A stretch of DNA of 64,000 nt from Cirrosporium novae-zelandiae (lineage: Eukaryota): contig JAPETS010000056.1 of assembly GCA_026023565.1 (NCBI GenBank), forward strand, positions 62,001 to 126,000, written 5' to 3'. The notes under the pieces are model-generated. The model did not search any database and was not told the origin of the DNA. It saw nothing but the letters and a program-made list of their open reading frames with translations. The translations under genes and the position numbers were made by a program. Shown here in pieces: positions 1 to 64,000 of the stretch. Positions within the stretch are counted from its first letter, which is position 1. The number at the start of each line of letters is the position of its first letter.

Positions 1-627
1 AACATCGCTCGCATGGCCGGCACAATCGCCCTCCGACGGCACGCAGCACGGATCGCAAACCCCTCTTCCTCGCACCATCCCTCCACCTCCCTCCCCACAG
101 TAACAATCACGCACAAATCCAACGTGCTCTCCCAAACCGACGGCCTCTTCCGCAGCACAGCGCGCGAGATCCTCACCACGTCCCCCTTCACGTCCAAAAC
201 CCTCACCCTCGACGACCAGATCGTCGACAGCATGGTCTACAAGCTCTTCCGCCAACCGTCCTTCTACGACGTCATCGTGGCCCCGAATCTGTACGGTGAT
301 ATCCTCTCCGATGGTGCCGCCGCGCTCGTGGGCTCCCTGGGTTTAATCCCCTCCGCGAATGTCGGCGATGAGTTTGTCCTTGGGGAACCGTGTCATGGGT
401 CGGCGCCTGACATTGAGGGAAAAGGGATCGCGAATCCGATCGCGGCGGTTAGGAGTGCAGGCATGATGTTAGAGTTTATGGGGGGGGTGGATGGCGCCAG
501 GGCTGCGGCTGCTATTGAGGATGCGGTTGTGGGTCATTTGAGGGAGGGGAAGGTGGCGACGCCTGATATGGGGGGCAGGAATTCTATGGAGGAGGTTTTG
601 GGGGATGTTATGAAGAGGTTGGCTTAG
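1..627 (+). CDS. LYS12: Homoisocitrate dehydrogenase, 3' part (5' end outside window)
   Basis: Motifs [37 protein letters not shown] and [10 protein letters not shown] of beta-decarboxylating dehydrogenases, matching fungal HICDH; stop TAG at 625-627. Confidence 0.88.
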
Positions 628-716
628 AAGTTAGGGAAAGGGGAGAGGGGGGGTGAAATGTGAAATGTATATGTATATGTGTGTGGGAATCAGATCAGAC
701 ATATGGACATATGGGG

Positions 717-750
717 AACAACAACAACAACCACAACAACAACAATAACA
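717..750. repeat. Imperfect (CAA)n microsatellite
   Basis: aacaacaacaacaaccacaacaacaacaataaca in the LYS12-PRP28 intergenic region. Confidence 0.8.
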
Positions 751-1185
751 AAAAAGGGGAAATAAAATAAAAGGGGATTAAATAAAAAACCGAAGGTACG
801 GAATTACAGACTCTCTCTCGCTTGCTGTTTAGGTTTTTTATATATAAAGTTGCAAGCGCATATCTATCCCTCCTTTCAAACAGTACAGTACAGTACGGGT
901 ATCAGTTCCCAGTTCCACGAAGTTCGTTTAGACTATAGTATTAGGAATGAACTAACGGTGTGTAGACCATGCCTGTTTATTTATGGTAGTTATGTTATTA
1001 TGTTCACCTAATTCTCATAATGAATAAATGAATGTACATGTACAGCTGAACTGAAAGCTCTGTGAGGCTAGCTATGGTAAGGCGTTTTATTCATACTTCG
1101 CCTCTCATCCCAACATGTCCCGACCCATCGCATGATTTATCTGATCCGCAGGACAAAAAAGAAAAAAGAAAGTTATAAACTATCA

Positions 1186-3766
1186 CTACCACCCCCCTTT
1201 CCCCCCGAACCCGCTCGACTCTTCAATCTTCTTCTGCCCACCACCCTTCTGCGGTTTCTGCTGCGCCGCTTCATGTTTCCTTAACTCTTCAGGAACTCTA
1301 GAAATGGACGACTTCATTAACATCTGCTTAAGATCGTACATGACGTCCACGTCTTCATTGCCCAAAAATGTAATAGCGACACCGCTTTTGCCCGCACGAC
1401 CTGTACGACCGATTCGGTGGGTGTAGCTTTCGATGTTGGTTGCCATGTTGAAGTTGACGACGAGACTGACATCCTGGACGTCGATACCACGGCCGGCGAG
1501 ATCGGTGGCGACAAGTACGTCGACAGTGCCGTTTCGGACGGATGCCAGGGCCGCCTCTCGCTGTTCCTGGGTCTTGCTTCCGTGCAGCGTGACTGAGTCG
1601 AAGCCCATGCGTTTGATTTCGCGAGCGATGGCGTCGCAGTTGCGTTTGATGTTGACGAAGACGATGATGGGCGGGTGGAATTCTTTTGATGAGAGGATTT
1701 CTTGTAGCCGCTTTTTGCGTTTGTCTTCTCCTGATACTAATTCTACCCGCTGCTCGACGGTTTCAACTGCTTCGCCTATGTTGCCGATGGTGACGATGGC
1801 GGGCCGTCGGAGGTATTTTCGTGCTATTCGTTCGACAGCCGCTGGCATAGTGGCTGTGTACATCATTGTTTGGCGGTAGCGGTCTTTGCCACCTAGAGGC
1901 TGGCTCATGGCTTTCCAGTCTTCTGCTTCCTCTGTGTCCGGTTTCTCATTGGCGACGGGGAGAGCATCGAGGATCTTGTTGACGGGTTCCTCGAAACCTA
2001 AATCGATCATCCTGTCGGCTTCGTCCATGATCACGTAGCAACACTGGGCAAGCACGAGCACACGTCTCTCGATACAGTCGACCAGTCTACCGGGTGTTGC
2101 AATGACAATTTCAGCACCATCTCGTAGAGCATAGGACTGCTCTTCAAGAGAGTGACCACCGACAATACTAACACAGGTGAAGCCTAGGGGAGTAGCGAAT
2201 TTCTTCGCTTCAATTTCGATTTGCTGTGCCAGTTCACGAGTTGGCGCAAGGATGATAGCATATGGGCCATCGTTCTTAGTAATCTCATTCAGCGCAGGTA
2301 GTTCGGAGATGTAAACTAGTAGTGGAAGCAAGAAAGCTGCAGTTTTACCCGAACCTGTGACAGCAACACCAATCAGATCCCTCGATTGCAAGGAAATGGG
2401 AATGGCAGCTCGTTGAACGGCAGAAGGTTCTGCATAGCCAACTTGTTCTACAACATCCAGTAGACGTTTCGGTAAGCCAGACTCTTTCCAAGAGCGCATG
2501 GGATTTGGAATCCCGCCACCTTTGGTACTGATATTGAAATCTTCTTTGAAGATTCGCCAATCTCTCTCCCGCATTTGGTCCAGTCTCTTTTCGCTCCAAT
2601 GCTTATCGATGGCCATACGACCACCTTCTTCCTTCCGTCTTCTTTCCATCTCCATCATTTCTCTAGCTCGTGCGTCTCCAGCTTCGTGGTCTCTTTCTTC
2701 TAATGCCCTGGCATATCTTCTCGCTGCAGCTTCGGCAAAGTCGTCAGAAAAACCAGCCAGACGTCCACGGCCAAAAAAGTTGGGCTCGGCACGCTGCTGG
2801 TATATGGGATTATAATCCGGACTTGTATCTTCCTCGGCGTTCCATTCGAAATTAAATTTCTTGTCAGTAGTCCTTCTTCGCTTCTTCTTGGCAGAGAAAT
2901 TAGATGTATTCTGATCTGCACCCATATATCGCTGTTTGATCAAAGCAGCTTGGGCTTCTTCTGCGATTGGTCGTTTATCACCGGCTTTTGAACTCGATAT
3001 GCCAAAAGATACAGTTTTCGGGGGTGGAGGTGCTATATCATGACCCTTGTTTGGCTCTTTCGATCTCATCGCCGCAGGGCCTGTAGGTATTTCTCCATGT
3101 CGCAAAGCTCTCGGCCCTGTTGGAATGGAAGGGCGCGCATCGCCGTTCGGACCATTCGCATGGTGGTTGTTTGAAGAATTGTGCTGGTTATTTGAGTAAG
3201 AAGTACGATTGATACCTTGGTGCTGGTTCCTGATAATTTCTCGCTGAGGTTTGGTCTTCTCCTGTTGCTCGATTTTAATCCTCTTTTCTTGCTCGACTTC
3301 CTTGGCTCGTTTTTCTAGCGCGAGTTTCTCTCGTTGGGCTTTGGAAAGGAATTTTGGCTGAGGGTAGTTAAAGTAGTCAGTATCCATCGAAGAGAAACTA
3401 GAAGAATATCTAACGTAAACACGCGATTATCTTAGATGTCGGTGGTGGATAGCTTACCTTGGCAGCTGCTTCATCGGCTTCCCTTTTCTTTCTTAAGAGC
3501 TCCTCTACGCTCAAAGGCGCACGAGTTGGCTTGTCGCCCCATCCCTTCTTCTTCTTTTTCTTGATTTCGGGAGGAGGAGCAGGAGGCTCTTGTTCCGGAG
3601 GAGGCGGAGGAGCTAGAGATTCTGGTGGAGGTGGGGGAGCAGTTGAGTCCGGAGGTGGAGGAGGGGCGAGAAAGTCCGGTGGAGGTGGTGGTGGAGATGA
3701 AGGTCTCCCAATAGGTGGCGCTGGAACATCAAGAGGACGTACACCGTTACTGAGAGTTTGGTTCAT
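1186..3766 (-). CDS. PRP28: Pre-mRNA splicing DEAD-box helicase Prp28; two exons (Pro-rich exon 1 about 3766-3459, intron, then the long exon)
   Basis: Motifs AVTGSGKT, PTRELA, DEAD, HRIGRTGRAG, plus Prp28-typical KFLSKAQREKLAL and KHWSEK..MRERDWRIFKEDF; donor GTAAGC after ...EAAAK, acceptor ...ctcag before PKFLSK. Confidence 0.95.
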
Positions 3767-4188
3767 TTTGATATAGTTACCGATTTCACGATGAAGCTTG
3801 GTTACTAGAGCTTAGATGGTGTTTGTTTGGACATATAATTCGGTGAGCATAATGAGCCAATAACGCAGTATTCCCTAAGACATGATATTGTCGGCCTAAG
3901 GCATCAATAATTCCTTATCCCTTTCACCTTACTGCCACTAATTACTCCAACTACACCCATCTCTGTAAAGCATTTAGATATATTTATCAATCTTGAATTT
4001 GAGAGAAAGTAATTACATGGATAACTATCATCGTTAGGAGATGAGCAATGTTTCAACCATATTTTCCTTTCACTTTCCTTTACTAATCATGCAGATTTCG
4101 AACTATGGTTCGTTTGATATAACGGCTCCTAATGTGCTCCTGGTTTCCGCGAGCTCTCAGATGATACCCCTTCCCAAATCCTATTCCC

Positions 4189-7100
4189 TCAACATCCCAC
4201 CCATTCTTCATCATCAACCTCCCCACATTGAATCAACCGTCGAAACGGCCCCTCTGATCTTATTAATTTTTCATACGCACCCATCTGGATACACCTCCCC
4301 CGTTCCACAACAACAATATTCTCCGCCACACTCATCATTTCCCGAGAGTGCGTGATTATAATAACTGTTAACCTTGATCTCTTTCCATTAGCACCACTGG
4401 TCAATCCCTTAACACTGTTTCGGATCAAGGCAGCGGATTCAACATCCAAACTACTCGTTGCCTCATCTAAGATCAATATTTGGGGGCGCCGAACAATTGC
4501 CCTTGCAATCCCGAGCCGTTGAATTTGTCCACCTGAAAGTCCAAGACTCCCATCCCCGACACTTGTGGAGTAACCCCGTGGCAAACTGCAGATGAACTCG
4601 TCAATACCAGCTGCAACAGCCGCCGCGCGGATATTTGCAGATGTTGCAAGTGGAGAGGAAGATGGAAGACCGTAGGCGATGTTTTCGGATATGGTAGCTG
4701 GAAAGAGAGGGGTTTGTTGAGGGACGATGGCAATGAGGGAGCGGAGAGTTTGCGTGTGTAGGGTGTGAATAGGACGGCTAGAGAATGTCAGACCCAAGGG
4801 GTTGTCGTTTGAGATGGGGTACATGTCCAGGAGGAGGGAGGCGAGTGTAGATTTTCCGGAGCCAGAGGCCCCTACAATGGCTGTACAGGTATGCGGTGGG
4901 ATAGTGAGAGTGAAATTGGAGAGGGCCGGAATTCCGGGCCGGGAGGGGTACGTAAAGGTGAGATTACGGAACGAGATTTCCCCTGGAGTGGATATTTTTA
5001 TGGTGCCAGATGTTTCGTGGGAAGCATGTAGGCTGAGGTTCGCAAGACGGAGAAGTCTTGTTGCAGTATCTTGTGAGATGCTGATTTGGGGGACGAAGGC
5101 AATCATACCTTGGGCGCCACTAATGCTAAAGAGAAGGAGTGAGACGACGGTCATGACGGATTGGACAGACATTTCGTTGGAGGTGACGAGGATTGCGGCG
5201 TAGTAAAAGGTGAGAGCAATTACGAACATCATGCCCGAGTTGGCAAAACCGTAGAAGAAGCCGGAGTATGCAGATCTCTTTAAACCTACCTTGAGGGCTT
5301 CTTCTGTTGCGATGGTGTATTTTTTGTGAAAGTATGACTCAAGAGTTAATGCTCGCACGGTGCGAATATTGACAAATGTCTCTGTGAATATGGCCCCTGC
5401 AGTATCACCCGCATCGTTGCTTCTGCCTTCCCACTTCCCACTGACTACCGTGAACGCAGTCAGGATAGCATAGATGAATGGGGTGCTGGCTAGCCCAACC
5501 AAAGTAAGTTTCCAAGAGACTGTCAAACTCCAGACAATCGCTATGACAACCATAGCTGCAGCAACAAAAATATATCCGGCAAAACGACCGACTAGATCTC
5601 GCATCTCTTCTCCATCCTGATCAAGACACCCGATTAACCGAGACAAGATGTTCTTGTCTAGTTCGAACCAGGACCGTGGCTGGGCTAGCATTCTTTTTAC
5701 GGCTTCTGATCGTAATTGATCGACCCAGACCTGACCACAGTATTCAAGGAGATGGCGCCATAGATAAGAACATATGCCATCGAAAATTGCAACGCCGAGG
5801 ATACATAGGGACCAAACTAAGGCTTGGTTTGAGTCTCCCGAGAAGAAAGTTGCTAATAGTCTGGAGAAGATCCAGGAGAAAAATGGTGTTGCAGCTGCAT
5901 GCAGAAAGGCGAAGAGAAAACCTAGAACGAGAAGGATGCGGCTCCTTGCGGGAAGAGTTGGCCACACAGTAGCAAGAATTTTTCTAATTGGGAGAATGCG
6001 CAGAGCCTTTTCCTCTCTAGTAAGCTTTCGCTTTCTCCGAGACGGTATCTTGAAACTGCGAGGGCTAGGCAGCCGGACACTTGGAGAGATTGAAATATTA
6101 GAAGCTCTTTTAGCGCGCTGTGTCGATGTTGACCCAACTTCGAATGGAGAATTGAACGATGGCTGCTTATCTTTGAAATTGGTCTCTAAATACCCCAATT
6201 CTGAAACGGCTGATAATGAAATAGATTTCTTCCGAGGATGGCTCACTGCAGCGCTGGAGGGACGTCGAAGCTCATCAACACGCACAGAATGAAGGGACAT
6301 GCGATTGAAAGAAGGTTCCAGTGGCGAAAAGGGTGTTTGAAGAATCGAAGAGGGTCTTCTAATCCATGAAACTCTCATTGAATCAGGTACGTAGGAAGCT
6401 CTTTGGAAAACCGCCTCAGGGATACGAAGATTCCTCGGAGCTATTTGAATGTCCATTGAATCATCCGATATGTGTGAATTTCTCTGATCAGTCATTGTCT
6501 CCAAGGAGGATTCGCACGGTTCAAGGGTCTTCTCAATGTCTTGGTTATCCCCCGTATACGATGACTTAACTTCAGGATTTAGAAAAGTCGATGTAAAAGG
6601 GCCATCTCTGACTTTTTCGAGGGTATGTCGAAATCCTTCCTGAACCACTTTGCCATTTTGGATAACATAGGTAAAGTCATTTTCACGAATTTGAGAAATA
6701 TCATGTGTAATGATGATTGTGGTTTTTCCACGTCTCCACGCACGAATAGCTTCCATGACCTTTGTTCGGCTTATGTGGTCCAAGGCACTCGTAGATTCAT
6801 CTAAGATCAGAATAGGAGTGTCACGAAGTCTCGCTCTCGCAATTGCAACTCTTTGTCTCTGTCCACCACTCATAGCACTTCCACCGGTGCCTACGACGGT
6901 ATCAAGACCATCTGGTAACTCATTGATCGTCTCTTGAAGCATTGCAAGTTGGACGCATGCCTTCATATCCCCCATTCTTACCTTGGTATAATCCTTCCTT
7001 CCAAAAGCAATGTTCTTAAATATGGACTCATTGAAGAGTATACTTGATTGTTGGATCAAGGTGATATTATTGCGAAGCCAATTGATATCAATTGTTTGGA

Positions 7101-8576
7101 TTGGGTTACCATCGATAAGAATCTCGCCAACAGTAGGTGGATAGAAGCGCATCAGAAGATTACCCAAGGTACTCTTCCCCGAACCGCTTTTTCCAATTAC
7201 AAATGTAGTTTCTCCAGCAGGAAAGAAGAAATTGGCTTGTTCTAAGACATGGTGATCTAGTCGTGCAGGATATGCAAAGGAAATCTGTTTTGTTAGTATA
7301 TATTTTCTTACTTGCAGATTTAGTACTTACATTGCGAACCTCAATATCCCCATCACAATACAATGGCGCATGTTGTCCCGCCATTGTTACAACTCGCCGC
7401 CCTCGATCTATTTGTAGCAAAGTCGCTTTCAATGTTGCTCCAGCGGCTCTACCTTTCTCCAATACTATCAACTGAGGAAGCATCATCTCGATGGACTCAG
7501 TCGCCAGCAAACAAGCCCAAAAAGTTGTAAGGATTCTGCCAGCAGTGCTCTTTTCATTACGCACAAGGTATTCTCCATACCAGAATGCCTGCACAAATAG
7601 TGAAAGGGTCAGGAAACGGATGATGCCGATCTGTAAGGCATTGAATTTGGCTTGCTGGAGATAGTATCTTGCCGCCCTCTTGATAGATGTCGAATATTGC
7701 CTGCACTCGAACTCTTGCCCATTGAAGTACTTAACCGTATCAATGTTAGAAATAGCGTTGTTCGCGAGTTTCGATGCCTGACCGAGTGCCGCTGATTGAG
7801 CATAAATCTTAGGTTGTGTCCGTCTTGACAAGAATGCCAGAACTCCAGCGCCAATAGGAAGCGTAGATAATGTTACTAGAGTGACACTCCAAGATTCATA
7901 AAATGCCAAACCTAGTGAAGCTAACGCGGTCACTGTATACTGCACAGCAAGGCCAAGAGGGTGAGATGTAGAAATCTGGAGTTCTCGTATTTGTCTTGAA
8001 GATATTAGTAAGGTAAAGATTTAGTAAGTTGATTGGTACTTACGTGTTAAGACGAGGAATTAAAGCACTGACACCGTTCTTTCTCATGTCATACCATTCC
8101 AAATCCTTCAAAAGCATGCCGCCGAACAATTTATTTCTTGCATTTTTGGCTTGAAGTTCTCCAAATACGACCCATGAAACGAAGAACAAGCCTTTCAAGA
8201 TCCAGCTTGCAAAACCTAATCCGACGAGGGCAATGAGTCCCGAGGTTACCTGTTTCATTAGCTTCGTTGCAGTGATCCCACCACCGCCATAGGTGGTAAA
8301 TGAATTGAATAGTCGTCCCAAGAATACCGCCATTATTGGCATAGCTAACCCGGAAGCAAGAGAAAAGAAAACTGCAATGAGTAAAGATACCCCATGCCGA
8401 GGAGTCGTGAAATCGAACAATGAGCGCCATGTGGTTTTCAGGTCTTGCTGAACTCCTTGATCAAGCAGTTTGTCAGGGGTTTCTTCTAGATCTTGGTCCA
8501 TCTTCTTTGTTTTCCTTTGATTTAACTTGATAGATGAATCGTCGTTGTCGAGTTCAACTATTTTCATCATCCGCAT
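4189..8576 (-). CDS. STE6: Full-length ABCB transporter (TMD-NBD-TMD-NBD), a-factor pheromone exporter Ste6/Hst6-like; two introns; start codon uncertain (8576 or 8500)
   Basis: After splicing: Walker A GKSGSGKS and GASGSGKS, signatures MSGGQRQR and LSGGQIQR, Walker B ILILDE twice, and a long Ser/Arg-rich linker typical of filamentous-fungal Ste6 homologues. Confidence 0.8.
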
Positions 8577-9168
8577 CCTGATATGAATAGTAAATGTAAT
8601 GGTATTTGAGTAGAGCCTTTGGGCAAATCCTGCAAAAGAAGGTTAAGTGATTCATTGTGGGAATAATATAACGACGTAAAAGACGTTAGAACAAAGAAAA
8701 TATTATAGACTGATCAAAATATGTATAATAGATAGTGTGGTGTTTTGTTAAGGCATTGTTTGATGGGGAAATGCTTAGTATTGTTCTCTTGGGAAGGAAT
8801 GTGACCCCTAGCTTCTAGAAACAGGACACTAACGCCACCATCAATTCACTATCCTAGTTACGACGCCAATGACGCTTAGATTTCTCTCTTAATTTTGGCA
8901 TACGACGTTCTCTTATCCTGTGAATCTTCATGTCGGAAGCTAGAGTCTAGATTTTCTAAAGTTGCCACCGCGCTATTGCGATATTTGGGGACTCTGACCG
9001 TTTTGTTTGTGATAAAATTTCAGATTCCTCCACGCCCCAGTGAGTTGGAGTTACCAATGTCTCGATAATAAAAATCAGAGAGGGTATATTGCTTTACCAT
9101 CGAACTTGATGGAAATGGACCTTTTCAACATATATTTATCCGGGTTTTCTGTTTTGTACCCATGAAGT

Positions 9169-9879
9169 TCATGATGATTCTTTCTTTGCTTCTTCTGGAT
9201 GCTCTTTTTCGTAGATCCAATCATTTAGGCCCAATTTATTCCTATAATTCATCAGATATGTTTAACTGGATAAGGCTTGCCGAGAAGAGTTACCTGGCAA
9301 TTTCAATAGCATAGAACTGCATCCTCATTGCTATGCGATCAACTAGTCAGCAAACCATGTCTAAAGTTATATGATGTTTATATAAGAGAGAGTAAGTACC
9401 AAATATCGTATCCTTCTCCGTGTATTCAACATCAGGACGACTCCTAAGCATGGTTCCGAAGTTATAATCATCAATATTCTTTTCATATGCTGTCATAAAG
9501 TTGCGCCAGCGTTCCTTTCCCTCTTTGCTCTTCATTTTGTCCTCATCAATAGGCTCCTTGGGGTCTAACTCTGGGAAGTCTTTCTTGAGATGTTCATAGA
9601 TTTCATCATCCATTCTAGTTAATCTAAGATATGAGCCTCGCATCTTCTCTAGGATGGACCAGTAAGTGGACATGTGTTGAACGGCTGGCGCATAAATGTC
9701 AGCATAGCCGACCAATTTTGAAAGAAGTTGGAATGTCAACCTTTGACTGCAAATTGTTTCTCCATCTATTACCATGTATCAGTAAAGATTCTCAACTGAG
9801 GGAACACAGAACCATGTACATCTTCAAAATTTTCCACATGCTCAGGATCAATATTGGCACCTGCGATTTGAAGAGACAT
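9169..9879 (-). CDS. Polysaccharide biosynthesis domain protein (PBDC1 / yeast YPL225W-like), five exons
   Basis: Spliced product MSLQIAGANIDPEHVENFED|MEKQFAVK|AVQHMSTYWSILEK...LRLTRMDDEIYEH...GKERWRNFM...DYNFGTMLR...RMQFYAIEIA|RNKLGLNDWIY...ESS*. Confidence 0.85.
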
Positions 9880-10394
9880 GTTTGCGGATGTTGAATACTC
9901 TAAGCTAGAAATAAAAACTGATATATTTGCAATATAAGGTGTAGTAGATAATAGAATTGTTAGCCAGGGAAAGGTGGTCCGAAAGAGAAGAAAAGTGGTC
10001 TTGGCGCTTTCATGGTGGGGGAGAATATCACCATGATTACCCCGCTACGCTCGCCCAAAGACGTACGAAAGTATAAATTACAAACAAGATCGAAAAACCG
10101 CCAGGCTGGAGAAGAATAATCCCTAATCGACATTCTTGGCCCAGGTTCTCAGGAAATGCACTTGGGGGAATTATTGGCCCGGGACCTTTATTCCTTACGT
10201 TGTGGCCAAATACGTAAACCCTGTGGAAACCAAAGTCCATTTAGCCAGCCCACCTTCTATCCGGAACTCCATATATTAATCAATACAACCTATTAATAAC
10301 TGCTGACAGTACCCAAGTCCGAAGATGTATGACCAACACCTGCCAGTATGTGAACCTTGCCATGGCGATACCCTCTTACCCAACAACCATCTCT

Positions 10395-12340
10395 TTATCC
10401 CATACTTCCGCCACTCCTTCCACCCCCAATTATCCCAGCTAGCTCTAGTAATGCTTTATCAGCCTCTACATCCCCTGTACTATTGATACCTCTTCGTCTT
10501 GCGGCTTCACGTTCTTCCCATTTCGTATCTCTGTGCATCCGAACCTCCTCCTCTTCGCCCCCAATGCCCCAAACTTCAAAGCTATCTATCTCAAATCGTT
10601 CTTGCCAATCACCTCTTCTTGCTCTGACGGGAGAGCTTGAAGGTCGAAAGGAAGAAGTCGGAGAGGAAGACGCATCATGAGTAAAGACAGCGAAATCAAG
10701 AGCGGGATCTACATGTAGGGATACGGGACCAAGGAGAGGTTGTGGGTGTGTATTTGAAGGAGAAGTTTTAGGAACAGCGCAACCGAATGAAAGACCCAAT
10801 ATTGTAGAGAAGGTAGCTGTAGAAAGATGGGTTGATATGGAGGAAGGGAATATATCGTGGTAAGGGGAGAGTTGGAAGAGAAGAGCGTCAGAATCCACTA
10901 GAGGTGTCTTAGGAGTTGCCTTCCACGACGTTGTGAGGTAGGCCCCGAATATAACGTGGTTGGAATTTGCAGATGGAGATGGGGATAACCGAGAGTGTGG
11001 AAGAGAATCGGCGAAAGTGCGTTCACGGGGGGTCGTTGGGTTTGCGGGAAGGCGAGTCCCTGAGACCAGGAGTAAGGTGGGCGCTTTCCAATGGAATAAT
11101 TTTTGGGAGAGAGAGTTTAGAGAGAAGCCCGATTTTGAGGCAGAGTAAAGTGGCCGTAGTCGGTTGAAGACGATGTCGGATGGAAAGAAAAAGGAAAGTT
11201 GAGAAAGGGTTGGTGGATCGAGAATGTCGGAGTCCAGTGGAGGAATAGAGGGTGAAGGAGGCGGTAGAGGAGAGGGAGGCGGATTACTAGAAGCTGTCGA
11301 TGTTGCACGATGGCGCGAAAGATCAATATTCTTACTGAAAAGGAAGTGTTCAAATAAAGGGCTTAAGCCATTGAACAGATATGGAAGACTTGTTGGAATA
11401 AGAGCATTAAATGCGCGGTAGTTGATTCCGGCTGTTTGTTCAATGTTGAAGGACCATATAATGCTGTCTGCTACTTTTCGAAGACTCGCCATACGTTCAT
11501 CTGTAAGGCCTTCAGCCAATTTCGCCAAGTTTTCCTGTGGCCCCAAAGGAGCTATGACTAGCAGCATCATGAGAAGCCGCCGAAAATTGTCTGCAGGTAT
11601 CTGGGCATGATGAATTTTGGTATCTGCACGATGATCATGCTTGAACACTTCAATTGCATCAAGGGATTCGAGGGCAGAGAGTGCTAACTCGTCATCGTCT
11701 TCATCCTCTTCATCATCGTTGGCTGGTTCATCAATTGTAAATCCAGCGACATGACTTCTTATTTCTTCCACGGCACCCTCGGCTGAACCAGCATCATTAA
11801 CTTCCGGTTGACCTTTCTCTTCTCCCTTATCTAATTCTGGTAGCTTCTCTGTAGTTGAAATACTTGAGTGACGATCATATACAGCCAAACTCCTAAACAA
11901 TAGTTTATTCCGATCACTTTTCCCTCTCTTTAATACTTTCTCATATCTTTCAGTCATAATCACCACAACCTTTATTAATGCTTCGAAAGTAAGGATGCTT
12001 GGTGCGAGGCTGGGGAATGGAAAGGCGCCCAGATATGTTGTCATCTGATAAATAACAGGACCAGGTCCCAAGGCATCAGGTATGACCAGGAACCTATACA
12101 ACGTATCCTCCTTCCAGTAACGAATGCCATTTTGTTCATCAGCCAGGGATCGAAAATTATCTCGAAAGTGTGTTAGCTCGAGGGGAGTAAAGCATCGATG
12201 CTACGTCAACGTTGATCAGTGATTGGCGTCTGATTTTAATTCAAGGAGATGCGGACTGCAAAACGTGATGATAGCTCATAGCTTAACTCTTCTGTAGATA
12301 CGGTACGAGAGGCATCCTCTCCTGATATTGTTTGACCCAT
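10395..12340 (-). CDS. RTC5: TLDc-domain protein Rtc5; one intron near the 5' end; N-terminus MGQTIS
   Basis: ATG at 12340; intron gtccgc...cgtag joins LSSRFA|HRCFTPLEL; C-terminal TLDc-like motifs LYSASKSGFS, WKAPTLLLVSG, FGAY, FEVWGIGG; ends ADKALLELAGIIG. Confidence 0.85.
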
Positions 12341-12854
12341 TATAACTGGTGCACGGGAAGCTCTTCGGGGACTTAAAACGTAGTCTGAGACATTTTTGCT
12401 TAAAGATAGGATAAATGTTCAAACTGATCAACAATTAAGGTCAGTAAGTTGAGCTTTCTGTAGTTCTAATTATAGAATTTACAAGTGAGATGAAGAGAAG
12501 TTGGGGAAGTAAGCTGGGTAGTGAGGAATAGATAGGGCTGAATGCTATGGGAGCTGGGGGAGCCGGAGGAGCCGGGGGTGCCTAGGACCGATCGCCGGTG
12601 GGGTACAATACAAGAGCTCCTGGGTTCCTGAAAGCCTCGGTTTTACACTGGGGGTATGTGATATGTATGATAGTAAAATATCTGATACAAAACGTACCTA
12701 GGCATGTGCTAGGTAAATCTTAGTTACGCTTATTACAGCGTCAGTGAGCTACGTGTGAGTGTATAGTCTACCGGCTTTCTATCGGTAACCTAGATGATTA
12801 TACTCTAGATACTTTCTCTCTATCCATTGTACTTACTAATAGTAGCTACTTAGG

Positions 12855-12872
12855 TACCTACCTAGGTAGGTA
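12855..12872. promoter_or_regulatory. Perfect 18-bp palindrome TACCTACCTAGGTAGGTA in the RTC5/NMT1 divergent intergenic region
   Basis: Self-complementary sequence seen directly; a regulatory role is only inferred. Confidence 0.4.
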
Positions 12873-12981
12873 ATCTAAATACAAGCGCAAATACCCGCTG
12901 CCACCTAACCTTCACCCGATATCGATAAACCTTTTCATTCTTTCAACCCCGCCCAACAATACAATCCTGACAACATTCAAC

Positions 12982-14829
12982 ATGTCTGAAGAAGCTAATC
13001 CTCCGGATCCTACAATCGAAAAAGAAGCGGAGCAAGACCTATCCGATAGTGAAAATGAACCCACTACGGATACCAACAACCCCGACGAGGCCGCTTCAGG
13101 TTCTGCTAGCAAGAAGAAAAAATCCAAGAAGAATAAGCTGAAAGAGAAGGTTGGAATTGGTGGTAGCAGCAACGAAAAAACAGGAAAGGAAATGTCCAAT
13201 GCCCAGGTCGATCAATTGCTTGCCATGAATCCCGCTTTGAAAGGAGAGATGGCAGGGCTGGACAAGGACAAGGCCAAAGAAATGTTAAAAAAGATGAACA
13301 TCAATGATCTCTTAACTGGGATGGTATGTACTATTAAGACCAAGCTGCTTGAAGAAAATGCTGACCTTGTATATATAAGACCTTGAACAAGAAAAATCAC
13401 AAAGACATGGCATCCTATAAGTTCTGGCAAACCCAACCCGTACCCAAATTCGGTCAGTCTACACCTTTACTAGAGAGCATCATATGCTTATCGAAATTAT
13501 ACAGATGACAAGGGTAACATGCAAGAGGGTCCGATCCAGGAAGTTGATCCGGAAAAGGTCCCTAAAGAACCTCTACATATTGATGAAGCATTTGAGTGGG
13601 TAACAATGGACTTGAAGGATGAGAAAGAAGTAAGCCACCTATGGCTTGGAAATTTAAACAAAGTCTAATATAGCTATAGATCGAAGAAGTTTACGAACTT
13701 CTAGCACAGCATTATGTGGAGGACGACGATGCGATGTTCCGGTTCAACTACTCAATCTCTTTCCTTAATTGGTATACAACCTCTGACTTCAAATCGAATG
13801 TTGTATGCCGCGCTAACATATTCCAACAGGGCTCTAAAATCCCCAGGCTGGCGTAAGGACTGGCATGTCGGCGTTCGCGCCTCCAAATCCCACAAGCTCG
13901 TTGCCTTCATCTCTGGTGTTCCTGTCTCGCTTCGTGTTCGATCCAAAGTTCTAAACGCTTCCGAAATTAACTTCCTCTGCATTCATAAAAAGCTGCGGTC
14001 CAAGCGTCTAGCACCCTTGCTCATCAAGGAAATAACAAGACGCTGTCACGTTTTCGGAATATACCAAGCGGTGTATACCGCTGGCATTATTCTCCCCAAA
14101 CCAGTTAGCTCATGTAGGTATTATCACCGTGCTCTGGACTGGCTTAAGCTCCATGAGGTTGGGTTCTCCCCTCTCCCGGCAGGTTCGACGAAATCCCGAC
14201 AAATAACATGGTATCGCCTGCCCCAGCAGACCGCCACACCCGGTCTTCGTCCCATGGAACCTAAAGACCTTTCCGCCATCAAAGACCTCCTAGAACGCTA
14301 CCTTGCCCGCTTTAGTATGGCCCCCAAATTCACCGCCGAAGAGCTCGATCATTGGCTTCTTCCTAAAACGCCTGCCTCAGGCGTCGATGGGGAGCAAGTG
14401 GTCTGGACATATGTGGTTGAAGACTCGTCGACACAGAAATTGACAGACTTTGTTTCTTTCTACTGTCTGGAGTCAAGCGTAATTGGAAACCCAAAACATA
14501 ATAACGTCCGAGCTGCGTACCTGTTTTACTATGCGTCGGAAACTGCCTTTGATGAATCCGATAAGAAGGATAAGCACTTGAAACAACGACTAAATATGCT
14601 CATGAAAGACGCATTGATCCTTGCCAAAGAGCTTAAATTCGATGTTTTCAATGCCCTCACGTTACTGGATAATCCTCTTTTCCTTGAAGAGCAACGGTTT
14701 GGTGCCGGCGATGGGCAGCTGCATTACTACCTCTACAATTACTTTGCGAATACTATTTCTGGGGGGGTCAATGAACGCAACAAGCCCGATGAGAATAAGA
14801 GGGGAGGCGTTGGCCTGGTGATGCTTTAA
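12982..14829 (+). CDS. NMT1: Glycylpeptide N-tetradecanoyltransferase (N-myristoyltransferase), four introns
   Basis: Motifs [69 protein letters not shown], and C-terminal GVGLVML. Confidence 0.96.
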
Positions 14830-15478
14830 AGAAGCGAATAGAACTAGAAGGAGTAAGTTAGGGGAGTTCTGGTACAACGGAGCCATTACGGTTTGGGGAC
14901 AGCGTATCAGGTGACATTATTCCATGCCCCTAGTTTTGGAGTTGGCATGTGTCGTAAGAAAGGGAGGGCTATAACTCTATACGCATACGAGGGTCTAGTA
15001 AAATATATATAAAAGTAAGTAGTAAAAAATGATGTAAAACCTATAAAATAGAATTGGTACCTGAAAGCCCCCCAAAAAGGTGAATGATATTGGAAGAAAC
15101 TATTTGTACTGTGTAGATGAATAATTTCTCATTTCTCAAACCAAAATCGCATAGTATTCCACATTAAGGTAATAGGGATGATAGAGAAGGGTCCAGGAGG
15201 GACTTTGATGCTGTGTTTACTAAATACGGGGGTCTAGCCCGATATTTTACGTCATTCATCCGATGCCGGTGTAGGGATTGAGGGAGTTCTTGGTAACTGC
15301 TCTTACCTAAAGATCTTGAACTAGTCCAGTATGGGCATGTTTTAGGTATTCACATGTTTTCTTTACCGTATTATCAAAAAAATACATGAAAAGTATCCTT
15401 AGTAAAAATTACCATCCAACAAGAGTACATTTAGAGGAGGGTTATGAGGATATCCAAAGACGGTTTCTAAACAGCAAA

Positions 15479-17377
15479 ATGGCGTCTATTGAATCAATTC
15501 GAGATGTCTGTCTCAATGAGATTCAACCCTCTTCGCAGTCATCAATTGGCTCCCAACAAGATGATTATGAAGTTCAACCAGGTGAATATGAGTCCGAGTC
15601 GAATCCCTCTCGTAGCAGGCTCAGAGTCACTGCCATCATAACTGCGTTGTTTGTATGTCCCCTCTTTTTCTGCAGCCAATATAATTTTATATCCTCATAA
15701 AGTCTATTGACAAATATATCCTAACTACCATATTGTAGCTTTCCCTCTTTCTGGCTGCCCTCGATGAAACAATCGTTTCCACTGCTCTTCCTACCATATG
15801 TTCCCAGTTTCACTCTGCTTCTGGCTACACATGGATCGGCTCTGCCTACCTTCTCGGAAATGCTGCCGCTTCCCCAATCTGGGCCAAATTCTCCGACATC
15901 TGGGGAAGGAAGCCTATTCTTCTTGCTATCGTTGGGTTCTTCTTCCTTAGCTCCATTGTCTGCGCCGTATCCAAGAGTATGGCCATGCTGATCACTGGCC
16001 GAGCTCTCCAAGGAGTGGCTGGTGGAGGAATCATCCCGCTTGTGCATATCTGTATCAGTGATTTGTTTAGTATGCGGTTCGTTCTTGTTCCTCAATGCCT
16101 TGCTTTTATGAGATTGCTGACGTGAGTAGATCTCGAGGTCTTTGGTTTGGCCTCCTTCAATTTGTCTGGGCTCTGGCAGGTGGAATGGGACCAATTCTTG
16201 GTGGTGTTTTCACTCAAATGGTTTCCTGGAGATGGATTTTCTACATAAACCTTCCCTTTTCTGGTATTACCTTTATAATCCTGCTAATATTCCTTGATGT
16301 GCACAACCCCAAGACAAAAATCAGCGATGGCTTAAAGGCAGTCGATTGGTTTGGAGGCGTGGCCATTCTAGGCCTGACGTTGATGCTACTTCTAGGCCTT
16401 GATTTCGGAGGCGAGACATTCCCATGGAACTCTCCTAGAATAATATGTTTGCTCGTGTTTGGCGCTTTGATGTCGCTTTTCTTCGTTTTCAGCGAGGCCA
16501 GACTGGCAGAATATCCTCTGATACCGCTGGATATACTTCGTCGCCGTTCTAACGTTGCAACTCTTGTGTTGGCCTTTTGTCATGGGATGGTAAATTCATC
16601 CCTAATGTTATAATACCCTTGAATTCCGGTGCCGTAACTTACTTGTCTTAGGTTTTTATTTCTTCCGAGTACTACCTGCCTCTGTACTTTCAATCGGTCC
16701 ATGAATCATCTCCCCTATCAAGCGGTGTTTTGATCCTACCTCTGATTCTTTCTCAGGCCATCATTGCCATTTTCGTTGGTATTTTTATCCACCGCACAGG
16801 CCGCTACGTTGAGCTCATCTACATCGGGTCGGCAGTTCTGACTCTTGGCTGTGGCCTTTTCATCCTCTTTAACGTGAACTCCTCACTCGGTGAACTTATC
16901 GGGATTCAGATCGTCTCCGGACTTGGGGCGGGTCTTCTTTTCGACCCACCTTTAATTGCACTGCAAGCATTTGTCCCTCCATCCGATACCGCTACCGCCA
17001 CTTCGACGTTCAGTTTTGTTCGAACTCTCGCTCTGGCCCTTGCCGTTGTTATTGGCGGTGTGGTATTCCAGAATGGCATGAAAACTCAAGGACCGAAACT
17101 ACGTGCAGCAGGCCTGTCGGCCAGTCTCACAGAAAAGCTTTCCGGAGCGTCTGCAGCAGCCAATATATCGATAATTAAAAGCTTGAAGAACGCAGCCCAG
17201 AAGGATGCTGTGAAGCAGGCATTTGCATGGAGCCTGAGGAACATATGGATTGTGTTTGCCGCAGTGGCAGCTTGCGGACTTGCATCAAGTTTCTTTATTG
17301 AGAAGCAAGAATTAACGAAACATCACGTTGAGACTAAGACAGGTTTGGTAAAGAAAGAGGAAACTCCCAGCAATTAG
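15479..17377 (+). CDS. MFS drug:H+ antiporter (DHA2, 14-TMS type), three introns
   Basis: Spliced motifs FLAALDETIVSTALP, WAKFSDIWGRKP, GRALQGVAGGG, GPILGGVFTQMVSWRWIFYINLP. Confidence 0.9.
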
Positions 17378-18164
17378 GGGGGTTGAAGAAGTTTGGAATA
17401 AATGGAAGGTGGGTAGGGCCACACTAAAAAATTGGTTGGATGAATAAAGGCGGTAAAGAATATAAATATGAGGGAAAAACGATTCCACTTTATGAGGTAC
17501 ATATGCAAGGTATTAGACTATAGAGGGGTTGGATTTACTCGAGTAGTATATAATATATTAGACTAGGGACTTTGGGTCTTTCTCATCTCATGACTTTGGA
17601 AGATAATGATGAATACAAAAGGTGCAAACATGAAAGGTTGAATGATAAAGGCACGTGAAAGAGCCACTATTGAGGTGGAGGCTATGACTGGATGCGGGCA
17701 TTTCTCAACTAAAGTCGATAGTCGGATAGTCCGCCTCGCCTAAAATGTCAAATCCCTGACACCCGAACACCCCTCAGCCCTCAGCCCTCAACCGCCCGTG
17801 GAGACAGAACTGACTGTCACTCACTACTCACTCATTCAGGTCAGCCAGTACTTTTGTCGGTCCTTCATCATTTCGCATTTCATCCAAACATTCCTTCCAC
17901 GTGCGATTCGCCTCTCAACTCTCAATTATCTTCAACTATCATCTGCCCTTGTATTGTTGATAGCCCCCCCGATGGCCTAATAAACCATTCCTTTCTCTCT
18001 TCTCTGTTGCTTACAGTACCAACGCAAAATCTTCTTTGCTTTATTCGCCCTGCTTATATGCCCGGACCACATTGCCAACAAAGCAAACCTCTGTTTCGAC
18101 TACACACTTCTTCCCTTTACTTACAATATATGGAACTAGCGATAATTGACAACAATCCGTGAAT

Positions 18165-19725
18165 ATGTCGTGTACAGCCCCTTCTCTGACTGTTGAGGCC
18201 GATGAGACTTCCGAGGACTCTTCGCTTCTGAAATGCCCAACAAGTCTTACAGAGGCAAGGTCTAATTCGAATCTTCGCCGAGCTTCTTACCATACTGTCA
18301 GGCGGCCTTCCATCGAATTCAGTGCTGATGCGATCTTTTTGAAGGTGAGTTTTAACCTTTTCCCTGTCACTTGACGGGCACGTTTCAGTTGTTAATGTTG
18401 TCAAGGTTGATCTTTTTGTTTATGAACTCGAACGCCGTCTGGACTGGCTAGAAAAGTATGGAAATCTTCAAATAGATGCTGGTGTCAAACGTGCGCATGA
18501 CATGCTGGCGATGGTACGAGACTCGTGCTCCCATGTTTCCGGCGAATTGATTGGCGCTGGAAGGAGAAGAGCAAAGATATTAGTCGAAACAATTGAAGGA
18601 CATTATAAGGATGGTGCCCTTACTCGGGCGACTTTGGAACAAAAGGCGCAAGCAAGTATGCGCCTGATGGAAGGATATCTGTCAGAACTGGAAGCAAAGA
18701 CCCATGCTGTTGGACGCAAACATGCTAGTAGCATCTCGGAGGTTGTTGACCAAGGATGGCGCCGCATGGATGAAGGAATTGGTCGCGCTCGTGTGGTCGT
18801 TGATGAAAGTTTAGAACGCGCAAGGAAAGCAAAGGTTACTTTGGGGGAGAGCATCCAACACGCCATTGACCGAGCAAAAGAACAGCGACTTATTCGGTAT
18901 GAGGACCTTCCTCACCCATGGCGGACCAACGGTTATATCGTTGGTGGATACCGCTTCACAGAATCTAAGATTGAATGTGTCGCGTCCATGTTCAAATATT
19001 CCAATGAGACCGTCAACATCTGGTCACATGCCTTTGGTTTGATCATCGTTCTCGCCATCGCCTTCCATTTCTACCCCACAAGTCCCAACTTTACTGTTAG
19101 CAGCAATGCGGATGTTTTTATTGCAGGCGTCTTCTTTTTTGCCGCTTGCAAATGCCTGGCCTGCAGCACCGTTTGGCATACCATGAACAGCATTGCGCAT
19201 CAGTCACTTATGGAACGCTTCGCTTGTGTGGACTACACTGGAATTTCTTTGCTCATTGCTGCTTCAATAATGACAACCGAATGGTGTGCTTTCTACTGTG
19301 AACCTGTGAGCCGTTGCATATATATGGGCATGACCGCTACCCTTGGAGTTGGCGGTGTCATCCTCCCATGGCATCCTACTTTCAATCGTCATGATATGGC
19401 GTGGGCTCGCGTGGCATTTTACGTGTCCCTTGCCACGACTGGCTTTGCTCCCATTCTTCAGTTAAGTCTGACAAAGGGTCTTACCTGGTCGTTCTACTTT
19501 TATGCACCAATTACCAAGAGTATTTTGGTGTATTTTGGTGGAGCTATCATTTATGCTTCAAAGATTCCCGAAAGATGGCTACCAGGCTGGTTTGACTATG
19601 CTGGTGGAAGTCATAACATCTGGCATCTTGCAGTTCTAGGCGGGATTCTCTTCCACTATGTTGCTATGCAGGATTTCTTTTCTTATGCCTTCTACATGGC
19701 CCAAGGAGAGTGTTCTGTCTATTAG
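18165..19725 (+). CDS. IZH3: PAQR/haemolysin-III family membrane protein, Izh3-like; one intron
   Basis: PAQR motifs NETVNIWSH, STVWHT, DYTGI, PERWLPGWFDYAGGSHNIWH; long N-terminal extension typical of filamentous-fungal Izh3. Confidence 0.85.
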
Positions 19726-20338
19726 TTTCTGCTAGATAACCATGATGTCGCATGCTTGCATGACTGATGGTATATACGGCGAAGACACTTTTCCTTTGTG
19801 TGCAGGGCGTTGATGGTGTTTGCTTGATCATCTGTTCGTACATCACGATAGATTATAGAGGTGGCTAGCGCAAGTGTTGACTAGCCATCCGTCTGCCAGG
19901 GCTACCTGTATAATTTTTTTATCACTTATATAGACGTACCTCTTATCCTTGCATTCATTATTGACACTTGTATGTAATAGCTAGAGTTGTATGTAGTAAT
20001 GTTTATGAGGATGTTGTAATGTGATATTGTGTACTTGTATAAAATCACATGAAAACCAAAGCGAGTGCACTTGGACGACTGGACCCTGAAGGTAATTACT
20101 GTACCTTGGCCAGCCCTACAAGGAGACATTAATGACATTAATTACTTGCAGCACGGGAGATAAGCGAGATTCGGTCGGCTTCCCTCCGCCCGGGCCGCAT
20201 TTTTTTAAATTCTTTATCGAAATTATCGAAATCCACACCAAAAGCCTTAACAATCTTATCGTCAGGTTTACTATCTATTCATGATATTAGATACTTACCA
20301 TTTTCTATAGTTCTCTAAGCACTCCCATTACAACAAAA

Positions 20339-21742
20339 ATGGAGATTGAGTCTTCCCGTCTACCTTCAGACCTCCCAGTCTCCCCAGAAACCGCTATCGA
20401 TGGCCTTACATCCACCCTCTCTACTCTCACAACAGCTACACCTTCTATGTCTGAGCCATCTACTGGGCCATCTACTGAGCCATCTACCGAGTCATGCTCG
20501 GAACCTCCTTCTGATTCATCCACTCCTTTATCAGCACACCGTTCACATGATCCACGTAACAATCTAAAACGGAGCGACCCCTTCCAGTTCGGCTCCCGCT
20601 ATCTTCTACCTCAAGATGATGTCTATGAATTCAATGCCTGGGATCATGTCACTCCAGATCCAGCCTACGACACCTGGGCCCTCTCTCAATATAGTCTTCA
20701 GAAAGCCTCCCCTGTAACTCCCTTCGATTTCAAGCGATTTAATGATGCGCCTCATAAGTGGTGGGATAAGTTTTATGGAAACAATAAGGAAAACTTTTTC
20801 AAAGATCGGAAATGGTTATGGCAAGAATTCCCCATCCTGAGGGAATTAAGTGAGGAGAAAGCAGGAAAAAAGAATGTGCTTGAAGTTGGGGCCGGGGCAG
20901 GGAATACAGCGTTTCCATTGTTGAGATCGAACAAAAACCCCGAATTGCATATACGGGCCGTGGACTATTCTAAGAAAGCTGTGGAAGTTATGAGGAACAG
21001 TCCCCTGTATCCTGGAAATGAAAGCAAGTCGCCTGGTTCTACCAATGACGTAAACTCCGAGCCCGTACCGCCTCTCACTCCCGCAATTGGAACTATGGAA
21101 GCGTCTATATGGGATCTTTCCTCTACTTCCCCTCTCGATCTCCCCGCTCCTCCATCCAGCATTGACGTCATCATTCTCATATTCGTCCTTAGTGCTCTCT
21201 CGCCCACTCAGTGGATCGCAGCTTTAAATAACGTCAATACACTCCTGAAACCTGGTGGTGTAATACTGTTCCGAGATTATGGCAGGGGAGATTTAGCACA
21301 GGTGCGATTCAAGAAAGGAAGATGGATGGGCGATAATTTTTACGTTAGGGGGGATGGGACGAGAGTATACTTCTTTGCCGAAGATGAAATACGGCAAATT
21401 TTCGGTGGTGAGATTACGAAGAGCAATACAACAAATGAAAAGGCCACCCCAGACGATAGTTCTACGAAGAGTTTGGATTCAGATGCAATCCAAAATCCAG
21501 AGGAAACCATGCCAAAATTTGATATTCTTCATCTAGGTGTGGATCGCCGACTCTTAGTAAATCGACAGCGGAAACTTAAAATGTATCGGTGTTGGCTGCA
21601 AGGAAAGTTTCAAAAACCTTTCGATATTGAAGCCGAAAAAAACGAAGATGCTAAATCCCCCGGAGATAACCAACAGGAGAATGAAGGGGTACATAAAGTT
21701 GGCATGGCTGATATTAACGAAAAGCAGCATGTTGAGGCATGA
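20339..21742 (+). CDS. TRM140: tRNA 3-methylcytidine (m3C32) methyltransferase, Trm140/Abp140/METTL2-like; no intron seen
   Basis: Motifs FNAWDHV, WDKFY..NKENFFKDRKWL..EFP, LEVGAGAGNT, FRDYGRGDLAQVRF, YVRGDGTRVYFF, RKLKMYRCW. Confidence 0.92.
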   Translation: MEIESSRLPSDLPVSPETAIDGLTSTLSTLTTATPSMSEPSTGPSTEPSTESCSEPPSDSSTPLSAHRSHDPRNNLKRSDPFQFGSRYLLPQDDVYEFNAWDHVTPDPAYDTWALSQYSLQKASPVTPFDFKRFNDAPHKWWDKFYGNNKENFFKDRKWLWQEFPILRELSEEKAGKKNVLEVGAGAGNTAFPLLRSNKNPELHIRAVDYSKKAVEVMRNSPLYPGNESKSPGSTNDVNSEPVPPLTPAIGTMEASIWDLSSTSPLDLPAPPSSIDVIILIFVLSALSPTQWIAALNNVNTLLKPGGVILFRDYGRGDLAQVRFKKGRWMGDNFYVRGDGTRVYFFAEDEIRQIFGGEITKSNTTNEKATPDDSSTKSLDSDAIQNPEETMPKFDILHLGVDRRLLVNRQRKLKMYRCWLQGKFQKPFDIEAEKNEDAKSPGDNQQENEGVHKVGMADINEKQHVEA

Positions 21743-22894
21743 CAAGCGCTTTCAGAATCAAAAGACCAGGCTCCCCCCATCGAAGTTCACAATCTACAAA
21801 AGCAAGGCGGTTCTATTTCCAAAGGAAGATTACAAAGACCTTTCAAAATCGGAAACCGAGCCTTCAAGCATCTTATCTACCCCTGAAAATCTCAACTATC
21901 CACTTGAATGGCTATGTCCGCCCATAACCTAAAGGCTCCATGCGGACAATAAAATGAATCATCATCATCTACTTGGAATGTTTTCTCGCAAATCTTATCC
22001 CTATTTATTTGCATCCTCTCCATAAAAGAACTGGTCGTTTGAAAAAACATGACGAGAAGGAGATCACGCTTAAGGCCTCGAACATGGTCCGCGCTTGGTT
22101 CTCCCTCTAAAACTCCAACATTTCCTAATAGTTTTCTCATAGAATACTAAATAGAGTATGCTTACCCCATGTCCTTCCCGACTTCTTCATCACTCGGCAC
22201 AGCACAAAATCAACTCAAGGGGGGGGAGGGGAGGGGAGGAGAAGAATGAGTTTACAGCTCAAGATTTGGGGGAGGTGTAAGAAGAGAAAGAATAGGAGGA
22301 AGGAAAATGAGAAAAAGAGAATGGCCCTGGGAGTTTATGGTCGGGTCGAGTTTAAGTAGTTTGAGCAATCTCCACCCTGGCCATCTCCTAATGTATCGAC
22401 ATCCCTACACCACCACAGATCAGATACGCAAGCCACGCCACTATCTCCCTCCTCCCATCCATGCTCATTTATTCACCTACCTGTGATTTTGTGTATGGTT
22501 CTTTATTAAATTTATCCAAAATATTCTAGTTATACTATCTAGTCTTGGCACGGCATCTTCCGAGATCCTTAACAGAAACCACATACCCATGGGTACTCAT
22601 CCACCCGCCTTCACCACTACTCCTTCCTATCAACCCAGACACCAAATTCCTTACAACTAGATGGGTGGACAGGGATCCAATTTCTTTTTTTGTGGTTATT
22701 ACGGGAGTTGCTATTCCCCGTCATCTTGACTGGATATTTTAAATATATACGTATTTAGAACTGGAATTGGAACTAGAAATGGAAGTTCACTATTCTTAAC
22801 TCAACTCTTTTTCAACCGGTAGATACAAACAGATACATTTCTCTCTCTCTCCCTTTCTTCATTGATCCCTATATACTCTCCTATCCCTATCCTA

Positions 22895-23143
22895 CTTTTG
22901 ACGAGTAGAAATGAAAGCGACCAGACCGACCTAAAGATAGAACTAGAATAATGTGACCTTAAGGAGGCCTTTAAATAAAATCAATTTTTGTAAATTTAAT
23001 TAATTTATTTTTAAGGGCTTTGGGGAGGCCTTTAATTGAATTGTTATTGAAAATTTGATTTTGTTTAAAGGCCCTCCTAAGGTCATTTTTCTAGGTTTCG
23101 TTTTTTTGGGGGTCTGGTCGCTTTTATTTCTACCTGGCGAAAG
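22895..23143. mobile_element. MITE copy 1 (249 bp), long imperfect terminal inverted repeats, TA target duplication (Tc1/mariner-type)
   Basis: TA|CTTTTGACGAGTAGAAATGAAAGCGACCAGACC ... GGTCTGGTCGCTTTTATTTCTACCTGGCGAAAG|TA; arms keep pairing for about 90 bp (TGACCTTAAGGAGGCCTTTAAATAAAATCAA vs its complement); related copy at 28216. Confidence 0.85.
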
Positions 23144-23203
23144 TATGCAAGCTCAAATTTAGATATATCATAACTATCCATCTCATAACCTATCGTTATG
23201 TTT

Positions 23204-25436
23204 CTATACCTTAACCGGAACGTCATTGTCATCGGAATTGCTATCCTGATCGGCATCATCACCACCTATAGCATTGTCTTCGGTTTTATTGCCAGAGCCC
23301 TCATCGTCACCCTCCCTCACATTATTACTACCACCACTCTTATTATAAGTCGTAAATGCAGCCAATAAATCATCCACATTCTCCGCCTCATCTAGACCTG
23401 GGATTTCTGGTTCTTCTTCTTCGTCGTTATCCGAATCCTCCTCTTGATCTTCGAAATTGGTGGTTGCAGAGTATAGCTGAGCACGGCACTGTTTTCGATA
23501 TCTGTTAGACTCTTCGGAGTCAGGGCGTGAGAGGTATCCGGTTCCATTGCGGGTGGAGTAAGGTATCGGAGGGTCAAACTCCTGGATAATCCGCTCCTGG
23601 TATGGGGTGGATATTAGATTGGGTCCACCGTCAGCTCTGCGTGTTCTCGCGGAATGGGACCATGAGGGCGATCTCGACGGGAGAGAGTCACGATCCCGGA
23701 TGTATTCTCTATGCACTAATCGACCAGAACGGATTATAACTAGCACAGGCAGATCCGGAGACGGGTTTGGAGAGTTGGATTGAGGTTCCCAGGAGACTTG
23801 CCCAATAGTAAGTTTTGCTAAAATACCATTGTATAGTCGTATTGAGCGTTGGATCGTCTGCTTTCCAAAATTTCGTATTCCCTTGTTATGACTTCTGCCT
23901 ACTTCAAGTAACGCTATCGATCTCATCTCAGACCAGACTCGGTAGTTTGCTTCAGGACGCTCCAAGGACCGAACACGATGATTGCCGCACTTACTATCGA
24001 TCTCTCGCCGAACATCTTTCGGCAAAGATAGGTATGTCTCAAGGATCTTTCTAGGGGCAGAGTTGGGAGATTCCTTTACGTATTGAAGAAGGTCGTTCTG
24101 TGATAGTTTAGGGAACCCCAACGCGCCAGAAAAAACACCATCTAACCCCCCGATCACGCATGCTTCGATGAAGGGGGGATCGTTTTCGTTCAGCGAGTCT
24201 GTCTGTTGGTTAGAGTCTTGAAAAGAAAACCTAGGCTACTAAAATAACTGGCTATAACAGAAAGATGGGGCTGAGTAGTTCAAGATGGAAGGTGATAGAA
24301 CAGTTGAACTCGGTATGCAAGGCATTTAGCTTGTATGCGATCCGTATATCAATATGGGCGAGCTCTAAAAAAAGCCTTTCTGAAAGCGAACAAATGATCT
24401 AGTTTGTTGCTCTCGCGATGGTATGGACATGCATCCCAGATTATAACAGTCCTTTCCACAAAAAGCTCGTAGCTTCTTTAACTTTAGAATCCAACTCCAT
24501 CGAAATGTTTTACCCCATCTAGCAGATTTCGAAATAGTAAACCACTTACCGAGTACTAACGGATGCTTCTCACCACTGTGATAGTCAACCCCTGAGCAAA
24601 CAAAGCTTGATTGGAGGAACACACCTTTCGCTATTCGGTTTCTGATTCGAATTATTAGGATTAATTTCTGGCTTGTTGTTCCCAGAGATTGACTTTTGAC
24701 TATTCGAATCATTTGGCGACTGAGGACTGTCAGGTGGATTCATCGCCCCCCCAAAGGTAGGCTTGATTTCCTGGTATCCAGGGATAAAAATAGTGTTTAT
24801 ATGGTCTGAAGATTGAGGATGTATCTTCTCTCGACGCTTTCGTCGCTTCTGCCTTAGAGCCTCAAGTGTGTTTCGAGCTAATTTCTCTTGTTCTGGAGTA
24901 AATGTGTTTTCACCGTTCAGGGATAAATTACAATTAAGTTGTACAGTCTGTAAAATTATCATAATGGTCGTTTTTGACGATTCCAATTCACCACGATATT
25001 TATTGAGTTTTGGTTCCAGTGCAGGCCAATGCAATTTTCCATAGATGGTCAATACGATTGCACCATCCAGTTTCCCGGTTTTTTCAGTGTCATTTTTTTT
25101 ATGCAGTTTCCCAGCTTTATTAAATTCTCTTGCAATTTTTCTAAATATTCGATCGCAACGAGTGAATATGGTTCTGAGGGCGTCAAGGCTGTCGTCTTTG
25201 AAATTGCGTCTTCCTTTCCCAGTCTTAACAGCTTTTTCGTCAGCTATTAGGTATACCTCAATTCCTTGCAATGCTGTGATAGTCGAATTGACGTCATAGG
25301 CAATATCTTGTAGCTTATCCTGGGCTTCTGAGACCGTCTCAACATACGACTGCAGAGCGTTGGCAAAGCCGATGGCAGTTTCAATGATGCCAGCGAATGC
25401 ACTCACGGCTCCAACGATGCTGAGAGGGTCAGCCAT
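23204..25436 (-). CDS. Protein with a HeLo-like/SesA-like N-terminal domain (fungal STAND N-terminal type) and an uncharacterised acidic C-terminus; three exons
   Basis: N-terminus MADPLSIVGAVSAFAGII...LQSYVETV..A...LQDIAYDVNST...LHWP; introns gtgtgt...cacag and GTAAGT(24549)...CAG(24199) join the ORFs in frame; no NTPase Walker A seen. Confidence 0.7.
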
Positions 25437-26585
25437 CTAACCTGAGGCATTGCCGTATTTAGGGAGGGGGTGGATGAAGTAATTCGAGGAAGACTCGAAG
25501 ACTCAGAGAAGCGAGGGCAGATAAGCTAGAGAAGCAACTATTAGCATTGCATTATGAAGCAAGAGAAGATGGAGCCGACAAACTTGGGTGTGAATTGAAT
25601 ACCCTATATTGAAAAATTTGGAATAGAGTATATGAAGAGTTCCAAGTACCTAGGTATCTAATGATATATTCGCCCCAAGAAAGATTCAGTTACACAGCAG
25701 CCGTCTTGGCACGTGCTTGGCTTTCGTAGGGGCCAGCATCAGGCTAATGCGTCGAGGAGATAGTCTACTGTACTCGAGTAGATCATGGATGAGCTGGCTG
25801 TTAGTGCCAATTGCTTGCTGCGCCTCGCGGGTTGAGGTGATTTGATGAATGTTCATGGCCACTAGAAAATGAAGCTTGGATAGAAATTGGTTAATGGTGT
25901 CCTGGTAATGCACGGTACCCAAAAAATGACGGAATGATATTAATTACCGTGATTACCTGCATATTGGTACATGTATTGTTAGTTTGTATACATATCAATA
26001 CCTGTATTGTTCATTTGTATGCGGCATTTTTGATAAATCTTGATTTCTTGGCCTCAGGCACCAAAGCTATACACCTCCCAATTGAAGCAAATCTTCCCTT
26101 TGTCCATCTCACTCCTCCTCATCTTTCCTTTCTCTTCGTCGGTGAGAGGTCATACTATTCCTATTTCATCCTGGATATCCTTTTGCTTTGCTTTCCACTT
26201 TCCACGCCGTCGAGAAAATTCTCTTTTTGTACCTGGGGCATGATGATAGCAAAATGTAACAATCGTTTTATTCGCTGCTGACGCTGCATCTAACCAATCA
26301 CTCTGTGACCCTTCTACGCATGTAATTACTCTACCAGGAGATAGTTCAAATATCTCCCTCAAGAGAATACAGCCGATGCCTTTTCTTTCCTCGGTTTTCC
26401 TTTGCATCGGTGGCTGCGCCCTAACCACCCATGCATCAGCTATCCATATGGTTTCTATAAAGTCTCCCATCCCGTTCGATAAAATGTCTTGCTCCTATTT
26501 CTTTATTTGATCTGCTCGCCTGTGCCATATTTAGATCTTGGTGTCGCCATTTGCGCTCCATTCCCCCAATTTTTATCCTACAGCC

Positions 26586-29501
26586 ATGGCGGGAATACCT
26601 GAGCACCCTACACAAATCCAGTTTACGGCAGATGAGATCCAACCTGTCCGTTCCAACGGCGGTGGCGTTTATTCGATACGAAATCGCCGCAACAGCTACG
26701 CATCCTCCAAACGCAGTGTCAAAGAAGCTGATATCGAGGAAGAAGCTTCCGAAGAAGTACAACAAGAACGGGACTTTCGAAAGAAGCAAGAGTTCAAGGG
26801 TTGGACTTTGGCTTGGCTTGCATACCAAGCTAATGGAGTCATCTATGGAGACATTGGCACTTCTCCTCTCTATGTCTATTCTTCAACTTTCACCTCCAAT
26901 CCAAGCCACGACGATCTTCTCGGCGCGGTATCTCTAATCATATGGACATTGACGCTAATGGTCACGGTAAAGTATGTTCTGATTGTACTCCGCGCCGATG
27001 ATGAAGGGGAAGGTGGCACATTCGCCCTGTATTCTCTGATATCTAGATATGCGAATATTGTTAAGCGGGACCCGAAGGAAGCATCGTTGATTAAGCTGGA
27101 GCGGGTGAAGTCTTCGGACCTGAATCGTCCTAATAGGACTCTTCGAGATATGATTGAGGATAGTGCTACCGCAAAATTTATCTTGAAACTCATGGGAGTC
27201 TTGGGCGTGTCATTGGTCATGTCTGGTCTGTCTACTCCTTGCATCAGTATACGTTTCATTGATTGACGTTATATCAGATGGTGCCCTTACTCCAGCTCAG
27301 TCTGTCCTTGGTGCAATTCAAGGGTAATGGATTTTAATTCTAATTTGTTTTGATTTTGGTCGCTGATTATATCATAGGCTCAAGGTTGTCCAGCCTGATA
27401 TAAGTGGTGGCACAATCATAGGAGTGTCCTGTGCTATTCTCATCTTACTTTTCTTACTCCAACCTTTTGGAACTTCAAAACTTGCAAGCCTTTTCTCACC
27501 AATCGTTATCATATGGCTCTCATTTAATGCTGCATTTGGTATATACGTAGGCATTTCCTGTTTGTCAAAAGACTTTCGTGGATCCTAACTGACCTGAATT
27601 AGAACCTTATCCTTCATGATGCAAGTGTCTTGAAGGCATTTTCACCATACTTTGCCGGTGAATGGTTTGTTCGCAATAAGACAGAAGGGTGGAAGGCTTT
27701 GGGAGGTATTTTACTTGCATTTACTGGTGCTGAAGCCTTGTTTGCAGACCTTGGGGCTTTTAGCAGGCATGCCGTACAGCTATCATGGCTGTGCTTTGCC
27801 TATCCTTGTCTACTACTTGCGTATATCGGACAAGCAGCATACATCAGTGATGACAAGACGGGCGAAGCTTATTCAAACCCATTCTTCAACACCATTCCGC
27901 CGGGCATGTTCTATCCAAGCCTCGTGGTATCGATTCTGGCTGCTATTGTAGCTAGTCAAGCTATGATTACGTCGACATTCCAGGTAGGGACTTATTTCGA
28001 GACTTTCCCTGATTGTTTTGCTAATATAATGGGACTAGCTCTTAACGCAAATAATGAAGCTTTCGTATTTTCCGCAAATCAAGCTTTATCATACCTCCAA
28101 AACCTTTCATGGACAGGTCTATATCCCAATGGCCAATTGGTTGCTTATGATTGGAGCCGTTGTTGTCACGGCTGCTTATAGCAATGTCAGTATTTTTTAC
28201 CTCGTTCTCTTTCTACTTTCGATAAATGGAAATGAAAGCGACTAGAAACCAAAAAGTGACCTTGGAGAGGCCTGCAGACAAAATCAGTTGTCACATATTT
28301 GAAACAGATTTTTACTCTTCAGGAGTTGGGAGGCCTTGAAATCAATTTTTTATTAAAGATTGATTTTTGTTTGAAGGCCTCCCCGAGGTCACTACTTTGG
28401 CCTTATCTTTTGGCTCTGGTCGCTTTCATTTCTACTCACCGAAAATAATTCATCTAATATTCTGGATAGACGACCAAACTTGGACACGCATATGGAGCCT
28501 GTGTAGTCCTAGTCACCTTCATTACTACCTGCATGGTCTCGTTGGTTGCATTGATCATCTGGAAGCTTAACATATTTATCGTTCTGGCTGGTTTCCTCGT
28601 CTTCGGATCTCTTGATGGTCTTTATCTCTCATCCGCGCTAACTAAAGTTCCTGATGGCGCTTGGTTTACCATTATGCTCGGTGCCATCCTTTCCAGCCTT
28701 TTCATCCTCTGGCGGTTTGGTAAAGAACGACAATGGAGCGCCGAAGCTCAAGACCGGATTCCTCCATCTCAAGTCATCCATTCACATGAAGATGGGGCGT
28801 TGACGCTCGCACCCCCTTTTGGAGGTGGCCAACTAACTCGGGTTGAGGGATTTGGTATCTTCTTCGACAAGGCTGGCACCATGACACCTCTTGTTTTCCT
28901 TCATTTTGTCACCAAATTGCTCTCAATACCTTCCAAAGTTATCTTTTTCCATCTCCGTCCCATCCCACAACCATCTGTGCCCCCGGATGAACGATATACC
29001 GTAACACGCACACGAATCCCAGACTGCTACCGTTTTGTCATTCGTTATGGATACACGGATCAGATCATTTCCCCAGACCTTGCGACACTAGTCCACGAAC
29101 AGCTCAGAAAGTTCGTCATCAGGGAGGGTGTTGGACTGCCAACTCAGCCAACCATAACGAGCAATCCTGCCAGCGTCAAAGAAGAAAAATCCGCCTCTGG
29201 AGACAGTGATGATATTTCCTATCCGTCATACACATACACATCCACAGCAGTCCAAACACCAAACTTCTTTGCCGCCCATTCGGTCGGCAATGAACTAGCA
29301 TCTCTCCAACGGGCCTTTGACACTCAAATCACTTATATTGTCGGCAAGGAAGCAATGAAAGTTGATTCACATTCGAATTTCTGGAGACGCATTGCGTTGG
29401 AGGCTTTTCTATGGATTAGGGATAACACCAGGGGGAAGGTAGCTGAGCTAGGGTTGGATGTTGATCGGTTGGTCGAGGTTGGGTTTGTCAAGCAGGTATG
29501 A
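26586..29501 (+). CDS. HAK1: HAK/KUP/KT family K+ uptake transporter, five introns
   Basis: Motifs [84 protein letters not shown]-terminal LVEVG. Confidence 0.95.
28216..28445. mobile_element. MITE copy 2 (230 bp) inserted in a HAK intron (28186-28469)
   Basis: TA|CTTTCGATAAATGGAAATGAAAGCGACTAGA ... TCTGGTCGCTTTCATTTCTACTCACCGAAAA|TA; removing it leaves an ordinary 52-nt intron. Confidence 0.85.
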
Positions 29502-29795
29502 CAGGAGGAGTGTGGAGGGAGGATTGGGGGATGTGCATTTAAGCGAGATATCAGGGTGGTTAATTTGACTGGCAGTATAAAAATGGATTGTAGGAGGCGG
29601 ATACCCAAAAATGATGATGACAAGGGTAGTACCAGATATCAAAGTCAAAACGTGATACTTGGCAAAACGGTTCTCTATTCCTTTCTAGCGGATCAAACAA
29701 CTTCCTCAAGAGGGAGCCTTTTTTTTGATCCACTCATTCATTTCATCATAACCCCACACCCCTCTCCTCCTTTTACAATCCCCAATTCCCAAACC

Positions 29796-31567
29796 TCAAA
29801 CCCCAAATCCCCTCATAACCGCCAACATAACCGGCGAATACATCATAACGTCATTATGAGCCCCAAACCTAACAATCTCCAACCTCACCCTGACAGCCCG
29901 CTCCGGGATTTCAAAAACCTCGACCCTAGCCTCTTTCGCTTTACTCCTCCTGCTGCTGCTGCTCCCGCCCACCCCATCCCCATTCCTCCAAACAACATCC
30001 CTCGTCGTCCCACTTCTTTCAATCTGGGAAGCAACAATGCCTTCAAAAAGCCCAACCCCCTGTAAAACAGGAATATCCCAATCATCTCTCGCATGTAGGA
30101 TCTGAACATCTAATTTGCTGCCCTCCACTACTGCTGCTATTTCCCTTTCCCTTTCCCTACCACCACCCACATTCTCAACCCCAAACTCCCCAACCATTCT
30201 CTGTAGTCTCCCCAACGTATCCCAATGGTCGCATACGAAATGATTGAGGATGTATTTTTGGACTGAGGGGAATATTCGTAGGGGGGAGAGAATGGGGATG
30301 AGGTGTAGGATTGAGTAGGCTGGGAGGAGGGAGGGCATGGTTATGAAGGGTGCGACTAGGATTAGGGAGGCTGGGGGGATGGGGCGAGAGTGAGGGTGGG
30401 AGTGAGAAGTGTTGATGGCTGGAGGGGAGGGGGCGATTAACGGAGTTTGTTCATCTGGGGTTACGGGTATGAGGGTGGGGTCGGTGGGGCGCATACTAGC
30501 GGTGGTGGTGGTGATGTCTCCGTCTATTCCGGACTCCCCATTCTCCAATACGCGTTCGATATTGCCATCAACACCACCAATATCATTCTGACCTCCCAAC
30601 AAATACTTCTCACAAACCGCAGTAGCGACGGCGGTCCCGAGACTCTGGCCCAAAATAACAACGTTCTTTGGATTCACGCCCATATCGTATAGCACGAAGT
30701 TCAGGAATGCGGTGCCGTCTGTGATTAGACCTGCTTCGGTTGGTTGGGGTGATGGGTGCGAGAGCCCGTAGGATCGGTAGTCGAGGGTTAGGATGTGTGT
30801 GTTTGGGAGGGTGGAGAGGAGGCGGAAGGTCGGATGGCGGTGGGTTTGGGCTAGGTGGCCGGCATTTCCATGGACTGTTGTGCTTGGGAAATGAGGTTGA
30901 TTAGTTGGTTCGTTTGATTAGAGGATGTGAAAGGAGGGGGGGTAAGGAGAGAGAAGAAGAAGAAGAAGAAGAGGAAGAAGTACAACTTATAACCACCTTG
31001 GCATCCGGATCATCCTTTAAGAAATTAAAATGTGCCGATTGCGTGAACTCGGCTTTGGTGAGTGGGGATTTGGTCACGGGAGAGTTTCTGAGAATCGTGG
31101 ATTGCTTTTCGTAAGTTGTTAGGGGTAGGATATGCCATGCGTAGAGGGTTGCATTGTCGTGGGTTTGGAGGGTGAAGGGTTGGACTTGGTTTCCTATGGG
31201 GGAGGGAGTTAGTGAGGATGAGATTTGGGGATTTGGGGAGGGGGGTTACGTTACTGGAGAAACCGAAGGATTCCGGGTCGTTGAGATTATGCCACCAGCC
31301 GGCTGTGTGGAATTTGTTTGCGTAGACAGCGCTGGGGGAGTGAGCAAGTTAGCGGAGGGGATGGTGTTAGGATTATGACACTCTCAAATCATGGGATTAT
31401 ATATGGTATATATCTTGGTCGGGGAAATATAAAGAGGGCATATGAAAAAGAGAGAGGAGAAGAACTCACAAGCGTTGAACATTAGGATGTAAAAGTGCAG
31501 CAAGAAAGACAACATATGTGCCCCCAATGGAGAGGAGCACCGTATACGTGATTTCACCGGGAGTCAT
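29796..31567 (-). CDS. Alpha/beta hydrolase, ABHD12/Bem46-like, with N-terminal membrane anchor; three introns
   Basis: Spliced motifs DPESFGF, LYAWHILP, HGNAGH, LDYRSYG.S, PTEAGLITD, nucleophile GQSLG, HARDDWDI, GAHN. Confidence 0.85.
30951..30980. repeat. (GAA)n microsatellite inside an intron of the hydrolase gene
   Basis: gagaagaagaagaagaagaagaggaagaag. Confidence 0.8.
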
Positions 31568-32245
31568 GATTAAAAAAGCACTGGAAGAATTTATTCCCTT
31601 CAAATGTCACAGGATAGGATTGTCATATAATATAGATAACCAACAAGACTTATCACGGCCAGGCAACAGCAATAACTTTTGGGGTATAATGACCTAGACA
31701 GGGAACGTTAGAAATGATAGCAGGGACATCAGCAACGACAACTTGATAATAATATGGAATTTATATGCACAAGGTGTGGAATAATTCTATGTTTTGTGCT
31801 GCTAAAAATGATGCCAACATGTTGTCTAATCTATAATATTGCGTGCCTGGGTAACGCTCCCCCCTTCGGCCCGGCGTTTAGGACCCATATTTTATTATAT
31901 TTCATCATCAAGGAACGAACTTTAATTCAACATCAATTTATGAAGGACTTGCATTAACGTATAGCGTCTATTAATATAATAGTAGCGTTAGCAATCACAG
32001 GCCACGTATTATACGAATAATTAAATATTAGTGCAATGGGAGTTGTTATTTATGTTAGGGTATGGACCCTGACCCCACCGCACGGACCACCACATTCACC
32101 ACAAAAGTAGGATCTTTAGGTAGAATAATTGATGAGCATGTATTCAATCTAGAAGGCTAGATCGATGCTACAAGCCATTCGCGACATTTTTGCTGCATGA
32201 CCAAGTAAGAATGATCTATTATTGCAGACTCAAAGAAAACCTAAA

Positions 32246-34789
32246 CTATGCAAGACATTGATCAATCAGGGCCGAAAAATCAGCTGGACGAGGGCTTGAA
32301 ACAAACTGAGAACATTCAATGAGATGATGGATCCAGAATTCATTGGCATATGAATGTAGGCCATGAAAACCATTGGCAATCATACGTTGCTTCTCGTCGA
32401 GTGAGATTTTGGGGTCTAATAGAGTAAAGTTTGAAGTTATGGATGCGGCACATGAGATGGCAATACTGCAATGGGCTCTAAAAGGGTCGAGGTAAGGTCT
32501 ACTGAAATTACTTTTAAGGTACCTGGTCAATACATCAGCATGTTATAAAGACTAAAAGTGTTCGACGTAGATGGTCTACTCTTTAACTGAGAAATGGAAA
32601 AAATCTACCAGGCCTCCACGGCGTCGTTCAATAAGGGGCTTGCACAGATCAAGGCTACCTTCTTTCAATTTCGTATCCAGGTTTAAAAATATGTTATCAT
32701 TATCAAACACTACGCCATCCTGTATTTCAAATTCTTTGAGGGGCCTAAAGCGAAATGCAAGCCACCACAAGCTTCTAAGAGCTCTTTCTCGAAGCTTAAC
32801 GTCTCCTCTACTCTTGGCCTCGATACGCATAATCATTCGATCATATCTTTTAAGGTTAGTAATAACGACTCGAAAGTGATGCGCTCAACGTACGCTTCAT
32901 TCAAGCCCGCGGGGAGATCGCGAACAGCAGATTCCAGTTCAAGACCACTGCCGCACTCTTCAAGCGTGGAAAGAACAAGGTATACCTAAAGGAACATGCC
33001 TTCAGAAGGTAAGAAAGAAGCATGTCAATGGGCAAAAGGTAGAAACATAGACAACATACCATCAGCTTTTCTCATGATCTCGCACCCTAGGCGAATAACA
33101 GAGTCATTTCCAAACCGTTCTTGGAGAGGAATGAGCCTGGCTGTAACATATGATCCTATAGCCTTTTTAATGGCAGGGCGCTCGTCTCGGAGCGATACTA
33201 TGGGCTTATCCTTCAGGGTGCGGGATATTGGCTCAACATCCCTCAAAGATAATAGAAGCTTCAAGGTAGGTCCTGATGCTTTACTGACCCTAGTGAGGTC
33301 TTCCAAAACGACCTTTTGCTCGTGCGGCTCCCATTCATCTAAGCCATCAACAATTATCCGAAGACCTGAGAGAGTTTGGAGCAAGTCGGGAAGTAAGCAT
33401 GTCAAACTAGGTTTTAAGGGCCTCTTAGCTTTGCTGATATATTGGTCACATATATACGGAACTATCCCATTGTTCGCCATTAAGAGTTGCAAGACTATTG
33501 TTTTTAAGATCTGGTTCGGTCGGTTCTGACTCTCTGGATTGTTGGTACAGAAATAGTACACCACACAGCTATCACCTATTTGTTGTGTAAGGTGGACGGC
33601 TAAATATGAGCATAGCACGCTTTTCCCTGACCTTGTCAATAATGAGATGTACAACTTGTAGAGACTGATTTAGCTTCTTACCCGAGCCCGGGTTACCTTT
33701 AAGCCATACAATTCTATGACTGTTCCCATTGCCTACGAAATAAGAAATTGCACTATGTTGGAGGATCCAGTCACAGCTTTGCGGATGACAGCGATCTTGA
33801 AGGGCATCGAGACTATCATCATGAGACCTATTTTCTGCAGATAACCATATTCTGACATCTTGGATTTGAGTTGCTAGGCGCAGTTTCTCTTGTTTTGTCG
33901 CATCTTCGTCTGCCTTTTGTCTCGATATTTTTGCCTCAACGATATTGATTAAATTGGCTTCTTGATCGACAAGATCTTTGTGTTCATTGAGTTTTTCAAG
34001 GATGGTCTTGAATCGAATATCGAAGTCTGCCCATGCAGATAGGAAGAGCAGTTGCCATCCTAAGTGTTGTCAGCTGTGTTTAATATAGATTCCTAGCACC
34101 TCATACCACGTCTCCGGAAGAACTTATATGCACGGCGATGGAATTCTAGCACATCCACATAGACAAGTGATAAAACCTGCTGAAAACGACGGTCATTCTT
34201 GAAAACCTCACTGAGTCGGTCGAAACGTGGAAAAGCCTGAGCAATTTTCGCATACGCATCGATGAGATTCTCAAAGATATTTGTATAGCCGCTAGCAAGC
34301 TATCACAGAGGTGGTTCAATTAGTGGGTGTCTTTTAAATTATTACGTGTTTGTAGGTTTGTCACGGCTCATCTCTAGGGCATATTTTCGCCCCACTTAGC
34401 CAAGAAGATATCCGACAGCTAACTGAGTTCTAATTTTTCGCATACCTGAAGCATCAGTTTAATAGGAGCCTTGAGAATATCATCAATTTCATTAATATAA
34501 ATGTTGCTTGTGTTTTTCTTACCCAAATCCATGGCATATATGGTGTCCCGTTGCAGACAACCTCAATGACCTTTGGATATTGCTCCAAACTTGCTAGCAG
34601 TGGTTCAATGCGTCGCATATTTCGCAATGACTGTCGTTCAGCCAGTTGGCGTTCGATGGCTCTGGCAGCCTCCCAAACATCGTTGAGAGTTGTTGACTGA
34701 AAATTTTGAGCATCGTCATTAGTAACAGCTTTACTTAACCTTTCGAATACTTCTTGGAACGCCGGGGGTTGATAAATCTGGCAGCTCAT
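32246..34789 (-). pseudogene. NACHT-NTPase (fungal NLR-like) gene with Goodbye/DUF7708-like N-terminal helical domain; in-frame stop in the GMFLW motif and no C-terminal sensor domain
   Basis: Eight exons splice in frame: FQSTTLNDVW..RNMRRIEP..WIW|APIKLMLQ|..YVDVLEFHRRAYKFF|..CDWIL..WLKGNPGS|GKSVL (Walker A), IIVDGLDE (Walker B), KAD|GMFL*VYLV (TAG at 32988-32986), LPAGLNE|AYDR, RPLK, HFSVK|EYL, LHSYANEFWIHH; reading frame ends at TAG 32248-32246. Confidence 0.8.
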
Positions 34790-35170
34790 GATGACGATAT
34801 AAGGGCGAAAAGTCTCCTGGCCTTGGAAATTTTGCGGGAATTCTAACTCATTTACAAAGCCAAGATTAGGCATGACAATGCTAGCTGAAAGGTACTCAAA
34901 AGATACAGATTCTGCCTTATACTGTGGGGCTACGAGGCTATGAATCTACATAGGTAAAGTACACGCTATTGTTGTCACCAAATAAGATGCCTGAGACCAG
35001 ATGCACTACCAAGTCAGAGGCCCTACTCACTTGTTGCAGATGGCACAGCCTGATGCTTCGAGGATTTAAGCAAGTGAATACGCCACAAGAATAGAATATG
35101 ACCATCAGATTAGAGGTTGACTTCTTGCTCCTTAAGTAATGATTTTACATATTTTTGCATGGCTTTTTAT

Positions 35171-35186
35171 ACTACCCTAGGGTAGT
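35171..35186. promoter_or_regulatory. Perfect 16-bp palindrome ACTACCCTAGGGTAGT in the NACHT/SNF2 divergent intergenic region
   Basis: Self-complementary sequence seen directly; function inferred only. Confidence 0.35.
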
Positions 35187-35427
35187 CTGCTTAACTTAAT
35201 TCGACTCCCCTCTGGCGGTTATTCTGAATCCTGGAATTCATCTCTTCTAGGGGCTGGTAGGCAGATTGACACGTTTCACCAAATGAAAATCGAGTCGTTG
35301 TCGCTCAAGAGCACTCACATTTGTGACTAAATAACATGTACCCTCATTTAAATTGACGGTGGAACTTATTAATGACTTATATGTTCAACAGGCTCGAAGG
35401 GTGAATTAAGGTTCAAGGGCTCGAGAT

Positions 35428-38400
35428 ATGGATGCACACATTTCATCGAAAAAACAATGCTTGCAAAGACCTTCCGATGCCCTACACTACTTTGACCCGG
35501 CGAGAGAAAGAGATATTTTGATGAAAGCTTTACAAGAACAACCAAATAAAACTAGCAATCCGAATGTGTCAAGAAGAATCAATAACTGTAGCCCCAATGC
35601 TTCTGGCATCAAATGAGAGGAGAACTATGGCCCTCGCAACGGTATCACATGGGATTTGGATGGCATGGGACCATTATGCTCGTCCCAATCTACCTATACA
35701 CATGAAGGCAAGCCGCTTCCTTATGTCAATCCTGGATCGATTGAGCCACATCGTCCAACAGCGTACTATGATCATGAATCGCGTTTCCCTAGCTCGCAAA
35801 CATTCAATACCCGGGCCCCTCGTGATTACACGTGGATGAAACAGCTGGGAGAAACGCAACACTTGTCTTTCAAAGATAGCTTAAACTTTTTGGACTCAGA
35901 ACAGAACCCTATCTTCAACCCGAGCAGCACGGGATCGTCCTATCAATTGGTTGATTATGCACTACATAAAAATCCTCCAATTCTTTATAGTCAAGACACC
36001 TATAACGAGATATCGACCTCCCGCGAAGCAATCTTACGAACAAAACCGCAGTATATTTCAATGAGTGACTCCGCGCAGGAGGAGCAGGGAGGTGAAGAAG
36101 CATCGTCATCTAGGCCCTACAAAGGAGATATAGTTGATGAGATTGAAACCAATTCACATAAGGTTGACCAAATTTGTTTTGGCATGGTAAATCCATCTAC
36201 CTTATTTCGTATACCCTAGTTAATAAACCTAGATTGCTCATCTCGATATGGAAAGAGTAAAACCAGACTCACCAATACTGATCAACATGGATGTTGATGT
36301 CACAAACCAAGACGTCCTCTCGAAAGACACGAATCCGGTTCGGCTTGGAGTGTTGACAGACGGTGTTGTGGATGTTCTTAATACTTTAAAGGCTAGGGCT
36401 TGCATTCACCTCCAGATGTATTGTTCCTCAAGGAAGGACGAACCACAGACCATTAATATCCCTAGGAAGAAGCCTCGGACATGTGCTTACAAAATTACTC
36501 TTTGTGTGAACTTATACGGACCTTCACAACTCTTCGATAATGTTGAAGACTTTCTCCAAGGGTGCGGAGTTTACTTACAAGACCCCCAGAATTGTGACAG
36601 GCGGGTTCCTTACAGGAATCCGCACTGTATGTGGACACTAGGTGATACTAAATTTACGTCAGACCTGAGAAATAACACAGCTCCCTCAATCATAGAATCA
36701 ATTAACAAATATGTGGATCCACTAGCCGAGTTTGAAACAGGTCAGAGCCTACCTGAGACTCCAGCCCCTTCAGCAATAAAGACCATCCTTTACCCGTATA
36801 ATATAATCTGCCTCTCATCCGGCCGATAATTTGTCTGTTGCTAATAACTCTTAACAGACATCAACGGCAGGCCTTAACGTTTATGACGCAGCGAGAACTA
36901 CCATGCAATCCACAGGATCACCATCCGAACAGGATCCCAGAGTATGTGTTCATTGACTCTAGTTAGAAATAAGATGGGGACGCTGAAATATGTAGATTTA
37001 TGGATAGCTCGTCTGGAGAATGGCGGTTGGATGAGCTATCTACCTTCCGAGGTGGGCTTCTTGCAGATCCAATGGGGCTAGGCAAGACATTGACTATGAT
37101 ATCCCTCATCGCCTCAAATCCGATGCAAGGGATGGATACAAAAAATAGTGAAACGTTTGTTAAATCAGCCCTCCTCGTCGTACCTCCCTCATGTATGATT
37201 TCCTTTTCTTTATCCTTCTGTGTATATCGCTGACTATTTAAAGTATTGAAAACCTGGGAAAACCAGCTCTCCTTGTCAATATACCACCATTTTCTTTTCG
37301 GCCTTCTCAACAAGTCAAGCCAACTCGAACCAGATCGGAACGGGTTCTTATTTTGTTAAAAGACCTACCTAACGTGCAATTTGGAGATGCATGAACTCGC
37401 TCGGTTTTCATGTCCTTGTCAGTATTGACTCCTTTCTAGGCATGTTCACCCTGGGACGATGTCGTGGATTAAATATCACGGATCAGCGAGACATTTAGTA
37501 GAATTTGCAAAATATGATATAGTTCTTACTACTTTTCACACTTTAGCGGGTGAGTGGAAAAAACAAGAGAAGAAAAACGGGAGGCCTAATTTGATATTCT
37601 CCTTGGTATGGCACCGTGTCGTTCTTGATGAAGGTACGTCCTTGATCACAATCTGCTCTCTGGATATTACAATACTGAATTTCATGCCTGTGTCTTTTTT
37701 CTGATGTATTATCCTTGATTCTGCTGCATATTTGCTAACCTTCTTGGCTCATATCATTCGGCAAAAGTCGGCAGTAATTACAAAAGCCATGTGCGCCATT
37801 CGTGCAAGCTCGCGGTGGGCGGTGACAGGAACCCCTATCCAAAATCGGCTTTCCGATCTTGGCAGCCTCTTCCAGTTCCTCCGGATAACCTCACATGATC
37901 CCACATTTGTTGACCGTGAGATTTCAAGTTCCTGAAAGAGAAACTCCGGGGTCGATGTGATCAATCGATTAAAGGCGCTTTTCCAGCTAATATCCTTGAG
38001 AAGGCCTAAGACTATTATTTAGCTCCCTCCTCGTGAGGATGAAATTCATTACCTTCACCTGCGTGATTCTGAAAGAGCAGCTTACAAAATGGCCCAAGAT
38101 CAAGTTATGAACATGATCAATGATCCCCAGAGTGTCCAGATGAAAGTTCCACAGTCATCTAGTCACATTCTAAGGTTGATTAGCACATTGCGGAAGATAT
38201 GTAACCTAAGATTAATTCATGGTCAACACGAGGTGTCTCAGCTCTCGCCTTCATTATGGAGTCACTCAACGGCTCAAGAGCTCTTCAGCAATATGACGTC
38301 CACTGGGAGAGCATTTTGCACTAGATGTTCGTCGGACTTAAACATAGAAGACCCCAGCAATGTGGAAGTGGGCTCTGATATCTACCGACCACGCCTCTAC

Positions 38401-39323
38401 AAGTGCTTAAGGCTACTATGTGGAGGCTGTGTCAATGAGGCTCAAATTCTTGGCTCTGGAATTAGTGCTTGTGAACACGGAGATTCTGTTAACTGTACTT
38501 CGTTTGAGCTCAGCTCACGACGTCTCTCTGCCTCCCCATCCGTCAATGCTGAGTTATTTCCGGAAATTACTAGTTTAGAAGCTCTCCCACCAAAAGTTAA
38601 AGCGCTGATTGCCAGTCTACAGGGATTGCCAGAGAATCAGAAGAGGTTTAATACCTGCCTAATATGGGAAACCAATGCTGATGATCATAGTGTTGTATTT
38701 TCATTCTGGACCTCCACTCTTGATATCATCAAGCTTGGCCTCAGGTTTGCAGGCTTTGCAACCAGGAGCTACGTACGCGTCGATGGCAAAACCCCACCAA
38801 AAAATAGGTCACACTTTATAGATCAATTCCAGGCCGATCCATCTATCTGGGTGATATTGATATCTCTTTCTTGCGGAGCTACTGGGTATGCCCTAACATT
38901 TCTCCCCAGGTTTATGAATTCGACTGCTGACTATCTTGTGCTAAGCTTAACCCTAACTGCAGCATCTCGTGTATACATTATGGAGCCACAATGGAACCCC
39001 ATGCTAGAGGAACAAGCTCTGGACCGAGTCCACCGAATTGGACAGACACGAATGACCACGACCGTCCGATATATCATCAAAGATTCCATAGAAGAGGCAC
39101 GTTTCGTACTCCTAATAGGGTTAAGTCTGGCAACTAACTTGGAGAAGAATATCATGAAATTACAACTAAAAAAGCGAGATCTTGCAAGTCTTATCCTCTC
39201 CCAGACCCGCTTGTGCGAGGGGGATGCTCAAGCAACTCAACTAGAGGCAAGTACTGTCTTCCTTTGCCATTGAGATGTGAAAATTCTAATTTGTTCCAGC
39301 AACTTTGCGCTCTAGTAAAATGA
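35428..39323 (+). pseudogene. SNF2-family ATPase, Rad5/Rad16-like with a degenerate RING-like insert; several inactivating lesions
   Basis: Motifs LYPHQRQALTFM..RE, GGLLADPMGLGKT, LLVVP, DIVLTTF, WHRVVLDE(A)[59 protein letters not shown]. In-frame stops TGA 35614, TGA 37933 and TAG 38020; the expected AG acceptor before AHIIR reads GG (37746-37747). Confidence 0.85.
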
Positions 39324-40163
39324 ACGGAATAGTACTTCTTTTTTTCATGGTGTTTGTCATATATGAGATCCATAGACTATTAAAGGGTTCTTCTATAAGG
39401 TCTTTCATTTGCGCTCTACGAGGCTGTCTTCTCGAACTAGAAGGTCCAAGGTTTTGTGAATTCAATACGCGAAGTCCGGGTGGTAGAACTTGTTAGGTCA
39501 TAGCATCAGCTATTGAAATGGCTACCTAAGAAGCTAGTGAAAAAAAAAACAAATTCTCAAAATATAAATTTGATCAATTTTCGTCGCAACCTCCATCGCT
39601 ATCGCTATCTCGTGTTATAGAACATTAAGGTAATTAGTGGCATTAAAAATGTAGCTAATCTAATTCCGACCAAAACAATAAATAATGGTAAAGATCGTGC
39701 CTCGGGTTCAGGATAAAAATCTATCCGTGGGTCCTCCCGTATGTCCTGTGGAGGTCCTTGTCGTTTCAATAGTTTGCTGGATAAATGGACTTTGGTTTGT
39801 CGTTGTTGGCGGTGCCAAATGAAGGATAACGGAGATTGTGGAGTTAATCCAACGATGACGGATAAGACTTCAGATAGCAACTTTAACTGACTTCACCGTG
39901 ACTACAATGACTACTATGGCAGCCACTCACCAATTGCTAGCGATGATGATACCTTCAGAGCAGAGGGAAATCCCTTGATGTTAATAATGGCAATAATGTA
40001 ATATCCTCTCGCACTGGATTGATGTTCTTTCAATGTTAACGCCGAAGCCCCCTCCGTATCGGCATCTTTCATATTTCCTACAAAGAGCTCTCGAATGAGG
40101 TAAGTATACAAGACATGGAACTCTAGGAACTCACCTTATTCAGATTTCCATCATAGATTCTCC

Positions 40164-41147
40164 ATGCCTCATCAGATTCCTCAATCCTCTCGCACCTTCT
40201 TACACCCATTATTCAGACTCTCGCACCCAAGAAATCAGCTCCGCCTCCTCGCCACCAAAATGACCTCCACCCTCACCACCGTAGATTCCACATACCCCCT
40301 CTCCACAGGCCACAGAATTCCCATCATCGGCTTCGGAACCGCCGGCGAAACTGCGGCTCACTTCAAAGTCCCCCGCACCCTCCTCATCCCAGCCATCTCC
40401 CACGCCCTCGAAGTCGGCTATCGCCACATCGACAGCGCTGTCGGCTACGACTCCGAACGCCCTTCCTCAATCGCCATCCGCGCATCGAATATCCCAAGAG
40501 AGGACATATTCTTCACGACGAAATGTATGCCGCGGGGGTACGAGGCCGCGAGGAAGCACGTGGAAGAGAGTTTACGTGCCACGGGGTTCTCGTATATCGA
40601 TTTGTACCTCGTTCATTGTCCGTATGGTGGGCGGGAGATGCGGTTGCGGACGTGGGATGCGCTTGTCGAGGCGCAGAGGAGGAGTCAGGTTCGGAGTTTG
40701 GGTGTTAGTAATTATGGTGTAGGTCATCTGGAGGAGTTATGGGAGTATATTGTGAGCAGGGAGAAGCGGGAAGGCAAGGGCGCTGCGGGGGGAATAAGTG
40801 TTGCGCAATATGAATTACATCCTTGGCTTGCGCGTCCAGATATCGTTGGCTGGTGCCGTGAGCATGGGGTTGCTGTGGAGGCTTATTCGCCCCTGATCAA
40901 GGGCAAGAGGATGGACGAGCCGATCCTCCAAGCTCTAGCTAGGAAGTATGGAAAGTCGACAGCTCAGATCCTGTTAAGGTGGAGTCTTCAGATGAGATTT
41001 GTGCCGTTGCCCAAGAGCTCAACGCCCCGAAGGATTGAAGAGAATGTAGATGTTTTTGACTTTGAGCTAGATGGTGAGGATATGAAGGTATTGGATACGG
41101 GAAAGTATGAACCGTGTACTTGGGACCCTACTGTTAGTAAGGACTGA
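40164..41147 (+). CDS. Aldo-keto reductase (AKR5/2,5-DKG reductase-like); start at 40164 (possible transit peptide) or 40260
   Basis: Motifs IPIIGFGT, GYRHIDSA..Y, FFTTK, YIDLYLVH, RSLGVSNY, QYELHPW, EAYSPL, LPKS..PRRIEEN. Confidence 0.92.
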   Translation: MPHQIPQSSRTFLHPLFRLSHPRNQLRLLATKMTSTLTTVDSTYPLSTGHRIPIIGFGTAGETAAHFKVPRTLLIPAISHALEVGYRHIDSAVGYDSERPSSIAIRASNIPREDIFFTTKCMPRGYEAARKHVEESLRATGFSYIDLYLVHCPYGGREMRLRTWDALVEAQRRSQVRSLGVSNYGVGHLEELWEYIVSREKREGKGAAGGISVAQYELHPWLARPDIVGWCREHGVAVEAYSPLIKGKRMDEPILQALARKYGKSTAQILLRWSLQMRFVPLPKSSTPRRIEENVDVFDFELDGEDMKVLDTGKYEPCTWDPTVSKD

Positions 41148-41294
41148 AGCTGGGGTACTGTAACTGGTCAAGCTAAGTGTGAGTTAATAGGAAATTTACA
41201 TGTGACTAATATTTTTTTCTTTTCATAGAATATGTGGTTTTGTTTTTATTTACAAGATTTCGACGTATATACATGACATCGTGTATCCACTTAT

Positions 41295-42071
41295 TCAGAT
41301 TTTATTTGACTCGGAAATCTCACTCGAAGTCTTTGGTAGCGGCCAATCCGCTTCATCGCTAGAGTCTGCAGTGGTTGCAATGCTCAACGGAGAAGGGCCA
41401 GCAGCTCCATGGCTAGTGGATACGGGAACATCGAGCTTATCACCGTGAGAACTTGGTGTCTTTTGCTTCATTTCCGGCTGCTTGGATTTGTCAGATGGTG
41501 CATAGGCAGTCAACAGGCCATCACTGTAAGAATAGGCCACGTTTTGATATATCGGAGTTGGTTGTTGTACGGGTTTGGTGATCTTAGCTGGAGCGCGGGC
41601 GACGGGGGGCGAGGAGTCTAGATCAGGACCAACTTTTTTGCCGCGCTGCTGGTTGCGCCGGTTGCGCATGAAGTATATGATGGCGCCGGCGATGAGGGCA
41701 ATAGCGGCGAGACCGCCCAGGACGCCGCCGACGATGGCACCGGTATGGTTAGGAGATGACGAGGCTGAGCTTGGAGATGCTGCTGAGGAGCTGTCGCTTG
41801 TGGTGGGGTGGTGGACTGAACGGCGAGCTATTGCTTTCATGCATTCTAGATGGTTGTTAATTAGGATATTTTGGTATTGCCGGATAAAGAATCTTTGGTC
41901 TCTCATACCCATTTTTCCATCTTGCCAGGTACATGCATTTGGTCCGATGGCATCTCGCTTGAGGAGGCCATTTCCATCCCTCTTCAAGGCATTGACTTGT
42001 TGTTTGTTGACTGCATACGCTTGCACAGTCAAGGCCAGGTATCCCAATATCAACAGAAGTAATGAATTCAT
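41295..42071 (-). CDS. Type I single-pass membrane protein: signal peptide, dibasic sites, short two-Cys peptide, Ser/Thr stalk, TM helix, cytosolic tail; one 63-nt intron (41908-41846)
   Basis: MNSLLLLILGYLALTVQA signal; TM GAIVGGVLGGLAAIALIAGAIIYFM followed by basic RNRRNQQRGKK; intron GTATGA...CTAAT...CTAG. Confidence 0.75.
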   Translation of the reverse strand: MNSLLLLILGYLALTVQAYAVNKQQVNALKRDGNGLLKRDAIGPNACTWQDGKMGMRDQRFFIRQYQNILINNHLECMKAIARRSVHHPTTSDSSSAASPSSASSSPNHTGAIVGGVLGGLAAIALIAGAIIYFMRNRRNQQRGKKVGPDLDSSPPVARAPAKITKPVQQPTPIYQNVAYSYSDGLLTAYAPSDKSKQPEMKQKTPSSHGDKLDVPVSTSHGAAGPSPLSIATTADSSDEADWPLPKTSSEISESNKI

Positions 42072-43452
42072 GATGGGCGGGATATATAAGTGCTCATGAA
42101 GCAATTCGTCCTGATGCCAACATTGTATCTCGATACAGGGCATAAGCCTCTCCTTTTATCATGCTATTGCTGGCTATATGGAAGAGGCCTTCGAGGCTTG
42201 CACAATGACCCATCAACCCCGCAAACTAGAAATTCTTTCCAAGTCGACGGAGCTTTCTAAACGCCAAAGTAGATCATTTTCTGGGGAATTTTGACAGGAT
42301 TAGGAGAAATAACTATTGAAAGGCTGAAATGGCTTCAAAGGTTGCGAGGCACGTAACCAATTGTGGCAAACGTCAAATTGAGTCGCATCTGCAAAAGGAA
42401 AAACATTGGCTGGAGGATTAATTTCGTGCAGAAGGACCAAGGCAGTATGGGGGAGCTAGGTCCAAAGGACAAGCCTTCTTTAGGGAAAGAAGCTTGATAG
42501 AAGCTTTCAGTCTGTCCAACACTTGGACTCTTGGCAGGGGAACATATTTACTCGAGTACGCCTTCTTTCACAACTAAACTCCTTAGGTCAAGAACTTGTT
42601 TAAAGGTGATCACGTTCATCGCCAGCAAAAGAAACAATTGATAAACATTGACGGTTGCCATGTTAGGAGAAGTGGGTAGGTCAGTTGAACAACATCTGGG
42701 TACTATACCTAGGTAGATGTTCGCTTAGGGGTGAAAGACCAGGTGATTAATGACATAGGATTGTTGCTGGATAGAGAAATGCTCAGTTAAATGTAATTAA
42801 TTAGAAGAAACAGGAAGATAAATCGGAGTAGCCGAGGGAGGGAGGCGTAAAAGAAGCCGAATATATTCCTCAAATTCGTAGAGCCATTCTTTACTGCCAT
42901 GGCTATTAGTTAGTGAAGAAAGGAAATTAAGCAAAGAGGGGGCCAGAAGCAGCCAAGTTGAACTAGTGAACTTTACCATAAATCATGATGAGATCCTTAA
43001 AAGATGGATAATAAGGCAACCAAAAAATAAATATGTAATGAATGAATTATTTAGACTAACTGCTTAGGTACCTTGGTAGATATCTGATTGAATCCGAAAA
43101 GACAACATAAGGTTGAAAATATCTGGTGGAGGGAGTCAAGATAAGGTATTGGAGAGATGCTTAGATATAGGATGTAGACAGTTACGGTAATCTAATGAAC
43201 AGGGTATCTTGTATTGTGTTTAAACTATATACAGTGTTCAGCCAGAAGGAAGACCTAATCCAGATAATAGTACTAATAACAAGTCCATAACCAGAAATAC
43301 TCCTTAGGCTAAGAAATAATGCAAAGATATCAATCACACGTGAGAAATAAATCGACTTCTCGCACCTATGGAAAGGTGCCCCTGCTGTTGCTTACGGCTT
43401 TTGATGTTGAGGTGAGGGTTGTAAATGCTTCTGTTTTTAGTTAAGATGGTCT

Positions 43453-45354
43453 TTAGGAAGTGGTTTTGAATCCATTATTCATGGCCAGTAAATGATTTTC
43501 AGATACCATTCGTCGCTCCTTTAGTTTTGCGTCTACTGCCTCCTCGAAGTTCTGCCACTCTCGACCTTGCCTGACCAGCTCCCGCTTAGCTTCTCTAAGG
43601 AGTTTCTTTGCCTCCTCAGGCTTTTCAAGCCCTTTCCTTTTTGCTTCAGTAAGCAACTTCAGGGCCTCGGCGATCTTTGCTCCAATTTGCTCAGCCCTTT
43701 GGTCCATCTCATTAATAGGGGGCAGCTCTGAAGGTTTAGAACTAATGGTAAGTGGGGGTGAAATGGTTTCTGTGCTTAGGTGTAAGCTGCTGCCAGAATC
43801 TTTTGATGATCGAATGATTTTCATTGCCTCCTCGCCCTTCGGCGCAGTCGTCAGATTCTCATGTCCATCAGCAGTGATCAGAATATCATCTTCGATCCTG
43901 ACGCCTCCTACGGCCCAGTATCTTTCAAGTACGTCCTTGTTAATATACTTTGAGTGAATAGGAGAGTTAAGGTAGAACGTCTCGAGCGCGAAGCGAGGGA
44001 AGTAGATTCCGGGCTCAACTGTAATCACCATTCCTTCTTGGAGCTTGGGACTATCCTCAGAGCAAGGAGCAAAACTCATTGCTGGATTGAGAACTGGGCA
44101 TGTTACGGAGGGTGAGTATCGCATAATGGGGATTCCAAGAACGTCATGAACTTCCAATCCAAGATGATGACCGAGACCATGCGGGAAAAACCCTTTGCTA
44201 GTACCTTTTTCGTATAGTTGCTCACGAGTGGCACCATGAAGAATGCCTAATCTTAGAAGACCATCAATGGCGATTTTATGGCACAGGATATGACAATCAA
44301 GATAATGGACCCCTGGCTTAAGCATATTGATTACAGTTTCTTGCATCTCCTTCACAATATCGTAGACCTCTTTCGCTTCCTTGCTCGGCCAATTACCTGA
44401 TATGGGGAACGTTCTAGTCACGTCGCTCGCGTAGCATTGAAACTCAGCACCAGCATCTAGGCAAACAAGCTGTCTGCCCTGTAGGCTCTCATTGTTGGCT
44501 ATATAATGAAGGGTGCTAGCATTTTCACCACTTCCAGCGATGACTTGGTAGGATTGCTTTGCGTACTTTGAAATGCAAATGTCCTCAAACATGCCTTGAA
44601 TTTGAGCTTCATTTTTGAATTTGTGAATATTTTCGAGTACGGCACGATGGGCTAACGTTGAAATATGGTTCGCTTTGCGAATTATATCAATCTCGTAAGA
44701 GTCTTTGACTGCGCGGCAAGCATCGATGGCGGGAAGAAGCTTTTCAATATCGAGGTTTGCGGGTTTGAAATTCTTGTCTAATGGTCGATGATCATCATGT
44801 AGTGCGTAAAAGGTAGCATTGGGCGAGGAGGTTTGCCAGTATTTCAAATCTGTAGACACGTGATTGTTATAGCGAACCGAGTCAATGTCATATCTGCCAT
44901 CATCAGGCCTCGTGTCAATTCATCCTCACAGTTAGGAACGTACTGCTCATAAGCCTCTTCTATGGTAAGGCCTGGACCGTTCCAAATCACTCGTTCCATG
45001 ACAATTGGGGGTATGTATAGAGTAAGTATATCGGTGGCAATGTTGTATGTTAAGCAACAATTAGCAACGTCAACCCCACTACAATAATAGAAATATCGGC
45101 GTTGTCTCCATGTCTTGGGCTGGTCGGAGTCCTCAATATCGAGTGCATATTGGCCGAGCAGATATATCACTCCACAGTTACCTCCAAGGATCTTAGCTAC
45201 AGCTCGAGCATGCTGTTTAGCTAGTGATAAAGGATAAGATCAGTTACTATGGTAAAGTTAGGCTTATTGGAATAACAAACTTACCAGGGTACTTGTTGAC
45301 ACCCAATGCATTGAGCCGAATAGTAAGATGGTCAATATCATCAATATCCATCAT
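43453..45354 (-). CDS. Xaa-Pro aminopeptidase/prolidase (M24B) with an extra C-terminal helical extension; two introns
   Basis: KYP|AKQHAR, QRRYFYY.SG, LDAGAE..YASDVTRTFP, HGLGHHLGLEVHDV, ITVEPGIYF, GGVRIEDD. Confidence 0.9.
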
Positions 45355-45576
45355 ATTTTTCTTTCTTTCTTACATCAGACAATATCCTTTTTGCTTTGTT
45401 GAGAGAGAGGGGCTTCGTGTGCCGGGAGATTATGAGTTGTAGTTCTAGCTACCTAGGTACTTAGTGTATGACGGACTTAAACTATCAAGCTGTGGAGCAC
45501 TAATAATTACTGTCTGAGGTGTCTAGGTCTTTTGGGGTGAATGCCTAAGGTACCCATTTACCTAAGAACTGAACTC

Positions 45577-45626
45577 TTTTTTTGAAGGCCTTTCCCAAGG
45601 TCGCTTTAATCTCTACTTATCAAAAG
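45577..45626. mobile_element. Internally deleted right-end fragment of the same MITE family
   Basis: TTTGAAGGCCTTTCCCAAGGTCGCTTTAATCTCTACTTATCAAAAG|TA aligns with the right end of copy 2 if the segment between two GGTC tetramers is removed. Confidence 0.65.
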
Positions 45627-45802
45627 TACCTAGGTATATTTACAGTATCTAGAAATACCCTCGACGCATCCAATTCGTCACAATTATCGCGAGACAAGAT
45701 CATTCGGGTCTTGACAATTGGGCAAAAGTCATCTATCAATAGATTATAAACCACATTTATATAAACAATTAGCCTCATCAATTATACTTTCGATAAATAG
45801 AA

Positions 45803-46641
45803 ATGAAAGTCATCGTGTTTGGTGCCACTGGGTTTGTTGGGAATGAAGTTGTTAATCGCTGTAGAAAGGACTCTGACATTACAGAAGTCTTTGCCATTAC
45901 CCGACGACCACTACTCGACGATATCAGTGAAGACGCCAAAGTCAAAACTATCCTCCATTCCAATTTTCTAGAGTATCCGCAATCACTACTTGACCAAATT
46001 TCTGGGAGCGAATGTTGCTTATGGTATAACATCTACCTCTTCGTTTGCTCAAGAAAGAATTCTCACACTTTACAGGTGCATTGGCGGTCGACATACACAA
46101 ATAAGTCGATGGAAAACCCAAGAAGAATATGCCCAAGTTAGTGTTGAATATACATTAGCGGCGGCAACGGCCTTTGCAGAATCTCTAGCACCACATCTAG
46201 ATGGCAAGCCTTTCAGATTCATCTTCTGTTCAGGTCATGCAACAGAATTGGATCAGAACAAGTCCTTATGGGTAATGGGTCCTACAAGGAAAGTAAAGGT
46301 ATCTACATATACTCTCTCTCCCTATCCCCAGCATGATAGTTCCAGGAAATTATTGACACTGATATAATGAGGCCTAGGGCAAAGCAGAGCTAAGCCTTTT
46401 CAGCCTCGCAGACATGCATCCTAAAGTGTTCGAGTGCTTCACGATTCGTCCGTGTGGAATCTATCAACCGAATCCATCCTTGAAGGATATATTTCTCACA
46501 AGTGTGGTTCTTCCTTCTCTACATGTCGAGGAGTTAGCTATTACCATGGTCGATATCGGGAAACGTGGATTTAATGAAAGAATTGTCGAACATGAAACGA
46601 TCAAAAGGCATGGACGAGGTCTTTTGGAAACCTCAACTTGA
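45803..46641 (+). CDS. NAD(P)-binding Rossmann-fold protein (atypical SDR / epimerase-like), two introns
   Basis: MKVIVFGATGFVG, ITRR, DFxxY-like NFLEYP, CLW|CIG, FRFIFCSG, RKVK|GKAE, IRP. Confidence 0.82.
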
Positions 46642-46924
46642 AGATGAGTCTTAGGATTTTCGTTGTTGGTGTCCTTCCAAGGATATGTATATCCATAGTA
46701 TATATGTAATGTGATTCGTGTAACTCGAGCAACTATCACTATCTATCAATGGTATCAACCCCTCGGGCCCTAATCAGACCCCACCAACTTTAATCTTTTA
46801 TCTTTGTAACTTATTGCAAACACCACAAACACACCACACCTTGAGTCATTGGGCACACTCCTTATGAATTCTTATCAAGGACTGTTCACACTCAACTTTC
46901 ACCTTTTTGTCGACAAAATTCACA

Positions 46925-49549
<2,625 letters not shown>

Positions 49550-51544
49550 TTTGTCACATTATTCTCCTCCACTATTGTCAACCTGTTATTGTAGATGTGA
49601 AGGAATTGGGAAGAGGGAAGAGCATACACGACCGAGTAAAAGGGTGGCTAATAAACAGCAAATCACAATAGACGGATGAATCTACATTACAAGTCATGAC
49701 TTTGACTGTCCACATCTCATCCCGATTAAGTACTGTAACCACTAGATCTTTCAATCAATGAGAAAGTGTCACGTTTCTCTAAAGATAGTGCTCAAATCAA
49801 TAGTCAAACTGATGCTAGGTAAGTCGAATAATTAACCCCCGATGCCACCATATCCCCTTTCCAACCCCAGCTCATATCACTCCTACTCCCGCAACTCCCG
49901 TTCCCACCCCAAGTATTTTCCATCCTACCCGCCCGACCGACCGTTCCGACAGGCATATCATGTAACCACGGGAACCTAGCGGCCCTGACGGATATGAGAC
50001 GTGTTTAATTGGTATTTGTTCATTGTTACTTGTTGATTGAGATGGTAATTGGTTGAGAGTAATATAAGACGCGGAGATCCTTGATCGACAAGATTTGAGT
50101 TTATCGGATTCTTGTTTTTAGGGCTTCCCGGCACTACGTAATGAGATGGCAAGGATATTAGATACTTTATGTAAGAAAGGGTATGAAGGGGGGGGGCTAT
50201 GGTATGGTACTTAATTTACAGTTTACAAAGTAAGTGAAATAAAATGAAATGAAAATGAAACAAAAGATTTGGGTTTGGTTTGATTAGATAATTAAATTGA
50301 AAAAGAACGTTCACTTTATTTTACTTTGATATAGATAAGTACTTATAGTATGGGGGTGAAAGTTAAATTCTTTACAGTAGGGGAGGAGGGTTTCGCGTTT
50401 TCGTAGGACATGGTTTTCAATGGGAGATTGCAGGTATCTGTGGGTATAGGGCGTATGTATATATTATGTGTATGTATGCAATTAATTATGATATACATGA
50501 ATTGATATAATTAAAGGAGAGATACCAGGAAAGGAAAAGAAAAAAAATAGATGGTACAGTAAACTATTTATCTATATAGTTTAACCGAGAGTCATTGATG
50601 AAATTAATAGATATTGTGTGATCACTGGATCAAACGTCCACACGGCCAAGGACCAAAAAAAACAAGCCTTAAGATTTTCTCTAGTTTTATTTTATTTTTA
50701 TTTTGTTTTAATTGATCTAGAAAGTAATGGAAAATATTGAAAGGAAGCTAAGGTAAGTCAGTTAGACTAGGTCGTAGTGTTTAGGATATGTGTATGATGG
50801 TTATGTATAATGATTGCAGTTCTGGGAAACTTTGCATCATCTATATTTATAGGTAGACATATATCCATTTCATCGTCATCGTTGTCTTCCTCAATTATAA
50901 ATAACAGATTATATATGGTTCACAAATAGGTCATATTATGATAATGATGATGAAGAGGATGCAAAAATTAATTAAATCTTTCTCATTTCTCAATGATATA
51001 TCCCAAACCCTTCCTTCTTTCCATGTATTTCTCCTTCCCGCCCCCCAATTCCATGTAGAATAAAATCATAAGTATACAATAAGTAAGGAGTTTGGATAAA
51101 AGAAACCAAATCCTTTCCAAAAAAACTATGCCAAATTTTTGTTAAGTTGTCTTTTGAGTCCCCCCCCCCAGTGGAAACAAATGAGAACGACGGGGAAGAC
51201 CCTCAAACTTATGCCCGGGTATCTATGCGCAAACAAAAATCCCCAAAACCCCAAAATGATAATAATACCAACAGCGTAGGACATGATCCTGAAGAAAACT
51301 GATCAAACGTACATCAGCCATCAGCCGTTAACCGAGCTATGCATCCAAAGTAACAATTCCAAACAAAACACGTTCAATAACGGGCCAAGGCAAGAGCCTA
51401 ATTAGTATATATCCTTCAAATATTCTTAAGAAATAAAATTCCAGCACCCCATTCTTCCCAACTCAATCGGGACTCTTTTCTTTTCCTCTTGGTTTGTTTT
51501 CACGCTTCATTCATTCTACAAATCCGTCATCGTAGCAAGCAGCA

Positions 51545-54500
51545 TCATAGCCATAAGGCCCATTTCACCACTCCCACAACCCCCCTTTTCACTCCTCTCA
51601 TCATCTTAACCATCATCACCACCATCCAGACCCACCACATGATACCCAACACCACCCACTCCAACAAGACGAATCCTGCTCTTCTCACCCATCTCAACCT
51701 TCTTCGCCTCCGCCGAGACATTAATTCAATTCCATCATTCAACTGCTTGACCGCCAGGGTTCTAGTTGTTGTCAACTCCGTTGTAAATGCCCCCGCTTCG
51801 TCTGCAAGGGCCCTGACACGTGGGGACAACCCCTCTGAAATACGACCATCGAGTTCACGGCACTGGTCTAATAAAGATGATAAAGCCTCTCGACGAAACT
51901 GTTCGATGGCATCGTGTACTTTTTGATTTGTTTCGTCAATGTCTGAGAGAACTATGCTGGCAGCGAGTTTATGTTCTTGGAAGCGGGGGACAGGGGAAAG
52001 TGGAGCAGCGTTGGATTGTTTTAGGAAAGGAGGTGGCTCGTCAGATACGCTGGTCGCCATCCGGACGACTTGTGCGGCTTTAATTCCGGAGGTGAGGAGG
52101 AGGGCACGAACGCGAGCGGCGTCGCGCCTCGAGACAGGACGGATTTGTTGAGGAACAATATTGGAAATGATAACACTATTAGACTTGGTGCTTGGTTGAC
52201 TTTTATTGGAAATGTCGGTCATGGAAGAGCGGTTTTCGGGTTTTCTAGCAACCGGGTCAAATGCTGCAAGGCCAGTTGTCATCGAGAGGCGAGACGGAGG
52301 CTGAAGACTGGAAGGGTTGAGAGGGCCTCCTTGGATGCGATTTGATTTGCGGTGAGCTTCAGCAATAGCCATATTAAGCTTGCTATCATCGGTAGAGACT
52401 TGATTTCTTAAATTTGATCTGTAATCTGGTGTTGACGCTCCTGTCTCGATGAGTTTGGGTATTCTGGCGGGAGAAGGCGAAGCGCTTCGAATATCGAGTT
52501 TTGGTAAGTCAAGTCTAGTACTAGGCTTGGATCGTCCTCTATTGTCTTCATCAACATTTGCACGTTTGACTGATTGATTACGAGTGGGAATCGGTTGCAA
52601 CTTTGAATCTCCCTTTTTGGCAGAGGATCTGAATGATGGAAGGTGTTTCATATGGTATTTCGGTGCTGGCTCTGCAGTTGTAGCCTTTTTTGACAAGGAT
52701 GGGTCATCGATGGATTTACTCGAGGTGCGCGAGATTTCTTTTGACATGCTTTTTCGTGGCAACCCAGTATTGTCGAGGTCAGAATCATCTGTATGGACGC
52801 TTGCCGCTGGAGAAATCATTGTAGTATCACCTGTTTGTGGAACATCTCTTTTCCATATATAATCTCCTACCTTTGAGACCTCATGGCTAACCATTTCAGC
52901 AATTCTGCCTCCTTTGAAGATACCACGCAATTTGGATGTCGATCGGCTTTTGCCTTTTTTTCGAGGAGGGGGACTGTTCATTCGATATAGTGATGACAAG
53001 GTAGGGTCAAATTTTGCCTTTTCTCTTCGCGAGGAGAAGCTAGTCCTGAAATTGCCAGGTGCCTCAGATGGAACATCCAGGCTAGCACGACGAGAGATCT
53101 CTCGAGAAGCTACATTATCGATTGGGAAGTCACTCATATTCACACCTTCAGCCGCTTTTTTCTTTTCATGTTGCGGTGGACCAATATTGAGATTGGAAAT
53201 TTTCCTTTCAGGGGTTATGCGTTGAGTTCTGGGAGGACTGTGAGGGGGAGAAAGGTTTATTGCTATACCCGGGATATGACTTAAGGTGACGGGAGAGCTT
53301 GGAGCAGTCGTATCGCCCCCTTCTAAAGATGGCCGATGCTTGGAATCATCTTCGATATGTTTAAGCCTATGCTTGACGGTGTTGTGTCTGCTAACATCTA
53401 GAGATTGTCTTGGGGATTTGGTCTTCATGAGGTGGTGCTCGGATCCGCTCGATTCTTTTCGCTCGAGGTTCTGTGGTAGATTGTTGGCGCTAATGGTTTC
53501 AGAGATGATTCGGTCAATTGTCATTCTTTCCTGGGGTTCGGCAGTCTCTCTTTCTTTCTCCAGTAGCTCTAGCATGCGTTTTTCCAAAGCCGCAGTCCCA
53601 AATTCGGAGCGATCATGAGTAGCCATTAGACTTTGATATTGTTTTTTCTTATGTTTGAAACTCCCACCGTCTTCGGAATCAGAAGCGCTAGAAATGCTTC
53701 GTGATCGAGCCAATTTCCCTCTCCAGGTCGGTTTGGTATCCGCCGATCCGCTAGATCTTTGAAGGCTTTGAAGAGAATCCCGAAGTTTCGCTGACTGACG
53801 TATACCATTTCCATCATCCAATTGTAGGGAAAGTCGGCCACCCACTGGTTCAGGAAATTCCATAGACTCTTCCTGAATCATACTTGGGATGTGAGGAGTG
53901 CCAACACCTAGCCCAACAGGTTTACGTTCTGTTGGAATCTTATCTGACAAATTTTTGAAATAAAGAGGTACTTCTGGTGGGTATAATTTGTTACTATCCC
54001 TATCCTCTATTAATCTCTTGTGGCTATCCTGTTCTAGCCAAAATGCATCAGCGAGAAAATCGGCAGGAGAAGTGATCCAATCATTTCGAGGTCTACGTGG
54101 CTTTGGAACACTAAGGGCGGTTGGGGGTCGACTCAATGGTTGCATTAAGGGATCAGTATCCATTTGGTCTGAATCTTCATCGAGATTCTCGCGCAGTGGA
54201 GGAAGTTCGAGGCATTCGCAAGGATCGTTGCTTGGAGGGCCAATTTTTGAAATTGTATGCTCTATCCAACCCTGAACCGCGGTGGGATCATTCCAACCAT
54301 CTGCCTCCGAATTCAGTACATCTCTTTCACGATACCTGACTTTTCGATTACGAATGTATTGTAAAGGATTATAAACTCTTCCCTCTGATTCCCCACCCCG
54401 AGTTTTGGGTCGTGAAGATCCCTTGGCGGCGCTTCTGAGCGGTGGTAAGTGCTCTAGCAATTGCAGATAGGCATAAAAATCGACAAAAAATGCCTTTGCC

Positions 54501-55471
54501 TTTTCCGCTCTTGCGAGTGTAGCTTCAGAGAAGAATTCGGGGCCATGGTCCAGATCGGGGGAATTTGTTGATGTCCCAAGAGCCGAAGGAATGTGGATAG
54601 GGATATTTGGTGAGAGAGCGTTTCTTCTGTTGAGTTTATCACCTAGAGGGGATATATTCCTCGAAATTCTACGTTGTTGCATAAGACTTTGCTTCAGACT
54701 GCCACCTGGGCCTGGTTGGAAACCATCTCGTATGACTGGTGACGATGAGGGACTCGTCGAATAGACGCGTCTACCACCTCCTGCGTCAATGGATGCAAAA
54801 CGAACTCCCCCAAAGCTTCTTTTTCGACTCTCGCTCAAATTTAACGCCAAGCTAACAATCTGGGCAGGATCAACATCAAGCCCAACTGGTCGCTGAGATT
54901 TTTCAAAGTTGGTCGACATCGGCCTTGGCTCTATATCCGAATGTGGGACTGGGGCGGGTTGACGGCTCGGTGAAGAGCGAGATCTTTCATAAGATTTTCG
55001 AGAAGGCTTTTCCAGGCCTGAAGCCCCTGCTGCTGAAAGTGGGATTCCTAGGGATTCCAATTTAGAACGAGTAGTAGGTTTTGATCGTTGCTTGTGTACG
55101 GTGAGATCACCGTCTTCTATTTTTTGTACATTCCTATGATACTCCTCCGAATGGCGAGGCCTCAAATCGGCATTTGTCCGACCAGCGGAAGCAAAGGACG
55201 ACTCAAGCAAGAAACCTCCCGCCTTGGTGGGGTTGTATTTTTTTCTCGACGCGGTGGCGAGCTCCCTTGGATTTGGCCTACCCAGCTGGCCATAGTCCAA
55301 TGAAGTACCCCTTCTTAAACCATTATTTTCACGGTCATAGTTTGACACGGTAGAGTTTAGTTCCCCTTCTCGTGGATCAAGTGCGTCTCGGTGCGCGACT
55401 GGGAAGGCCCTCTGCAAAGGGTTCGTGAAAGACATAATCGGACGTTGTAGGCCATTATGAAGTCCTGACAT
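51545..55471 (-). CDS. Large (1308 aa), mostly low-complexity protein with a C-terminal TM segment, Mtc4-like; no intron seen
   Basis: Conserved-looking block GRVYNPLQYIRNRKVR, C-terminal coiled-coil, RRRRRRLRWVRRAGF and hydrophobic LLEWVVLGIMWWVW; the MTC4 assignment is from recalled motif similarity only. Confidence 0.7.
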   Translation of the reverse strand: MSGLHNGLQRPIMSFTNPLQRAFPVAHRDALDPREGELNSTVSNYDRENNGLRRGTSLDYGQLGRPNPRELATASRKKYNPTKAGGFLLESSFASAGRTNADLRPRHSEEYHRNVQKIEDGDLTVHKQRSKPTTRSKLESLGIPLSAAGASGLEKPSRKSYERSRSSPSRQPAPVPHSDIEPRPMSTNFEKSQRPVGLDVDPAQIVSLALNLSESRKRSFGGVRFASIDAGGGRRVYSTSPSSSPVIRDGFQPGPGGSLKQSLMQQRRISRNISPLGDKLNRRNALSPNIPIHIPSALGTSTNSPDLDHGPEFFSEATLARAEKAKAFFVDFYAYLQLLEHLPPLRSAAKGSSRPKTRGGESEGRVYNPLQYIRNRKVRYRERDVLNSEADGWNDPTAVQGWIEHTISKIGPPSNDPCECLELPPLRENLDEDSDQMDTDPLMQPLSRPPTALSVPKPRRPRNDWITSPADFLADAFWLEQDSHKRLIEDRDSNKLYPPEVPLYFKNLSDKIPTERKPVGLGVGTPHIPSMIQEESMEFPEPVGGRLSLQLDDGNGIRQSAKLRDSLQSLQRSSGSADTKPTWRGKLARSRSISSASDSEDGGSFKHKKKQYQSLMATHDRSEFGTAALEKRMLELLEKERETAEPQERMTIDRIISETISANNLPQNLERKESSGSEHHLMKTKSPRQSLDVSRHNTVKHRLKHIEDDSKHRPSLEGGDTTAPSSPVTLSHIPGIAINLSPPHSPPRTQRITPERKISNLNIGPPQHEKKKAAEGVNMSDFPIDNVASREISRRASLDVPSEAPGNFRTSFSSRREKAKFDPTLSSLYRMNSPPPRKKGKSRSTSKLRGIFKGGRIAEMVSHEVSKVGDYIWKRDVPQTGDTTMISPAASVHTDDSDLDNTGLPRKSMSKEISRTSSKSIDDPSLSKKATTAEPAPKYHMKHLPSFRSSAKKGDSKLQPIPTRNQSVKRANVDEDNRGRSKPSTRLDLPKLDIRSASPSPARIPKLIETGASTPDYRSNLRNQVSTDDSKLNMAIAEAHRKSNRIQGGPLNPSSLQPPSRLSMTTGLAAFDPVARKPENRSSMTDISNKSQPSTKSNSVIISNIVPQQIRPVSRRDAARVRALLLTSGIKAAQVVRMATSVSDEPPPFLKQSNAAPLSPVPRFQEHKLAASIVLSDIDETNQKVHDAIEQFRREALSSLLDQCRELDGRISEGLSPRVRALADEAGAFTTELTTTRTLAVKQLNDGIELMSRRRRRRLRWVRRAGFVLLEWVVLGIMWWVWMVVMMVKMMRGVKRGVVGVVKWALWL

Positions 55472-55937
55472 CGCCAGCGCATTGGGCTCGATGGGATTTC
55501 TGGGAGAAGCAAAGGGATTCAGAGGTTCGCATGAGGGGATTTGGTGATTTCTGTAGGAAGGAATCGTAGCGGTTGGGGTTATGTTGGTTGATGTTGTTTG
55601 CGCATTAATACAGCAGATATCTCATTAAAAGTTTGTATACTACAATTGTAGCAATAAAGAATTGCAAGAATGGGGGGGTTAGGTGGGGGGGGGAGAAAAA
55701 CAGAAATGAAGGTGAGTTTGGGGTTGGGGTTGAGAAATGGGAAGAGGGTTGGTTGGTAAAGATGGGATTGATGGGCAATTTGGAGGTATGAAAATGGCGA
55801 TGATGGCGTCAATAGCGCATGTGAAATGATTCGGCCATTTTTTTGCCCACCTTTTTGTATTTGGGTGCCTTTGGGGTGCCTTTGGGGTGTCTTCTGGTGG
55901 CCTTTGAACTCTTTGGTCGCCTTTTGCTCAGCCTCTA

Positions 55938-55966
55938 GGATACCCTGGGATACCCTGGGATACCCC
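55938..55966. repeat. 10-bp tandem repeat GGATACCCTG x3 upstream of the Mtc4-like gene
   Basis: ggataccctgggataccctgggatacccc, with a further ggatacccc at about 55998. Confidence 0.7.
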
Positions 55967-56736
55967 CACCCCCCCCCCTTGCCCCCTAAGATTCCTAGGA
56001 TACCCCTTGTTTGAAATACCCGAACCCCCTCAGAAACAAGGGTCCAAGACGTCCAAGCACAAATGATCATTAACTTAACAGATCATCTCTTTATCATCTC
56101 TTAACCGTCAATCATCTACGACCACGATAGACGCCTCTACTTTGTATCACACAAACTAGGGGAAATCAACCAAAGCATGAAAAACCAAGAAATTCGAAAA
56201 AAAGAGATAACACCAACAACCATCAGAGGTTCAGTACATGTACCCTGAGTAATTAATTACTTATAATTATGCTCTAGGGAATAATACTTTAATAAAATGC
56301 ATGCTTATTCTGCAATGCAGCATTGGCCCATGTGGCGGCGGTTGTACCCGTTCTATTTTTTGCTAATTCAAAGGTTAGGACGTAGGTTAGGAAGTAGACT
56401 TTAGGAAGTTGACTGTCGTCTAGTACATGTACTGTACATGTACTGTACATCCGTACACACTTATTCACACACACCCCCAAAAACATTCTTTTTCTTTTCT
56501 GTACTTACACGCCTCCGAAAAAGCTAAAGGCCTGTTAAGTAGCGGATTAATAGCGGCAACAGTTCATGGTGAATTAATCGAAAAAAATAATAATAATACC
56601 CAAATATGCGGTGGGGTCCGATGGAATTTGATCAATTCTTCAACTCGTTGGACGGGCGGTGAAGAAAACTTTCCTCTTTCACCACCATCGTTGAATGCTT
56701 AGAGTCCTACTACCGACAAGTAGTTCTTCATCATCC

Positions 56737-58864
56737 TTAATCCACCCGAAGACTTTGTAGACGTGCCTCGGTTGAAATCACCTAGATCCCAAATAAGTCA
56801 GAAGCATGCTCATAAAGTATTCTGCCAATTGCCAAGACACCAAAGAAACCAAGTCAACTTACGTCCAATGCTTGTTGTACTTCCAACACCCTGCGCACGT
56901 CCTTAAGCCAATCTTTGCTAAGGGTTTTGGCCCAACCTTGAAGACCATTCATCTCCCTAGCCGCCTCATCAAAGTTGCCCTCTTCCAGATAAGTTTCGGT
57001 TCGGGTGAGGATACTCTCGACATCATCCCCGACGGCTAAACCACTCTTGCGGAACAAGAGCTTGCTTAACACAAAACTGGCCGCATGACTTGCCACTCCT
57101 GCATCCTCTGGCAACAATGATGCTTTTCGAACCTCCGAGGCAACGCGTCGGAATCGGTCAATAAGTTGAGGCCCGGTTGGTATTCCATGCTGATATGCCG
57201 TCGGGTTAATAGATGCAATCGCTGCATTTACCACCGCGTCATCTTCAGCTATCTCTTTGAGAGCAGCCAGCTCACGAACAAACGGCTTGGGTCGATCAGC
57301 GTGTTCGAGGGTTGAACGAACAGCATCAACAGCAACCTGCAGATGTTGCGTCTTAAGATTGGTGTCAATCACTCCGTTCCATCCATCCGCAAGTTTCTCG
57401 AGATCCGTCAGGTTGGATGAGAGTTCAGATAATTTGCTGAGACGGCCGTTTCGCTCCGTTTCCACACGCTCTTTGATTTCTTCCATGAATTTGCGTTTCA
57501 TATCCACAGCTTGCTCTAGTAGTGCGTTTTGTAACCTTCTTTCTGCCACTTCTTTTTCACGTTCGACCTCGGTCCTTAGCCTTTCTGCATATGATCGAGT
57601 AATTTTCTCTCGTTCTGCTTCGAATTCCTCCCTAAACCGTAGCTCGTCTTCCCTTTGTACCTCCTCCACCTTTCGTACCAGCTCCCTGGCTGCGTCCTCG
57701 AATTCAGCACGTTGACTGCGTAGTTTCCCCTCTGCTGCCTGTACTTCGGATTTCTTTAGATCAAGAATTCTTTTGCCAATGGCAGCGAGATCATCTTTAG
57801 CCTTGTTCATAGATGTGGCATATTTATCGGCGGCGTTATCTGCATTGACCACAGTAATGAGGCCATTGATAACCTTGACAAGGTCTTGAATAAGGGGTTC
57901 ATCAGTCTCCTTGGTCTCAAGCGGATCTATGTGGGTAGTAGTAGGTATCAAGGCTTTCCTATCATCAACCGGAGGAGAGGGTTTGGGTTTTTCAGGTTCG
58001 GAAGTACCCTTCTTAGCAGCCTTTGTCGTAGGTGGTGCACTGCCCTTTTTAGGTTTCTGTACTGCTTTATCCTTTCCTCTGGCATCTTCAGGAGATTGAT
58101 TAGCGTCCAAGGCATTCATATGTCTTCCTTTTCCTGTGATTTCAGAACCTTTACTGCCTTCATCCGCAACGCGCCACGAGATTCCACTTTTGCTAGGAAT
58201 TGTAACCTTTCTCTCATCTCTATCCGTGGTTGGCCTGGGCGCCATCCGAGAATTTGGGAATTTGCGATGGAATTCCTTTTCCTCGAAATAGAGCACGGCA
58301 TCTTCACCCCCAGGCACAAATTCCGTAAAAAAGTCGTGGAAGTTATCGGACCGCAAAGCATACCATATACCACCTCCATAGCCTAGTCCCGTAAGAAGTA
58401 TCAACGTAAGTAGAAAGCGCCGGAATCGGCGCTTTTTCTTGGGCTTAATGGGCGGTTGGGGAGGTGGTCGAGGGGTCGAACGCGATGCACGTGGTATAGA
58501 CGATGGCGGGGAGGTCTGAGTCTTCCCTCCAGGAGGAGGAGGAGGAGTCAAGGGAACATTCTCTGGAGGGATGGTGGTGTCGGACGAAGGGGTGGCGACC
58601 GAACCTGGTGGAGGTGGTGCTGGAGGATGTGGTGTTTTACTCTGCGATCCTGGCAAGACTGGTGGTTCTGAACTTCTGATACTTGGCTTGTTATCGGCAT
58701 AGAATCTCTAGCATCAGGTATTAGCCTTGGATATGTTAAAGTGAACTTTTCGGAGCTACCTGGCCAACTGTCAACTGTGATCTTCCCGGCCATTGGACAT
58801 TTGTTCTGCGCACAATTGGCCCACGAAGATGCCATTTGACGGGCTGTAGAGATGCACGCAGCAT
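56737..58864 (-). CDS. MIC60: MICOS subunit Mic60 (mitofilin), two introns
   Basis: Presequence-like MLRASLQP...RFYADN, TM after KKKRRFRR, DNFHDFFTEFVP, long coiled-coil, C-terminal GDDVESILTR...AAREMNGLQGW..LSKDWL...LEVQQALD|VISTEARL. Confidence 0.93.
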
Positions 58865-59377
58865 GGCTGGCTGCTGTGCGTGTCGTAATGAATGATAAGA
58901 AGGAGTGGAGTTTTATGAGGTTGTATGTCGTCGCGGTTCAGCCCGGACCAGAGAAAAGTTGACGGAAGCTTCCTGAGTGTTGTTCCTGGACTGAGGGCTT
59001 GGCTTGGCGTTTGATTATCATCAATCCCGAACAAAAAAAAACATGACAAAATTGAGATATTGGCAATAATCTAATAGAAGCCTTGACTATATTGAATTTC
59101 TCTTGATTCCATATTTCATAAACTATCTACAAATTCCCGCTGAATATGGTGCTGAGGCAACATACATAACCATGGCGGTAATTAGACCAGGCATCACACC
59201 CAGAGAACCAGAACCCTCAGCACTACTTGACTCAAAACGATAGAACACGAGATGGGTTGCATATTAGGTATTCTATACTCAAGATGCGACCAAGGCAGCC
59301 GTAGTCTCAGTTAAATCAACTCCTCAACGCCTTACAGTAGTCCCTGATGCCGGTAGTCCTTCCCATTCTTATCCTGT

Positions 59378-60269
59378 TTAGCAGTTGCAGGCACCTGCTC
59401 CTTGTGTGCCTGGTGCCTCTGGTCGCAAGTTGACCCCTGATCGTGGATTGGCCCTTAGATTTCTAGGGCCCGCTTGATCAAGTGGAAGCTTCTTAGCAAT
59501 AGCTGTGAACAACTCGCGAACATTCTCTGCTGTTTTTGCCGAAGTCTCGAAGAATAGCAGTCCAGCTTCTCTAGCGTATGCCTGGGCATCTTCCGTCGAG
59601 ATGGCTCGCTTATCTGGATGGTCTGTAACCAGATCGAGTTTGTTGCCAGCCAAAGCAATAATGATGTTCTCATTTGCTTGTCGTTGAAGCTCCTTCACCC
59701 ATGCCTTTGCCTTATCAAGGGAAGACTATCAAGCCATTCGCATCAGCATTCTATCCAACAATTCCTGACAACCCAAAATACTCACAGCTTGTGTAATATC
59801 ATAAACGACGACTGCGCAGTTTGCATTTCGGTAGTACATGGGTGCGAGGGATTTATATCTCTCTTGACCAGCAGTATCCCATATCTCGAACTTGACGGTG
59901 GTATTCTCATCTAAGGAAATTGTTTGGGTAAGGAAAGCGGCGCCAATAGTAGATTCTCGATAGTCATCGAATTGATCCTAGAGACCGTTCAGTGCATGCT
60001 CGCTAAATAGCGCGTACGATAAGAGAGCCATAAAGCGAACCTTGACGAAGCGTAGAACAAGAGAACTCTAGTTGTATATATTAGAACATTACCTTCTGAA
60101 GGCATAGAGCATGTAACCTACTTTTCCGACAGCCGACTCGCCTAGGTGTCTGTCAGTAAATGTTTGGATAGCTCAAGATCTAGTGGGGGAATAATTTACC
60201 GAGCAGGACGAGTTTGAATTGGGCAAATCTGGCACCTGGACGGCTACCTGTTGATACTCTGGCGGACAT
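59378..60269 (-). CDS. Rab5-family GTPase, Ypt52/RabB-like; four introns with two very short exons
   Basis: [69 protein letters not shown]-terminal CNC prenylation motif. Confidence 0.95.
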
Positions 60270-60637
60270 GATGGATAGATGAGGGATCGGATTTCAAGAA
60301 GGTGAAGAAGTCAACAAGTTCAAGGAGGGGCTCTCAAGCGGGTTATCAAAGGAAATTTAAAGCTCAGGTGGATTTATAGTTCCAGGCAATGAAGTTAAAA
60401 TGAGAGAGGTATTTTAGATGGTAGGAAGGTGTATGGAAGGTGGAGGGGGGGGGATTTGTTCGTTGAGAATGTTTGAGGATTGTAGTGACGGTCAGGTCTG
60501 ATCTTTGGGGTAGTTGGCAGAACAAGGCAGTGACGGAGAGGCTCAGAGCATTTCATTTTCGGGCTTTGGGGTTTTGATGGTTTGATTGTTTTTAACAGCC
60601 ACAAATCATAGCGACACCAGCCACTAATTCCAACCTA

Positions 60638-60682
60638 CAAATCAGGCAAATCAGGCAAATCAAGCAAATCAAGCAAATCAGT
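60638..60682. repeat. 9-bp tandem repeat CAAATCA(G/A)G x5 in the Rab5/SAC1 divergent intergenic region
   Basis: caaatcagg caaatcagg caaatcaag caaatcaag caaatcagt. Confidence 0.85.
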
Positions 60683-60967
60683 CAATGCATCTTTAGCAGC
60701 TTCCGAGGCGTCAACTCCGTGGCATCTTTTGCACTTTCTATTGTAACCTGGTGGTTAATATTCTCTCTGATAATCATACTTTTATACTTTCCCTTACCCT
60801 TTTTTACTCTTTCAACCCACACAATTATGGGATAAGATTGTACTATTTTATTAAAAGAGAATTAATAATCTTCTTCTTCTTTTCACCTTCTCCTTCTTCT
60901 ACTCCTACTACTACTGCTAACTCCTTTACTTTAACTACTTTACCAACTTGACTTCTCTCCTTTCCTC

Positions 60968-63184
60968 ATGGCGCCCCTTCTTCCATTTCGCGATATCAAC
61001 GTCCACGCCTCTACCACCCACTATGCCTTTACTTCACCTTCTTCACCTCAATTCCCAACTTTAGTGGTAGAAAGACCTTCGGGAGATATTAGACTAAACG
61101 ATGGTATACTTCTGGGTGGAAAACGAGTTTCCAGTATCGCTGGAATACTCGGTATCATAAAGCTGAAGCTAGGTTCGCATGCCGCAATGTACACCCCTCC
61201 AACACTAAGATATTAATATATCTTGCTAGACAAGTACATCATCGTCATCACCAAAGCACAGCCTATGGGTCGACTGAAAGGACATATGGTTTACAAAGTC
61301 ATCGCGACTGAATTCCTTCCTCTCCGCGAACGGTCCCTTCACGATCCCGATGAGGATGCCTACCTTGGCCTCCTTAAGAATTTAATCAAGAATGGTCCCC
61401 TCTACTTTTCTTATTCCTTCGACGTCACCAATAGCTTTCAACGACAAGCGCATGCTGATCTCACAGCCCCTCTTTGGAAGAGAGCTGATGATCGTTTCTT
61501 CTGGAATCGCTTCATACAAACAGACCTAATAGATTTTCGGACCGGAGGGAGCAGAAATGGCGGTAGCCAGCAGCCTGGCGCAGACCCTTACATCTTACCA
61601 ATCATGTATGGCATGTTCGAGATCAAGAAAACGAAAATAAAGCAGACTCCATTTTTGTTCGCATTAATCACAAGGAGATCTAGACATCGTGGTGGTACGC
61701 GATACTTTTCACGAGGTATTGATGAGAACGGGAATGTCTCAAATTACAACGAAACCGAGCAACTCGTAATTCTCAACGACAACGGCGCAGGCTTAGGGGG
61801 ATTTGGGGCAATGCCAAATGGAAGGACGGCATCGCGCGAGGGCCAAGAGGTTCAAGTTCTGTCATATGTTCAAACCCGAGGCAGTGTTCCAGTATTTTTC
61901 GCAGAGATCAACGATTTGAACTACAGACCTAGACTTGAAGTCCGAGGAGTTGATACGGCTGCAAATGCTGCCCGCAAGCACTTTGAAGAGCAGATTAGCC
62001 TCTACGGGGAGAACTATTTGGTGAATCTAGTGAACCAGAAAGGGAGAGAAGAGCGGGTAAAGAACGCTTATGAGCAGATGGTTCGGCTTTTGATGACTTC
62101 CCCTCAAGAATCGACTGAAGCAGATTCCATGTCGAGGGAGAAGCTCCATGTTGTTCAGCCTGGCGGAAACCCCCAGAAACCGTTGGATCATCTACACTAT
62201 GTATATTTCGACTTTCATAACGAAACCAAAGGCCTAAAGTGGCACCGTACCGATCTTCTTCTCGACCAGCTAATGAGTGGACTCAATAAGGGTGGATATT
62301 TCCGTGCTGTAGATATGCCGGGCGATACTCAAGGACAGATGGATGTCAAAAAGGTGCAGACATGCGTCGTCCGCACCAACTGCATGGACTGCTTGGATCG
62401 CACAAATGTTGTGCAAAGTATGCTTGCGCGCTGGGCCTTGAACCGACAACTCCTTGACCTTGGTATTTTACAGCCAGGCGAATCTGCCACGGATGACGTT
62501 ACTTTTGATTTCACCTACCGTAATATTTGGGCCGATAATGCCGATGTAGTCGCAAAATCGTATACAGGCACCGGCGCCTTAAAAACGGACTTTACTCGCA
62601 CCGGGAAGCGGACTCGGGCCGGTATGCTACAAGATCTTAACAACTCAATAACTCGATATTTGATGAACAACTTTTCAGATGGCCCTAGACAAGATGCATT
62701 CGATCTTCTTCTCGGCACCTATCTTCCCTCGTCTTCTCCTTTCCCTAACGTTCCGCTTTTTGCTGATCGCAGGCCCACCATGGTTCAAGCAATTCCATAT
62801 ATTTTCTTCGCAAGCATTTTCATGATTTTAGTTGCCACATTCACTCGGCGTCTTCCTGATGCAACTGTTTGGCCTCTTCGCCTGTTTGTCATCTTCTGGT
62901 TCGTGGTCGGGGGTTGGTGTACACAATTCATGCTTTCGAATGGCATGCTCTACGTAAGTGGCTCTTTTTTCCTAATACGGAATCTTCTTGCACATAGACT
63001 TACAATTCATTAGGTAAACTGGCCCAAGCTCAACACGCCCCCATGGGCAAGTGAAGGTTTCCATGAAGCCCTTTCCAACGTCCGCAGGGACAAGGTCCTT
63101 GGACCCTTGATTAATGGACACGAGCGTGGGGTAAGCACCAGCAAACTAAGTCATCTAGAAGAAGGAAAAAAGAGGATTGAGTGA
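60968..63184 (+). CDS. SAC1: Phosphoinositide phosphatase Sac1, two introns
   Basis: RFFWN, GTRYFSRGID, NYNETEQ, QTRGSVP, catalytic RTNCMDCLDRTN, WADNAD..S..YTGTGALKTD, two C-terminal TM helices, last exon VNWPKL...KKRIE*. Confidence 0.96.
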
Positions 63185-63798
63185 TTAGAACCCTCGGTGT
63201 TAGGGGTTCTTGGAGGTTAGAGGCATGTGGGAAAGGCATTTCATTTTATGGGAACCGCGATGGGGGGCAGTTTATAGAGCTCATTCCGGGAAACAATTTT
63301 ATTTCAAGGTACTATGGTGTAATACATTCGAAATTGGTCACTTCACTTTATGTATTTCTTTCGATTGAATCGGTATAGCATGGATGAGTTTCGGCTGGGG
63401 GATACTGCTCACTTCAGGTAGCAGCTTTGACAGACAGTATAATTACCCAACCATCAGATCAAATTAAAATCGAGATAACATTTCGATAAGACTTGAAGTA
63501 AAATGATAACTCTAATAGACACACTTTGTAGCTATTTAGATGGTTCTATATTCAAAAACTTCGTTTTAGGCTTACATAATCATATACTATGGTATACTAT
63601 GGTACATGGACAACTAATGTATGTGATGAATATGACAAAGGTGGTTGATAAATTTATTTCATTTCTATTTTCTAAATCTATATATCTATGACGCTTGAGC
63701 ACAATAACCCTTAGGTAATTAAGGTAATTAAGGGTGGTGTTGAACCATTAAGATGTCCAAGAATAAGTCAATCTTTCGATATGGGTAATATCCATCTT

Positions 63799-64000
63799 TT
63801 AATTCTTAAGTGCTCCTTCCTTCTGGCTTTCCAAAACCTCCATCAGCCCTCCCACCAAATGCAGACTCCCCGTTGCAAGCACCCACGTATCACCATTTTT
63901 CACCTTCTCTTTTTTAGCAATATTTCTCGCCTCCTTAACAGCCTCCTCAATGCTACCGCAAACTCTAACATCAGTCCCCTCACCATTAATTTCCTTCCAT
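63799..64000 (-). CDS. Folylpolyglutamate synthase, C-terminal end (rest outside window; missed by the ORF track)
   Basis: Minus-strand translation ...SIEEAV...VLATGSLHLVGGLMEVLE...KN*, containing the FPGS C-terminal TGSLHLVG motif. Confidence 0.85.
   Translation of the reverse strand, partial: WKEINGEGTDVRVCGSIEEAVKEARNIAKKEKVKNGDTWVLATGSLHLVGGLMEVLESQKEGALKN

Follow-up and report, generated by a model that had tools for sequence, protein, structure and literature searches.

A decayed head-to-head NACHT-SNF2 gene pair in Cirrosporium novae-zelandiae and its linked relatives in other fungi

Introduction

In a stretch of 64,000 nucleotides from the Cirrosporium novae-zelandiae genome, referred to here as the window, two genes of very different kinds stand head to head and both are damaged: one encodes an NLR-type protein with a NACHT domain, the other an ATPase of the SNF2 family. 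The question raised by this locus is whether these genes are neighbours by accident or the remains of a unit, as an earlier note on the same DNA had proposed, and, in the latter case, what such a unit could have done. Here we re-examine the two genes, describe their relatives in other fungi and discuss the readings that could account for them.

The gene pair in the window

Hand models of both genes (Table 1) are in frame over 2079 nt (NACHT) and 3255 nt (SNF2), and neither requires a frameshift in a total of 5.3 kb of coding sequence. The divergent start codons given by the earlier note were both reproduced, together with the spacer between them, which is presumably a bidirectional promoter. 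The adjoining AKR gene, also said to be intact, is indeed a single uninterrupted ORF of 295 aa; the pair as a whole is flanked by ordinary housekeeping-type genes and the window copy carries no sign of RIP.

Table 1. Features of the gene pair in the window (positions of the whole stretch)
Feature	Position	Strand	Remark
DUF7708-NACHT (NLR-type) pseudogene	32246..34789	-	ATG 34789, stop 32248-32246; DUF7708/NPHP3_N/NACHT; 8 exons, model of 692 codons
NACHT exons 1-4	34789-34523, 34469-34446, 34299-34107, 34059-33682	-	hand model
NACHT exons 5-8	33626-33060, 32999-32894, 32846-32580, 32522-32246	-	hand model
Sole in-frame stop of NACHT, TAG	32988-32986	-	on Trp of the invariant GMFLW motif
Region 3' of the NACHT stop	31400..32245	-	in relatives, C-terminal ~250 aa with C2H2-like finger
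Divergent intergenic region, common to both genes	34790..35427		638 bp between the ATGs
Rad5/HLTF-like SNF2 pseudogene	35428..39273	+	ATG 35428, stop 39271-39273; SNF2-rel_dom/Helicase_C; 9 exons, model of 1084 codons
SNF2 exons 1-5	35428-36186, 36233-36795, 36858-37192, 37244-37274, 37440-37633	+	hand model
SNF2 exons 6-9	37748-38645, 38691-38885, 38946-39096, 39145-39273	+	hand model
HIRAN-like N-terminal domain exon	36233..36793	+	motif LYGP...VG.F....YLQDP..C...V.Y.NPH
Two in-frame SNF2 stops	36964-66 TAG, 36970-72 TAA	+	homology-supported exon
DEAH-splitting SNF2 intron	37634..37747	+	3' end GG, not AG (37746-47)
In-frame SNF2 TGA	37933..37935	+	Trp in 32/40 aligned homologues
In-frame SNF2 TAG	38020..38022	+	conserved 'I-x-LP' stretch
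Cys-rich insert at the Rad5/16 RING position	38320..38490	+	C-x2-C ... C-x4-C-x2-C ... C-x-H ... C

The NACHT gene is still largely readable. Its seven introns all have GT-AG ends with branch-site-like motifs, and the Walker A (GNPGSGKS) and Walker B (IIVDGLDEW) motifs are intact. Pfam recognizes NPHP3_N above its cut-off (2.7e-19, 70 bits), DUF7708 (1.7e-6, 28.4 bits) and, slightly below the cut-off, NACHT itself (2.6e-5, 24.6 bits vs 26.7), for which the homologues P0121-P0123 score above it (32-39 bits); tblastn of P0121 and others against the window gene gives 35-55% identity. The only in-frame stop falls within a stretch where, in alignment A1, G505-M-F-L508 is invariant and the consensus at the following residue is W. 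Moreover, the protein ends at aa 692, without the part bearing C2H2-like fingers with which its relatives continue. Eight C-terminal segments of relatives, searched by tblastn at E<=20, returned only noise outside exon 8, and the gene is therefore truncated at its 3' end.

The SNF2 gene is recognized just as readily (E about 1e-100 in tblastn of P0005 and P0008; Pfam SNF2-rel_dom and Helicase_C on its exon pieces), and retains the helicase motifs GLGKT, TGTPIQN and QALDRVHRIGQ, as well as DEAH, which is restored only when an intron is spliced. In that intron GG has replaced the terminal AG, so that the acceptor is lost, and the next AG would shift the frame. Four in-frame stops lie in conserved exons; one more, a TGA at 35614, belongs to an unconserved N-terminal extension and may be upstream of the true start. 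Placing the first two of the conserved-exon stops inside an intron was tried and rejected: no GT..AG interval there exceeds 32 nt, and removing it would break the reading frame. Among the remaining splice sites, the donor of one intron is GC (39097-98), and two further donors are weak.

Each gene carries disabling lesions, as had been claimed, but most of the breaks originally counted are introns, and it is because these were taken for breaks that the decay of the NACHT gene had been overstated. The numbers of stops, 1 in NACHT vs 5 in SNF2, are compatible with equal rates (binomial P 0.25). A separate assembly of the one read run that contains the stretch, probably the run from which the present sequence derives, shows no difference over 32200-39400; a polishing error is therefore unlikely, although this is not an independent sample. 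RIP and assembly error were both considered as the cause of the lesions and neither accounts for them. Altogether, the window copy of the pair is almost certainly non-functional.

Domain content of the two proteins

The SNF2 protein had been described as Rad5/16-like and endowed with a RING, and the first half of this description holds. The closest solved relative of P0005 is Kluyveromyces lactis Rad5 (6l8n; E 5.8e-60, residues 315-909), and the order of parts, with a HIRAN-like domain, an SNF2 ATPase interrupted by a Cys-rich insert and Helicase_C, is that of Rad5/HLTF. An AlphaFold2 model of the HIRAN-like domain (mean pLDDT 78.3) found HLTF HIRAN and Rad5 as its best matches in Foldseek (E 0.07, probability 0.97); VIA-align, run against 48,161 chains, ranked HLTF HIRAN first (Z 7.9, rmsd 3.3, 97 aligned), with the Rad5 HIRAN region (Z 7.0) and 3k2y (Z 5.8) at ranks 2-3, a Z of 7-8 being middling by the program's own scale. 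In the Atlas, HIRAN is present in 36% of the members of the top by-features cluster for this domain, and by structure the nearer clusters are HLTF/SMARCA3-like.

The RING, for its part, is unconfirmed by Pfam. The Cys/His columns of the insert are conserved across 49 aligned sequences and all of the ligand-like residues are retained in the window, but their spacing is not the canonical C3HC4; RING models have no match on the window piece and match P0003 alone, below the cut-off (zf-RING_5, 24.6 bits vs 27.9). The HIRAN model likewise has no match at E<=0.1, and it should be kept in mind that the HIRAN and RING calls, like the C2H2 calls in the NACHT family, all lie under Pfam thresholds. Besides these differences from Rad5/HLTF, identity to them is low, and while Rad5/HLTF is a single-copy repair gene, the SNF2 considered here belongs to a fast-evolving, dispensable and NLR-linked family of paralogues. 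Pfam found no nuclease or other destructive domain in it.

The NACHT family shows a regular order of parts: an N-terminal DUF7708, NACHT/NPHP3_N, a winged helix, a helical region and one or more C2H2-like fingers, the finger motif being present in 20 of 29 homologues and 18 of the 21 loci examined. The label "Goodbye/DUF7708-type" given to it in the earlier note stands for DUF7708, which Pfam finds in the window gene and in its homologues and which otherwise occurs on fungal STAND/NLR proteins; Goodbye (PF17109), on the contrary, is matched at E<=0.1 by neither P0121-P0123 nor the window exons. DUF7708 clusters come nearest in the Atlas, and 16-22% of their members also carry Goodbye, which is a lead only. 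Goodbye-like domains are described as MLKL/HeLo-related (PMC9815663).

Pfam detected no ANK, TPR, WD40 or HEAT repeats in the window NACHT, P0121, P0122, P0123, P0125, P0135, P0142 or P0144, and only one homologue, P0134, has an ankyrin match, below threshold. Since such ANK/TPR/WD repeats are the sensors of typical fungal NLRs, their absence from this family counts against reading the protein as an NLR with a partner. One homologue has a weak PHD match.

Linkage and co-descent in other fungi

If the arrangement in the window were accidental, the relatives of the NACHT gene should have other neighbours. A metagenome scan seeded with NACHT motifs only (KADGMFL[WY] and W[IV]AFAKRP), thus asking for the SNF2 gene from the NACHT side, returned 65 loci, 46 of them in this DUF7708-NACHT family and 32 of these distinct; fifteen distinct family loci, with the N-terminus shown and at least 2.5 kb upstream, were informative. 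A member of the same Rad5/HLTF-like SNF2 subfamily was the upstream neighbour in 14 of the 15, on metagenome contigs that come from a handful of contig-name series, and some of these pairs may be paralogues inside a few genomes. SNF2 was found in none of 11 downstream flanks of the loci (78 kb; Fisher P 1.6e-6) and in none of seven loci of other NACHT families (P 4.7e-5), so that linkage exceeds chance. Twelve of the 14 pairs are head to head, with spacers roughly estimated at -90 to 840 nt, and two have both genes on the same strand; a same-strand arrangement occurs at L011/L030 and an inverted one at L026. Among 329 flanking ORFs no family was common to three or more of the 15 loci, which indicates that what is conserved is the NACHT-SNF2 pair and not a larger syntenic block.

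Departures from linkage also occur. At L025 the NACHT gene is under purifying selection while RIP-degraded repeats occupy the position of the SNF2 gene, none being present within 10 kb. In Cladorrhinum sp. PSN332, the one named genome that allowed accession numbers to be compared, a NACHT and an SNF2 of the two families lie on one contig but 31 accession numbers apart, non-adjacent, and may derive from different pairs.

The two genes have been inherited or duplicated together. Their distances are correlated (Mantel r 0.893 over 105 pairwise distances, reached in 0 of 5000 permutations), and the maximum-likelihood trees have all supported clades in common, the window grouping with L004 in both (SH-aLRT 93 and 90), while L008/L009 is the best-matching locus for the window NACHT and the window SNF2 alike. 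The trees are congruent, as would also be expected for any two linked, vertically inherited genes. Together with the linkage, this supports the central idea of the earlier note, that of a two-gene unit: two of the outcomes it had named as refuting, linkage no more frequent than chance and incongruent trees, are not what was observed.

At other loci purifying selection acts on the two genes alike: between close locus pairs dN/dS is 0.08-0.33 in each, and neither shows any sign of values above 1. Nevertheless they evolve fast, with amino-acid distances between pairs of about 15-60%, and in two of three close comparisons divergence is raised locally with respect to the flanks. Between L030 and L032 the pair region is 2-3% divergent and the flanks 0-0.7%; between L011 and L010 dS is 0.13 in NACHT and 0.013 in the partial SNF2. 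These are hints only of a mismatched-allele biology.

What the pair could do

Two genes that remain neighbours and co-evolve across many other fungi are probably one working unit, and we hold it very probable that the NACHT and SNF2 proteins are functionally coupled in some way. Our main reading is that the window preserves, as pseudogenes, one copy of an old pair of genes that works as a unit in filamentous ascomycetes, an NLR with an SNF2 partner; taken as a whole, with the mechanism proposed below included, we give it a probability of about one half. Searches of the literature found no description of such a pair.

PLP-1/SEC-9 offers a model for the mechanism. Through its HIRAN-like domain the HLTF-like SNF2 would bind the 3' ends of DNA, and it would be the watched component, or a co-sensor; its state would change in the presence of aberrant or foreign DNA, with an incompatible allele or under attack by a parasite protein, this change would let the NACHT protein oligomerise, and the N-terminal domain of the latter would carry out the response, which would probably be death of the cell. 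Close linkage would hold matched alleles together, and once either partner was lost selection on the other would lapse, so that both genes would come to be broken, as they are in the window. The assignment of these roles, with SNF2 as guardee or co-sensor and the NACHT N-terminal domain as executor, is put forward tentatively, as somewhat short of an even chance. In its fullest form, the pair would be an undescribed and ancient ascomycete immunity or allorecognition unit, in which a DUF7708-NACHT-C2H2 NLR watches, or is switched by, an HLTF/Rad5-like translocase that reads 3' ends, and which the lineage of the window has discarded; so complete a picture is possible, though on the unlikely side. 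Were it true, fungi would have a path that starts with the sensing of aberrant or foreign DNA and ends in cell death driven by an NLR, and the window would record the discarding of a whole unit.

Several known systems resemble the pair in part. The genes for PLP-1 and SEC-9, known from Neurospora, Podospora, Cryphonectria and Botrytis, are side by side. The two proteins interact physically, their incompatible combinations kill and a guard model is discussed (PMC12881547). There, an NLR that carries an effector domain at its own N-terminus works with a specific non-NLR partner, and here too one such neighbour has been kept by an NLR-type gene over long evolution; the partner there is a SNARE whereas here it is a HIRAN-like/SNF2 translocase, and PLP-1 is a patatin-NB-ARC-TPR protein whereas the NLR here is DUF7708-NACHT-C2H2-like. 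The NWD2/HET-S pair and the amyloid-motif clusters also have an NLR gene adjoining that of its functional partner (PMC3321046, PMC9815663), but in that type the NLR has a short N-terminus with an amyloid motif repeated in the C-terminus of the partner, and Goodbye-like NLRs are described as not usually tied to amyloid motifs (PMC9815663).

More distant analogies are resemblances only. The head-to-head paired NLRs of plants are likewise divergent around a short shared spacer and inherited as a unit, without homology being implied. Such plant pairs consist of a sensor and a helper, both of them NLRs, whereas the SNF2 partner lacks an NB domain. DISARM DrmD and Zorya ZorD, which the earlier note brought in, also place an SNF2-family ATPase in a putative defence setting; these systems have no NACHT partner, their other defining genes are absent here, and no specific sequence relationship to them came to light, in what was not a dedicated comparison.

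Alternative readings

The most serious competitor, which we still consider unlikely, is that the pair is a nuclear machine with no immune role, in which a NACHT-zinc-finger subunit regulates or targets a specialised HLTF/Rad5-like enzyme of DNA repair or chromatin and adjacency merely ensures co-expression from a shared promoter. The Rad5/HLTF-like architecture would be expected of it, the C2H2-like fingers and the weak PHD match fit a purely nuclear role equally well (a weak ankyrin match is likewise confined to a single homologue), and purifying selection without dN/dS above 1, as well as the lack of a canonical NLR repeat sensor, agree with it. Against this, the DUF7708 N-terminus is otherwise a feature of STAND/NLR proteins, and the unit is dispensable, being decayed in the window and disrupted at L025, as well as fast-evolving, up to about 60% amino-acid distance, and locally more divergent than its flanks in two of the three close comparisons, all of which resembles genes of immunity or allorecognition more closely than core repair genes.

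The division of labour proposed in the earlier note, with NACHT sensing and the SNF2/RING protein acting on DNA or chromatin, taken here as that of an invader such as a virus, a transposon or incoming nuclei, draws equally on linkage and co-descent. The SNF2 retains all ATPase motifs and a fold like that of the DNA-end-binding HIRAN, and the fingers of the NACHT protein could read nucleic acid. However, the N-terminus of that protein is already taken up by a domain that may be of the type considered the effector in fungal NLRs: DUF7708 clusters are in part annotated as Goodbye too, and Goodbye-like domains are described as MLKL/HeLo-related (PMC9815663). The SNF2 has no destructive domain that Pfam could find, and the bacterial SNF2 defence proteins of the earlier note operate within multi-gene systems not present here. 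The evidence agrees no less well with a guard or co-sensor role of the SNF2, and the division proposed in the earlier note appears rather improbable.

Carriage by a mobile element, as cargo or as a selfish module, would account for an adjacency kept amid otherwise unrelated surroundings; the lack of a flanking family common between loci, the rearranged variants (L011 and L030 on the same strand, L026 inverted) and the one copy abutting RIP-degraded repeats could all be seen in that light. It is nonetheless very improbable: no transposase, recombinase or terminal repeats were noticed beside the pairs, in what was not a dedicated search, the distances between pairs are large and tree-like, unlike recent bursts, and the window copy, free of RIP, sits amid housekeeping-type genes.

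It could also be argued that the window genes are alive. A-to-I editing of mRNA occurs in the sexual stage of some ascomycetes and would turn UAG or UGA into UGG; two of the stops, the TAG in NACHT and the TGA at 37933 in SNF2, lie exactly on conserved Trp codons, and frameshifts are lacking throughout. Yet Trp codons are the commonest source of stops made by transitions, the SNF2 TAA would require two edits, SNF2 has stops at non-Trp columns, and editing would repair neither the lost acceptor and the GC donor of SNF2 nor the missing C-terminal region of NACHT, which makes this reading barely credible. Finally, that two unrelated pseudogenes of large families came to be head to head by accident, in a divergent layout with a spacer of about 600 bp that is ordinary in fungal genomes, is the least credible of all, given the same neighbour in 14 of 15 loci vs 0 of 11 and 0 of 7 controls, congruent trees, and distances of 15-60% that argue against a single locus sampled repeatedly.

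The pair and its gene models

The DUF7708-NACHT gene and the Rad5/HLTF-like SNF2 gene of the window are flanked by an alpha/beta-hydrolase gene and a K+ transporter fragment on one side and by an aldo-keto reductase gene on the other. Their region has a G+C content of 0.41-0.45 versus 0.48-0.54 in the flanking coding genes, a value that resembles much of the window. In a protein collection without a close relative, the best foreign matches of the aldo-keto reductase are 57% identical and come mostly from Dothideomycetes and lichen-forming fungi.

Both genes were modelled by tblastn of their closest protein-collection homologues onto the window (35-55% identity for NACHT, about 35% for SNF2), after which the splice sites were read by hand. 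The NACHT model has 8 exons and 692 codons in frame, with intact Walker A and Walker B motifs and seven introns of 53, 146, 47, 55, 60, 47 and 57 nt, all GT-AG and carrying branch-site-like motifs; the SNF2 model has 9 exons and 1084 codons, also in frame. An earlier note made from the window sequence had given coordinates, start codons and a 638-bp spacer for this divergent pair, and the models bear them out.

Features of the NACHT-SNF2 pair in the window
Feature	Position	Strand	Basis or remark
DUF7708/NPHP3_N/NACHT gene	32246-34789	minus	stop-to-stop ORFs and Pfam
SNF2-rel_dom/Helicase_C gene	35428-39273	plus	stop-to-stop ORFs and Pfam
SNF2 TGA	35614	plus	unconserved N-terminal extension; gap in 35/40 homologues
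SNF2 in-frame stop TAG	36964	plus	homology-supported exon
SNF2 in-frame stop TAA	36970	plus	homology-supported exon
SNF2 in-frame stop TGA	37933	plus	Trp in 32/40 homologues
SNF2 in-frame stop TAG	38020	plus	homology-supported exon

Conserved linkage of the two genes

The association was measured from NACHT to SNF2, in metagenome contigs of several contig-name series that were scanned for motifs taken solely from the NACHT alignment (KADGMFL[WY] and W[IV]AFAKRP). The scan yielded 65 confirmed loci among 157 matched stretches, and 16 SNF2 queries detected a Rad5/16-like SNF2 gene in 19 of them. According to the NACHT chain score, 46 loci belong to the NACHT family of the window and 19 carry distant NACHTs. 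Once family loci more than 90% identical in nucleotide sequence had been merged, 32 distinct ones remained, and 15 were informative, i.e., distinct, with a visible NACHT N-terminus and at least 2.5 kb of upstream DNA.

SNF2 is the upstream neighbour in 14 of these 15 informative loci. It occurs in 0/11 distinct loci of the family that extend at least 2.5 kb downstream (78 kb in total), and in 0/7 distinct loci of other NACHT families with comparable upstream DNA (one-sided Fisher P 1.6e-6 and 4.7e-5, respectively). The homologues are thus linked above chance, in agreement with the head-to-head module proposed in the earlier note. Indeed, 12 of the 14 pairs lie on opposite strands and head-to-head as in the window, while the two same-strand pairs (L011 and L030) are sisters in both gene trees. 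Furthermore, the flanks of the window pair and of the 14 pair loci contain 329 ORFs of at least 90 aa, and no family among these is common to three or more loci, so that only the pair itself is conserved.

The exception, locus L025, is 92-96% identical from the spacer onward to L006, which has its SNF2 partner. Its upstream part (L025:1-9800, compared with L006:5500-9944) is a stretch of 10 kb without any ORF of at least 120 aa, with 35-40% G+C and TpA/ApT of 1.7-2.1; given this lack of ORFs and the strong RIP indices, degraded repeats have overrun the SNF2 position. The NACHT gene of L025 stays open, with a dN/dS of 0.12 versus L006. The locus can be seen as a natural disruption of the pair by repeats.

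In L026, a near-duplicate left out of the count, the same SNF2 gene lies 6 kb downstream and inverted, and in L032 it is found upstream (99.95% identical to that of L026), sharing the strand of the NACHT gene. L026 represents the L030/L032 locus in a structurally different form, and the arrangement fits an inversion of a NACHT-plus-5-kb segment. Between the two lists of database homologues, the sole match of both species and contig is Cladorrhinum sp. PSN332, with NACHT and SNF2 accessions that are 31 apart and non-adjacent.

Co-descent and selection

The pairwise protein distances of NACHT and SNF2 are correlated (r = 0.893; 105 comparisons among 15 pairs, namely the 14 loci and the window), a value reached by 0/5000 permutations. 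In separate maximum-likelihood trees every supported clade is common to both genes: the window copy with L004; (L031,L044); (L056,L062); the union of these last two; (L011,L030) with L041; and (L016,L029) with L022. The two gene trees are therefore congruent, as a pair inherited as one unit would have them. The best-matching locus for both window genes is L008/L009 (41% identity for NACHT, 36% for SNF2). Congruent trees would be expected for any linked genes; the linkage of this pair, in turn, has persisted across distances that reach about 0.6 differences per site, with changes in all of its surroundings.

Elsewhere both genes are functional by the sequence measures applied, dN/dS in close pairs of loci being 0.08-0.27 for NACHT (five comparisons) and 0.08-0.33 for SNF2 (four comparisons). 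Apparent SNF2 stops, as one to three X in conserved columns, appear at 7 of the 14 loci (L044, L011, L030, L004, L022, L029 and L049). A broken SNF2 gene was considered for L044, L011 and L030 and rejected, as their X's stand where tblastn continues out of frame beside an intron; we claim none of the seven genes as broken, nor all of them as intact. In 5/5 loci inspected (L044, L031, L056, L011 and L030), helicase motif VI is interrupted by an intron after EPHW and before NPT, which is flanked by separate in-frame HSPs. The window SNF2 does not have this motif VI intron, and its other intron positions look common to the window and the loci.

Divergence is locally raised in some comparisons of close loci. 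The SNF2-NACHT stretch of L030 (6500-13200) is 96.9-98.2% identical to that of L032 versus 99.3-100% in the flanks; between L011 (7300-14000) and L010, dS is 0.13 for NACHT versus 0.013 for the comparable part of SNF2, and a 4-kb stretch downstream of NACHT is 85-91% identical. The comparison of L008 with L009 gives no excess divergence at the pair. This pattern is a weak hint of allorecognition-like evolution; balancing selection on old haplotypes could account for the excess, as could chimerism of the metagenome contigs.

Domains of the two proteins

P0005, a database SNF2 homologue, matches Kluyveromyces lactis Rad5 (6l8n) over the whole ATPase with E 5.8e-60. The exon upstream of the ATPase (36233-36793) was folded from a 35-row alignment (mean pLDDT 78.3), and its best Foldseek matches are the HLTF HIRAN domain and Rad5 (E 0.07-0.3, probability up to 0.98). 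A second, independent aligner, run on 48,161 chains, ranked the HLTF HIRAN domain first (Z 7.9, rmsd 3.3, 97 residues), the HIRAN region of Rad5 second (Z 7.0) and 3k2y third (Z 5.8), and an Atlas lead agrees with this assignment. Since the fold scores are middling and Pfam HIRAN gives no match to the SNF2 N-domain, we term the domain only HIRAN-like. The RING position carries a conserved Cys/His pattern which is not the canonical C3HC4.

The N-terminus of the NACHT protein is a DUF7708 domain with no match to Pfam Goodbye; in the Atlas clusters nearest to it, DUF7708 occurs together with Goodbye and NACHT_N annotations. No ANK, TPR or WD repeats are present in the NACHT proteins examined, and the NACHT profile has 0 matches at E<=0.01 among PDB sequences. 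Across the family the C-terminus appears variable. Two database homologues carry minor matches there, a weak PHD-finger match at residues 881-922 of P0144 (E 4.6e-4) and a sub-threshold ankyrin match at residues 988-1085 of P0134 (68 bits versus a cut-off of 80). A complex prediction between residues 540-975 of P0121, another database NACHT homologue, and the HIRAN-like exon of the window gave no verdict, with a score of 0.00 in both runs; made from non-cognate fragments and with the supplied alignments unused, it speaks neither for nor against binding.

Possible roles of the partners

NLRs are numerous in fungi, but their partner or trigger is known in very few cases; moreover, we know of no fungal system that links an NLR to events on DNA. 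A partner that has stayed beside one NLR family through deep divergences and co-diverges with it would provide a concrete, testable handle on what this family monitors. Through a partner that resembles HLTF/Rad5, its SNF2 motor being accompanied by a HIRAN-like binder of DNA ends and by a Cys-rich insert, a fungal NLR would be connected with DNA events.

According to excerpts of PMC9815663 and PMC12258605, the Goodbye-like and HeLo-like N-terminal domains of fungal NLRs have a relative in the MLKL four-helix bundle and are classed in a Sordariales paper as pore-forming domains. Given such MLKL-related domains in fungal NLRs, the NACHT protein probably carries, by analogy, its own effector. In addition, PLP-1 and SEC-9, for which a guard model was put forward, interact with each other (excerpt of PMC12881547), constituting a fungal precedent of an NLR with a specific partner such as we propose for the NACHT-SNF2 pair. 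For these two reasons we favour a model, with a probability of about 0.35-0.4, in which the HLTF-like protein would act on DNA ends as the watched component or as a co-sensor, and the NACHT protein as the switch and the executor.

The two proteins might instead belong to a non-immune nuclear complex, their coupling being plain co-expression. We hold this to be improbable; even so, the pair would still define a new accessory, one with a NACHT domain, for an HLTF-like enzyme. The division of labour suggested in the earlier note, with the NACHT protein sensing and the SNF2 protein executing, is somewhat less probable again, the NACHT protein having probably an effector of its own.

An NLR with a linked partner gene is known in fungi; an SNF2 partner is not known to have been described before. 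No description of a NACHT/NLR-SNF2 pair was found by full-text searches of the literature outside subscription journals, in which two other matches mention SNF2 only in passing. In the text of the fungal NLR surveys and review (PMC4986451, PMC9815663, PMC12258605, PMC12881547), SNF2 and helicase are mentioned 0 times; the supplementary neighbour tables of PMC9815663 might list SNF2 neighbours of short-N-terminus NLRs.

Decay of the window copy

Both window genes had been described as broken in the earlier note. Lesions are indeed present in both, but most of the perceived breakage corresponds to introns, which the in-frame hand models accommodate. The NACHT gene has a single in-frame stop (TAG 32988-32986), at the Trp of the GMFLW motif, whose G-M-F-L is invariant in the alignment of 23 NACHT proteins. 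Its relatives conserve a C2H2-like finger (C-x4-C-QYPPF-x-S-x3-L-x2-H-x4-H) at about residues 795-890, which is found in 20/29 database homologues and in 18/21 loci examined, two of the three loci without it being cut by a contig end; nine shorter database homologues (542-1329 aa) lack it, and one locus segment matches several C2H2 models, all sub-threshold. As the window model stops at codon 692 and no C-terminal remnant was found in the 1.5 kb downstream (eight segments, E<=20, with noise outside exon 8), the gene is truncated at its 3' end with respect to most family members.

In the SNF2 gene, besides the stops listed in the table, the intron splitting the DEAH box has GG at its 3' end instead of AG, the last intron has a GC donor, and the donors GTCAAT and GTTTAA are weak. 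The first TGA of the table may lie upstream of the true start. In spite of their 5-6 stops, neither pseudogene contains a frameshift, and this model needs none. Among the eight SNF2 introns (36187-39144), six have lengths divisible by three (51, 165, 114, 45, 60 and 48 nt), versus two of the seven NACHT introns, and because of these six lengths one tblastn frame spans most of the SNF2 gene.

To judge from their sequence, both partners are dead: NACHT has one stop and lacks its C-terminus, and SNF2 has multiple lesions. The stop counts (1 versus 5) fit a common date (P 0.25), and neither an order nor simultaneity can be claimed from them. A two-part unit predicts that both genes are lost, as expected if neither is useful alone, and the window copy constitutes a natural 'both lost' case. 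A Logan contig of the sole run containing the stretch has 0 differences over 32200-39400; this run is probably the source of the window assembly, so that the agreement comes from the same sample and is not independent. Two further runs of that study contain almost none of its sequence words, and no RNA run is listed among those containing it.

RIP as a strong cause of the decay was rejected, the indices being normal over 32-39 kb (TpA/ApT 0.64-0.85; (CpA+TpG)/(ApC+GpT) 1.09-1.45); light RIP may have acted in the pair region. In the window, AT content peaks in the kilobase 50001-51000 (G+C 0.317), which has no RIP-like dinucleotide skew (TpA/ApT 0.88). Beside the pair, the neighbouring hydrolase consists of two minus-strand ORFs (29796-30917 and 30901-31245) with a low-complexity run between them (30851-31009), which reads as poly-Ser or poly-Glu/Phe depending on the frame and probably lies in or beside an intron.
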